Shown here: one piece after another, positions 1 to 64,000 of the stretch
How positions within the stretch are numbered: position 1 is the first letter of the stretch
Layout of the letters: each line of letters begins with the position of its first letter
Source of the DNA: Protoeuglena noctilucae
Lineage: Eukaryota
Assembly (NCBI GenBank): GCA_958009085.1
Contig: OY253676.1
Coordinates: 620,001 to 684,000, forward strand
Length of the DNA: 64,000 nucleotides
Direction: 5' to 3'
Notes under the pieces: model-generated
What the model saw: the letters and a program-made list of their open reading frames with translations, nothing else
What the model was told of the DNA's origin: nothing
Databases searched by the model: none
Translations under genes and position numbers: made by a program

Positions 1-438
1 TTGCGCATGCTCTCGCACCACCCTCGACAGGAGGGCTTTTCACCCGTCATTCGCACTCACGTTCCCCGCAGTGGCTCTCCCATGCAAGTCAGAGACACTT
101 TCAATTGTGACGCGGCGCGCAGCAGCTACTTCGGTCAGCTCTTCCCTCTCAACCCGGGGGGCATTGTGCCAGACGGACCCGGGGTGAGCAGCAGCCGCTT
201 CATGGCCCGACTGTGCTGGCCTGACTAGCACAGATGAATGCCTGCGGGGTGGCATCATGATGCCCCATCGAAAGACGCTGGGTAGGGTAACCATCATAGG
301 CGCCAGTCACGCGTGGTGCATCGTGCGCAGATGGCGGGCGTGCTGGGGTACGGCAGCGATGAGGACCTCAAGCGCAAATGGGAGCCCGACCCAGCCGAGG
401 TCTTCTTGCTGAGGGACCCACGGGACAGTGGGGCGTAG
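1..438 (+). CDS. 3' end of an unidentified spliced gene (partial)
   Basis: Donor ggg|GTGAG near 184. Acceptor gcgcAG at 330 is followed by an open frame (MAGVLGYGSDEDLKRKWEPDPAEVFLLRDPRDSGA*) ending TAG 436-438. No family recognised. Confidence 0.3.
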
Positions 439-631
439 ACGTCACACATCCCAGCTGCAATTTCCTCAGCAGGCAGAAGCTGCAGGGAAGCTGCATGCCC
501 TGTCTGGCACTGATGTGCCCCCGGTGCAGTCTTAGCCTGGATGACCCGTGCACTTGAACGACTTCAATATCGCTGGTCTACAGTAACTGTCTTTACGCCT
601 CTGCCCTGCTGCCAGCCCCGCTCAACTCAAC

Positions 632-3600
632 TCACACCTCCATATCGCTGACCACGATCTCGGTGCTGGCACATCCCTCGCTCCCTCTGTCCCCCGCCTC
701 CTCCTGCACACGCACGCCCCATGCACCCTCACGCCCCACACGCAGCCTCTCCAACCCCACAGCATCTGCACCCTCCTCTGCTCCCTCCCTCTCCCCACGC
801 AGCCTCTTTGACTTTGCACCAGCAGAACCCTCCACCGCCACTGCCACACGCACTGTCCGTGGCCGCCCCCGCTTCCTGCGCCCGCCTCTGCTCGCCCCGC
901 CCCCTTCTCTGCTCTCACCGCGACCTTCTCTGCTCTCCCCCCGCCCCCGCCCCCGCCTCTGGCCCCCATCCTGGCCTGAATCGTTGCTCTGCATCGCCTC
1001 GCCAGCCTGCTCCCCCACGCTCTCGACCGGCGGCGGCAGTGGCTCGATGGACGGCCGCGGGCCCTGCCCGGCGCACCGCACCAGTCGGAACTGGGACACA
1101 TGAGAGGGGCAACGCCAAAATGGTCATGACACCGTACTCTCTGGTGAACATGTCGGGTGCCTCGTGCGCGTTCCATGCAGCCGTAAAACCATGCACGGCC
1201 CCTGCCATGAGCCAGCCACACTGTGCACCCCACCTGAAAGACACCCCGTGCCTTCGTGTGTTTGAACCCGATGACGTGGTGCACCCCATCGTAGACGTAA
1301 TCATAACTTCTCGATGAAATGCGGCGCTTCCTCCACACCCTGACGGGGACCTCCAGGTGCATCGAGTTGATCAGAGGGAGGACAGTACCTGCGGGGACAG
1401 CCCACGCGTCCAGTACGTGACTATTAGTCGACGCATCAACAGTCGATACGTCCCGTCAGCCGGCCCACTCCTGGCGATGACCCTTGCCCACTCGCGAGTC
1501 AGCTTGTGGGTCAGCAAACCGATTCCAATCGTGGGAACTGTCCTCCTCACCCGCGGCAGTGTACGTCCACAGCTGCTGCCCCTCCTGCAGCTCTCCAAAC
1601 TCATGCGCAAAAGCCTCGTCCACCTCTTGCCACAGGGACGGTCCCTCGCGATCCCCGGTGTCTCCCTCGTTGTCCTGCAAACCGAGCTCCGGGTCAGACA
1701 TGCTACACGACGGGAGGAGCCGGCAAGAAGCGCGACTGCAAAGCACTCGCCGGCACAAAATCGGGGCGACTGTCACCACTCACCTTGTACGCCCAGGCGT
1801 CGCAGATGCTCAGCGCCAGCTCTGGGTTGCCCAGGATGTCCGCCACCGTGCTTTGGGCTAAGGCAGCCTGCCCACCCCTCTCCCCGTCGTCTCTAATGCG
1901 GCCCTTATGCGCTGTCATGGAAAAAATGCCGGCCAAGGTTTTTCTGCCACTTCTAGGCCCGTGAGCACCCACAAGGTGCAGCATCTGGCGGGTCTGGAGC
2001 ACCGTCCCTACAGGGACCCCCGGGAGTGTGCCGACCAAAGGCCGCCCGTCAGGACCCCCCGACTGAGATGTGGAGCCTCGGTTGACCACTACGCCCTTCC
2101 TGACCAGGTACTGGCACGTCTTGTCGTGTCCAACCGGCGTGACCCGCGTCCCGTTGGCATTGAGACGCGCCGTCACGTTCGAAGGGCCCGGGTGCGCGCC
2201 GTCAATGCGCACATTATCCCATGCGGCTTGCTGCGGTGGGATAAAGGCAGCAGGGTCGAGATGACAGCCGCAGACACATGCGCAAGAGCGGCCATGGGCC
2301 AGCTCCAGCAGCACCCATGCATACCCATCTCTCAGCATCCCCGCGCTATGCGCCCTCACCACCTCCAGCACCCGTGCGTAAAGCTCACTGATCATCTCCA
2401 CCCTCTCGCATGCGTCCGCATCCATGGCCAAGTCCACTTCACAAGCCTTCATGCCGTAGTGCTTCATCGACTGCTTGTGGTCCCGGAAGTCCCCTTCGCG
2501 AGGCACCTCGCCGAGCTTCGCGTACCCGGCCATCATAGCCAGCGGCTGGAAACCGTCGCGCCGCCGCGCCGCCAGCGCCTCCTGCACCACCCTCCCTCGC
2601 TCGTGCGCGTTGTACAGCTGAGGAGGGGACGCCAGCAGCCGTGGCGGCACCTGGGGAAGCCCCGTATCATCGTCATCGTCGCCTGCCCCCGCTCCCGCCC
2701 GGCCGCGCCCCGCCGGCCTCCCTCGCCCACGCGCCCCTCGCCCACGCGCCCCGCGCCCACGCGCCCCGCGCCCACGTCACCCCCGGCGCGTGCCAGTCCT
2801 CGTCCTTACTGCTGCCAGCCGTCTTGGACTCCTCGCCGTCACTCGCCGCGTCGCAGCGGTCCGCGGCACCCCCAGCCATGCGCGGTCCGGCAGCAGAGGA
2901 GCTCGCAGGGCTGGAGGTCGACGTGATGCTGATGGCGCGGATGAGCTCTGCGCGGAGCACCCTCCCACCGCGACGAGGCTCCGCATGGGAGCGCCGGAGC
3001 GCCGCTCCGCCCGCGCCGCTGCTCGCCTCGCCCTCGGGCTTCCCCACCGCGTCTGGACGAGTCGCTGCCTGCTGCGTCCGGCACTTGCGGGCCGCCCGGC
3101 CCCCCACGCTCCGCTGACCCTCCTCGGCCTCCTCCTGGGCGCCTCGATCCCTAGAAACAAGACCCACCACAGGCTCCACTGCCACCCCACGCGTCTGCGC
3201 CGCAGTAGCCCTGCCCGCGCCACCCTCGCCACCCTCGATCTGGACATTGCGCGCGGGCGGAGCAAGGGGCGTGCTGTCCCTCTGTAACGACGGAGGCGGG
3301 ACGGCTTATGGCGGGAAGGGGATCGGCACTTGCCCGGCGGGTCGCATGTCTTGGCCAGACAGGTGCTCCCGGGCAGCAGCCCGGCTAAGCCGTGTGACCA
3401 AGGAATTTCTGCGTCTGTCGAACGCAGCATCGGTGTAGACCTGCTCCTCCAGCGTGTCCAGCATCGTATCCAGAATGTCCCTGGCAGCCTCCACGCTGAC
3501 CCTCTCTGATGGCCGCTGTGCCGCCTTGCTGGCCTCGGCGACCAAACAGTGGTTCCCGTCAAACGTCACGCTGCGCAGGCGGCAGTGCAGCGATGCCATT

Positions 3601-3893
3601 GTTTGAGTCGGAAGGTACCGCACTTTCTGTGACATAGAAAGAGAGAGGCCGGTTCCCTCGCACCTGCGCCGCCCTGCAACGTCGCACACCCCCGCGAAAG
3701 CCGCATGTATGGCCGCGGCTTCGCGCGTGTTCGCCTCTGGTAGCAACTGCCACAGGAGGACGGCTGTCGGGGTTCTCGCCCGGCACGCATCCTCCCATCG
3801 ACAAGGAACGAGGCTGTCAGCACGGACAGCGCCCTGCTTGCTGCACAGCAGGTCGATCGCCCGCAGGAACAAGGTCGATGCATCATTATCCAT
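632..3893 (-). CDS. SRA/YDG (SAD) domain protein with C-terminal AT-hook, multi-exon
   Basis: SRA hallmarks are spread over the exons: LVGTLPGVPVGTVLQTRQMLHLVGAHG...LAGI, VPVRVWRKR...YDYVYDGVHHV and SQFRLVRCAGQGP. An RKRGRPR motif lies at ~857-880. Upstream ORFs 3306-3893 and 2673-3185 can be joined in frame by GT-AG introns (~3283-3329 and 2651-2780). Confidence 0.7.
2723..2777. repeat. 15-bp tandem repeat (gcccacgcgcccc[t/g]c), ~3.5 copies
   Basis: Directly visible; lies in the inferred intron 2651-2780 of the SRA gene. Confidence 0.85.
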
Positions 3894-4111
3894 CGCTCTT
3901 GGTCCCTGGCGCGGCCCCGAGGGCCTCCAGCGGGGCTCCCGCGCGCTCTGCTTCGGCGCCTTTGTCTGGGAGCTGAACGCACTGCTTTTGCGACCAGAAG
4001 GTGGAAGCCGTGGATTTTCGCCACGATCGAATGAGCGTTTTTGCATGGCACGCTCAAGCCGGGCAGTGGTTGACTGCTCAGACTCGCCAGATGGCCACCT
4101 TGACAGTAAGT

Positions 4112-6483
4112 TCACACTGGGTTGCCGCTAAGGCTGGCCCGCAAGGGCTGCGAGCTAGGAGTCAACTTGTCGAACGGCCGCATGCGCCTCGTGTACATGG
4201 CGAAGATAATCAGCCCCCGCAGGCCCATGAACAGCGCCAGGCCGGCCCAGATGGCGCGCAGGGCGGCCATACCCGTCAGGTGCGCCCACTCCACGGACAT
4301 CATCACGGCCATCGCGGGCGCGGCGCTCAGGGTCATCACAAACACGCTGTGCCTGAACCCGCTCGCGCCGTAGAGCACCCCGTCGAGGACGAACGCGATG
4401 GCGTTGAGCGGCTGGGTGGCTGCGACGACCATGATGAGCGAGGCGAGGATGCCCTGCACGGCGGGGTCGACCGTAAAGACCACGGGGATCACCGGAGAGA
4501 TGCACAGGATGGTAGTCGCCAGCAGCGCACCCAGCCCGACGCCCATCACGAGGACCTGGTCGCCCACGTGCGTGGCTGCGTTGGGAGGTAAGGGAGCTTT
4601 GTGGGTCTGGCCCGCGTCGGATGACCGGCGCTCACTGCACCCTGCAGAGTGCCGCCCACCTCGCAAAATCTCCTGCGACGCGAACGCTTCGCTCATCAGC
4701 GACTGGGCGGCGACGGCGACGGCGTCCGACAGCAGGGAGAAGGCCAGCCACAGCTGCATGGCGACCTGGTGAGCGGCCACGTAGTTCGCGCCTGCGATGC
4801 GGTGCAAGAGTTGTCGCACGGTGGGTGAGATCGGCATGAGGCTGCGGCATCCGTGGGCGCCGGGGCTGGCATGGGAGCGGGGCGCGCAGGGGCGCAGAGA
4901 AGAGAGCACGCACCGGCACGAGTGGCGAGGGAGGTGGCGAGGGTGAAGGTCCCCATGCTCGCGACGGTCCGCAAGACGAGCATCGACGTGGGGCCCAGGA
5001 ACTTGCCCATGCTGCAGGCGAGCGGCAGGGCGAGGGGGCATGTTGCAGTGATTACACAGCAACCCTGTGGCGCCCCGAGGATGTGTGATACACATCGCAG
5101 CGTGGGGTCGGAGCCTGAAGGACGAGCGTGGACGCTTCCCGACTGCGGCCCTCCTCACCTCTCCAAGTTGGCGAACTTGTGCAGGCCCACCACTTGGAAG
5201 CCGAGACGGCGCCAGAGGACGAAGGCCATGTACGCAGACGCAACCAAGTGCCCCGCAGTGGTCGCAAACGCAGCTCCCACCGCCCCTTTCGACAGCGTGT
5301 AGATGAGGAAGGGGTCCAGCAACAGGTTGACCACGTTCGAAATGATGGTTGCGTACAGGGACGACTTGGTGTCCTGCAGCCCTCGGAAGACACCCTGCAG
5401 AGCCAGCAACATCGTGGAAGCCACGGCGCCCCAGCCCCGGACCGTCAGGAAGGCCGTGGCCCTGATGGCGAGGGCAGAGCCTGCGCGAGGGAGGCGGGCG
5501 GAGTCGGGGTGGTACCGGTACCGGCGCGGCTGCGTCATGCGTCGAGAGCTGCGTTGCCCCTGCCAGGGCGAGGCCACCCTCACCCGACTTGGCCCCCATC
5601 GACTTGACCAGGAGCGGGGCCAGGGACCCCAGCAGCACGGCCTGCGCCGTCCCCACGAGCAGGGCCAGCGTCAGTGCCGTGATGGTGCTCTCCCGCACGT
5701 GGTCGCCGTACGGCTGGACAGACTGGGCGGGTGCATCCGGGGCGCGCCCCCGAGCTTCCTTGACCAGCAGTTGGTCCGCGTCGTCATCGGACCCGTCCTC
5801 GTTCGCCCTCGACATGGCCGTAAGCTCCACCTCCCCCGCCTTGCGATCCACAACGGCCGTCTTGTACCGCACCTCCTCTGCGGCCTCCTGCGCCTTCCGG
5901 CGGTCCTCGCCCAGGGCGTTGCCGATGAGGGACGTGGTGACGCCCAGTAATGGGTTGTTGATGAGCTTGGCGACCGCGTTGAAGGCCGCGAGGCCCACGC
6001 CCACTGCAGGTCAGCGAGGGAGCGAAGGCTGAGGCTGAGCGTGGGAAGGCCGCAGGCTCACGCCCACCACAGGTCAGCAAGGGAGCGAAGGCTGAGGCTG
6101 AGCGTGGGCGGAAAGGCCGGTGAAGCCAAGGACATCCGCAGCGCGCGCATGCTCGCCTGCTGCAAGCTCCGTCGCACTCAGGCGACCCACCCACAGCGTG
6201 TCGACGAGTGCAGCGATTGGGTCGCACGCCAGCGCGAGTAGCGCAGGCCAGGCCACATGGAATATCTCCCAGCGAAGACTGCTCGACGAAGAGCGCGACG
6301 TCGGGGACAGAGCCGCGGACGCCGCGGACGGACCGGGCGGCTCACTCATGCGATACGATGGTGCAGGCACGATCTCGGGTTCCGCAGGACTGCTCGACGA
6401 GCCTAGAGACGAGGTGCGCGTTCGATGCTCACTACTCCGTAAACGCCGGGGTGTGGGAGTCGACGCGATGCCCTGCCAAGTAG
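4112..6483 (-). CDS. MATE (DTX/DinF-like) efflux transporter, multi-exon; start codon uncertain
   Basis: EIFHVAWPALLALACDPIAALVDTLWVGRLSATELAAVGVG, LALQGVFRGLQDTKSSLY, AAHQVAMQLWLAFSLLSDAVAVAAQSL and QPLNAIAFVLDGVLYGASGF are typical MATE motifs. Confidence 0.92.
5981..6108. repeat. ~64-bp tandem duplication spanning a MATE 3' splice site
   Basis: 5981-6044 vs 6045-6108 share caggtcagc[g/a]agggagcgaaggctgaggctgagcgtggg plus a degenerate copy of the exon start. Confidence 0.85.
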
Positions 6484-6758
6484 GAGGGGCCAGGAGCGTA
6501 ACGTACGCCGGACCAAGGGCGTGTTGACGCGGGTCTAGGTGGCAAAGCAGTGCGACGAATGAAACTTTCGACGGGGATTCCCACGAAGCGTTCAAACACA
6601 CATCTAGGGGAGACGATTGATGGACGGGATGGCATCCGCAACGCCCTTCGAGCCTGGCAGCCGGCGTGCGGGGCCCGCGGCCCGCAGTTGACTAAGGGGC
6701 TAGGCTAACCTCCATCTAGGTCCCTCCATAACGTGTGACGACTACGATAACTACATCC

Positions 6759-9356
6759 TCACGCTCCCGGCGGGGGCGGCGGAGGCGGAATATTCCGTGC
6801 TATGTCGAGGTCCATTACACGAATCTCGCCCGTCCCAGGCATTTGGTGCGGGTCCGAGGGCGCCGGCGACATCGGACTGTCCCATTGGAACTGCGGATAC
6901 GCGACACGGGCCGGGTGGTGAACGCGGTTGCTTGCAGGCCCCCCCCCCCATGCGCGCAATCATCCCTGACCTGCACCCGCGACGGCCCCGGAGCCCCGTC
7001 CGCGGACTCATGCGCGTCTTCCACCCGAACCATTCCCTTTGGGGCCACCGGCGTCTGCATGGCCGGCGAGGCAGCCGCCGCGGCGCGCGCCATCGACAAG
7101 GACTGGCCAAACTGCGTCGAGTTCTTGAGCCTGGAGCGGTCCGGGCTCCGAGTGGCGGCGCTGCCCATGCGGGAGAGGCTCTTATCTTCGCGCGCGCTCG
7201 ACAGGAAAGGTGCCGGGCCTTTCATCGAGTTCTGCTTCCTGCATCAATGGCCGAGCAAGGGTCGCCGTTACCACTGACCCGGGGGTGCATCACCTAAAGG
7301 CACATCTGCCCCTCCACAGCGGACTGTGCAGACGGACCCTCTCTGGCACCGCTTACCTGAGGGAGTAAGTGCGTCCCGCCGATTGCATCGGGTCGCCCAG
7401 CATTCGGATCTGCGGGACTGCCGGCAGGTCCGAGTGGTGCGACTGCTCCCCAGGTTTCTCCACGCGCGCCGGCATGGGCGCCATGCTTTTCTTGCGATGG
7501 TCCAGCTCGAGATCCCCCCCGGGGTCCTCATGCGTGGACCGTGCCGTGCGCGCAATGGCCGCGGACACCTCGCCGCCGAGGATGCTGCGGGAGGCGAGGG
7601 GTGCGCGCGTGCCGTCGGGTCACCGCATCCCACTCGCCATGGCCCCACCGACGCCGACGCCGACGCACGCGGCCGCGCCAGGCGCACGCTCACCCATGCT
7701 CAGCCGCGGCTGTCTCCAGCTCCTGGGAGCGCACGGTGGACTTCTTGGCCAGGCTCATCCGCGTCCCCACCGGCGCGTTCATGGCCTGCGGGTTGCGCGC
7801 CTCCTCGGCCTGTATCTCCTCCAGCATACGCATGTCGATGTGGGCCATCATGTCCTCCAGCGTGTCCAGGCGCCCGGCCTTGGCGTTGCGGCGCTGCTTG
7901 ATGTACGTGCGGTGCTGGCAGTACTTGTAGAAGAGCCCGCCCTGGAGGAGCAGGTAGAGCGCGGCCGTGCCCAGGCCCACCAGCGTCTTGCCGTTGTAGC
8001 ACATCGGGACCGGGTTCCACTTGTGGTAGCCGATGAAGCAGGGGAACTGCCCGTTGTAGAGGGCGAGGAAGCGGTTGACGGTGCCGTACAGCAGGCCCGC
8101 GCACTGGCCGCACAGCAGGGCCAGCCACCCAGCCACGCCCGTCTGCACGTCGAGCACCGTCATGATGAGCTTCACGATCAGGAGGAAGGCAGGCAGCCCG
8201 AACGCAAGCTTCCACGCGATGGGATCGATCTGCGGGCCGGGGACAGCAGGCCAGCAGGCGTGGGTCCCTCGTCACCCAGACGGGCACGTTGGGCGGCCGC
8301 GGGGCATGCACGGAGGACAGACAGAATGGCAGCGCGCGCCTCGCCTGCGTATCTCCCGCGTACAACACGAAACCTTGGTAGATGAAGGCCGCGGCGAAGG
8401 CGAGGTCGAGGAGGGTGACAAACACAAGCATGTAGAACCACGCCCGCTCCGCCCGCGTCATCATGGCCCAGCGCCGCTCCACCTGCAGCGTCTCCTCGTC
8501 GGGGATGTACCCTCGCAGCTGCATCTTCTTCCGGATCTCCGCGCGCTGCTTGAGGCGCTCGTTCCGCTCCCGCGCTTCGTCCTCCTTGGCGAGGCGGGCA
8601 AAGTACTCGGCCGCCGACTGCACCCCCACGCCCTTGTCCAGATTGTACGTCTGAGCCTCGGGGTCCTGTGTGTAGGCCCGCAGCCGGCTCATGTAGTCGT
8701 TGCCATCTGCGGGTCGAAAGGGAGAGCGGTAATTCCAGTTTTGGGCGGGCACGCAGCGTGGTCTGAACGGCGCGAGGAGGCTGTTCTCCAGCACATCAGC
8801 AGTGCATGGACCGCCACCGAGAGAAATGTGGGAAATGCTCCCGGTCGTGAAAACGCCATCCGCTGGCCCCGTCACCTACGCCGGGAGCTGAGGGGCGAGA
8901 CTTGCGAAAGGTGGACTGGTACGTCTGCAGGTACATGGCCTCGAGATCCGCCTGCTCAGACGACTTCTTGCGAGGGCCCAGGCCCATCCGGGACTCTGCG
9001 CAGGGGTTGAAAGCAACGATGTTGCAGGGTGTGCAACGCCAAGTTTGGGGCAGAGCGGGCACACGCGCTCGCACGCACCCGCCCGAGGTCGCGACGGATC
9101 CGCCGTCGACGGGCGATGGTGGAGGGATTTGTCCCGTCCCAGGTTGCTGGACTGACTGCGAGCAACGAAGACATCATAGGGTGAGTTTGGAACAGACCAT
9201 CGCACCCCCCCCCGGGTACAGTGGACTCGCAGCGGGAGCCAGCGCTCGCCTGACGAACTGGCCACTCCCGAACATGCTTTTTGGGTACACCGTCCCCGTC
9301 CCCTGCCGCGACATGGGCCTGGCCGGCCCACCCTGGGCCGGCTGCGTAGGCGCCAT
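6759..9356 (-). CDS. Hypothetical membrane protein (~4 TM segments, coiled-coil, Pro-rich tail), multi-exon
   Basis: Consecutive minus-strand ORFs with coding-like bias. Hydrophobic segments WFYMLVFVTLLDLAFAAAFIYQGF, LAFGLPAFLLIVKLIMTVL and LVGLGTAALYLLLQGGLF. In-frame splice across 8230-8344. Both ends tentative. Confidence 0.6.
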
Positions 9357-10196
9357 CGCGTCGAGTCAGTCCACGTTCGCCGTCGCGGCGGTGCCGCGTC
9401 GAGCCCTGCCGACGGGTGGCTGCAGCCCGTCAAGTCACAAGTGGAGCTGCGAAGGGAAGGGAGGGGCACGCCAGCTGAGGGAGGCGCGGAGTTGCGACAC
9501 TGCGCGCACATTTGTCAAGGTAAGAACTGCATGCTCGCGAGCCCGGGGGTCTCCAGCGCCACCGCAGAGAGCAGCCGGGGGCCACGCATGCATGCCTCTC
9601 TGCTGGGCGCTCATGAGCTCCAGAGTGGGGCGGGAGGACCGTCACAGAACGGAAACGCACCACAAACGAATGCATTGCATGCTTGCGAGACCGGGTCATT
9701 GACAGGGCGTTCCGTGGCACAAACAGGGGTCGAGACGGGGGCGTGGGCGCCTGGGCACCGCGCCAAGTCCCCAGCGAAGCATACAAACCACGCTGCTGCC
9801 TCTGCGCGAGCCATTAGGTCACCTCAACGTTCCTTCTAGAGACCTGACGCGTTGGAGCCGCGCAGGCGCGCGGCGCCATGGAGGGAGGAGCCCCGCGGGA
9901 CGCGCGTCGCCGGATGGTGCGTGCTTCGAGACAGCAGCCAGAGAATGACGAGGACATCGTCGGTGTGGCCTCAGGAGGTGAAACGCCGGCGGTCGGGCCT
10001 GACTCGGGTCCTCGCTGGCGAAGCGTGGCAAGGAATTGAGCTGCCATCGCCCATACTAAGTCGCGTTCAATCGCAAAAGGCCCTGGCCACACGCGGCCAT
10101 CTCAACTACTTCTCAGAGGCCCGGCTGTGAGGACATTTAGCCAGACGTGCCTCCCTCGCCTCCCCGCACGTGTGCTGACGTAGGTCGCAGCCTGCG

Positions 10197-11684
10197 ATGA
10201 TGGCCGCTGCGAGCGCCCTGGTCCCCGCGACGGCGGGCACGAGCTGCAGGTGCGATCCAGCGCATGCCCTGTGCGCGCGTGGCGTGGTGGATCGGTAAAG
10301 ACGCTGAATGGCTGCAGCGTGATTCCTCTCCAGTTCCGGGTCCTGGTGGCTCGTACTGCCGCCGCCGGATCTCCCGCATGGGGGGCCCAGGGGCGGGATC
10401 CTTTTGCGCTACCGCGAGCCCCGCGGGGGGAATTTCCCGAAGGAAACTCGGTCGTGCGATGCGGCACCGCAACATTTGCCAGGCGTACCCGAGCTGCGGT
10501 CCGAACCAAGCCCCTTTGCGATCGCAGGGCCTCATCGCAGAGGGCGGTTCGCGCGCAGGCGCAACCAAAGGCGGGGACCTCCGGGAAGGGCGCCGGCGAG
10601 GCCAAGGTGGTGGTGGGCGTGGATCCCAGGTGGGATGTTTCAGGATTGGCGCGCGCTGGGGTCGCCATGGGCTCCGGTCGACGCCGTCAACTGCCTGATT
10701 CCTGACTTCCGCGCCCGCAGTCGCCCGCCAGCGCCTGGCCTGACGCTCAACGGGGGTGCAACTGCTGCATTGGTGGTGGTGCAGAGCTTGGCGCTGGTGG
10801 GAGCGGTCGTCGGGGGCCTGCGCGCACGCACCCTGCGGCTCCAACTGCAGCGCGTAAACGAGCAGCTGCGGAGCATCAACGCGGCGCTGCGGAACCAGAT
10901 CGAGTCCGACCTCGTCCCGGAGGCGGACGAGGCGGAGGCCTTCAAAGCATATCGGCACGCATTGGAGAATGCCATGGTGAGCGAACGACGGGCGACGACA
11001 GGCAGCGCTTGCCCAGCTGCGGGAGCGAGCGGGCACGATAGATGCTTGGGCACTTGCGCCTCGGCACCGCACATCTCCTTGTCCGGCGCCCGGGCCACGC
11101 TCGCGCTTCTCGCGCCTGCAGGCCTCAGCGTCGGCCGCGCACCCGCTCGAGACGTTTGGGGGTGAGGAAGGCTTCTCCCTGGCCTCGGCTCGGCGTGAGA
11201 TCTCTCGCGCCATCAAGGAATCTCGCGATTGGACGAAGGAGGGCCGCCCAGACGAGGGCGTGATGGCGCTGGTGCGGGCGGAGGAGCTGGCGATCGAACT
11301 GAAGGACCCGGTCGCCGAGCGGGGGGTCGTGCGCGCCATGAGCACGTGCTACCGCGCGCAGGGGAAGCTCAGCGACGCTATCCAGGTGCCCAGATGCCCC
11401 GACACTGCGTGCGGCTGGCACCTGCCCCTTGCGCACGTGCCAGCCCTGCTTGGCGCGTTACCAAGACAGACGTGTGCCGCATCACGCCGCAGTGTTTGGA
11501 GCGGGGCCTGAACATCAGCAGCACGATCGGGGGCACGTACGTCGGCGACGCCGACATGTACGGGGAGATTGGCGACTTATACGTCGAGCTGGGGGACTAC
11601 GTCAAGGCGCAGGAGTACTACGACCGGTGCATCAAGGCGCTCGAGAGCGACAACATCCTGCCCACGTCTAGCTGGGACTGCTGA
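10197..11684 (+). CDS. FLU: FLU / FLU-like protein (TPR regulator of tetrapyrrole synthesis), chloroplast; 5' exons uncertain
   Basis: LALVGAVVGGLRAR..LQRVNEQLRSINAALRNQ (TM plus coiled coil) and TPR region AIELKDPVAERGVVRAMS...MYGEIGDLYVELGDYVKAQEYYDRCIKALESD match the plant FLU architecture. Confidence 0.85.
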
Positions 11685-11738
11685 GGGGCGGGCTTGGCGT
11701 GCATGGTGAATGAGGGCACTCCTTGCATCTGTGGCGTT

Positions 11739-12569
11739 TCAAGCGTCTGCGCTCTTCTGAGCCCCGTCGTTCTCGCTCTTCGGCCGCTCGACCGACTCTG
11801 CCACCGATTCCCCCGCCCCGCGGCCCCCGTTGGCTGGGGGCGGCGGAGGCACGCGGTACAGCACGCTGGTCTGCCCCCGGGGCTGCAGCAGGGGCCCGCC
11901 GTTGCCGGGGCGCGAGGTGGCTTCGAAGAACTGACGCCACGACTGCCAGGGGAAAAAGCCCCCGCATTCCGGGCACTTGCGGAGCTGCATGGCCCCGCTG
12001 CCGCCCGGGGCAGGCCGCTCCACCAGCCCACTCCCGCGGCACCTCTCGCACCTCCTCTGAATCAAGATGCGCTTCGAGAACTCTGCGCGAACACGGGAGG
12101 TGCTCACACGGCTCGTGTGAGTGCCCACGGGTGCTTGGCAACCGCCGAGGCGTGAGTGGGTGGGCTGACAGCACTGCCGTGGCGCACACCTGAGGCACCG
12201 ATGATGAAGGGGAAGACTCCAGCCAAGGAGCCCACCCAAATCTCCCACCCAACCTGGACCGGCTCGAATTGGTACGGCGCCGCTGGTCCGCTGATGCTTG
12301 GTCCGCTGATGCTTGCTGCAGCTGGCGGAGGGTGTGTTGACGGTGTGCATGTGGCAGGTGGCAAGAAAGTAGCACGTCGCTGCAAGACATGAAAGGTTCT
12401 CCATCCCCAGCCTCTCACCTGCCATGTCTCGTCCCGTTGCAAGCAAGTCTGCGGCCTCCGGGCCAGGCAGGGCGAACAGAGCCCGGTGACGGGGCCTGCA
12501 GGGGACCGGCCTTGGACGACATCCCGCGAGGCTCGTCTCAGCGACGCCTGACGCAATCCTTGACGTCAT
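11739..12569 (-). CDS. Chloroplast DnaJ-type cysteine-rich (CxxCxGxG) Zn-finger membrane protein
   Basis: Transit-like N-terminus; IWVGSLAGVFPFIIGASEFSKRILIQRRCERCRGSGLV...KCPECGGFFPWQSWRQFF. Confidence 0.8.
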   Translation of the reverse strand: MTSRIASGVAETSLAGCRPRPVPCRPRHRALFALPGPEAADLLATGRDMAGERLGMENLSCLAATCYFLATCHMHTVNTPSASCSKHQRTKHQRTSGAVPIRAGPGWVGDLGGLLGWSLPLHHRCLRCAPRQCCQPTHSRLGGCQAPVGTHTSRVSTSRVRAEFSKRILIQRRCERCRGSGLVERPAPGGSGAMQLRKCPECGGFFPWQSWRQFFEATSRPGNGGPLLQPRGQTSVLYRVPPPPPANGGRGAGESVAESVERPKSENDGAQKSADA

Positions 12570-12907
12570 CTCTACCCGATGCGAGCAGACGCGCGGGGTG
12601 AATGAGCTCCTCGACGGCGCTGGCGCGCGGTGAATGTAAGCCACCAACTTTGCCGCGCCCCCCCGACGTCCGTTGCCGTCCTTGAAACGCGCAATGCACT
12701 CTTCGATCGTTAGTAATTATCAGGGCATCGAGAGCGACCGCAAAGGGCCCATAATGAGGACGGGGGAGGTTTTGTGGGCCCACTGGTTTCAGTGCCAGTG
12801 AAAACTCACTTACTCTTCAGGATTCGCCGGCAGATATTCCGCGCGTAACAGCAGCAGCAAGCACGCGTTTCCCCTGCCATCTGCCCCTGCCGTCACAGCA
12901 AACTAGG

Positions 12908-13690
12908 ATGGCACAGGCCACACTTCTTCGGCACACGCTCTCCGGGGTCACACACAGGGGTCGCGTGCAGACGCGGGCTCTACACAACCACGGCAGGCGA
13001 GTGACGGGCTGAGGCTGGCTGTGGAAGCCATCCTTTGCCGCTCGTCCATCGCCTGGTTCGCGACTCCTCTGCAGCGGAATGCTGTCGCGCCGGACGGCGT
13101 CCTTCGGCGCGGGGCTGCTGGGCGCGTGCTTCGCGCCGCGCCGGGCTCTCGCGGCGGAGGATGCCCCGCGCAGCTCCGGGAAGCGCCAGGGCGAGGTAGC
13201 GAAGAGCGAGGAGGAGTGGCTGAAGGAGCTGGGGAAGGAGCGGTACGCCATTCTGCGCAAGGAGGGCACCGAGCGGCCGTTCACGTCGCCCCTGAACAAC
13301 GAGAAGCGCCGCGGCACGTTCGTGTGCGCCGGATGCGGCAGCACTCTCTTCGCATCGGACACCAAGTTCGACAGCGGCACCGGCTGGCCCTCCTTCTACC
13401 GACCTGTCGCGGAATCTGTGGACGAAGTCCCCGACTTCTCCATCTTCTTCATGCCAAGAACGGAGGTGAGTGAGCCACTGACCCTCGGTGGCGACTCGCG
13501 TGCCAGCGTGACGGTGTTGCTTGGCAGCATGCGGCCGTGGCTGAGAGTGCCTTGATGCCACCTTCGTGCGCAGGTGAGGTGCCACAAGTGTCAGGGGCAC
13601 CTGGGACACGTCTTCACGGACGGCCCTGCGCCCACTGGCCTCCGGTACTGCATGAACGGCCTGGCTCTGCGCTTCGAGCCTCAGGCATGA
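12908..13690 (+). CDS. MSRB: Peptide methionine-R-sulfoxide reductase MsrB (1-Cys type), 3 exons
   Basis: [57 protein letters not shown]. Exons 12908-12996, 13075-13465 and 13574-13690. Confidence 0.95.
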
Positions 13691-14057
13691 GTCCCATCCC
13701 TGGCTTTGGCGCTAGCCCCCTCTCACCCCCTCCAGCTGAGTGCTCGGTGCTAAGAGCTCAGTGGTTTGCGTCGACGCGGGCGGCGTTTCAAATGGCCTCT
13801 GGCGCTGGCGGGCCTCTGCTGGAAACGCGGCGATGGGTGGGCCCGGGCCGCTGGACAATGTTGCTATGCTTAGAAGGGCATGACACACTGAAAAACGAAC
13901 GGAGTCATCGCGCACCCGTCTGGCCAGTCAGACACCTGGAGCTCAGATAACCTGCAGGGACGAGAGGGCATGGGGACATCGCATTGTTAGCCGTGTTCGT
14001 TTCCCGCCGCAAACAGCCAGCACCCAGCACCGCCACGCCAGCATCCCATCCTACTCC

Positions 14058-17000
14058 TCAGGCAAAATGTCTTATGACACCTCGTCTCACCATCACAGTG
14101 TCGGCGTAGTCGCCCGGATGGATGCCCAGAGACCTCATGCCCATCTCATTGATCTCGTCCTCCTCCTGCTGGAGTGCCCACATGGCAGCGTAAAGCCCGC
14201 CCTTCTCCATCAACGACTTGTGCGTCCCCGACTCCTCAATCACGCCCTTCTGCAGAGCACAAGCGGTGCAGGTGGCTGTGGCGGGGAGCACAGTCAACAC
14301 AGGTGGTTATAAATGGGAGCACAGTCACATAAATGGCTGTGGCGGGGGCCAGCGATACACGGGTGCCGTGATGGCAGAAGTGATGGTGTGGCAAGTGCCT
14401 CAGCAGCGCCGCCCCAGTGATAGCAGCCAGCATCCGGTGTGCTCGGACCCAGCCACGTGTTGGCCCGGCATGGAAGGCACCGCTCCCACCCAGCGGGCGC
14501 ATGTCTCGCCTTCATGACGTAGATCCTGTCGCACTGCTTGATCGTGGACAGGCGGTGCGCGATGAAGATGGTCGTGCGGCCGCGGGAGATGTCCTGCAGG
14601 CTCGACATGATGCTCGCCTCCGTCCCGCTGTCGAGCGCGCTCGTGGCCTCGTCGCAGATCAGCAGCTGGGGGTTGCGCAGGAAGGCGCGGGCGATGGCCA
14701 CGCGCTGCTTCTCCCCGCCAGAAAGCTTCAGGCCACGCTCGCCCACCACTGCGGGAAGAGAGACCAGGGGGGCCGTCTCGCAGCAACACTGAGTGCACCA
14801 CATAGTCACTAGTACACCTCCCTCGCGCTCCCTACCCATGCACAATTCCCAATCCCCACCCACCCAGGCAGGACAGACTCCCTCGCGCACCCGTCCCCCA
14901 CCCATGGACAGTTCCCCGGTCCCCCACCCAAGCAGCCCATCCTAGCACCCTGCCTCGCTCACCCGTCTCCCACCCGTCGTTCATCCGGAGGATGGCCTCG
15001 TGGAGCTCCGCTGCCTTGGCCGCCTGCACGACCTCGTTGAACGTCGCGTCGGGGCGACCGTACTGGATGTTCTCGAGGATGGTGCCGTTGAGCAGCACGG
15101 CGTCCTGGGGGACCACGGCCGTCACGTCCCGCACCGACGCGCGCTTGAGCGTGCGCACGTCCGCCCCGTTAATGGTCACTGTGGTGTCAAAAGCGCACGT
15201 GACGCGTTGCGATGGGACGACCATCCCCAGCACACCTGTCGCCACCAGACCCCCGTGTCGCTCACCGGTGCCCGAGTCGGTGTCGTACGTCCTGAGGAGC
15301 AAACGGATGAGGGACGACTTGCCGGCGCCCGTGGGCCCCACGAACGCCACGCTCTGCCCCGCCTTGATGTCCAGGTTGATGTTCTTGCACACCTCCTTCT
15401 TGGTGTTGGGGTAGGAGAAGGTGACGTTTTCGAACGACACCGACACGCCCGGGGTCGCGGAGTTGGACGGGGGGAGGTCCTCCGTGCCGTCGGGCAGCTG
15501 GCTCTTGGTGTTGAGGATCTTGCCCAGCTGCTCCATGTCCACCAGCGACTGCCTGCGGTCGTGAAGAAGGGAGGGAACGCTCTTGAGATATACTGAGATT
15601 CTTGACAGGGCCAGTCAGAGGCGGGGTCACGGGTCAGGTCTGTCAGTGTGAATGATGGGAAGCACCCTGCGCCTCGTCTGTGGCTCACCTGAGCTCCCGA
15701 TAGAACCACCCGAGGAACTGTAAGGGCGCCCAGAGCTGGAGCATGAGGGCATTGGCCATGACCAGGTCCCCGACTGTCATCGTGCCCGCCGCGCAGCTGA
15801 CGATCCCCAGCGTGAGCACCGCCGTGACGCCCGCGGCCAGGATGATGCCCTGCCCCGCGTTGAGGCTGCACGACGCCACCTCAGACACGTACCCGGCATC
15901 GTGGTTGGCCCTGCGTGCACACAGGCAGCCACGCGTGGAGGCATGCGGGTGAATGCGCGATTGTGACGCGCTCGTGGGTCTCCGCCACCACCCACACTCG
16001 TGCTCCTGGCTCGTCCTAGTCCAGCTGTCACTCATGGCCTGTCACTCATGCCTCTATCTTCCACTCACTTCATGGTCTGGTTGAACTTGCGGACCTCCAG
16101 CGCGCCGTTGTTGTAGTTGGACACCGTCTCGATGTTGATGAGCGCGTCGACCGTCTTGGCCGACATCTCGTTCTCGATGGCGTTCACGACCTTGCGCGTG
16201 TTGGCGATGTCGGTCGTCGTGCTGACGGTGAAGGCCGAGTAGGCCAGGAACGTCTGCAAGGGTCACAGGAGAAGGGCTGCCCAAGGCAGGGACCTGACAC
16301 ACCCCTAGGAGGTATGTCAAAGCACCCGAGCGTGCATGACACGCCGCCGATGCGTTCAGGACATGATAAACCACGAACGCTGTGCCACCCCACGCGTCTG
16401 CTCACCAGCACCACGGCGCCAGCCACGGTGGGGTTGAAGGCCTTGGCCAGGAGCGCGCAGACGAGGACGAGCTCGACAGCCGTGGGGATGAACGTGAAGA
16501 CGAGGGAGCGGAAGATCATGTACACCGCCCGCGTGCCGCGCTCGAGGATTCGGGCCAAAGACCCCGTCTTGTTTTCGAGGTGGAACTGGGCGTCAAGACT
16601 CAGCAGGTGCCTGCGACGATACCCCAGGGGTGGTGCGTCCTGCTGAGCAGACTACCGAGAGAGGCAGCGGCGGTGCGTTCTGCTGAGCTGACCGTCGAGT
16701 GAGGCGGAGATGGTGCGGTCTGGCACGGCATGGTAATGACTTATGCGGAGGTGCGCGGCGTGTGCCCCGAGCTCACTTGAAGGTCGAGAAGGCGACCTGC
16801 CTGCCCACGGCCTGCGCGAGGGGCGTGAAGACCACCATCTGGAGCTCCTTGGCCGCCCCGCTCACCGCCTTGGCCACGCCCGACAGCACGATCGCCGTGA
16901 CGGCCGCCTGCACCATGGCCTCCGTGACAGGGCCCGCGGCGAGGGCGTCGACTGCGGCAGGGACGGCGCGATGCTGACGCGGAGCGCTGGGGGGGCGCGG

Positions 17001-17553
17001 GCGGCAGAACGGCAAGCTGGCAGTGTCAGTCAGTCACCGGCCTGCTTGAAGAAGACGGGGACCGTCATGCCGATGCCCTTGGACACGACCATGCAGAGGA
17101 TGGCGGCGATGAGGCGCCACTGCATGCGGGGGGCGCTCGCCGCGAGGCCCATCAGGTACGGCATCATCTGGAACAGGCCCACGGAGTTGGGCGGGCGCGT
17201 CGTCTTGGGCTCGTCGAGGTTCTTCCCAGCGCGCTCCAGGAAGCTGTCGACCTCTGCAGGTCGAGAGGGAAGCAGGAGGGAGGAGTCCAGCCGCGCCAGT
17301 GCACGCAAGCGCGGCGGACGAGGAAGAGAAACTCAGCGGCGCCGGCGCACGCGAGCGCGGCGGGAAACGAGCAAATGCCGCAGTGCGATCCACTCACGGT
17401 CGGCCAGCTCCTTGTTGTCGGCGGTGGTGAGGCCAATGGAGAAGGCGCTCGTGACGACATCCTTCCTGTCACGACCCAGGCGCGTGGTGGCGCAGAGGGA
17501 GGCCACGCGCGCGGGCAGGACACGGCGCACCGGCGCACCTGCCGTGGCATCAC
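14058..17553 (-). CDS. ATM1: ABCB-type half transporter of the ATM1/ABCB7/HMT1 family, multi-exon; 5' end uncertain
   Basis: TMD motifs [13 protein letters not shown] and [24 protein letters not shown]; Walker A GPTGAGKS; signature [23 protein letters not shown]; Walker [20 protein letters not shown]. Confidence 0.93.
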
Positions 17554-18071
17554 ACCTGCGAGCCCACAGCGGGAGAGAAGCGTGTCTGCGCGCTGCTCGA
17601 GACGTGATTCAATCTTCAGCAGTCATTATCGAGCCCCTGCTGCGCCCCGGCGACGCGGCGGGGCGGGTCCTCCGGAGCTGACGACATCAGCCCCGGGCAT
17701 GCCGGCCAAGGCTCGCGTGGGCGCGGGACAGGGCGCGATCAGCACATCGCGCACGCTTTTAGCGCCGGGGACGTGGGGGGCCCGCCGCGCCGCACCTCGT
17801 GCTCCGGGCGCGGAGGCCCGAGACGGAGGCCTGCATGACTGGGCTCGACGATCCGTCCCAAACGCGAGCTTTTGTTTAGGGACGTTTGGCGAACTGTGGC
17901 CCCGCGGATGGTGCGCAGGGCTGTCACGCTTTTGCCAGTATTGCCCGCCTGGCGCCCACGGCGGGGCTCAACCGCGGCCGCGCATGTGACTGAGACGCAG
18001 CGATTTGCTCGCACCTGCTGGATTTCGCACGCCACCTGGCGACGGGCCTCGGCCCTCGCAGGCGGCACAAA

Positions 18072-21000
18072 ATGACGGAGAGCAAGGCATTCGGCCGGTC
18101 ATACAATGACGTGTTGTCTTTTGAGATGGCGCAGTGGCTCAGGTGGGGCGGCGTGGGCGCGTCGATTGGCGGGCTGGGGGGGCTCCATGCGGATGCGCAG
18201 ACATGCCGCTCCCCCGGGCCGAGCATTCGCCAGCGTGTAACTTTCACGGGTTCCACCGAACGGAGTCCATTTGCACGTGAATCTGCGGTCGCGTCCCGCG
18301 CCTGCGTCCAGTCGCGCGGAGGTCAAGGAGCCACGACGCTGGGCCCTGTGCTGCCGCAGCCGCGCACGGGGGACACGCGGGACGCCGGCGCTGCTCGCAT
18401 GGGACGCAACCGCTGACCTCCTTCCTCGCGTGCGCTCGCCTCCCAGGAAGCGCGGGCGCCCGATGCGGCCCCGTTTGACCCGGGACCAGAAGCGTGAGCT
18501 GCGCGAGTGCTTCGAATTCATCGACGAGGACAAGTCCGGAGCCATCGAGCTCGATGAGCTCATGGAGGCCTTCAAGCTGCTGAACGTGAAGATGACGGAG
18601 AAGGAGGCGCGGCGCATCATGCTCAAGGTCGACCGGTGCGGGACATGCGCCTGCCGCGCCGCTCGCCGTGGCCGTATCGGGGGCCTCCTGCGCCCGCATG
18701 AGCTTCATCCATGGCACCGCTTCCTCGGCACGCAGCGACAACAGCGGCGCGGTGGAGTTTGCCGAGTTCGTGGAGATCATGACGACCACCATCGCCGAGC
18801 AAGAGGGCGACTCGTTCAAGAAGGCCACGGAGGCCCCGCAGACGAGCAGCGCCTTCCGCTCGACGACTGCACGCTTCCGGCCGCCTCCTCGAGACCCATC
18901 TACCGAGTGGTTCCTGCGGCAGGTGGACATCCAGGCCCAGGTCCGGCGGGAGAGGCGGGAGCAGCGACTCCGCGAGCTGCAGCAGCAGCAGCAGCAGCAG
19001 GGGTCCAAGGCGGAGGCGGACCCGAGCGATACGAACGTGATGAACGCCCGCGTGTTGCCTTTCAACCTGATGGCGACGGCCTACCGCCGCCAGCGCGTGC
19101 TCGATGCCATCAGCACCGGCGACCTCACGGTCCTCAAGGAGATGTACGAGCGCTACGTGGCTGAGAAGGAGGAGACGGAGAGGCGGGCGGAGATCCAGCG
19201 GATGATCGCCGAGAGGAACAAGGAGTCGGTCTTCGTGGCCACCAGCCTCGACCGCAACAAGCGCGCCAACGCCATCGCGGCCATGCTGCGGCAGCGGCGC
19301 GTCGGGACGGTCGACCCCGAACTCGAGGGCAGGCGAGCTTGAGCTTTGCGTGGGTGGCTTGGCGTGGGTTGCTGAGCACTGCCGGGCGCGCGTCTCCCTG
19401 CGTTTCTGCACCCACTCTGGGTTGCCCGGCCCTTTAACGCTGGCTCCCTCCACTCGAATTCCCACAGGCTCTCCGGCGACGCCAGCAGCCACTCCAGCGA
19501 CGTGGACGGCAGCTCGAGTAGCGGAGGCGCTTCTTCGGATGTCGAGTCGGAGGTCGGCGCAGTGGCCGCAGGGCTCGGCAATGGCTTTAAAGACGACAAG
19601 TGAGCCTTGCGTAGGGTCAGGGTCTTGCGTGTGTTTCACAACCTTGAGCTGAAGCTCAACTTTCGTTCTGCTATTGCTCTCCGCCACGAGCAGACCCCGC
19701 CCGTTTGTATTTGCTTTGCAGGAAGAAGGAGCGCATTGTGCTCCCGGCTGACCTCGAGTTCTTCGAGTGGGAGGTGCACCCCAACGCAGAGGCCGCGGGG
19801 CTCTTGGGCACGCGTGGGTCCATCCAAAGCACCGGCCACAGTGACATGCCACCAGCAGATCGGTCACCCAGGCAAGGGGCGAGCGAGGAGGCTTATGGAG
19901 CAGGCACTGCCACTCCTCTTTGCTTGAGGGGTTCGGCACCGCTGCTTTGTGACCGACTGTCAGGCTGCATCACACCACTCCCGATCTGTCCGCCTCCAGG
20001 GACGGCTGGAACCGGAGCGGTCAGGCATTGTCACCCTGGGCGCCGCCGGACCCCAGCGCAATGCCGAAAGCTACCGGGCGCGGCAACGCCCCGTGGGGGA
20101 TGGAGGCGGTGTCACAGCCCAGCGGACCACCACCAGGGATATCCGCCGCGCCCCGCCAGCGGCCAACGTCAGCCCGCGGGCCCAGCAACCTCAACCAGGC
20201 CCTTGTGACCTCCCCGGCCAAAGTCGACGTCCCGCTTCGCTGGGGCCGACCCCCGAGTGCGTCCATGGCGCCCCGGCGCACGCAGCTGAGGAGTCACGCA
20301 GAGGCAAGGGGGCGCCGCCCCGCATCGGCGGCCGCGACGCTCGCTGGGGGACACACCGCAGAGTCCTGGGACCGGGCAGGGCAAGGCGCCCTGCCTGTGT
20401 CGCGGCAGCCGGTCCACGTGTCCATCACAGCCGAGGGTCTGCTGCCGGCGCGGCGGGGGTGGGCCGCGCTGGGTGCAGTGGCTCTGGTGGCGGCGGAGGC
20501 GAACGAAACGCAGGGCTCCGTGCCGCGCTCGCGCCCAGAGTCCGCGTGGGTGGGTGGTTGGGCATCGCTGCGGCCCGCACCACCCCGGGGCGAGGGGCTT
20601 AGCCGGCCCGTCTCGGGAGTGGACCCGCGGCCGGCATCCGCGAGGCCGGTATCTGCAAGACCGGTGTCTGCGCGGCCGGCTTCAGCAAGGCCCGGGAGGG
20701 GCGGCGTCGGGTCGAGCATGCGGGAGGCTCCGGGGCTGGCGGCGGAGGTCATTGCAGAGGGGCACGGGGCTCCGGTGCCGGGCAGAGACCCCCTCCGCGC
20801 GCGGCCCACGACTGCCTACCCGCGCCCGGCGCAGAGACCCGAGAGTCTGTCTCTGCGGTCGCGACCCAGCACGGCACGTCCCGGTGAGCGCTCTGGGCTA
20901 GCAGCCGGGGTGGATGTGGGAGGTGATGCCTCGCGCTTCTCGCGAAGTCGGCGGGTGCTTTGTCCGCAGGCACGGCACCCGTGGACCAATCCAAGCAGCT

Positions 21001-21680
21001 CTTGCTGGGTTCAACGCAAGGCTCGGTGCCGAGGCAGTCCAGCCGCTTCGAGGCGGTCCGCAACCGTCAGGCGCAGTTCCTGTCGCATCCAGCGCAGTTC
21101 TCGGTCGCGCTGCGCCTGCTGACGCGCCACGAGATCCGGCAGGAGGCGGGGGCTGTGCCGGGAGGGTAGGGCGCGGGCGAGGCTTTCCGAGCCTCACCGC
21201 AACCGAGTTTTGGGAGGTAGCTAGCCGCTGCTGCTCCGCGCCGCGGTTCAAATGCGAAGTGACAGCAATTTGGTCACGGAGATGCTGCTGTTGCAGCGCA
21301 GAACATCCACGCCCTGCTTGCGAGATGCGTCGCCAGGATGTCCATGTCAGGGCTGTCAGGCAGAGCAGAGAGCTCACGCTTGAAGCGCGTTGCCGGGCTA
21401 GGACATTCCACACGCGCTCTCGATTGCTTGCGCGCGATCGGAGCGCTCGGAGCAATCGGCATTGACGCTTTGCTGCTGTGCGTTCTCCAGCCGCTCCGCT
21501 TTCTGCACGTTTCCAACGTCTCCGCGCCCCATCTCCGTCAGCTAGGCGTCAGGTGAGCCATCCGTCCTCCGTAAGGGGTTTTGAACCCCTCGTTCCCACA
21601 GATGGTGTCGACTATCGTGCCCCGCCCAAGCTTGCCGTCGGGAGGCGCTCGTTCCGGCCGTCGGGGATTCAGCTGAATGA
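18072..21680 (+). CDS. EF-hand (centrin/calmodulin-like) protein with long low-complexity C-terminus; 3' end uncertain
   Basis: ELRECFEFIDEDKSGAIELDEL and VDRDNSGAVEFAEFVEIM are EF-hands. Exon 1 at 18072 splices in frame to 18447. Poly-Q and RPxSA repeats follow. Confidence 0.7.
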
Positions 21681-22051
21681 CGCGTGCGGATTTGTTCCAT
21701 CACATGTGCCTTGCTCGTCCCAAACCCCCACAACCGGGCCCCGGTGGGGTCGTTGTTGAGCTGGGGGTCTGGCAGCCCGCCCCGCCCGAAATCGGATGTC
21801 TCGCGGCCGCGATGTCCCTTCACCGGCGAGATCTCCTAACATGCATGCCGATTATTCCCATGCAGGGTCGGACGAGGCCCACGCCGAGACTGCTCGCTCC
21901 TTCCCCTACGTCGAGCCGTGGATCGAATGTCCCGGCCCACCGACGCCACCAATCGGCTGAAGAGGCCCGCTCTGAGCAAGGTATGGCGGTGTTAAACACG
22001 CGCTGCGCCGATCTAGTCCCGAGCGATCCGCGGCGCGCGCGGCGTTCGAAG

Positions 22052-22938
22052 ATGCGCTGGGGTCGGCCCCTGCAGGCGTCCCCGGAGCCCGCGATGGCCG
22101 AGTCCGCGAAGCCAGTCGAGCTGGTTCAGTTTGATGCAGCCTCGGGCAAGTTCTCCCTGGGCGCGGACGCCCTGCGCGCGCTGCGTGCCGTGCGCACGCC
22201 CGTGGCGGTCGTGGCCGTGTGCGGGCGTGCCCGCCAGGGCAAGTCCTTCATCCTCAACCAGCTTCTGGGCCGCTCCCGAGGTTTCCAGGTTGCCCCGACG
22301 CACCGCCCGTGCACCAAGGGCCTGTGGATGTGGTCCGCGCCCGTCCCGCGCACGGCGCCCGACGGCTCGCCCTACCACCTGGTCCTTCTCGACACGGAGG
22401 GCATCGACGCGTACGACCAGACGGGCCAGTACAGCACGCAGATCTTCTCCCTGGCCGTCCTCCTCTCCTCCCTCTTCGTCTACAACCAGATGGGCGGCAT
22501 CGACGAGGCGGCCCTCGACCGCCTGTCGCTGGTGACCGAGATGACGCAGCACATCCGCGCGCGCTCCTCCGAGGGCCCCGCGACCGGCGCCGAGCTCGGC
22601 CGATTCGCCCCGTCCTTCCTCTGGCTCCTCCGCGACTTCTACCTGGAGCTGGAGGAGGACGGACGGCGCATTGCCCCCCGGGACTACCTGGAGGCGGCGC
22701 TGCGGGCCGTGCCGGGGTCCGGGGCGGCGGCGGCGAGCAAGAACCCGGATCCGCGAGAGCATCAAGGACCTGTTCCCGGACAGGGACTGCTTCACGCTCG
22801 TGCGGCCCGTGAACGACGAGCGCGACCTCGCCCACCTCGACTCCCTCGACCCCGCGAGGCTGCGGTCCGAGTTCCGGCAGGGGCTGGATCGCTTGACGCA
22901 GACCGTCTTCGAGCGCGCGCGGCCCAAGGAGCTGGGGG
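22052..22938 (+). CDS. Guanylate-binding protein (GBP/atlastin-family GTPase), partial, runs into the assembly gap; one-base frameshift near 22745
   Basis: VAVVAVCGRARQGKSFILNQLLG, HRPCTKGLWMWS, LLDTEG, FLWLLRDF, then RIRESIKDLFPDRDCFTLVRP in a shifted frame. Confidence 0.92.
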
Positions 22939-23138
22939 NNNNNNNNNNNNNNNNNNNNNNNNNNNNNNNNNNNNNNNNNNNNNNNNNNNNNNNNNNNNNN
23001 NNNNNNNNNNNNNNNNNNNNNNNNNNNNNNNNNNNNNNNNNNNNNNNNNNNNNNNNNNNNNNNNNNNNNNNNNNNNNNNNNNNNNNNNNNNNNNNNNNNN
23101 NNNNNNNNNNNNNNNNNNNNNNNNNNNNNNNNNNNNNN
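22939..23138. other. Assembly gap (200 N)
   Basis: Run of n characters. It separates the incomplete GBP and SNF2 3' ends, so the true gap is probably longer. Confidence 0.99.
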
Positions 23139-26100
23139 CCGCCTTGAGGGACATTAGCATGACCTCCACGGTCGGATCCGTGCGGAAGTCCTCGAGGGCC
23201 TTGTCGCGCTGCGCCACGGTCATGGAGCCGTCCAGGCGGCGGAAGCGGAAGCCGGCCTGGGTCAGGGGCACCTCCACCAAGTCCAGCATCGACGTCCACT
23301 GGGAGAACACGATGGCCTTGCTCGGGGGCTTGCCGCCGGCCGCCCCGGGGCCGCCGGGGGCAGAGGAGGGAGCGTGGGCGCCGGGGGGAGGCGGCGGGAG
23401 CTTCCGCATCGCGCCGGCAAGCCGAGCCGCGCTTTTGGCCCGAGGGGGCGCGCGGGCGGGCGCGCCCGGGCCCGCGATCGCACCGGCGCCCGCGGCGCGG
23501 CCGTCCTCGCCCGGCGCACCGGCGCGGCCGCCCGAGCGCATGCGCCTCAGGATGCTGAGGAGCTCGCGCATCTTGGCGGAGAGCTCCAGGGGCTGGGGCG
23601 CGAGGGCCGACGCCGGGGCGGACGCGTCGGCGGCGGCGCGGGTGGCGGCGGGCTCGGCGGCGGCCTCCACGGCGGCCGAGGGGAGGAGCTCCGCGGCGTG
23701 GAGCGGCGCGCCGCACGTGGGGCACGGGAAGGCCGCGTCGGCGCTGGCGGTGGAGCCCCCCAGGGAGGTTGCCGCACACTGCTCGCAAAAGACGTGGGCG
23801 CACCGAGCCGCCAGGGGATCCTCGGCGACGTCGCCGCACACGGCGCACTGCGCGGGGACCTGCCGGAGCGCTGCCGCCATGCGCGAGAGGGTGCCGGCGG
23901 GGAGCTTGCGTGCGGCGCGGGTGGCGGTCGCGAGGTCCTTCCCGTTCACGCGCGATTTGCGCAGGTGCGGGGGAGGGGCCGCGAGCCAGGGGTGGTCGCA
24001 ACACTGCCTGCGAGAGGGACGCCGGGCGGGCGGCGGGGTTGCTCTCCCACCCACCTCTGGGCCGCGGTGCTGGCTACTGCGCTCGACGTGAGCTGCGCCC
24101 TGCCAAAGAAAACAACGCTTAGCAACTTCACCTGAGCCGGAGCATGAGGAGGAGCATGTTGGCGTACGAGTTGCCGCTCCCATACGCGGCGAGGTCCCGT
24201 ATGCGGGCCTGGGAGTCCGACAGGATGTCCTGGTAAGCGCGCTGCTCCCCGTCGGTGGGATCGCAGAGCACCCGGCGGGTGGTGCGCGGCGGGAGCGGCA
24301 CGATGGGCTCTCCGTCGATGCGCGTGGCCTTAGTGCGGCGCAGGACGACGCCCTGGAGGATGGCGGACAGACGGCGCATGCCCAGCGTCGGGTCGGCGGA
24401 GATGGGGTCGCGGACCAGGGAGCGGAACGACGAGGGGTCGCTGTAGGGCTCGAGGCGAAGGAACGAGAAGAAGCTCTGCGGTGGCGGAGGCGGCCAGAAG
24501 CGATCAGACAGTCCTAGGCTCTCACGCGTGAGGCGGTCCGAAGTTGCCGTGCTGTGAGATGCTGATGATGATCCGACAGGCAAGACAACAGTTCTGCACC
24601 GCGTTGCGCACGGACGACAGTCCACGCCGGGTCCCTCCCTCACCTGCAGCTCGTCGACGCTGTTCTGGATGGGCGTCCCCGAGAGGCACCACCGGTGCTC
24701 GGCGCGCAGGGCGCACGCGGCGCGGGACACGAGCGTCTTGGGGTTCTTGATGAGCTGCGCCTCGTCGAGGATGACGCGAAACCATTGAAGGGAGAAGAGG
24801 AGGTCCGGGCGACTCGCACCCGCGCCCCCCCGGCCCCGCCCGCCCCGGCCGCGCCCCCCGCCGCGGCCCCCAGCCCCCGCGCCGCCCGTCTGCCCCGACG
24901 CCTGCTCCGCGGACCGCGAGCGCGCGCCCTCGTGGGGCAGCTGCTGCGTCAGGATCGAGTAGGTCGTGATGACCACGTCGTACTTGGACAGCCTCGCCTC
25001 GTCCGTCATCCGGGACGCCCCGTGGTAGATGTACGCGGACAGACCCGCGGAAAAGGACACCTTGTCGCGGAACTCCTGTAGCCACTGCTGCAGCACCGTC
25101 GTCGGGCACACCACCAGGGTGCCCGCCCGCCGGCACCCCTCCGCACCCCACCCCTCGCTGCTCGTCCCGTCCGACGTCGCACGGGAGGCCACGAGGACCT
25201 CGCTCGCGCCGCCCCGGCGCGCAGGGCCCCTCCGATCTTCCACCGCAGAGGCACGCGCACCCGCACCCGCCCCCGCACCAGCGCCCGCAACCCCGCCGCG
25301 CGCGCCCTTCACCACCACGACGTCCTCCGAGGACCCGTCCTTGCCCGCGACAATCTCCACGCTCCCGGGCGTGCCGGAGTCCCCGTCCTCAGCGCCGCCC
25401 TTGAGGCGCTTGGCCGCCCGCCCCGTGCCCTCCGCCGGCTCCCCGTCGCCCCCGCCGCCCTTGCCGCCGCGCCGCCGGACCGACCCCGGACCCCCGCCCC
25501 GCCCCTCGGCCGTGCTGGGCACCGTCGCGACCGACGCAGACATCGACTCGACCTCACCCTCGGGCGCCGACGCCGCGGAAAACTCCTCCGTGGGCCGACG
25601 CCCGTCCGCGTGGCCGGTGACGGGGCCCGGGGGGCTCCCGTCGCCGTCCCCAGGCCCGGACGGCCCCAGGTTGGGCCACCCAGGGCTGCGGTCCGCCCTG
25701 CCACCGCAAGACGCTCCCTCAGGCCCCAGGCCGGCGACCCCGGCCCCGCCCTCCACCGCCCCGTGGGACGGCGTACCCTCGCTGTGGGAGCACTCCCGCC
25801 GAAGCGGCCCCGTGCCCTTGCGCCAGTCGGGAGGCGGCCGGTGGGTCACCACCACAGCCAACGCGGTGACCGTCTTGCCCAGGCCCTGGTCGTCGGCGAG
25901 GATGCCGCCCCTGGAAGCGCGACAGAAGCAACGCGGGGCTCAGCAGCGCATCACGCGGGATGCCCCCCACCACAGCTCAGGCGTGAAGGCCATGCACTGC
26001 CCAAATGCTCCGTACCGCATGCGTGCCTCCCTGCCACCGTTCACGGGTGCAGGGTGCCTCACCTGGGGTACCCGTGGACCTCCTTCTGGACCATCCACGC

Positions 26101-26490
26101 CAGGCCCGCGCGCTGGTGGGGCAGCAGCGCGACGTTCATGGCCCCCGTCGGCGGAGACAGGGACGCGCCGTCGGCCGTCGACTGCAGCGAGTCCATCACC
26201 GCGCGGAGGGCGCGCTGCGCCTGCAGCTCCGACGCGGCGGGGGACACGCGGGGCGCGGGGGCGCGGCCCGAGGCACGCGCCTCGGCTTGCGAGGCCGGTC
26301 GGGCAGAGTCCGCGATGTCCGGCCCCGGTTGCCCCGCCGTGCCCCAGCCGACCCCGTCGTTACCTTCCGCCGAGGTCGCCATCGACGGCGGGGTCGTCGC
26401 GACGCCTGGGACCGAGGTGCCTGGCCCGCTGCGTGCGGAGGCAGAGGGGCGACGTCGGCGAATCCGATACGATGGGCGGGCCGTGGGCAT
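23139..26490 (-). CDS. SNF2-family helicase with RING finger (RAD5/RAD16/ULS1-like), partial at the 3' end
   Basis: LLPHQRAGLAWM, GGILADDQGLGKTVT, TLVVCPTTVLQQW, RVILDEAQLIKN, RWCLSGTPIQN, RING CAVC..CAHVFCEQC..CPTC, KAIVFSQWTSMLDL and RRLDGSM. Confidence 0.93.
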
Positions 26491-27440
26491 GAGGAAACTG
26501 TAATTGAGGGTCAGAACTAGGACATGCGCATGCCAGATCAATGCTCGACGCACTTCGTGGCCGACGCGAGGGTGGGGCCAGCGCTGGCGGGCATCCTCGC
26601 GCCCTCTCCGCAGGTCTCGGGGATCCCGACGATGCCCGACGTGTGAATGACGAGTTAACCCATGTGGGCGCGCGCTGGCGTCCTGCGCACGGCGTAGAGC
26701 GGATAGAATGGCGCAATGAAGCGGGCCCCGGCACTGGGTTGGGCCGGGTGCGCGCCCGTGCGCGCGGGTGGCGGCCCTGGCCCTGGCGTCAGCATGCACT
26801 CGAAGGCTACGCGACCGGCGTTGGGGTCTCAGGCATCGGCCCGAAGCCAAGACGATCCTTTAGCCTCCCGCCCCGTGTATGCCAAGGGGAGGCGCCCGCG
26901 CGCATCTGCACGCCTAAAGCATGGAGCCCTCGCACAGCTATGGGGGCATCAACATCGGGGAGGAGGCGCGCGGCTGCCCATCGCCAGGGGCAGCGAGCGC
27001 GCGCCTGGTTGGGGCACTGTAAGCGATGCCTGGGATCCCGGCCGGTCAGAGGCGCGCACTGAAGCCAGTGGTCGCCCACAGACTCGGGTACGGCATCGAA
27101 GGCCCGCAGGAAATTACGGGGAGGCAGGTAAGGCACGCTGTTCGACGAGGACGATGGGCGAGGGTCGAAAGAACGCATCGGTGGATTGGACTTATGCAAA
27201 GCGTGAATGAAGAATGCTCACCTGCCACGCCCAGTCCCCCGACTCGCAGCTCCAAGCCAATTCGATCGGTCCAGTCGTGCCGGCGACAAGAATTATCGAT
27301 GCAGGCCAACAATGAAGCGCTTTGTGACCGCGGGACCGCACCCGCTCTCTTGATGCGGGAAAGTGTCAGTGAAACAGTCTGGCGCCAGATGGCGGAGACG
27401 ATGCAAGTCAGGATTGCCGACTGAAATGCATCACTGTGGT

Positions 27441-29103
27441 TCAATGAGGCGCGGGCTGCCCGAGCTGGACGGAGATATTGGCTCCTGGTCCTTCTGGGGC
27501 AGGACTGGAGGTCCGCACGAAGTGTGCGAGAAACTCCTTGTTCTTGCTCTTGTCCCCGAGGATGGGGGACTCGATGCACCCCCGGCACACGAACCCCTGG
27601 GCCTCGATGTCGCCCACGACGCGCTCGACCACGTCACGGTGCACCGCCGGGTCCCTGCGGGGGGGAGGAGCGACGCCGGCCTCTGGCGGGCGAGTGCCGC
27701 GGGCCGCGACCGAGCCTGCGCGGTCTTCGGAGCCCAGCGCACCTGACCACGCCGCCGGGCTCGACCCGGGCCTTCCCCGCCTCGAACTGCGGCTTGATCA
27801 AGACCACCAGCTGGCCCGACGGGCGCAGGAGGTCGCAGAGGGCGGGGACGACCTTGGCGACGGAGATGAACGACAGGTCCAGCGTGCATATGTCCAAATC
27901 CTCCCCGATGTCCTCCCGCGTCAGGAGCCTGCGGGGCGCAGCACCGGTAGATGCCCACTCCGAGGGGTGGCATGCCTCCAGGATGCAGCCGTGTGACCGT
28001 GAGCGTATTCACCTGACGTTGGTGCGCTCCATCACCACGACCCTCGGGTCTGTCCGGATCTTCTCCGCCACTTGCCCGTAGCCCACATCGACGCCGTACA
28101 CCTTCGCCGCCCCCCGCTGCAGCAGGCAGTCCGTGAAGCCACCCGTGCTGAGACCAGAGTCCAGCGCGACCAGGCCACCCACGTCCACCTGCAGGCGTAA
28201 GCGAGAAGCACCTGCCAGCCTCGCCCGCCCACCCGGCAAGAGTGACACCGACAGTGGAGGCCTTCCTACGGTCGCGCCTTGACAGCAGCGTCCCAAAGGC
28301 AGCAGCAATGGAAGGTCATCGTCGCATTCCAGTCCAGCTGTCCTTGCCTGGAAATGGTCCAGCGCCCTTTCCAACTTCAAGCCCCCGCGACACACATACT
28401 TGGGCTCCTCCGCCACCACCTCGATGCTCTGCGACGCTTTCACCTGCGCGCCTGCCTGCATGCCACATCATGGAGCGGAAATCGTCACACGTCATACGGT
28501 CCCTGGGCTGTAAACACCAAGAGCAGCAAAGGACAGACGAAGCTCGCAGCACTGGTGCATCCTTGGAAGGTGGTCAGGCCCGCATGCACCAACACGGCGT
28601 ACCTTTCGCTCCGCTCTACCGTCCACGAGGACCTTGCCCTGTATAATCCACGACTGGATGACCTGGATGGGCTGCGAGGGGTGCAACTCCAAGCATACCT
28701 CGTCCAGCCGCCTGCGCGCATATAAAGCCATGCGAGTTGCATGGATATGTTCCTTACAACTGCTACTATACGCACTGATGGTCGCTCGGTTCGCTCAAAG
28801 GCTTCGCGGCACGCCCTGGTCGCCCTACCTACGCTGCCGCTGCTTGGGGCCCCCGGCGCCGGCCGGCTGATCCCTGGAGGCGGACGCCGTGTCAGGTCGT
28901 GAGACCGCATGCCTTACAAACGAATGTGCGGTCCAGGGAGGAGTTCGGGTCAACACCTGCCGACCTTGCGGCAGTGACGGGCCGACCAGACTCGAGCTGC
29001 TACGAAACAGCCTGCCGCGCGGCATGCGCCAAAGCCGCAGGCGTTGGGGGAAGCCGTGACCCAGGCTCCTGGCAAGCGACACGAGGTGGGAGAAGGAGCT
29101 CAT
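27441..29103 (-). CDS. tlyA: TlyA/hemolysin A-type rRNA 2'-O-methyltransferase (S4 + FtsJ domains), organelle-targeted
   Basis: [86 protein letters not shown] and [16 protein letters not shown]. Ser/Arg-rich transit peptide from 29103. Confidence 0.92.
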
Positions 29104-29436
29104 GGAATGGTGCTCGCAAAGCTTGGTGTCGTGCGAGCTCCTGTTCAGAGCTCCTGCCGAGGCACGCGCGAGTATCACTACCGCGGTGGGGGCGGCGCAT
29201 GGATGTTTCATCCATTTATCTACCCGAGCCCAGGAGCAAGGCAGAAGCCATCAATCTGACGTAGGAATGCCACGGTCTCTTGCATCGTGCCGTGGAATCC
29301 TCCTGCGCTGGATGCTCCTCGCATGTCACACAACAAACTCTCCATGTCTGAGTCGCCATCCCTTTCTCTCATCGCTCCTGTAGAGACGCCGGCTTGGTAA
29401 TTGCCTCACGTGCGCTCTGAGGGCTGAGTTGTTGGC

Positions 29437-30869
29437 ATGGTGGCAGCCGCGAGGCGGCTCGGGGCGTGGCTAGGCACATGGGCAGGGAGGGCTTCGCAGG
29501 TGATGGGCGCTGCGTCAAGAGGCAGGACCTGGGAACGGCCGGAGCGTGTGCGCTGATTGCACGCGGCCTGAAAGTCCTTTTCCTTTCCCATGAACGCGTG
29601 TTGTTCTCGTAACGAGCCCATCGCAGGGACGCGGGGGGGAAGATCGTGCCACCCCGCTCCGCTCGCAGACTCTGGCCGCGGATGAGCGAATTCTCTCCAG
29701 CTACGCCGCGAGCACCCCCGGGATGCCGCAGTGGGCATCCTCAGCAGTGACATATTCGATCGTACGTCACAAAACTGGCTCCCGGGACCCTGGGGGCTCG
29801 GGGCCGGGGCAGGGCGGTGGCGCTGCGTCCCCGCCGGCGGAGGCGTCGAACGCGCCGCCTCCGGATCTCAAGCTCCCGTCAGGCCCCTCGTACCCTTTTC
29901 CGGAAGAGATTTTGGAGCTTGCGAAGAGGCGCGTACTCCTGAGCGCCTCCAAGCGGCCCGTTTTCACGCACAACCTGGCAGCTGGGGCGGAAGGCACTGC
30001 TGATGCGTCCGACCTGGGCCTCCACACGGCCGATGGCATTCGGGCGTTCCTGCGCGACATGGCGGTGAACGGCGCGCCCGTGGGTCCCTGGGTCGAGCAC
30101 GTCATTGCCGCGGAGACGACCCTTCCCTGGTCGTACGAAGTTGGGATTCGAATCTCAGGTAGGGGCTCTGCCCTGCAAGGCTCGCCCTCGCGAGCGACGT
30201 CGCGTTTGACCCGACGCCGACGTAGCCATCGCTCCATGCCCTTCGTCGCCCGCAGCGTTCGACCTCCCGACGGCCAACCAGGCCGTGGCTCTCGTGCAGC
30301 GCGTCTGCCAGCTGTGCGACGTGCCCGTGCGCGGTCCGGGGTTCCCGCGCGCCCACAGGACTCTGATCTCCGTGCCGAAGTCGCCCTTCAAGTACAAGAA
30401 ACGGTCCATGACGCAGCTGTGGTGGGGCTACCACGAGGCGAGTCCTCAGCCACACTCACACTCCCAGGCGCTCCTTGTCTGTTGCTCTTTTGGCACTGTA
30501 CCACTATGGCATTTTCCTGCCCCGTCGGGACCCCAGCAGACCCGGTTAGGGTCAAGTGCAACAGTGCCGCAGCACCCGACCTGCTGTGCAAGATGGCGTG
30601 TGCTGCCTTCTCCGCAGCGCACCTTCGCCTTCCCCGTGCGCACCCAGCGCCGCCTGCTGTTCCTTCTCCACTGCCTGCGACAGGCGCGGTTCCCACTGGC
30701 GGAGGTCAAGGTTTCGATCAAGCATCGCACGGCCGTGTACGCAAGTCACCAGGAAGGGCCCTTTGGGAACGCCAAGGTCAAGCGTGTGGAGGGGAAGGCG
30801 TCGCTGGGGCAGGAACCGCCCGTGGCGGAAAAAGAGGTGGTGGAGCGAGAGGCAGCGACTGCGATGTGA
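29437..30869 (+). CDS. RPS10: Mitochondrial ribosomal protein uS10m, nucleus-encoded, with N- and C-terminal extensions
   Basis: Spliced IRISAFDLPTANQAVALVQRVCQLCDVPVRGPGFPRAHRTLISVPKSPFKYKKRSMTQLWWGYHERTF resembles the S10 core (IRIRLKAYD...VSGPIPLPT...SPH..K.SREQFE...HKR). Presequence-like MVAAARRLGAWL. Confidence 0.65.
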
Positions 30870-30924
30870 GGGGGGCGAAACGTCCCTGACCTCGGACACC
30901 CATGGCTGAGTCTCCCATGCACCT

Positions 30925-30929
30925 GTAAA
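30925..30929 (+). terminator. UGUAA-type polyadenylation signal candidate
   Basis: TGTAA ~55 nt after the RPS10 stop; UGUAA is the established chlorophyte poly(A) signal. Confidence 0.4.
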
Positions 30930-31117
30930 TCGCTTATGCTGTCGCTGGTCTTTTAAAGGCTGCAGGGCGCCGTGCATGGCGTTCTTGGTTTAAACGAACG
31001 GGTGGAAGGTTGCAGCTGCTATGGCGAATATGTAAGGGTAAAGCTAAACCTAGAATCTGCAAATGGACTCCTGAAATGACGGCGCGCCACGCCGGATCTG
31101 ATGCACGACTCCTGGCT

Positions 31118-33457
31118 TCATGACTGTTCAGTGGGTGCGGGTGCGACCAGTGAGTTGTAGTGAACCTCTGCCCAGAAGCTCAGCCAGATAGCATGGCTGA
31201 ACCGACGATCCTCACGCTCCGGCTGCACCTCCACGCTGCGGGATCAGAGGCAGCGCGGGGCTGGGTCGTGAGTGTGCAACGCCGCGAGAGCGAGGCGTCT
31301 ACGGTGCGACATGAGCCAAGCATAATGTCGCCAGATGGCGGCCCCACCGTGGTGCCAGGCACCACACACGCAAGGTGCTCACCAGAGGCCAGTCGGGAAC
31401 GACGTCACCAAGTAGACAGGCACCCCAAAGGCGTCCGCCGCCGCTTGCAGCGTGACGTTGTCGCCCCACGTGCCGTCGCGTGCCATCCGGTCCACGTAGG
31501 CGTCGAAAGTCTCGCCCTCCGTGTATCCCTCGTACCTGCGCCACAGAAGCTTTCGCCTTTGCCGGTCCACGATCACATTGCCCCTTTGCGAGCCTCGTGC
31601 GAGATACTTGCAAGCGTGAGCGCTGCCCTGTGACCAGTCTCCTTCACCAACACTGCGACACTCACTTGGATCGGTGCGTTTGGAGTTGACGGACGACGAC
31701 TCGGCGCACGTACCGATGCAGCTCTTCGTCGGAGAAGAGCTGGTCAGCAATTGCTCGGAACTGGCACGCCCCGTCACCCCTCACCTGCGCCACAGAGCGA
31801 GACGGGGTCAGTCACGTTGCTGTGCGATGTGCTGCAGCTGTGCATGATGATGACAGCAGGGCGGTGAGCAGCCTCGTGAGAGCCATGACAAGCAGGCCGG
31901 TCCCGCGCCCTCACCTCCCGCTCTCGAAGTGCAAACTCGTCGATGCGCAGCAGCAGCCGTCTCCTGTCCTGGGACACCTCCTGGGGCCCCGGGAGAGCGG
32001 CCTTGACGGGCTGCATCGGCCCAAAGGTCTCGTTGGCGAAGCGGGCCATCATTTGCTGGAAGGCATGCAGATCGCGGAACGCGGCGGCCTGCTGGGGAAT
32101 CTCGCCCATGTCCTCGAGACCCTCAACGTAGATGCGATCCACGACGGCCTGGTCAGCAGGACTGCGGCGGGAAGGGCCAATACAAAGGCGTGTGGGATGC
32201 ACCAATGTCGCTCGTGGCTTGGCAGCACACCCATCACATCGCGCAACCGCACCTCAGCCGCACACGCTGTTTGCTGAATTGCTCCGTCGCCTCGACCTGC
32301 ACGGCAGCCCTGGCGCTCTCCTCCTCCTCATGCCTCTGCGTGGCAACACCACGCCTATCGTGTTTGTCACACCTAGACCCACGAATCCCGCATCTCGCAT
32401 CTGCCTCATGTTCCAGCAGCTCTCCGGCACGCTCACCAACGCCAATGCAATCTCTTCATCCTGCTCCTCGCCCCGCATCTCCTCCTGCCCTTGGACAATC
32501 TCACTGGCGCTGTGGAACCGAACCTCCCTGGAGTGGCTGCGAGGCACGGCACGACGTCATCCAACGAGGGCCTTGTTACTGAGCTAGTAGTATCTGCAAT
32601 CAAGCACAAAGGCGAGATAAGCTCAGGCTGCGTCGACGCACACCGCACCTGCTGCCCTCGTGGGACGAGGCCTGGGGCGTCGATCGCTGTAACGGCGACG
32701 TGGACCTTCCACCTTCCGCTGCGTCGGCCCCTGCCTTGCGCCACAGTGCGGGCAGCCACGTCCTGGGGGTGCCTGCGCCGCTGATAGGTGCCCCAGCCTC
32801 TCCGGGCCGCCCCGTGCTCCTGCCGAGCGAATCAATGGAGCGGGGAGAGTCCTTGTACGTGCTGTGTCGAGACGGCCAGCGGTGGACGGAGGACTGCGGG
32901 GGAAGATATGAGCACCATGGTCGCTGGTTACGGCACGACGGCGCGAGCTGTGACATCCATCCTGTGGGGGCCAGGGCAGGCCCCGGGGGGCGCGGCACGC
33001 ACCTGGATCGCTAGTCGGTGGCGCTTGGATCGTGTCTTTTCGAGCAGGGTCCGGGGCCCGGCGATGAGGCGGCGCACAATGCTGCCGCGGCTTTCCAAAG
33101 GGCTTCCTTGGTCTCCCAAACCCTCCTCCTGGGGCGGGTGCGACCCGGATGGCTCAACGACTTTCTCTGTATCGGGCTCGGCCTCTTGTTGCAACCGGTA
33201 GGGGTCCTGGAGCACAGGGGACGCCATGCTTTGTGTTGGAGACGGACGCGGGGGCACCACTTCGCGTCGCGTGGTCTAGACAACGCATTTGCAAGGGCTG
33301 CAGCTCTTATCGCACACGCGCGTAGTATTGGCTGCATCTCAATGCGTAGCCGGGCGCGGGAGGGACGCACCGCAGGGATTGGCCCCGCACTCCCAGCGCT
33401 CCGTCCCTGGTCCTCCTCCGAGCCCCCTAGCCCTCTCCGCAAGCACAGGCAACCCAT
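31118..33457 (-). CDS. OTU-domain cysteine protease (deubiquitinase), multi-exon; start at 33227 or 33457
   Basis: VRGDGACQFRAIADQLF (catalytic D/C), YVDRMARDGTWGDNVTLQAAADAFG and IWLSFWAEVHYNSL (catalytic H/N). Confidence 0.9.
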
Positions 33458-33847
33458 TCAGCGCTGGACATGTGACGAAGGATGGGCGCGGCTGGGTCCA
33501 GGGTCAAAGCTGTGCTCGAGTAATCAGTCAGGGATAAACATGACGCGACTATCTGCACAGCAACACGTCTACCTTGATGCGATGTTGCGCGTCGTGACGC
33601 CTTTGGACGCATTTCGGGCGAACCTGCAGTTCGCTGGCAGCGCGCATGACACGGTTCATCTACGGGGCCCTGAAGCGTCTGAGCCTGGCCAGTGTTGCTA
33701 CGTAGTGGGCCTTAGCTCAGTCGGAACGAACGCAATTGGGAGGGACGCCGCAGCAACTCGGCATTAGCCTCAGCAGGTCTCATTTGGAGTCTTTGTGGCT
33801 TGCGACTTCGACTTCGACTGTCCCGAGAGTGGAGGGGTTGGAAAGGA

Positions 33848-36800
33848 ATGCACCCGTCGCAGGGTCCCCGGCGGGGCAGCTTCCGCATCGAGCCCTTCAA
33901 GCTGAGCCCGCTCCGCTCCACTGCTGGTCGTCTCGCACATGCCGCCCGGCGCGACTGCCATGGGTGCGAGTGAAACGACGTGTGCTTGGCCCTCGTGGTC
34001 CCCCCCAGGCTCAAGGCGGCGGTGGACCCCGGCTTCGCCGAGCGCACGTGGCGGGTGCTGGATGTCGCCATTGACGAGATATACGCCCAGAACAGCAGCC
34101 GCCTGTCGTTCGAAGAGCTGTATCGAGCAGCGTACAACATGGTCCTGCAGAAGTTCGGACCGGAGCTGTACAGCGGCGTGGAGCGGAAGATCCGGGAGCG
34201 CCTCGAGACCGTCGCGCGACTCGCCGCGGACAAGGTGCGAAGCGCGACGCATTTCCTGCCATATTTGCATTCCTAGGCGAGACGGGCCACGCGAACACGG
34301 CAGTTTGGGATCCAGGGCCGCCGGGAGTTGATCCCAGTGTCAGGGTCACTTCCCTGTTGCGCGGCCAAGCGTGTTCGCACGGCAACCGACCGACCGCGCA
34401 GCTCGCCCACGTGTCGGTCTGCATATGTCTGTGGTGTATCTCGCTTGCGCTCGGCGCAAGCAGCGGTGGGGACCCACAGTCGCTGGGTGGAGTGGCGCCG
34501 ACGGAAACAGCGACCTGCCGCGCGCGCTCATCGCCGACCGCCCGCATCCGCCCCGCTCTCGCTTACAGGATGGATCTGGCTTTCTGGCGGAGCTCGTCCG
34601 GCAATGGGGCGACCACACCAAGTCGACTGCGGTGCTGCGAGACATCCTCATGTACATGGACCGCACGTTCGTGGCGCAGCACAACAAGTGGCCGGTGCAC
34701 GACTTGGGCATGCAGCAGTGGCGGGACGTGGTGGCCCGGGGCCCTCTCATCCGATCCCGTTTGGTGACCAGGGAGCCGTGCGGGCGCGCTTGGTGCGGGG
34801 CAGCCCCAGCAGGCTCTGACCCGCTCCCTTAACCCCCCGAGTCTCCCCGCAGATCTCTGAGGTTCTGGCGGACATCGAGCGGGAGCGCAGGGGCGGGCAG
34901 GTGGACCGCGGGATGCTGCGGCAGGTCACGCGAATGTGGGCCACCCTGGGACCGGAGGTGCGGTGGGCAGACGAGCTGGGTGCTACGGGCCGTGCATGGC
35001 CCAGTGAAGTGGTTGGCTACGTCCGCCACGTCCGCTGCAGACGCGGCATGCGGCGGCATGCAGCTTGTCTGATCGTTGCCCAAGGTCTCTGTGCTATGAC
35101 GCCTGGCCTCAAATGCGTCGTCGTTGCTGTGGTGTGACCCAGGGAGCCCGCGACCGTTTCTGCGCAGGTGTACGCGGAGGACTTCGAGGCTCCGATGCTG
35201 GAGGCCAGCCGGGACTTTTTCGCGAGAGAGGGACAGGACCTGCTGTCACGTATGTCGTGCCCCGAGTACCTGAGCCAGGCGGCCGCGCGCCTGACGCAGG
35301 AGCAGGAGCGGTGCGCGGCGTACATGGAGCCGGGGACGGAGGACAAGCTGCTGCTGGTGAGCCGCTCGCCGGCATAGGCGGCCGACGGCGGTGGCCGCAG
35401 CTGGCATCGGCGCTGGGCTGGTGTCACCTGGCGACAGCTCAGTCGGCTGTAGCCCCAGGTCTGTGCCCCGCGACGGTTTCCGGCTGCCTGACCGCAGGTG
35501 GTGCGCCGGGAGATGCTTCAGTCGCGTGTGGCCGAGCTGGTGGGCATGGAGGGCAGCGGCATGGTCAGCATGCTGGAGGCGAATGGCGTGCAGGGCCTGG
35601 CGTCGATGTTCACCCTCCTGAGTCAAGTGCCTGACGGCCTGCGGGCGATGCGGGAGGCCCTGCAGAAGCACCTGGTGCAGGCGAGGGCGGGAGGGGTCTC
35701 GAGCGTGTGCTATGTGACGTGGCGGCACGGGATGGGAGCTGGGATGGCTTTTAGCACGCGCTTGCATAGCTGCATGTATCCGCAGGCTTCGACATGGCCA
35801 GATAGGATCGCTCAGTGCAGACGCTGCCCGTGCCTCGCAGGTCGGGGAGGGCATTTTGAGCAACGCGGACCTGGAAAAAGATTCCGTGGAGCTCGTGTCG
35901 CAGCTCCTGGCGCAACGAGACAAGCATCTCTCCATCGTGGCATCGGCCTTCCACAACGACCGGCAGTTCGCCGCTTGCGTGGGGCAGGTGAGGAGCGGTT
36001 GCCGTTTGGGCAGAACAGGTGCGGATGGACTGCCGCCTGCATGAGACAGTGCGGAACAGCACAGCCCAGGCCCCTGCCCGCAGCTGCACGTGGCCTAGAC
36101 ACCATGTCTAGCCAGTGGCAGCGCATACTTCCCGCACCATGCTTGTTCCCATTCATACCCCTCTCCTCCCCTCGCCTCTGTCCCCAGGCATTCGAGCAGA
36201 TCCTCAACCGCGGCGGTCGCTGCTCCCGCTCCGCCGCCCACCTCAGCGCCTTCGTGGACGCATCGCTGGGCGGCCGCTCCTCCACGCACGCGCTGTCTGA
36301 CCGGGACCTGGATGCCGCGCTGGAGTCGGCCGTGGCTCTGTTCCGGTGCCTGGAGGACAAGGACGTGTTCGAGGCCTTCTACAGGGACCACTTCGCCAAG
36401 CGGCTGCTGGCGGGGAGGGTCGAGGAGGATGCGGAGTACGCCATGCTGGGGAGGCTGAAGGTGAGGAGATGGGGTGGGGTGAGTAGCATGCCGTGCTGGG
36501 GAGGCTGAAAGTGAGGAGATGGGTCGGGGTGGAGAAAGGGCGGGGTGGGGTAAGGGTTTGCTAACCACGCCATGCAGGGATGCAGGAGCAATCTTGGCTA
36601 AAAACTGCGTCGCTCTGCTGCCTTTGCGCAGACGGAGTGCGGGAACGGGTACACGAGCAAGCTGGAGAGCATGCTGAAGGACATGCGGACGAGCGCGGAG
36701 ACCATGGCGGCCTTCCAGGCCCACCAGCGGTCGGCGGCCGTGGCGGGGACCAGTGACGCGGTGCCGGTGGTGACGGTGCAAGTGCTGACACAGGGGGCGT

Positions 36801-38342
36801 GGCCCAGGTGAAGCGGTGGTGACGGTGCAAGGGGGGGTGTGATTGCAGTCAAGTCTGCACGTGGAAGAACTGTGAATTCTTCAGCACTCATCGTCATCTT
36901 CACATCCATGTGCCTGCCCTCACCCATATCCCACGTCATGCATCTCACTCCGCGACCCTGCCGCCCCTCTCCTCGCAGCAAGTCGCCGTCCCCATGCACG
37001 CTCCCGAGAGAGGTGCAGCCAGGCATGGCGGCCTTCTCCGACTTCTACCATGCCCAGTACGGGGGCCGGCACCTGGCGTGGCAGACAGCCATGGGCACGG
37101 CCGAAGTGCGGTTCGAATGCGGGGACAAGGTGAGACTGGTTAGATGCAATGGTGGGTGTGCATGGTAGTGAGCGTGGCAGGGCAGGTGCGGTTCGGATGC
37201 GGGGACAAGGTGAGCCTCGTTAGATGCAATGGTGGGTGCGCATGAAAGTGAGCGTGGCAGGGTGCAGTGGGTGGGTGTGCATGCGAGTGAGCGTGTCGGC
37301 CCTGCTGTGGAAGCAGTTCCGCTGGCCGTTCGTGCGATGCAACGTGCCTCGTGGCTGTTCCCTTGCAGGTCTTTGACCTGGTGGTGTCGACGCACCAGAT
37401 GTGCATATTGGCTCTCTTCAACGACCGAGACCGGCTGACGGCGGCGGAGATTCAAGAAGCCACGGGAATGGATCCCGGTGAGGGGCGGTTGGGAGTGGGT
37501 TGCGACGATGAGACACAGGCATGGTGCACCCGACCCACTCGACCTTGCTTGTATTGCGCTCCACAGTGGAGATGGGGCGTGCGTTGCTGTCGCTGGCGTG
37601 CGTCAAGGGCCGCAACGTGCTGCGGAAGGAGCCCATGTCCGCGACGGTGGAGCAGACGGACGCTTTCACGGTCAACGATCGCTTCGACAGCAAGTCCAAG
37701 CGCATCCGCATCGGGACCGTCGCCGCGCAGAAGTGAGGCTTGGCGCGATGCGAGGGGCCGGCGACGGACGGGTTGCGAAACGCAGGGCACGCAGCATGCA
37801 TGCAGGCCCTGTGGGTTGGGAGCGATGCTGTGTGTTGGGAGCGGACAGGGTGGCATTGCGTGTTGGGAGTGCGTTTTGGAATCGCCAGTACGTGTTCGCC
37901 TCGCAGGGAGGTGGAGCGGGACCGTGGCGAGACGATGGCTCAGCTGGAGGCGCACCGCAAGCCGCTGGTGGAGGCGGCGGTGATGCGCGTGATGAAGTCC
38001 CGCCGGCGCATGGACCACAACGCATTGGTGGCCGACGTCACGCAGCAGCTGGCGCCGCACTTCCAGGTCCAGCCGGCGCGCATCAAGCAGTGCCTCGAGT
38101 CGCTCATCGAGGTGAGGGCATGGGGAGGTGGCCAGGAGGACGACACAATTGTCGATAACAAGCGTGTCTGCTCTTTATGCAAGGAGCTGTGGCTGTTCGG
38201 GACAGAAGAGAGCAGAGGTGGTGGTGGGGAGAGGGTTGAGGGTCGACCTTTTGTCAACCCCTGGTTGTTGCGTTTGGGCCTGCAGAGGGAATACCTGGAG
38301 AGGGACAAGGACGACCGGAGGATGTACATGTACATCAGCTGA
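33848..38342 (+). CDS. CUL3: Cullin-3, many exons
   Basis: FRIEPFK..VDPGFAERTW, LSFEELYRAAYNMVLQKFG, LRDILMYMDRTFV, EDKDVFEAFYRDHFAKRLL, TECGNGYTSKLESMLKDM, LSLACVKGRNVLRKEPMS, EAAVMRVMKSRR and IKQCLESLIEREYLERD. Confidence 0.96.
36440..36530. repeat. 50-bp-period duplication of a CUL3 exon end plus 5' splice site
   Basis: gccatgctggggaggctgaag|gtgaggagatgggg vs gccgtgctggggaggctgaaa|gtgaggagatgggt. Confidence 0.9.
37106..37262. repeat. 80-bp-period duplication of a CUL3 exon end plus 5' splice site
   Basis: gtgcggttcg[a/g]atgcggggacaag|gtgag...ttagatgcaatggtgggtg...agtgagcgtggcaggg occurs twice, with a partial third copy. Confidence 0.92.
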
Positions 38343-39035
38343 GACTACCAAGACTACTCTACGGCATGTGTTGTGTTGTGAGAGACCCACGGCACGCTTT
38401 GTTATGTGCTTAGCCAGGGGGCCTTGCCGCTACGCTGTGCGTGCCTCACCCGCGCTCGTTGATCGGGGCAGGAGCGCGAGGTTGGGCGAGTCCAGTCGTC
38501 TTTGTTTTGAAAGGATGCAGCCCCGGGCCTCGCTGGGCCAGACTAGCCCGGAAATGGACACTACGACGACGGGTGAGGCGCATGCCCAGCCTAGGCCACC
38601 GGCCCCAAGCCCCGCGTCGGCCCGCCGGCGCCGTGCGCGGCATGGGGTGCAGCTCAGTCACCCTGAAACACACCGTGAAATTCCCAGGGCCCCGGGCCTA
38701 GAACCCAAGGGCCCGACCACCCGCCGCGCGTCGCGCGCGGGGTGCCCTCCCGAGGCTCCGCGGCGGTCGCAGCCGCCGACCGTCTCTAGCTGCGACGCGT
38801 CCGCCTCGCCCCGGGCGCACCGCCGCGCGCGGCGCGGCCCCGGACCCCCCTCCCTCCCAAACGCTTTGCGGCGACGAGCGCCCTCCGCGAGGCACCCCCG
38901 CCCGCCTCGCCCGCCTGGTCGCCGCGGGAACCCAGCCGTGAAGGAACCCGGCGCTGCGCACGCCTCGCGCCGCCGCTCTCTGCGGCCGCGCGCGGGTGCC
39001 GAGCCGGGGCGGGGGGTCCCCGACCCCCTAACGCC

Positions 39036-41221
39036 TCAGATGAGGTCGGCCACGTTGGCGGGAAGCTCCTCCACAACTGCGCGCGGGGCAGAACGAGAGA
39101 TACTTTGTACCCGAAGCACCCCTGCAACTCTTCCCCACCAGGCGCCCGCTTGCTGGCCGAAGCGAAGAACACCATCGCTGCCCTACGTCGTGTCGTGCAT
39201 GCAAGTCAACACCCCCGCGTTAGAACACTCACGCGTGTTGTAGAACTTCTGGATGTCCGCCAGCATGTGCGCGTCCTCCTCGGTGACGAAGTTGATGGCC
39301 ACACCCTTGCGCCCGAAACGGCCCGAACGGCCGATGCGGTGGAGGTAGTTCTCCGGCTGGGTGGGCAGGTCGTAGTTGATCACGAGCGACACCTGCTGCA
39401 CGTCGATACCGCGGGCCAGCAGGTCGGTCGTGATGAGCACGCGGGAGGACCCGGAGCGGAACTCGCGCATGATGACGTCACGCGTGTTCTGGTCCATGTC
39501 GCCGTGCGTCGCCGACACCGTGTGGTCGCGCTCCCGCATCTTCTCCGTCAGCCAGTCCACCTGCGGGGGACAAGGGACTTGAGCGTGTGGGTGGAGGGCG
39601 CCAGGGCGCCGGTAGCGCGGGCGGCACCGGGACCGCTCGCACCGCGCTGATAGCAGCACGGGAGCGAGGGTGACACTGTCCGCGCAGAGCGGCAGAGAGC
39701 CACAGAGACACGATTGCTGCCCAGGGCAGACGCAAGCGGTGCAGCCCCAGCCGGCCAGCCGAGAGGCACTCGGCAGACTACACGTCGCCCCCGCCATCTG
39801 CGCACACGCCCCCCACCTTGCGGCGCGTGTTGGCGAAGATGACCGACTGGGTGATGGACATGGTGTCGTAGAGGTCGCACAGCGTGTCCAGCTTCCACTC
39901 CTCCTTTTGCACGTTCACGTAGAACTGCTTGATACCCTCGAGCGTGAGCTCGTCGCGCTTGACCAGGATGCGCACGGGCTTGTTCATGAACTTCTTGGTG
40001 ATGTCCAGGGCTTCCGGGGGCAGCGTGGCCGAGAAGATGCCGACCTGCGGACGGTCGGCCGAGCGAGGTCGGTCAGGTACGTGCGAACACAGCAGCGGTG
40101 GGCCGGCCACAGTGCCGCTGATGGCCCGTCCCAGCGCCTGTCCTCGCACCCGCCCTCGCGTCGCACGCAGCCCCCCGCCCGCATCTGCCCACCTGGAGCT
40201 TGGGCGGGAGGTGGCGGAAGATGTCGTAGATCTGGTCCTTGAAGCCGCGGGAGAGCATCTCGTCGGCCTCATCCAGCACGAACATCTTGATGTAGTCGGG
40301 GAGCAGGGCCCGGCGGCGGAGCATGTCGAACACGCGGCCGGGGGTGCCCACCACGACGTGCACGCCCTCGGACAGCACGCGCTGGTCCTCGCGGACGGAC
40401 GTGCCGCCGACGCAGGCGTGGCACTTGACCTTGAGGTAGTCGCCGAGCGCCTTCATGACCTTCTCGATCTGCTGCGCCAGCTCGCGCGTGGGCGCCAGCA
40501 CGAGCGCCTGGCACTGGCCGACGTTGTAGTCCAGGTTCTGCAGGATGCCCGCGCAGAAGGTGGCCGTCTTGCCCGTCCCCGACTGCGCCTGCTGGATCAC
40601 GTCGTGCCCCTTCGTGAAGGGCACGATGCCCTTCTGCTGGATGGCCGACGGCTTCTCGAAACCGTACGCGTAGATGCCGCGCAGCAGGTTCTCGTGCAGG
40701 CCCATCTCGTCGAACGACTCGAACGACTCATCCCAGTCCGTGAAGAACTGGTCGCTCGCCGTCGTCATGCTGCGGGCGCGGGGGGCGGCGCGCGAGGTCC
40801 GGCCTGGGAGGCCCGGGGCCACAAACCCCAGCCCGTGCTGCACGCCCCCGCGAAACGCGTGCGGGCCGCGCCGCGGCCAGGGAGCGCGGGCATCGACCCC
40901 GAAATCGACCAACGGATGCGCGGGCGGGCCGGCGGCGCCCGGGGACGCGCCCTCGAGCGGGGGGGCCACCCGCCGCCCCGAGGGGCGGGTGCGGGCGGCC
41001 CCGCCCGCCGCGCGAGGACGTCGCCGATCCCCGTCGGCCGCAAATGAGCAACATGAGCCGCCCAGCGCGGCGGTCCCCGGCACCAGAGGCGCGCGAAAAC
41101 TCCGGGCCCCGCCAAACACGAGCGCAGCGCCGCCGCCGCAGCGCCCAGCCACTCACAACTCCGTCATCTTGCGGTCGAAGGCGGCCGCGTCGAAGGCGGC
41201 CGTCCCGGCGTCGCCCGCCAT
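39036..41221 (-). CDS. EIF4A: Eukaryotic initiation factor 4A (DEAD-box helicase)
   Basis: [76 protein letters not shown] and C-terminal [10 protein letters not shown]. Confidence 0.98.
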
Positions 41222-42139
41222 GGTTGCAAGGGATCTCTGCGGGAGGGAAGCGCGGGGGGTGGTCCGCGGGGCACGCGCGGCATCCAGAAGCGCGGCTGCG
41301 AGGGAGGGAAGGGCGCGCGCGACCCGGGAATGCGACCCGGCGATGTCTCCGCGCCCGCCCCCGCGCGGGAAAGCGACCGCGGGAGAACCCGAGCGCCCTC
41401 CGCCGGCTCCCTTGCGCCCCCCTCGAGGACGACCGCGGCGCAGGACGGGGAGCGCGGGCGCGGATCGCCTCCGGCGCGGAAACTCGAGGGAGCCAAAAAG
41501 GGGGGCGGGGTGCCCGCGCCGGCCGTGCCGGCGGCGACCGGCACCCCACCGCGCACCGGCTTGGCCACAAAAGAGCGCGGAGCAACCCAGGCCGATGGGC
41601 AGGCGCGGGGCGGGGCCGCCGGGGCGCGAAACCCAATTCAAGTGAGGCCGCCCCCGGCCGTGCGCCGCGCCGGCGACGCGTCAGGCGCACCGCATCGCGC
41701 GGCCGAACCGACACGGCCGCACGCGCACGGGGGCACCGGCGGGCCGACGCCTCGTGACGGGCGCGTCCGCCGAGGCCTCGCACGCCCTGGGAGTGGCGGG
41801 GACCCACCTGGAGTGCCCGGGAGGCTGGAAACCAGTCCTGGATATAGCCAGGAAAAGGACGGAAGCAATGCGGGCCGGGGAACCTTTGGGGCCGCGCAGC
41901 CCGTGCGGGGTTTCTGGCATGGTGCCAGAACGCCCGGGGAGGCGAGAAGCGGCGGGGCCTCTCGGCCGTCCGACGCGAGCGGGAGGGCTGGGGACTCGCC
42001 ACGGCGGCGACGACGACGCAGGAACGACGGGGTAGCATTCAAAGTCTGCGCACGTGGCGGCGGCGGCGACGCGGGGGCAGCGCCACCTGGGTGGCCCCTG
42101 CACCGCTGCTGCGCTGGGGGCGTCTCTGGACGCAGTCGG

Positions 42140-44034
42140 CTAGCGGTCGACCTCCCCGAACACGATGTCCTGCGTGCCGATGATGGTCACCACGTCGGCC
42201 AGCATGTGCCCCTGCGCCATCATGTCCAGGCCCTGCAGGTGGTAGAACCCCGGCGCGCGGATCTTGCACCGGTACGGCCTGGACGTCCCCGTGGACACCA
42301 GGTAGACCCCGAACTCCCCCTTGGGCGCCTCCACGGCCCGGTACACCTCCCCCGGGGGAACGACCATGCCCTCCGTGTGCAGCTTGAAGTGGTGGATGAG
42401 CGACTGCAGCCACAGCGACGATGCCGAGATTTTTCAAATGCAAAAGACGTGTCTGCCCGCCAGTCATGTGCTCCCCATGCTCGGCGCAGGCGTAAGGGCC
42501 GTGCCACGCCTCGCGTCGGCCGCGGGACGCGGGACGTCCTCTCACCTCCATCGACTGCTTGGTCTGCTGCCGCGACGGCGGCACAATCTTCCTGTCGTCG
42601 ACGCGCACCGGGCCCGTGGGCATCTCGTTCAGGCACTGCGTCAAGGGCGGCGGACGCATGAGCAGCCGAGAGAGCGCAGCAGCACGACCAGGAGCCCGCC
42701 CCCCGCCGGCTCGGCGCCCACCTGCATGATGATGCGCAGGCACTCGCGCATCTCCTGCGTCCGGCACAGGTAGCGGTCGTAGCAGTCGCCCCGCGTCCCC
42801 AGCGGGACGGCGAACTTCATGCGGCCGTAGACCTCGTAGGGCGTGTTCTTGCGGACGTCGTAGTTGACGCCCGACCCGCGTGCCATGACGCCCGTGAAGC
42901 CGTTCGCCATGGCCTCCTCGGCCGTGACCACGCCGATGTCGACCGTACGCTGCTTCCTGCGTGGCACAGGCGGGGCGCAGCCAGCTCGCCGCCAGTCCCA
43001 AGCAGGCAGCCGGGCGCCTTCTAGCCGCAACCGCGACTCACCAGATGCGGTTGTTGGTGATCATCTCCTCCATGTCGTCCACGCGCGAGGCGAACTGCGC
43101 GGCGAACTTGTAGATGTCCTCGCAGAGGCCCAGGGGCAGGTCCTGCGCGACGCCGCCGGGGCGGATGTAGGCGGCGTGCATGCGCGCCCCGGAGACGCGC
43201 TCGTAAAACTCCATGAGCTTCTCCCTCTCCTCGAAGCCCCAGAGGAAGGGCGTGAGGGCGCCCACGTCCATCGCGTGGCAGGTGAGGGCGAGCAGGTGGT
43301 TCATGATGCGCGTGAGCTCGGAGAACAGGACGCGGATGTACTGCGCGCGAAGCGGGACCTCCGTGCCCAGGAGCTTTTCGATGGCCATCGAGTAGGCGTG
43401 CTCCTGCACCATCATCGACACGTAGTCGAGCCGGTCGAAGTAGGGGAGGCCCTGCGGGTCAGGGACGGGCGGTAGCGTGGCACGGTGCAGCTCACAGCCG
43501 GGGAGAGGCCCGCGGGGGCGCCGGCCAGGCTGCGGGGCACCTGCACAAACGTCTTGTACTCCATCAGCTTCTCCGTGCCGCGGTGAAGCAGCCCGATGTG
43601 CGGATCCGCGCGGTTGATGACCTCGCCGTTCATGTCCAGCACAAGACGCAGCACGCCGTGCGCGGCAGGGTGCTGCGGCCCAAAGTTGATCGTGAAGTTC
43701 TTGGCCTCCGTCGCCACCTCCAGGGGCGCCTCCCTCGCGCGCGCCGGCGCCGATCCCGTCACGGCGCGCCCAGGAAGCCTGTCAGACCCTGCGCCCCCCA
43801 AGACCTGCCCCAGAACGCCCGCCTCAAGCCCTCCCTGCGCGCAAGGCCATGCTCGGGCAGCGTGGAGGCCGCAGCGGGCCCCTCGCGGCCCCACGCCGAG
43901 CGCTCCTGGGACTATAGCGTCATAAGAGCAGAGGGAAGATGCGCTACCGCGAATTTGCGGGCCCCGCGCACCTGCCCAGCCCCCCACGCGCGCCGCAGGC
44001 CCCCGACGGCCGCGACCAGGGCCCTGCGCGACAT
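42140..44034 (-). CDS. NAD7: NADH:ubiquinone oxidoreductase 49-kDa subunit (Nad7/NDUFS2), nucleus-encoded with presequence
   Basis: [71 protein letters not shown] and DIVFGEVDR. Spliceosomal introns present; presequence [17 protein letters not shown]. Confidence 0.97.
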
Positions 44035-44318
44035 CCGGCCCACCCTCAGCACCAAACGATCCGCAAAGAGACAGAGTCTGGTCCAATGAGCGACGATGGG
44101 AGCCCTACCAGGCGGGAGTGGCTGGAAATGGTTTGGCCCGCAACGACCTCTGGATGTCGGCTCCACCCGGGAAGATGGCGTGGCAAGAATATGGTGGGTT
44201 GTTTCCTCAGAAGCAGTGGATTCCCCGTCGGGCTGACGGGCGCAAGTAGGGTAACGCGTTCTTCCTTGCGCCCGCCTCCCCGCGCCCTGCGACCCGGCCC
44301 CAGTAAAAGAGGGCAGAG
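44035..44318. promoter_or_regulatory. Putative bidirectional promoter (NAD7 <- -> C19orf53-like/NDUFA8)
   Basis: 284-bp interval between divergent start codons, less GC-rich than the flanking CDS. Confidence 0.55.
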
Positions 44319-45059
44319 ATGGCACAGAAACCGATTTTCAAGTCGGGGAAGAAGGCGAAGAAGGAAGCGCCCGCTCCGAAGCGTCTCTCGGCCCGGGCTG
44401 CCAAGACAAAGAAAGGTGCGGTTTCAGGACTCGTCTCCATGGCTGCAGCCGAGCGGGGATGGGCTGGGCCGGTGGCTGGGGCGACCAGCGCTCGCCGTTC
44501 TGGGCGCAAACCGCTGTTGGGGGGTCTGGTGAAACGGCGTGCTTTCGCTTAGCTGCACCTGTGCACATCGGGGTGGGGGCGACTGCCTGTGGGCCTCTCG
44601 TAGCGAGGGGGTTGACGCCCGTGATGCTCCCGCGTGGCTGCTCCGCCCGCGCGCGATCCCGCTCTCGTGCCATGCCCATATGACCTCCCTTGAATGATGT
44701 CCAGTCGTCTGATTGCAGGAGCGCCGTCCAAGCCCCCCAAGGACGCCAAGGTGAAGGAGCTTTTCGTGGAGGAGCAGAAGATCACCAAGCTCGTCAACGC
44801 GCGGAACGAAAACCTCCACGCGGCTCTGGCAGGTGATGCCTTATGGCTTTGTCGATGCGCCTGGGGGATGCGCTGGGTGGAGGGCCGGGAGGGTGAGCGT
44901 AGGCGTGGCACTCTGCACACAGTCAGCAGTGGGGCGCAGCTGGGCGTGGTGAAGCCTCCGGCGGACGACTTCGTGGTGACGCGAAAGAGCAAGAAGACGC
45001 TGGGCGATCTCAAGGCGGCCATCCAGGGTGGCGCGCTGCCCGCGAAGAAGACGCAGTGA
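44319..45059 (+). CDS. UPF0390 / C19orf53 (Leydig cell tumor 10-kDa protein)-like basic protein, 3 exons, ~115 aa
   Basis: Exons 44319-44415, 44719-44832 and 44923-45059 give MAQKPIFKSGKKAKK...KTKKGAPSKPPKDAKVK...KITKLVNARNE...GAQLGVVKPP...*, matching the family pattern (MAQG..KF, KKG..IAPKK, L....E....A....L..VK). Confidence 0.7.
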
Positions 45060-45061
45060 TC

Positions 45062-45594
45062 ATGTCCAAGGCCGAGGGGGTGGCGCCGCCGCCCAGCGCG
45101 GCGCTCTTCGCGGTCTGGGAGCACCTGGAGCGGAAGTGCAAGGCTGCTAACTCGGGTGCGTCCGCGCCTCGCTTCCTGCGGGCCCGCGCTGGCATGCTCG
45201 ACAGCGCTAGATACGACACGCCACCCCTGCCGCCCGCAGCCTTCATGCGGTGCAAGAAGGAGAAGCGCGACCCGTCGCTTTGTCTGGCGGAGGGGCAGGC
45301 CGTCATGGACTGTTCCTACAGCCTCATCTCGGACCTCCACCGCAAGGCACCCGCGGAGTTCGACGAGTACGCCTACGTGAGCTCTTGATGCCGCGTGTGC
45401 CAGGGACAGGCACGAGGTCCTGCGCTGCCCACGCGCTGACGGGCGGCTTGCTCCCCCCGCAGTGCCTGTGGTACAATTCGAACAAGCTGACCAAGTGCCG
45501 GAAGGAGGAGAAGGCGTTCAAGGAGAAGTGCAAGCCAGCGGACGCCGGGCCCGACCCGCGCGCGGTGGTGGCGGCCGCGTCGCCGCGCGAGTGA
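45062..45594 (+). CDS. NDUFA8: Complex I accessory subunit NDUFA8 (PGIV/19 kDa, CX9C protein), 3 exons
   Basis: PPSAALFAVWEHLERKCKAANSAFMRCKKEKRDPSLCLAEGQAVMDC...FDEYAYCLWYNSNKLTKCRKEEKAFKEKC, with CX9C spacing. Confidence 0.92.
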
Positions 45595-45688
45595 GGCGCA
45601 GAAATAGGAAAATGCTCTGCCCCTACTCTCGCCATGCCCATCCAAGCCGCTTTTGCGCGGAGCGGCTACGTTGAAACACCCGGCGCAC

Positions 45689-47297
45689 TCAAGCGGCGCG
45701 CAATGCCTTGCGCTCCTCGAACCTGGCGTAGAGCTCTCGCAAGGATTGCGTTGCGTCCTGACCCTTGAGCACCTCGCGGGACTTGCTGGCACCCAGGGCG
45801 TCCGCGATGCGGAGCCACTGGCTCGACCCAAACACGTTGTTCGCAAAGCGGAGCAAGACGGACGCGCTTTTGCTCACGGCACCAGGGAAGGCTCGGAAGA
45901 GGTACTTTTCCGAGCCAGCGAGGGCCTGGTACCTGCAAACGAGCCCGATGGGCGTATGTCAGGATGGGCCGGAGTAAAAGCAGGGACCCTGAGCGGCACA
46001 GAGTCATACGCACCGGATGTTGGAGGACACGCCCATGAAGAACAACCACCCGAGGCCTGTCAGGATGGGGTCCTGCATCGTGGCTGGCGGCACAAACGCC
46101 GGGTCGAGAGCCTCCTTCAGGTCTGTCAGGCGATGCACCACCTGCGTGGAACGTGCTGCGCTCGTATACGTGTCCAAGCGGCACGCCCGCCAAAGCCACT
46201 GCACCTCGGCACGCGTTGAGCCGCACCTGCGTGCCCGTGTAGCCCATCACCGCCCCCGTGAACGCATACAGGACGCCCTTGTAGACGAGGCACCCGAGCT
46301 TGGACGCGATTGAGCTGGGCTCGAAGACGTTGGCGGGGAGGCGGGCGAGGGCGGCCCCGAGCCCCGTCGCAGGGCGCGCCACGCCGACCGTGGGCGCCAG
46401 CATAGACACGAGGGCCACGTCGCACAGCAGCGAGACGGTCAGGTGACACAGCACGAACTCGATCTCGTGCAAGAAGCGCGATCCTCGCGCCGCCATGTTC
46501 ACCCCGACAATGATGACGGCGTCGTTCCCGCACTCGGCCACGAGCTTGAAGAAGAAGTGTGGGTCGGCGCGAGACCTCGCCGTGACGTAGCCCGCGACCG
46601 CAGCGACCACAGCCGACACCGGGCCGCCCCCAGCCCCGCCTCCGCCTCCGCCCCCGCCGCCCCAGCGCCACCGGTTGCGCCCCGCCCCCCCGCCCCCAGG
46701 TCCTCCAGCCCCCGCGTCCAGCAACGGGCTACCCACATACTTCTCCCCTTGAATGGCGCCGTAGACCGCAGAGGCGGGCGCCGTTCCTGAGCCCTGGGAG
46801 CTCCCCGCGCGCTCAGTCTGCGGGGCTGCAGTGCCGATATCCAATGGCGCCTCCGTGCGCTCCACGGGCGCGCTGGTCCCCACGCTATCCAGGCTGCACG
46901 TGATCTGCAGTCAGGTGGCAGATACTGATCGATAAGGGCACGTGCGTCAGCGCGCGGGCCGCCGGGCCGCGGGGTGGCATGTGGCACCTCGGACACCTCA
47001 GCAGAGGCAGCGCGGGACACGCTCCTCGCCAAGGCAAGTCCGAGATGAATTTACTCAGCGCTTTCATGCATTCGGCATCAACACCTCCGCCCCTGACTCG
47101 CAGTGCGGCAAAACGGGCCCGCGCACTCCGAAGTGCGCACACGGTCCCCAACGCACCTGACTGCGCCCTCTCCGTGTCCTCCGAGGTGCCCTAGATGGCA
47201 CTGCGCTCTGAAATGTTGCTAAGGATCGCCCGCATCGACAGGAGGCGTTCCCCACTCTCGCGGGCAGGGAGTGCGGCGCCTTGATCACCGCGCCCAT
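45689..47297 (-). CDS. RETICULATA-related (DUF3411) plastid envelope protein
   Basis: Transit peptide, poly-Gly stretch, ARSRADPHFFFKLVAECGND, DVALVSMLAPT, LPANVFE, FMGVSSNIRYQ and LRFANNVFGSSQW. Confidence 0.9.
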
Positions 47298-47681
47298 GTC
47301 TTGAGCTTAGACGGCTGGTGCGCTGGACTTTGACGCCTGACTCGGTCCTGCTCGCCGCGAGGCAGCCTCTGTCGACCTCGGCGCTGGCCGGACCAGCTCA
47401 GACCGAAATCTGGCGCCTTAGCAGCAACCCGGTGCGTCCGCGTAGGATTAGCAGGTCGCGATTGCTACAATTTGCTTCCATCTTGCCCGCACGCGCCCCC
47501 CGGCCAGCGGAGTGCTCGGGCTGTGCTGAGGAAAGTACTGGCGAGGGCTCTACCCGCTGGCAGCGCATCCCTCGCGCGCCTAGCGTGGAATGCCTCTGTT
47601 CGTGGTGACGGTCTGCTTGTTTAGGTGCGGGGTTGTGCTCCGGGATCGCAAGGCCCTTGTGCAGGCGCTGCGGGCTCGAGA

Positions 47682-49271
47682 ATGTTTGGCGCGTTCATGC
47701 CTGACCCCTCCGCGGGGTCCAAGGACGCCAAACCTTTCGCATTCAACTTCGGTGCCGCATCGCAACCATCGGCGCAAGACGCAATCCAGGTGCGGCGAGC
47801 CACGGCTCGGCCACGCTGCAGCCCGACGTGGTCACCTCCCGGACCCTCTTGCGTGCGAGCGAAAGCATATCAGCGACTACTCGTAATCGCAGGCACCAGA
47901 CAAGTCTATAGCAGAGCTTAGGCCGGGTCGAGAGGTCTTCCCGACCGGCGCGCCGCCGACTTCGTGGGACTTCGTGCCACTACGCGGAGCGGGGGACCTC
48001 TCCAGCTCAGACAGCGATGCGAGCGCGTCTGTCAGCGAGGTGCCGACAGCTTCCTCGTGTCGTCGTTGCTCTCGCCGCTCTTGACTCGTCGACGCGACTC
48101 CCTTTCGTGACTGCACGCAGGACGGCGAGGAGGGGCGCGGCGACTTGCTGCTGAGGAAGGTGCGGCTGGTGGGAAGCGCTGCAAGGGAGTTGCTGAAGTC
48201 CGGGGAGGCGGAGGCGTCGGACGTGGTGGCGGGGACGTACGAGGGCGGCCTGAAGCTGTGGGAGTGTGCCGAGGGTGAGACGCGGTGGCTTGTGTTGAGG
48301 GCGACACCGGCCGGCTCTGTGCGTGCCTGCGGTACAGCAGTCCCTGGCGCCTTGTTCGCAGACCTTTCCGAGTATCTATGCCGGGAGGGCCGCGTGGTGG
48401 ACGACGTGGAGGGCGCCTGCACGTCCTCCGGGGACGCTGCGCCGTTGCAGCTGCGAGGCGCGCGCGTGCTCGAGCTCGGCTGCGGCCACGGCATCCCTGG
48501 GATCGTGGCAGCGTTGGGTGAGTCGCCAGACTAGGCACTTGACACGAAGCATGTGGCTGCAGGATGCGTGTGCACCCATGCCTGACCATTGCCCGTCATA
48601 ATAGCTGCAGGAGGCGCCCGGGAGGTGTGCTTCCAGGATTACAACGAAGAGGTGCTGGATGCAGCCACGAAACCCAACGTGGACGCCAACGTGAACGCCC
48701 GCCTTGCCAGCAACGCCGACGCGGCATCCCTGCCCGCACTGCGCTACTTCGCCGGCGATTGGGGGTCGCTGGCGGGTCCCTTGCTGAACCACGCCGAGCC
48801 TTTCGACCTCGTCCTCGCAGCAGAGGTGACGGAGGGCCATGACTTGGCGACCCGGGTGCGCATGCAATGGCTGCCGACTTACCAATCTCATTCGCTTCTT
48901 TGCACGTCACACGCAGACTGTGTATGACCTCTCCGGCTCCTCTCGCCTCCTGGCGTTGCTCAAGGAGGTCACGCACCCTGACAGGGGCCGCGTGCTTGTG
49001 GCGGCAAAGGCGTACTACTTTGGTGTGGGCGGGGGCAGCCGGGAGTTCGCACGGCTCGTCCAAGACGACGGCCACTTCGACGTGAGCCTCGCTGCAGAGC
49101 GTTTGCTAAACGTGCTTGTGCTTTCAAGTACGCATGTTCCTGTGAGGGACAGCGACAAGGTGGTACGACGAACTGCGCCGCCCCTCGCAGTGCCAAGTGG
49201 TGTGGGCGAGCCAGGACGGCGTGTCTAACATCCGTGAGATCCTCGAATTGCGGCCAAGGCCCAGGAAATGA
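47682..49271 (+). CDS. METTL18: Histidine protein methyltransferase 1 homolog (METTL18/Hpm1)
   Basis: FAFNF N-terminus, SDVVAGTYEGGLKLWEC, VLELGCGHGIPG, FQDYNEEVL, FAGDW, FDLVLAAETVY, AAKAYYFGVGGG and SNIREIL. Confidence 0.93.
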
Positions 49272-49409
49272 GCGGGGAAGGACTACAGGATGACAACACC
49301 GCCTCACACTGCGATCTGTTAGAAAGGGCAACTGGTTTGCCAGAGAAGGAGTCCTGTCCGGCTGCTGCTGAGTTGTGGAGGTGAACCAGACGAGAAGCAA
49401 ACAGCGTTG

Positions 49410-52400
49410 TCATTGTTCCGCGGCAGCCTGCAGCTCCGCCAGGGCCGCCCGAGCTGCCTTTGCCATGGCTGACGAGCAGTCGGGGGCCGCTTTGTCCACC
49501 AACGCCTCGAGGGGCGCCTTCCACACGTGCAGCAGGCGCGCCTCCAGCGAGTCCGGCTCCTCGGCAGCCCGGTCCACGCAAGCGAGGATCATCCTGGGTC
49601 ACAGTCACGGGGCAGGCATGACAAGCTGGCACCTTTGCCGTCATCCAATGCCTGCTGCCAATGGTGCAACCATAACACCCCCGCTCGCTCAACGGAGTCC
49701 CAGACCCGCTAACACGCAGTCATCCCTTTCCTGCACCGCCATGCCGCCCCTGCCCTCACCTGAGCACCATCCCCAAGGCCAGGTCGGCGCCCTCGGTGCA
49801 CTGCGTGATGCAGCCAAGCTTGGTCGGCCCACCGGCGCTGCCCCACTCGTCGCAGCAGTACTGCAGCACCTCTTCCACCGCGGGCAACAGCGAGTAGAAG
49901 CTTATCACCCCACACCCACCCCCGCTGTGCAAACATTCATTGGCCTTCGTCTGCGACGCACGGGTTCATGCAATGGCACATAGAGTTCGTCATCGCATGG
50001 ACGAGTTGGCAAGGACCAATGGAGTGAACGGCGTGGTCCCAGCATCACGCGACTTATGTGTGTGGATATGCACGGGCACAATCCCTGCCGCATACACGCA
50101 ACTGATTCCCAGACACACTGCTAGTTATAGGAATATCCGGCACCCTCACCAGCTCATGGTACTTGGGGGCTTTGGCATCGACACGCTCGATGCGCCGGCA
50201 CGCGATGGTGAGGCCCACGAATCGCACCAAGTCACGGGCTGGGAGGGCGTCCATGACTGCCGCCCGCGACCCGTACCTGGAAAGGCAAGAGAGCAATACA
50301 GGTGTGGCGGAGTCTCGTGCCACAGAGCGACGGGGCCAGAGGGTGTCACTTGCGCATGTGGGGTGGGCATGCCACCTCTGTCCAGCTCCTAGCGACCCGC
50401 GAGGCGTGGCCAGCGGCGAGTCTGCATCGCCTCACCCCCAGGGGAACGAGGGGTCGCTGACCATGAGCAAGGCGTTGTCGATCAGCGCACGGTGGTTGGC
50501 GCGCAGTCGTATGCTGCCAGCCAGAGTTCCCGTGTCCTCCAGTTCCGATGCGATGGCCACGACGCAACGCAGCAGCGTCTGCCCGAAACGCAGGAGACCC
50601 TCGTAGCCACCCAGGAACTGCGGGCGTGGCAAGGGGGGCAGTGGAGGGGGCGGGGCTGGTGGCACAGAGGCCATTGTTGCTGGGCCGATGCCCACAACTG
50701 AGGACCTGGACAACAAGCCAGGAGGCGCGACAGCAAGGAGAGTGCGTGAGCGATAAAGAAAGCCGCACCCTCTCACCACAGCCACCCCAACCGCCTCTGA
50801 TGTACAGTCACTCACCTCAATCCTCTCATCCAAGCTCTCTGAGCTCGCAGCCGCCCCACGCCCCGTCGCATCCTCTTCCTCTGACAATCCCGTGCTCCTC
50901 GCAGCAGCTGCCCCCACGAGCCGTACGATCATGGGGAAGAACCCTCTCCTGGCATCCACGCTCTCCAGCGCATCCCCAAACGCCCGCCCCAGCTCCCCCG
51001 GGCCGTGCGCCGCCTCCAGCATCCTCCACACCATGCTGCTGCGGTAGTGGGGCTCGAGCGCAGCCGCGCTGCCCTCCCGCAACGCCATCTCCCGAAACAC
51101 CGCCACGCGCACACGCACGTCCTCAGCCAGGACTCCCGCGCACAGCTGGGCGTACAATAGGTCCTGGAACTGGTCGTCGCTGCGGGCGCGACGAAGGACG
51201 GCGCTTGGCTGCCTGTTTAAGGCTGCAAGGAGCAGCGTGGCCGGGGGCGGGGGCAGCAGCACTCGCAGCGCGGCGAGGGTGTGAATCCACATCAGTGCAG
51301 CACGCAGATACTAAGCAGTGGTGTAGCCCTCGCCTGAGATCCTCCTCGTCTTGCCCCTCGCACAGCGCAAGAGCCGTCGCCACTGCCCCCGTGAGCTGAT
51401 GGAAGGCCTGCACTGTGTTTTGCGTCTCCCGGTCCCCGTCGCGGTCCCGGCCCTCCCACAGACTGCGCGTGGTGTCCGCGTCGCTCGTGAAGTTGAGCGG
51501 GTGCCAGACGTCTGCAGGGTTTGGCACACGACAGTGATGGTGATGGCGGTGACGCCATGCAAGTGCTCCTGGGCGGCCTCCATCGAGGTGCGAACCGGGC
51601 GTGACAGGGCCAGTAACGAGGGACAATAACGAGCCAACGGCGCGGCTGATTCGAAGCGCACCTCTGGCAGTGAGGACGAGGGGTGTTCCGGACGGGTTGG
51701 TGCCCCTTGCCACGGGTGGGTATGCGGTGAGCATGCCCTCGAGGGTTTCCTTGGCCATCGCGCAGAGGTAAGGGAAACCGTGGACGGAGCAGTGCCTGCG
51801 GATGGGGCGGAGTGGCGGGCGGGAGGGTCGGCGACAGAGCAGGCACGCTGGCACCAACCCTGCGCCAGGAGGCGGCCGCCGGCAGCGGCCCTGCGTCTCC
51901 GCGCTCGCCTGATCATGTCCACGAGGTTCCTCTGGTCGCGCAGATGCAGTGGCCCATCGCGGAGTTTGCTGCAGCAGGTCGCCAGGTACTGCACGGCCGA
52001 GTCTTCCAACGTCGCAGTCGCAGCGCGGCCCCGGACGCGAGGCCCGGGGTCTTCTGCGGCATCCTCCTCACTCGCGCTGCAAGCGGAGGCCACGACGAAA
52101 CGACGATCGCGGGCAGCCATTGAAGATTGCTGCAAGGTAGGGTAGCTGCAGCAGAGCAGCTGCGGCTGGTCTCGGTCCGGTGCTGCTCACCTCGCCTCGT
52201 CGCTGCGGTTCACCCGCGCGCGCGATCGCGTCTGTATCACCTCCGCACTGTCGTCCGAGTCGCTCCTGTCCTGCGGAACATTCGCGGAGATGGCAAGCTG
52301 GGTCGCTAGGACTCGCAAGCCCCATGCATGCCCGAACGCCACGCTGCGCGGCGCCGTGCGGTTCGTGAGTTGCACGCACCTTGGCCTCCTGCTCTCGTTT

Positions 52401-52743
52401 GAGGTCCTGGGTGTACCGCTTGTACTCCTTCACCATGTGGCGGTCCCATCGGTCGTTGGGAAGGACGCTACAGGGAGCAGGAGCCGTGTCAGCGCGCTGG
52501 GAAGCCTGAATGTCATCCACATCGACGCGTTTGTGCAAGAGGTAAGCGTCTACTACAAAGCTGTGAAAAGCAGACGTCGCTCGCTCACTCTGCGGTCGTC
52601 TCCCTGCGGTCCTGCTGCCGCTTCTGGCTCTTGAGGCCCGCAGCGATGTCGGGCTGCCGCGGGTCCCGCTCAGGTACTTTCTTCTTCCTCGAAGTCCGCG
52701 TGCCGGCCTTGGCCACGCCGCCTTCCGCCCGCTTGGGCGGCAT
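49410..52743 (-). CDS. Large hypothetical protein, multi-exon (could be two genes split near 52130-52190)
   Basis: Chain of minus-strand ORFs with GT-AG boundaries and helical, Leu-rich sequence; no family recognised. Confidence 0.5.
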
Positions 52744-53296
52744 CGCGCGATGGCTGCACAGCACGGGCACTCTGCGCCGCGCCGCAGCGGCCGGCACGCA
52801 GCTGGCTCCCGGTGCCAAGCACTGCTGTAACTGAGCTCTTGAATGATACCAACCAAGAGCCCCGATGGGAAGCAAGATTTAAACGGGAGTTGGGTTGGGC
52901 AAGCGTGGCTGCAGATGGTCGGGATCTCGGGATGAAGACGTCGAGAGGGATGCTGGCAACCCCGATGTGATGGTTACAGCAAGACACATATGAGGTGCGG
53001 CAAGCAACCGCCTCTGGCCAAGTAAGCTGAGAGAGCGGTGCCCTGAAACGCCTGAGGGGGCTGACAGGGGCACCCCACCAGCCCTGACTTCGCTTGTGCC
53101 AGGTCCTGCGCCCTACTCGCTCATACGTCGAGCTGGAGACGGATGTGGAGGTGACTTTTGTGCACTCTCGGCGATCATTTCGGGCCCAGCAGGGCGACAC
53201 TGGTTTCCCAGCCGCGGAGGGGCGAGGACGGCACTGCGTCGTGCGACACCGCGCTGACGTGACCTTAAGTAGAGTAAGAGCACACAGTGAACCACC

Positions 53297-55530
53297 ATGG
53301 ACTTCTCGGAGGCGTACAAGTCGTCGGGGCTGCCCCCCTCCATCTCCCCGGACGGGCGGTACCTGGCGCACACCGTCGACACCAGGTGACGCACGCAGCT
53401 GTTTTTGGGAAAGGAGCTCCATCGTTGCACCTCGCAGCACATTTGCGCCAGTCAATCTCCCCGAGGGGCCGCGGCGCGGGGCACGCGAGAGTTGCATGCG
53501 ACGCTGGGACCCCGCGGAGCCTCCGGCGCGCCCTTTGCCCCTCAGATTGGTCATCCGTGACGTGGAGACACTCGGCGTCGTGCAGCTCTACTCCTGCCTG
53601 GACAACATCGCCAGCTGTGAGTGCTACATGTCGCGCTAGCCAAGGCACCTCTGCACAGCCCTGCAAATGGGAAGCCGACGCCCGCACGCGCACCCGCAGT
53701 CGCGTGGTCCCCGGACTCGATGTACGTGCTGTGCGTGCTCGACGGCCGCGGCGTGGTGCAGGTCTGGTCGGTGATGCTGGGAGACTGGACGTGCAAGGTT
53801 GACGAAGGCCCAGCCGGGGTCATCGACGCGCGTTGGGCACCGGACAGCCGGCACATCGGTGCGAGACGCGCACGCGCAAGCATCGCGATACCTGGATCGA
53901 CCATGCAGCTGCGCCACTACTTGCACTACTGCATAGCTTAGCCGCGTCAGCGCAGGCTTCACAAACCCCCCCGCAGTTCTCAGTCGCAGCCAGCCGTTAC
54001 CATGCTCGCAGTGACCTGCGCGGACTTCAACCTCCGCCTGAGCGTGTGGTCGCTTCAGGACAAGTCCTACGTGCACATTTCATCCCCCAAGTTCCCTGCC
54101 GCTGGCGTGAGCTTCTCGCCCGACGGTCGGGTCATGGCCGTCGGGCACCGGAAGCAGTGCAAGGACTCAGGTGGGTGGGCAGGGTGGGCAGGGTTGTTTA
54201 TGCAAGGACTGGGGTGGGTAAGCATCAGCAACCCTGGTTGCTGATGCAATGTCTCTCAACTCCCGACCCTTTTACCCCTTCTCCGACTCCGCAGTCGCAT
54301 TGGTGTCCACCTCGACTTGGGCCGAGCTGCAGCGGTTCAAGGTGCCCACGCAAGACATGGCCGGCGTCGCCTTCTCCCCCAACGGCGCCCACGTGGCTGC
54401 CTGGGACTCCCCGCTGCACAACAGGCGAGGGACGATGCCAGCAGCGCTAGCTCAAATGACAGTGTTGTATATAAAGCCTTAACAAACATGTCCACGCACT
54501 CTATCCCACCATCACTCGCGCCAATGACTGGTCTTGGTGACTATCTCACCCAACCTCTCACCGTCCCCACCCGTGTCCATCTCACCCCACCCCTCTCGCA
54601 CCTCTCACCGTGCCCACCCGCGCCCCTCTGCCCCCAGAGTGGTGGTCTCCACCGTCGACGGCACCCTGGTCGCCCAGCTAGACGGAGAGGACTATGGCCT
54701 AGGCGTCACGGGCGTTCAGTGGAGTCCCTCGGGGGCATTCCTCGCCGTGGGGCAACACCGTGGGGTGGTACGGGTGCTCGAGTCAGGCGCATGGGGTGTG
54801 GCGGCTGAGTTCGACCATCCGGACACCGTCGAGTCACCCGCCACGTGCGTGGTCTATATGGAGGAGACGGACGGGGCTGGGGACGAGCGGTCGAGGTTCG
54901 CGGTGGCGTCGGTGCCCGTGGCGCTGCCCGACGTGGGCGGGGAGGGGAACGGGAGGGGCGGCGGTGCGGGGGGTCGGGGGACGAAGGGGGCCGATGTTTC
55001 GGCCAAGGGAGTGGCGAGCGTGGGGGTCAGCAAGGTGGCCTTCAGCCCCTGCGGGAGTTACCTGGCGACCGTGGACGGCAACGCGGGAGGGGCGGCGTGG
55101 GTGTGGTCCATGGGGTGAGGCGATGAGCGGGGCTGCTGGTGCTGTGGGGCGTGACACGTGACTGCTCGCGTCATTTGGTTTTGTCATTTATGCCGTACCC
55201 ATGTTGTGCGAGTCCCTGCCTCTCTTCACATTGCAATCTTCTTGCGCTTCCCGCAGCACGCTGCAGCTGGTCAGCGTGGTCAATCTCAAGCGACCCATCC
55301 AGAGCCTGGCATGGTCGCCCGTCAGCGCCAGGACCCAGCGTGCTGGCGACGCGTCGCTGTGCCTCCTAAACGGTGGCCCGAAGCTCTACGTGTGGACTCC
55401 TGAGGGTGCGTCGTGTGTGCATGTGCCTCTCCCCAACTTCAGGCCCCATGAGGGCAGCTACGGCGCTGACGGCGCCACGCTCGCCCTCGGGGACCAACGT
55501 GCTCTGTGCTGCGCCTATCTGGGGGCCTAG
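53297..55530 (+). CDS. WRAP73: WD40 protein WRAP73/WDR8 (centriole/basal body)
   Basis: MDFSEAYK..SPDGRYLA..RLVIRDVETLGVVQLYSCLD..AWSPDSMYVLC..RGVVQVWS..WTCKVDEGPAG..WAPDSRHI..DFNLRLSVWSL. Confidence 0.93.
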
Positions 55531-55765
55531 GATCGACCAGCGTGCTGCGCCTGTTCAAGTCGCAAGTTCTACGCCGCAGCCGTACCCTGTCTTCGTCATA
55601 TGTCTCTCTAAGCACCTCTGCTTGCGCCTTGCGCCTGGTGCTGCGCCGATTCAACTTCACCTGTCGAACGCACAGTTTGACAAACGTGCTGCGGCGTTTC
55701 TCACGAAGCAAACCCCAACAGCAACGCGACGTGCTTGTCCTGTCGCTAGCGCAAGACGAGGTTCC

Positions 55766-58700
55766 TCATTCCACGTCCACAGCGTCCCGCAGCGCCCGCG
55801 CCAGCACCCGCGATACCAGCCGGCGGTTGAGCTCCGGCAGCACCTCCCGTGCCACGGTGGGCAGCAGCGGCCCCACCTCCCGCAGCAGCTCCGAGTCCAG
55901 GCGCGAGACCCCGCCCGCCACGCCCGCACCGCCCGTCAGGAAGCCGACGATCTGCGTGGGGCAGAGAAGGGCGTCTGATATCAGAAGGGGGCTCGATCCT
56001 GTAAATACCTTGCAACTATCGTCGCCAGTTGCAACCGTCACTACCCAGGTGCCCTTGGCACCGAGTTCCCTCACCTTCTCGACGTTCTCGACGTGCTTCC
56101 GGTCCTCCTCCGTCACCTCCGGCGCCAGCGGCAGCAGCGGCTTCACGCCCGGCAGCAGCACGGGCACCAGCACCGCCTCCACCCCCAGCGCAGCCGCCAC
56201 CCGCCTCGCGCTGTCGCGGGACAGGGAGTCCACGCTCTTGACAGCCTCGTCCAGGAGAAAGTCGCGGAAGAAGGAGCCCTCGGGCGACAGCACGAACTTG
56301 AGGGCCTCCCTGGCGCCCCCAGGGCCGGCGGGCCCGGTCGGGGTAGCGGTGACGCTTGCAGCAGCGGGGCTGAGGGGCCAGGCTGGGGCCGAGGGGCCCG
56401 CAGAGGGGACGGGGAAGGGCGGGAAGGGGAAGGGTGGGAGCGGGAGGGGCAGGGTGAAGGGGAAGGGTGCGCCCTCAAATGTGGCGGGGGTGGGGAAGGG
56501 AAGCGGCGCGGAGGGGCCCGGTGCGGGGAGCGGGAAGGGGAAGGGGGAGGAGGGAGCGGGGAAGGGGGTGGATGGGGTCGAGGGGCGAGGGTCCGCAGGT
56601 GTAGTGGATCGTGTGGGTTGGGAAGTAGGGGCGGCGGGGGCGGTCGTGGAGAGGTCGCCCAGGGCGGTGCGGGAGTTGGTCTTGAAAGTCTCAAACGCTT
56701 TCTGTGGGGAGGATAAGGGGTGGGTTATGAGTGGGGTTGATGAGCGGGGCAATGTGTGGGGTGGTGTGTGGGGTGATGTGTGGGCGAGACGGTGTGGAGA
56801 GATGGACAGCACGATGCTGCAAACCTAGTGCATGCATCTTTGGCGCTCACCAAAATGTCGATTAGCCTCTCTGCGTCAAACACGCCCTCCTTTCCGTAGA
56901 CCATGTACCTCAGCGCCGCCTGGATGCGGGGGGAGTTGTTGGTGAGGAGCATCTTGGAGATGTAGGGGTAGGCCTCATCGATGATGGCGAAGTTGGGGTT
57001 GGGGACCAAGGCGATGCCCTCCAAGACCCCGATGGCGCGGATGATGAGGGCGAAGTAGGGAGGGATGCTGGGGGTAGGGGGGGGGGGGGGGGCGGGGAGG
57101 GGTGGAGTGTGCAGGAGGTGGGGTGGGAGGGGTGAGAGGGGTGGGGCATGGGTGGCTGCATGGACATTGCAAGGTCGTCATCGCTACCAATACTGGGCAG
57201 CTTGTATCTGAGTCGCCCTCACTGGAAGGGGTAGTCGAAGGTGATTTGCTCAAGGAGCTTGTGGTATCACAGTAACCAATATTGGTTAACTACATCTTAG
57301 TCGCCCTCACCGGAAGGGGTAGTCGAAGGTGATTTGCGCGAGGTCGGCGGCGAGGTCGTTGAAGTTGATTCCCTTGGCGCCCCCTCCCTGCAGCGCCTGG
57401 TCAAAGACCTTGGCCAGCACCGGCTTGATGGGGCGCAGGTCGGTGCCGCGGGGGATGAACTGAAGCGTCACGAAGTCGTCTAAGATGGCGTCGTAGTCTG
57501 CAGCAGAAAAGGGGGATGATGGGGTGAGTGAGTGAGTGAGTGAGTGAGTGAGTCGTCTAAGATGGCGTCGTAGTCTGCAGCAGAAAAGGGGGATGATGGG
57601 GTGAGTGAGTGAGTGAGTGAGTGAGTGAGTCGTCTAAGATGGCGTCGTAGTCTGCAGCAGAGAAGGGGTGAGAAAGTGAGTGGGTGAGGGCAAAGAGGTG
57701 ATGAGGTGGGATGGGTGATGGCCTCTGAGCATCTCACACACTACTCAAAACTTTGCACGGTCCCATTAACGTCGCATCAATTCCACTCCCGCTTACACAC
57801 CTCGGTGGATGAGGTGGGAGATGGCCTCGATCATGCCGTACTTGATCTCATCATCCACAGGGGTCATCAGGCCAAAGTCCAGAATCGCCAGGCGGCCGTC
57901 GGGGGTGCGGATGAGGTTGCCGGGGTGAGGGTCTGCGGACGCAGGACTGACGCAGCACTCGTCTACAGCTGCATAGCAAAACCTGCCGCCAGCCAGCCCA
58001 GCGCAAACCCCTCCAGCCCCTACCCCCCTCCCCTCGCTCTCGAACCCTACCCTCCACGCCCTTCCCACACACACCCCGCACCACCACCCCCTCCCCTCTC
58101 AGCCCCTACCCCCCTTGCACACCCCCTCCCTTCCCCGCCCTCCCCGCACCGCACACCCCGTCCCCCATCACCCTCCCCTAACAACCCCTCCCCCCCCCCG
58201 CTCACCAGCGTGGAAGAACCCCGTGTCGAGTAGCTGCTTTAAGTAGCATATGACGCCCACGTTGACGAGGTCGCCGACATCCGACGCCGACGACTGCGCG
58301 AGCTTCTCTCCGTCCAGCCACTCGGTGCAGAGCACGCGGCGGCGCGTGTAGTCCATGAAGGTGCGGGGGACCACCACCTGGGGGAGAGGGTGGGGGGGTG
58401 AGGGAGTGGGGTGGGGGAAGGAAGGGGGTGGGGGATAGGGAGTGGAGGGAGAGGAATGGGGAAGCGGGGGTAAGGGAAGGGGGGTCGAGGGGCGTTGGAC
58501 TGGTGGACACCAATAGTGTGAAAGTAAACAATCAAACTCATCTATGTAGTTGTCAGCAACCTCGTCCGCGTCTCTGCCCCTCCCTCCCTCACCTGCGGCA
58601 GGTCCTTGGCCATCTGCTGGGCGAACACCGTGGCGTTGTTCCCCTCCTTCACGTAGTCGAGCTCCTCGAAGAATCGAAGCGCCCACTCGTCCAAAAGAGC

Positions 58701-60106
58701 CACCACGTCCGTCTTGATGCTCGGGATGTCCCTGCGGCAGTGTGGGAACAGGGGTGGCGGGGCTGTGTGGGTGCGGGTGGTGCGGCAGTGGGGGTGAAGG
58801 TGGTGGGGCAGTGCGGGTGAGGGTAGCCCATTAGCACCCTCACCACTGGTGAGAGTGGCGCACGGGTGCTAACGCGATGCATCACATTGCTGTGCGTAGT
58901 CACTCTACCCGTCTGCACTCACCGCATTGCCATGCCCAGGGCGCGGATGATGTACAGGTCGATCGTGACCGTCTCCAGCACGTAAGGCCTCTGCACCTTC
59001 ACGGCCACCTGCTCCCCCGTCTTCAGCCGGCCCTTGTACACCTGTCCCAGCGATGCCGCCGCGATCGGGTCAGGCGACAGCTCCGCAAACAGCTCCGAGG
59101 GCTTGGCGCCCAGCTCGGCCTCGATGGTCGCCATCGCCACCTCGTTCGGGAACGAGGGCACCTTGTCGCAGAGCTTCTGCAGCTCGTTCATCGCAGCGGG
59201 GCTCTGCAGAGCACGGCACGCCAATCGGGGCTTGGGGCATCAGTGCGCAGGGCAGGGTGGGGCGGCGATGGAAGCTGCAGTGACCAATTTGAGCCAATTT
59301 CAAAGCCCTGCGTCTCACCAGGACGTCCGGGCGGATGGAGAGGGCCTGGCCGAGCTTGATGTAGGCCGGGCCGAGGCTGGTCAGGATGCCGCGGAGCTCC
59401 ACGGCCCGCTGCACTTCGTTCTGCGACACCGTCCCCGCCGCCGCGTCGATCGCCAGGCGCGAGAGGAAGCCGCCGCCGATGCTGAGCAGCTGCAGGATGC
59501 GCTTAATCACCGACACCGGGCGGCGCGACCAGTACTGCGCGATCCGCTCCGGGTCGTAGACGAGCGGCAAGCGGTCGTCCGCGTCCTCCGCGACTTCCAC
59601 CAGGCGCATGTCCGTCCCCGCGGCGGCGAAGTCGCTCTGATCCAAGTTACTCCCGCGGAGGCCCCGCATGAAGATGGACAGGTCGCTGTCCGCGTCCATG
59701 CTCGCCCGCACGTCGCGCATCTTCGCAGAGAGGTCCGAGACGCGCTGCGGGGCAAGAAGCGAGCCGAGGCGTGACGATCCGCGCGCGCGGACGAGCCCCG
59801 CCGTGTGTGGCCAGGGACTCTAATGGCCGCCGCAGCGGCCCTCCGCGGCGCCTGGCCGGGGGAAACAGCGCGTTAAGAGATACCGGTGGGAGCAAATCGG
59901 AGCAGGGGATGGCGGGCGCCATCGCGCGGCGCGCGGGGCGCAGCGTCGGCGCGCCACAACTCTGGGTCCCTCACCGTGGCTGCCCTAGCCCGGACCCGTC
60001 GGTCCCGATTGCCAACTCCTCCCGGAGTGCGCCATGCGGCCCGCGACGGGCGCAACGGGGCCCCCGTCGATCCCGACGCGCTGGAAGTGCTCGCGCACGC
60101 GGCCAT
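55766..60106 (-). CDS. ABC1K6: ABC1/UbiB atypical kinase, chloroplast (ABC1K6-like)
   Basis: LGPAYIKLGQALSIRPDVL, PIAAASLGQVYKG, VAVKVQRP, FEELDYVKEG and [42 protein letters not shown]; transit peptide exon from 60106. Paralog number assigned from recalled motif similarity. Confidence 0.9.
57211..57337. repeat. 39-bp direct repeat (period 88) duplicating an ABC1K exon end plus donor
   Basis: agtcgccctcac[t/c]ggaaggggtagtcgaaggtgatttgc at 57211 and 57299. Confidence 0.92.
57474..57668. repeat. 77-bp tandem repeat, 2.5 copies, containing a (GAGT)n microsatellite and an ABC1K 3' splice site
   Basis: agtcgtctaagatggcgtcgtagtctgcagcaga starts at 57474, 57551 and 57628, separated by ggggatgatgggg(tgag)n. 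Confidence 0.95.
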
Positions 60107-60479
60107 GGCGGCACGCGACCCCGAAGCGACCACGGGAGCGTGCATGGTTCAAAAACTGACCAGGCAGGTAGCGACCTTGCTTTTAAGCTTGCCATGTGGC
60201 AGCTCTACTGGCACCCATCTCGCCTGTGGGTCTGCCAGGTCAGTAGGCCCGTCAGGGCAAAGGTGCCAGCCAACGCACTTGATATCGCAGCGGTAGGTAC
60301 GGGAGAACTAACCAGTTCTGCTGCCGCAGCCGACCCCTGCCACATTCCCCAACAGCTACACCCAGCCTGCTTCCACCCCAGTGGCGTCTGCCAGTACCGC
60401 AGCATCCTTCTCGCCAGAGCTTCAGCTTAAGGGAGGTAACCCATAAGAGGCATAAGAGGCACCCTCTAGCTGGCCTCAT

Positions 60480-61530
60480 ATGGGTTACCTCTCTTCGAGC
60501 GAAGCCCTGACACAGGAAAGGGTGGTGTGGCGAATGCGGGGGCCAGAAGGGGGGGCAGAGCAAACAGCGCCTATCTTACCCCACCTCGAGCCTCTTGACG
60601 GCGCAAGTCATGCATCCACGGATGTCCTGAGTCCAGGGGAGGCGGCTCCCCGGGCGCTCCCCCATGGCCAGCTCGACATTAGAGATTGCATGCAATTTAT
60701 ACGTCAAATGCTCCCTGCCTCGCTGAGCGGGATGCGTGGAGGGGGTAGCAGGCCGCCATGAGTTGCGCGCCGCGTGCTGCCGCCACTTCCCTCGTCGTCC
60801 CTAAATCCAGGAATGCCTACCCAGGCTGCAGGCCATGAGTCATCACGAAAAGCCCCACCACAAAGGAAACCTCCTTCACGATGGCCTCCTTGCTGGATGG
60901 GAATGGACCACCAGGCTGGCGGCGGCCGGGGTTTCCCCAAGGAGGTCATCGGGAAGGAGGTTGGGCTGTTCGCGATGCTCTATGGCCTGCAGCCAGGGTA
61001 CGCCTTCCTGGACACGGGGAAGATGAGGGAAGTGGCGAGCTGCTACTCACGAATAGGCGCTAGAACTTCCAGCGCCGGCCGTGAGTCCCTTCCCACGCCG
61101 CGCACGTGTGCACGAGTCCCTAGACCAATGCCCTGCGCGCTGCCCCTCGCCGGCTTAAGCGACGCGGTGAGAGCGTCTCACCTGAGGCCCGTGACCCTTC
61201 ATGACCTTAAAATTCTCCTTTGATGGTCTTGGAGTCCTACTCCGCGCACGCAACTCGCTAGGCACAGCGATGTGGCCACCTGGTAGACAGCGTGTAGCTA
61301 CGCCTAGTGAGTCGCAGGCGGAGAACTGCATAGTAAACACCGGGTCTCGCCACGGTGTTGCGCTGGGACTTCGTCGACTCTCCCGTTGTCCCAAACCCTT
61401 GCAAGTCTTTGCGCAATTCTTCTGGCAGGGTCTGCTGGCCCAGCGATTGCGGCCTATCGATGGTGACCATCGCATTCAGTTTGATCTTCCTCGACTGCTC
61501 CCTTCGACAAGCCCGTCGCTAGGCGGCTGA
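60480..61530 (+). CDS. Possible hypothetical protein (fragmented ORFs)
   Basis: Consecutive + strand ORFs 60480-60761, 60774-61223 and 61201-61530; weak codon bias and no recognisable motif. Confidence 0.2.
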
Positions 61531-61748
61531 GCATGCTTTGCTGCGCCTCGGGGAGACGGACGGTCATCTCGCTGCTGTCGCGCCACGGAGTGTCCGCTCC
61601 AGTCCATCGGTATCTTAACGAATTTAAGCAGCAGTTATCACGCCAGCTGTGCGTGGGCCGGCCCAGGATAGTGATCCGCTTGCTGCCGGGGAGCTTTTGA
61701 GGGTTCGGCGCTCGCCTGCCCCCCGGGCTCGCGGCCGTCGACTTCACA

Positions 61749-64000
61749 ATGAGCGCGTACGACGCCGTGGAGGACTTGGAGGGCGACATGCATTACCGGG
61801 TGCTGGGACTGCGCAAGGGCGCGCCGGCCGCGGAAATCAAGCGCGCGTACCGAGCGCGTGCCCGGGAGCTGCACCCGGACAAGGGCGGGGATCCCTTGGC
61901 GTTCGCGAAAGTCCAAGTGGCGTACGAAATCCTCAGTGACCCAGCGAAGCGCGAGGTCTACGATTCGTGGGCACACCGGCTGCGGTGAGCAGTGTTTGTT
62001 GCGCAAGGTAGGTCTGGCCGGCTGGCCATCGCGCTCCGGCCGCGTGCAAGGCCGATCCGCGAGAGTCCACAGGTGGCGATACGTCCGCGGCGTGGCTCCC
62101 CGGGCGCCCGGCGGCGAGGCGGACATCTTGGACGCGATGGCTGCGGGCGGCGCATACATCGACCCAGCCACGCAGCTGGTGGCGCTGTGCGAGGTGTGCG
62201 GGAGGCCGAGCAACAAGGAGTGCTGGATCTGCAAGATGCGCATCTGCGACTTCTGCACCCGCAAGCAGCACTGGCGCGGCGCGTTCGCCCTGCACTGGCC
62301 CCTGGTCAACGCACGCACCATGCTCGAGACGCTGGGGAAGAAGGAGATGGAGAAGAAACGCATCGACGACGCGCGGCGGTACGAGAGACAGGACCCCAAC
62401 TTCCGCACGGAGGCGCAGCTCAAAGAAGTGAGTCAACGCCCGGGGGGCACACACCGACGCGAGCCATCCCGGTTGGCTCGTATGCGTCATAACCTCTTAA
62501 CCTGGCTCGCCACCCAGAGCTTCGTAGATGCTTGCTTAGCACTTGCGTTCCATGCATGTTGTCAAGTCTCTCTTGCTGGCCACCCTGGTTACCTGGCCGC
62601 CCCGCAGCTCCGTCGGTTCAAGGAGGCGGCCTTCCGGAGCCAGGCCGAGCCCGGGCGGGAGGTGCGGCACGACAGGGAGCTGTCGCGCTACTGGATGTGG
62701 GCCGAGACGGACCTCCACGTCATCGTGGCGTGCTACGTCCCCACGGGGTACAGCGACAAGGAGCTGGACGTGAGGGTCGAGGGAGGTGAGATGCAGGACA
62801 CGAGGGTGGTGAGGATGTGAAGGCAATGAGAGCAGAGGGAGAGGGAGGTCAGAGTGGGGCAGCGCCCTGCTCGCACCCACCTCGTGTCTCCCCATCTCCA
62901 CGCCCACCTCGTATCATCCCTATCTCTGCAGGCGTCCTCACCGTACAGCCCGAGGACTCCCCCGCCATCATCCGCCGTCGCCTGGCGGGCGCTGTGGACA
63001 GGAAGCGCCCCGCGGAGGTCACCAAGTCGGGGGACAACCGCCTCGTCGTCTTGCACCTGCCCAAGGCGGAGCTGGGGGAGGAGTGGGGCTCGCTGTTCGA
63101 GGGCGACCCAAGAGGGGCCAGGCGCCTGGTGCCCGCCTACCGGTGGGTTTCTGTTGTGACACGGGACTCTGACACCTGTAAGCTTCTCTGTCACACTTAT
63201 ATCTGACAGCGACGACAGCGCCGCTGTGCTGCAGGATGGCCCGCGTGTTGAGTCCTGTGCCACTGCTCTCAGGGCCTGCAACATCTGACCCAGCCCCTCG
63301 CTGCACTGCCGATTGCAGGCTGTTTGACGATGCGAGCGACGCCGTGGTGGTGGAGGTCGAGGTGCCGCGGTGGGTGGAGGAGAGGGACGTGCACGTTCGC
63401 ATCACGGGGCGCGAGGTGTCCGTGTGGGTCAACACCTCCCCTGGCGGCGGCCTGCTGCTGGACAAGGTCATGTTCATCGATGAGGAGGAGGCTAGGAAGA
63501 AGAAGGGATGCGTGGGTGAGGCCATGGAGGGGCCCGGGTTGCAACGGCGACGATCAATCAGCCCACCTTTGCGTGTGTCACTGACACAGATACAGGGTCG
63601 CATGCTCACGTGTGCTTGAATCGTTCATCCGTTTCACGTGTATCTGCTGACTTGCAGCACTCTCTACCCCGTATGCAGCGGTGGACCCCCTGCACAGTTC
63701 CTGGGGCATCGAGGACGCAGAGGGCGGGCGGCTGGTGGTCTTGACCCTGGCACTCCCGGAGCCAGACAAGGAAGACGTCACGGTGAGGCCACGATTTGAA
63801 GCACATCGCCGGTCCCCTGCCTGTACACGCGTCATGGTCGCGCCGTAGCGCGCGACAGCAGCCGGCGACGTGACGCAGGGCGTGTGCTGCCTAAACATGC
63901 TGATTACATGTTTCATGGCGTGTCGTGGTCACTACTACAACTCGACATCACCCAGGCACCACTCGCAGTACCGGCAGGGCCAGCGCCGGGACCACCGCAC
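61749..64000 (+). CDS. J-domain protein with B-box-like Zn finger and CS/HSP20-like domain(s); runs off the window end
   Basis: HYRVLGL..EIKRAYR..LHPDKGGD..VAYEILSDPAKREVYD; CEVC..CWICKMRICDFCTRKQH..H; YWMWAETDLHVIVACYVP..KELDVRVEGGVLTV; DAVVVEVEVPRWVEERDVHVRI. Confidence 0.85.

Follow-up and report, generated by a model that had tools for sequence, protein, structure and literature searches.

A putative bicistronic nuclear locus pairing a DUF2462 gene with the complex I subunit gene NDUFA8 in a marine green alga

In the window, by which we mean the whole 64,000-nucleotide stretch of DNA analyzed here, two small genes lie on the plus strand so close together that the stop codon of the first (TGA, 45057-45059) is followed after two nucleotides by the start codon of the second (ATG at 45062; junction sequence acgcagTGAtcATGtcc). 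A spacer of this size cannot accommodate a 3′ UTR, a poly(A) site or a promoter. On balance, we favor a conserved bicistronic locus of the nuclear genome, in which a single mRNA carries a DUF2462 reading frame (ORF1) and an NDUFA8 reading frame (ORF2), the latter being reached by leaky scanning. An earlier note on this DNA had described the two-nucleotide gap and proposed a bicistronic mRNA. The gap is confirmed on the sequence, and the proposal is supported by the family identities of the two proteins, by RNA contigs that cross the spacer in three runs from two studies, by conservation in a relative and by purifying selection on ORF1. The locus (with RNA runs designated X9, X10 and X14 and a relative locus designated L001) is laid out as follows.

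43972..44162, minus strand: first exon of the divergent upstream gene NDUFS2 (complex I 49-kDa subunit), with its ATG at 44034
44192..44318, plus strand: ATG-free stretch ahead of the ORF1 initiator, the nearest upstream ATG being at 44191; likely holding the 5′ leader and promoter
44319..44415, plus strand: exon 1 of ORF1 (DUF2462 / C19orf53-like), initiator context gagggcagagATGGC; RNA joint 44413/44717 (cut +2) in X10
44416..44718, plus strand: ORF1 intron 1, 303 nt, GT..AG, with 7 ATGs inside
44719..44832, plus strand: ORF1 exon 2, from RNA contigs and identity to P0002
44833..44922, plus strand: ORF1 intron 2, 90 nt, GT..AG, in frame and open, with 4 ATGs; RNA joint in X9 and X10
44923..45059, plus strand: ORF1 exon 3, closing with the TGA
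45060..45061, plus strand: spacer (tc), 2 nt between the ORF1 stop and the NDUFA8 start
45062..45155, plus strand: NDUFA8 exon 1, initiator context cgcagtgatcATGTC; X9, X10 and X14 contigs unbroken across 45057-45064
45156..45239, plus strand: NDUFA8 intron 1, 84 nt, GT..AG; joint in X9, X10 and X14; missing from L001
45240..45376, plus strand: NDUFA8 exon 2, from the spliced frame and RNA contigs
45377..45462, plus strand: NDUFA8 intron 2, 86 nt, GT..AG; missing from L001
45463..45594, plus strand: NDUFA8 exon 3, closing with TGA at 45592-45594; weak Pfam CHCH match
45595..45840, plus strand: region downstream of the NDUFA8 stop, covered by the spliced X10 contig and overlapping the 3′ end of the convergent gene; probable 3′ UTR
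45689..46910, minus strand: RETICULATA-like gene, convergent downstream (Pfam PF11891, 3.1e-22)

Joined, the three ORF1 exons form an in-frame sequence of 348 nt encoding 115 amino acids and a stop, and the three NDUFA8 exons form one of 363 nt encoding 120 amino acids. The ORF1 exon borders are those of the earlier note, which gave none for NDUFA8; the ORF1 borders are borne out by GT..AG boundaries, by RNA joints and by the database protein P0002, which equals the spliced ORF1 translation letter for letter. Judged from sequence comparison, ORF1 is a genuine DUF2462 family gene and ORF2 a genuine member of the NDUFA8 (PGIV) family. P0002 scores 32.0 bits against the Pfam model DUF2462 (PF09495; UPF0390, C19orf53/L10K), for which the gathering cut-off is 23, and its residues 1-84 match model positions 1-76 of 77. 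A family search returned 27 proteins at E <= 0.001, the query and the window's own pieces included, and a further family member, P0012, bears the UniRef name “Leydig cell tumor 10 kDa protein homolog.” Seventeen ORF1-family clusters were looked up; the five that carry organism names all belong to Chlorophyta (Pedinophyceae sp., Symbiochloris, Myrmecia, Botryococcus and Auxenochlorella). Together with the RETICULATA-like neighbor, these point to a green alga as the host. A PDB sequence search with ORF1 gave a chance-level match only (E 0.075), and Pfam found no match when the translations of ORF1 and NDUFA8 exons 1-2 still contained intron sequence. The ORF1 protein is lysine-rich. It is also disordered and highly charged.

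For ORF2, the database protein P0036 equals spliced NDUFA8. The related gene call P0004 aligns with the NDUFA8 chains of plant complex I from Vigna and Arabidopsis (6x89_A8, E 7.2e-22 over residues 6-103; 7a23_Y, 2.4e-21), and all seven of its cysteines in the aligned stretch pair with cysteines of those chains. An Atlas search also confirmed the family, and NDUFA8 exon 3 taken alone scored 21.3 bits against Pfam CHCH, below the cut-off of 27.2. The searches returned no closely related protein with an organism name for either ORF. Bicistronic loci are often mis-annotated, and the gene calls at this one include intron read-through and GTG-start artefacts.

The RNA evidence consists of assembled metatranscriptome contigs, not single molecules, from three runs (X9, X10 and X14) in two studies. 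Contigs bridge the stop/start junction in all three. In X10, record 2 (955 nt) comprises 44323-44413, 44717-44829, 44920-45154, 45239-45376 and 45463-45840; it joins ORF1 exon 1 to sequence beyond the NDUFA8 stop through four GT..AG joints and is unbroken at the spacer. The spacer is also crossed, with flanks longer than 31 nt on both sides, by X9 record 9 and X14 record 6 (second study). All four introns of the locus are thereby verified as RNA joints. Two gene calls on spliced contigs, P0034 and P0004 (VIMSK.../MIMSK...), have the last bases of ORF1 directly before the NDUFA8 ATG. Splicing that fuses the two frames, which the earlier note had named as evidence against its proposal, is absent from the RNA contigs, where the plus-strand joints are the four GT..AG introns of the locus only. 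We infer that both ORFs reside on the same individual molecules, that NDUFA8 has no transcript of its own, and that both proteins are made.

Several features of the contigs bear on how far they can be read. ORF1 exon 1 is present in a contig from just one of the three RNA runs (X10), and that contig begins at 44323, 4 nt past the ORF1 ATG. In addition, the call for P0002 on spliced contigs includes the full N-terminus; the ORF1 AUG would thus be transcribed if these contigs are RNA, as their missing introns suggest. In X9, ORF1 exon 1 is not covered by any contig; the main one begins at 44772, and another lies within ORF1 intron 1 (44430-44663). Gaps in contig cover prove nothing, and those in X9 were counted neither for nor against an internal transcription start site (TSS). 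X9 record 9 continues into the convergent minus-strand gene, and overlapping transcripts thus do get joined in assembly. Contigs from a further run, X13, are unspliced; X13 is therefore DNA and uninformative on RNA. One aspect of the mRNA was counted against the bicistronic reading. The ORF1 stop lies 96 nt 5′ of an exon junction in the window, and two exon junctions lie downstream of it, a layout that would be prone to nonsense-mediated decay (NMD) if the host has EJC-dependent NMD.

The arrangement is conserved in L001, the sole relative locus retrieved and the one confirmed out of 214 pattern matches. The earlier note had suggested synteny as a check, and in this one relative the pair has been kept. 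Gene order, strand and spacer length are as in the window, the sequence there reading TGA, then gg, then ATG, and the upstream neighbor is again a minus-strand NDUFS2. The ORF1 orthologue retains its exon phases (first exons of 97 and 114 nt), and NDUFA8 is intronless. Between the two loci, 66 of 114 ORF1 residues are identical, with dN/dS of 0.33 at dS 0.96, and NDUFA8 has 83 of 117 identical residues and dN/dS of 0.22. The ratio for ORF1 indicates purifying selection on its protein, and both ratios, with the family memberships, are indirect evidence that the two frames are translated. Nucleotide similarity is limited to exons, and one HSP crosses the spacer uninterrupted. A comparison of the window with L001 gave no conserved non-coding block in the introns or in the promoter region, and the promoter is thus not locatable by conservation.

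One feature in keeping with leaky scanning to the NDUFA8 start is an upstream region poor in AUGs. In spliced ORF1 the initiator is the only ATG in any frame, which confirms the earlier statement that the NDUFA8 AUG is the next one after it. The 127 nt ahead of the initiator are also free of ATGs, and the mature RNA over 44192-45061 therefore contains none but the ORF1 initiator. The spliced ORF1 of L001 has no internal ATG either, and its intron 1 (369 nt) has 4. In the window, the ORF1 introns hold 11 ATGs in 393 nt versus none in 345 exonic nt, which favors depletion. Statistically, the depletion is modest. Base composition predicts 3.6 ATGs in ORF1; mononucleotide shuffles of ORF1 are ATG-free in 2.2-2.4% of cases, and 345-nt windows across the 64-kb window in 2.9-3.4% (1811 and 2139 of 63655). 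If the protein is taken as Met-free from the outset, codon-order shuffles come out ATG-free in 58% of cases for the window and 90% for L001, and internal Met is absent from 5 of 19 apparently full-length family members. The weight that the earlier note placed on an ATG-free ORF1 was thus too great. As for start contexts, read as bare bases, positions −3/+4 are G/G for ORF1 and A/T for ORF2 in the window, and C/C and A/T in L001. The ORF1 context of the window, with G at both positions, is not obviously weak.

These observations are consistent with the following scheme. A promoter region of at most ~156 nt, head-to-head with NDUFS2, would drive one pre-mRNA, which would be spliced four times to give one mRNA with two ORFs. 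Part of the scanning 43S complexes would initiate at the ORF1 AUG. The remaining complexes would bypass it, meet no further AUG over ~350 nt and initiate at the NDUFA8 AUG. Leaky scanning is proposed here as the route to NDUFA8 by analogy with experiments in Auxenochlorella, Chlamydomonas and Chromochloris. If NDUFA8 is indeed read in this way, ORF1 would double as a throttle on NDUFA8 output, and since ORF2 encodes a structural complex I subunit, the supply of that subunit would depend on ribosomes skipping the start codon of another gene.

It is useful to weigh this scheme against other accounts of the same locus. We consider it rather unlikely, if a real possibility, that the locus consists of two transcription units that overlap. 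The longer transcript would then serve ORF1 only, its NDUFA8 part being untranslated, and NDUFA8 would come mainly from a shorter mRNA with an internal TSS in the ORF1 introns or exons, whose leader would be ATG-free for the same reason. Contigs cannot reveal starts, ends or levels of transcripts, ORF1 intron 1 could hold a promoter given its length (303 nt, and 369 nt in L001, versus 84-90 nt for the other introns of the window), and selection for ATG-free ORF1 exons 2-3 is expected under this account too. However, a spacing of exactly 2 nt and a strict gene order have been kept at dS ~1, and published loci of this class are exclusively polycistronic by Iso-Seq. The lack of a conserved block in the ORF1 introns also speaks against an internal promoter, although weakly, as the upstream promoter region likewise lacks one. 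Distinctly less probable, in our judgment, is a bicistronic mRNA on which NDUFA8 is made mainly by termination-reinitiation, with ribosomes that end at the ORF1 UGA restarting at the AUG two bases on. In its favor, stop and start are separated by 2 nt in both species even though the spacer bases differ (tc and gg); Duenas et al. 2025 (PMC11892635) leave room for some reinitiation and note that depletion of AUGs near the ORF1 stop fits it as well. According to the same authors, however, reinitiation becomes less efficient as the upstream ORF grows longer and works best when that ORF is a few codons long, whereas ORF1 has 115, and a stronger ORF1 context lowered ORF2 output in reporters, contrary to what reinitiation predicts. 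Nor does reinitiation have any need of ATG depletion over the whole of ORF1 and its leader.

Two further accounts deny that the locus makes two separate proteins from one mRNA. ORF1 might be non-coding as a gene, serving as a long spliced 5′ leader or a regulatory uORF of a monocistronic NDUFA8 mRNA. The start of the X10 contig, just inside the ORF1 frame, leans this way, but we regard this account as very improbable: P0002 exceeds the Pfam gathering score for DUF2462, the family includes proteins named from five green algae, the low dN/dS and the conserved intron phases indicate a protein-coding orthologue, and the full N-terminus of P0002 on spliced contigs implies that the AUG is transcribed. 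A fusion of ORF1 and NDUFA8 by −1 frameshifting or alternative splicing would be in keeping with the NDUFA8 frame being open through the whole of ORF1 exon 3 in both the window (44903-45388) and L001 (1791-2459). In DNA of 66% GC, however, open frames of this kind are frequent, the spliced ORF1 of the window has no in-frame X_XXY_YYZ slippery heptamer, the plus-strand RNA joints include none beyond the four introns, and NDUFA8 relatives start at the same Met. We give a fusion protein almost no credence.

The locus lies between two close neighbors. NDUFS2 was identified by a PDB phmmer match (9f5x_E, E 5.5e-28) and by Pfam Complex1_49kDa on 42644-43060. Its RNA contigs (43988-44162 in X10; 43971-44120 in X9, with a loose end matching 43804-43833) extend to 44162, which leaves at most ~156 nt available as a shared promoter region. 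On the other side, the last-exon ORF of the RETICULATA-like gene ends ~94 nt from the NDUFA8 stop, and this gene has a minus-strand intron at ~45931-46011 (CT..AC joint in RNA contigs). No TGTAA poly(A) signal occurs on either strand over 44000-47000, though TGTAA may not be the signal of the host lineage. The head-to-head arrangement with NDUFS2, being conserved, hints that two complex I genes may be co-regulated. A more ambitious proposal, which we think quite improbable, is that the locus works as a small module for complex I expression and is no chance packing of genes. In both species, a short bidirectional promoter would serve NDUFS2 on one side and the DUF2462-NDUFA8 messenger on the other, ORF1 would set the amount of NDUFA8 made per transcript, and the ORF1 product would help the cysteine-rich NDUFA8 precursor stay import-competent. 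In a published abstract, human C19orf53 is termed a chaperone-like “Hero” protein. If true, the module would be the first functional link for DUF2462 proteins.

Exclusively bicistronic nuclear loci have been catalogued in green algae (Gallaher et al. 2021, PMC7896298; Duenas et al. 2025, PMC11892635). The earlier note was therefore right that polycistronic nuclear transcripts occur there and that leaky scanning had been proposed as the mechanism; leaky scanning was demonstrated experimentally as the main one in 2025. It overstated the novelty of the locus, since class and mechanism are published and the gene pair alone appears to be new. A keyword search of the supplements of both papers gave no match for a DUF2462-NDUFA8 pair. 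By title or abstract start, a literature search on bicistronic NDUFA8 gave nothing algal, and one on bicistronic Micromonas gave, for green-algal loci, Gallaher 2021 and Duenas 2025 only; a search on NUOA8 in Chlamydomonas had no match. The locus thus adds one example to the established green-algal bicistrons and leaves the overall picture unchanged. The host is a marine alga, known here from metagenome data, and not among the species in which bicistrons were catalogued. With a spacer that is conserved and at the extreme short end, the locus offers a clean natural setting in which to tell leaky scanning from reinitiation.

Comparison with known systems places the locus more precisely. In the class described by Gallaher 2021 and Duenas 2025, ORF1 has median lengths of 291 and 357 nt, and the 348 nt found here fall inside the published range. 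Median inter-ORF distances are 40 nt in Auxenochlorella and 183 nt in Chlamydomonas, colinear monocistronic genes being more than 2,500 nt apart; our 2 nt are very short, and the Auxenochlorella list includes distances of 0-2 nt. Further likenesses are the lack of any AUG between the two starts, colinearity in a relative, and functionally unrelated products, one of them mitochondrial. The differences are the new gene pair, an ORF1 context that is not clearly weak in the window, and knowledge from assembled RNA contigs, as opposed to Iso-Seq for the class.

Individual bicistrons described or cited in the two papers offer further parallels. The TOM22-like/SDHAF3 bicistron (Gallaher 2021), conserved across chlorophytes and also in the Auxenochlorella list, likewise has a small ORF1 followed by a small mitochondrial respiratory protein, the two linked over long evolutionary distances. 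It is a different pair, however, and both of its products are mitochondrial, whereas no mitochondrial role is known for the ORF1 family here. The CDC26-TTM3 bicistron, found in land plants and green algae (Duenas 2025), also places a small ORF1 and an ORF2 unrelated to it on one mRNA, and there the ORF1 stop may expose the mRNA to NMD, countered by translation of ORF2. The genes are others, and for our locus NMD sensitivity would follow from the two exon junctions located after the stop of ORF1. The Drosophila stoned and Snapin bicistrons (cited in Duenas 2025) share an AUG-poor upstream ORF and a downstream ORF reached by leaky scanning, but they come from animals, their genes are unrelated, and their ORFs are much longer. 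Regulatory uORFs resemble ORF1 in that an upstream frame captures part of the scanning ribosomes and sets downstream output; ORF1 differs from them in its 115 codons, its Pfam family and the selection on its protein. Overall, the locus is a member of the known green-algal bicistron class, and by analogy with that class, in which mutational evidence in Duenas et al. 2025 makes leaky scanning the main route, it is probably read by leaky scanning.

ORF1 stops at 45057-45059 and the next ATG, that of NDUFA8, lies at 45062 (...acgcagTGAtcATGtcc...), as an earlier note on this DNA had read the junction. No terminator, poly(A) signal or promoter fits into a 2-nt gap, so an mRNA encoding ORF1 must extend into NDUFA8. 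The same gene pair occurs in L001, a single metagenome locus from a relative, and the genes concerned are these:

Window, 44319-44415, 44719-44832 and 44923-45059, plus strand: ORF1 exons; spliced frame of 348 nt, 115 codons plus stop
Window, 45062-45155, 45240-45376 and 45463-45594, plus strand: NDUFA8 exons; 363 nt, 120 aa
Window, 42644-44162, minus strand: NDUFS2, nuclear, with introns
L001, 1207-1303, 1673-1786 and 1970-2103: ORF1 orthologue, three exons, 114 aa; 66 of 114 residues identical
L001, 2106-2459: NDUFA8, intronless; 83 of 117 residues identical to those of the window
L001, 220-487, minus strand: NDUFS2

In the window, which is 66% G+C, GT..AG is found at all ORF1 exon borders. 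The NDUFA8 frame is open upstream across all of ORF1 exon 3 (window 44903-45388, L001 1791-2459). Automatic callers therefore begin NDUFA8 at a GTG overlapping the ORF1 stop, as in gene calls P0004 and P0034 (spliced NDUFA8 plus two extra residues) and P0038. The ORF1 stop is 96 nt 5′ of the next exon junction, with a second junction beyond (window 45057-45240); L001 has neither. A stop upstream of exon junctions marks an mRNA for decay where NMD is EJC-dependent.

Both gene labels in the earlier note were correct. The open frame spanning ORF1 exons 2-3, used as a protein query, retrieved P0002 (115 aa), identical to spliced ORF1, which scores 32 bits against Pfam DUF2462 (cut-off 23; model positions 1-76 of 77) and is thus C19orf53-like. 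Among 1.84 billion representatives, 27 proteins matched at E up to 0.001, the query and pieces from the window itself included. Five of the 17 ORF1-family clusters looked up are named (Pedinophyceae sp. YPF-701, Symbiochloris irregularis, [Myrmecia] bisecta, Botryococcus braunii and Auxenochlorella protothecoides); because all five are green algae, sequence relationships identify the host, seen here in marine metagenome data, as a chlorophyte. UniRef calls one of these clusters "Leydig cell tumor 10 kDa protein homolog", after the name of the C19orf53 product. For NDUFA8, database protein P0036 matches the spliced product exactly, and P0004 matches NDUFA8 chains in structures of plant complex I (7.2e-22 and 2.4e-21, residues 6-103), each of its seven cysteines in this stretch pairing with a cysteine.

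In four metatranscriptome runs 44-50% of sampled words were present, approximately the exonic share of the stretch. Contigs of four runs (X9, X10, X13 and X14) were aligned to the window. A single 955-nt contig in run X10 (44323-44413, 44717-44829, 44920-45154, 45239-45376, 45463-45840) begins in ORF1 exon 1 and ends 246 nt beyond the NDUFA8 stop, with all four introns spliced out at GT..AG and no break over the 2-nt spacer. Spliced contigs also cross the spacer in X9, from the same study, and X14, from another. Run X13 was rejected as RNA evidence; its contigs are unspliced and represent DNA. One X9 contig extends into the minus-strand gene that converges on NDUFA8, the CT..AC intron of that gene included, so overlapping transcripts do become merged in assemblies. 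The contigs establish exon 1-exon 2 splicing, the contiguity of exon 3 with NDUFA8 and the modelled introns, not the make-up of single molecules or the positions of transcript ends. Spliced contigs that bridge the spacer in three runs support the bicistronic mRNA proposed earlier. A low-depth X9 contig lies entirely within ORF1 intron 1 (window 44430-44663), and gene call P0035 has NDUFA8 without intron 1 and with intron 2 kept; these may reflect RNA from which some or all introns had yet to be removed, or contaminating DNA.

The arrangement is kept in L001 (4321 nt), the one locus confirmed among 214 pattern matches when metagenome contigs were scanned with an alignment of NDUFA8 relatives. 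Its junction reads TGA (2101-2103), gg, ATG, a spacer of exactly 2 nt as in the window. The first two ORF1 exons have equal lengths in both, and spliced ORF1 in L001 has no internal ATG, against four in intron 1 of that gene. At the nucleotide level the two loci resemble each other in exons only, and one unbroken HSP covers the spacer together with the exons that flank it, ORF1 exon 3 and NDUFA8 exon 1. NDUFA8 introns (45156-45239, 45377-45462) are present in the window and absent from L001, which implies intron gain or loss within the group, while ORF1 intron positions are kept. P0033, a third relative's gene call, shows apparent read-through at the same two positions.

The initiator is the sole ATG, in any frame, of spliced ORF1 in the window, as had been claimed; the absence of others agrees in direction with leaky scanning, but it weighs less than the earlier note supposed. 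From base composition, 3.6 ATGs would be expected; 2.2-2.4% of mononucleotide shuffles and 2.9-3.4% of 345-nt segments across the 64-kb stretch lack one. The protein is free of Met, Cys and Trp and its codons are GC3-rich, and so codon-order shuffles are often ATG-free (58% for the window, 90% for L001). Five of 19 apparently full-length family members have no internal Met; six of 25 hits had been set aside as read-through products (two), fragmentary (two), 2962 aa long (one) or of uncertain start (one). Met is naturally scarce in this family, which may explain its tolerance of the ORF1 position. In favor of selection against ATG are the ATG-free leader in both species (975 to 1207 in L001) and the split between ORF1 introns (11 ATGs per 393 nt) and exons (0 per 345 nt), with p ~0.001 by hand if evenly spread, exon and intron composition being different. 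The longest ATG-free plus-strand stretches of the window are 55600-56479 (879 nt) and 25029-25902 (873 nt); the next is 618 nt.

On our analysis, the probable reading is that one spliced bicistronic mRNA bears ORF1 and NDUFA8, the latter being reached by leaky scanning past the ORF1 start. In L001 the bases around the ORF1 start (C at −3, C at +4) make a weak context, but those in the window (G at −3, G at +4) do not clearly do so; position −3 of ORF2 is A in both. An additional internal transcription start site that would supply NDUFA8 mRNA is rather unlikely. Termination followed by reinitiation at NDUFA8, although suggested by the conserved 2-nt spacing, is disfavored by an ORF1 of 115 codons and seems improbable. 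It is very doubtful that ORF1 is a non-coding leader; between window and L001 its dN is 0.32, dS 0.96 and dN/dS 0.33 (0.22 for NDUFA8). As for an ORF1-NDUFA8 fusion, which the earlier note had named as contrary to its proposal, no joint in the aligned RNA contigs fuses the frames, and we regard it as extremely improbable.

Upstream, in the same orientation in window and L001, is NDUFS2, the complex I 49-kDa subunit. Its ATG in the window is at 44034 and RNA contigs extend to 44162, leaving at most ~156 nt between the divergent transcripts. The presence of this divergent neighbor in both loci points, on sequence grounds, to a bidirectional promoter region common to two complex I genes, NDUFS2 and the ORF1-NDUFA8 unit, in both species. 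Downstream, a convergent RETICULATA-like gene ends ~94 nt from the NDUFA8 stop (window 45595-46100). The two 3′ ends probably overlap, since one X9 RNA contig runs through both genes. Intergenic space is very tight in the Protoeuglena noctilucae genome.

The DUF2462-NDUFA8 pair gave no keyword match in the supplements of Gallaher 2021 (PMC7896298) and Duenas 2025 (PMC11892635), does not occur among the curated loci of Dataset S1 or of Dataset S5, part 1, and yielded nothing in literature searches. The gene pair appears new; the class is already known. The locus stands out because ORF2 encodes a complex I subunit, because the spacer is extremely short and of conserved length, and because the head-to-head arrangement with NDUFS2 is kept. 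According to those two papers, green-algal bicistrons have a short ORF1, a short inter-ORF distance, AUG depletion before ORF2 and a weak ORF1 context, and mutations that strengthen that context or add an AUG reduce ORF2 output (Gallaher 2021, PMC7896298; Duenas 2025, PMC11892635). The window locus matches these published sequence features, except that its ORF1 context is not clearly weak. On structural grounds it fits the green-algal bicistron class.
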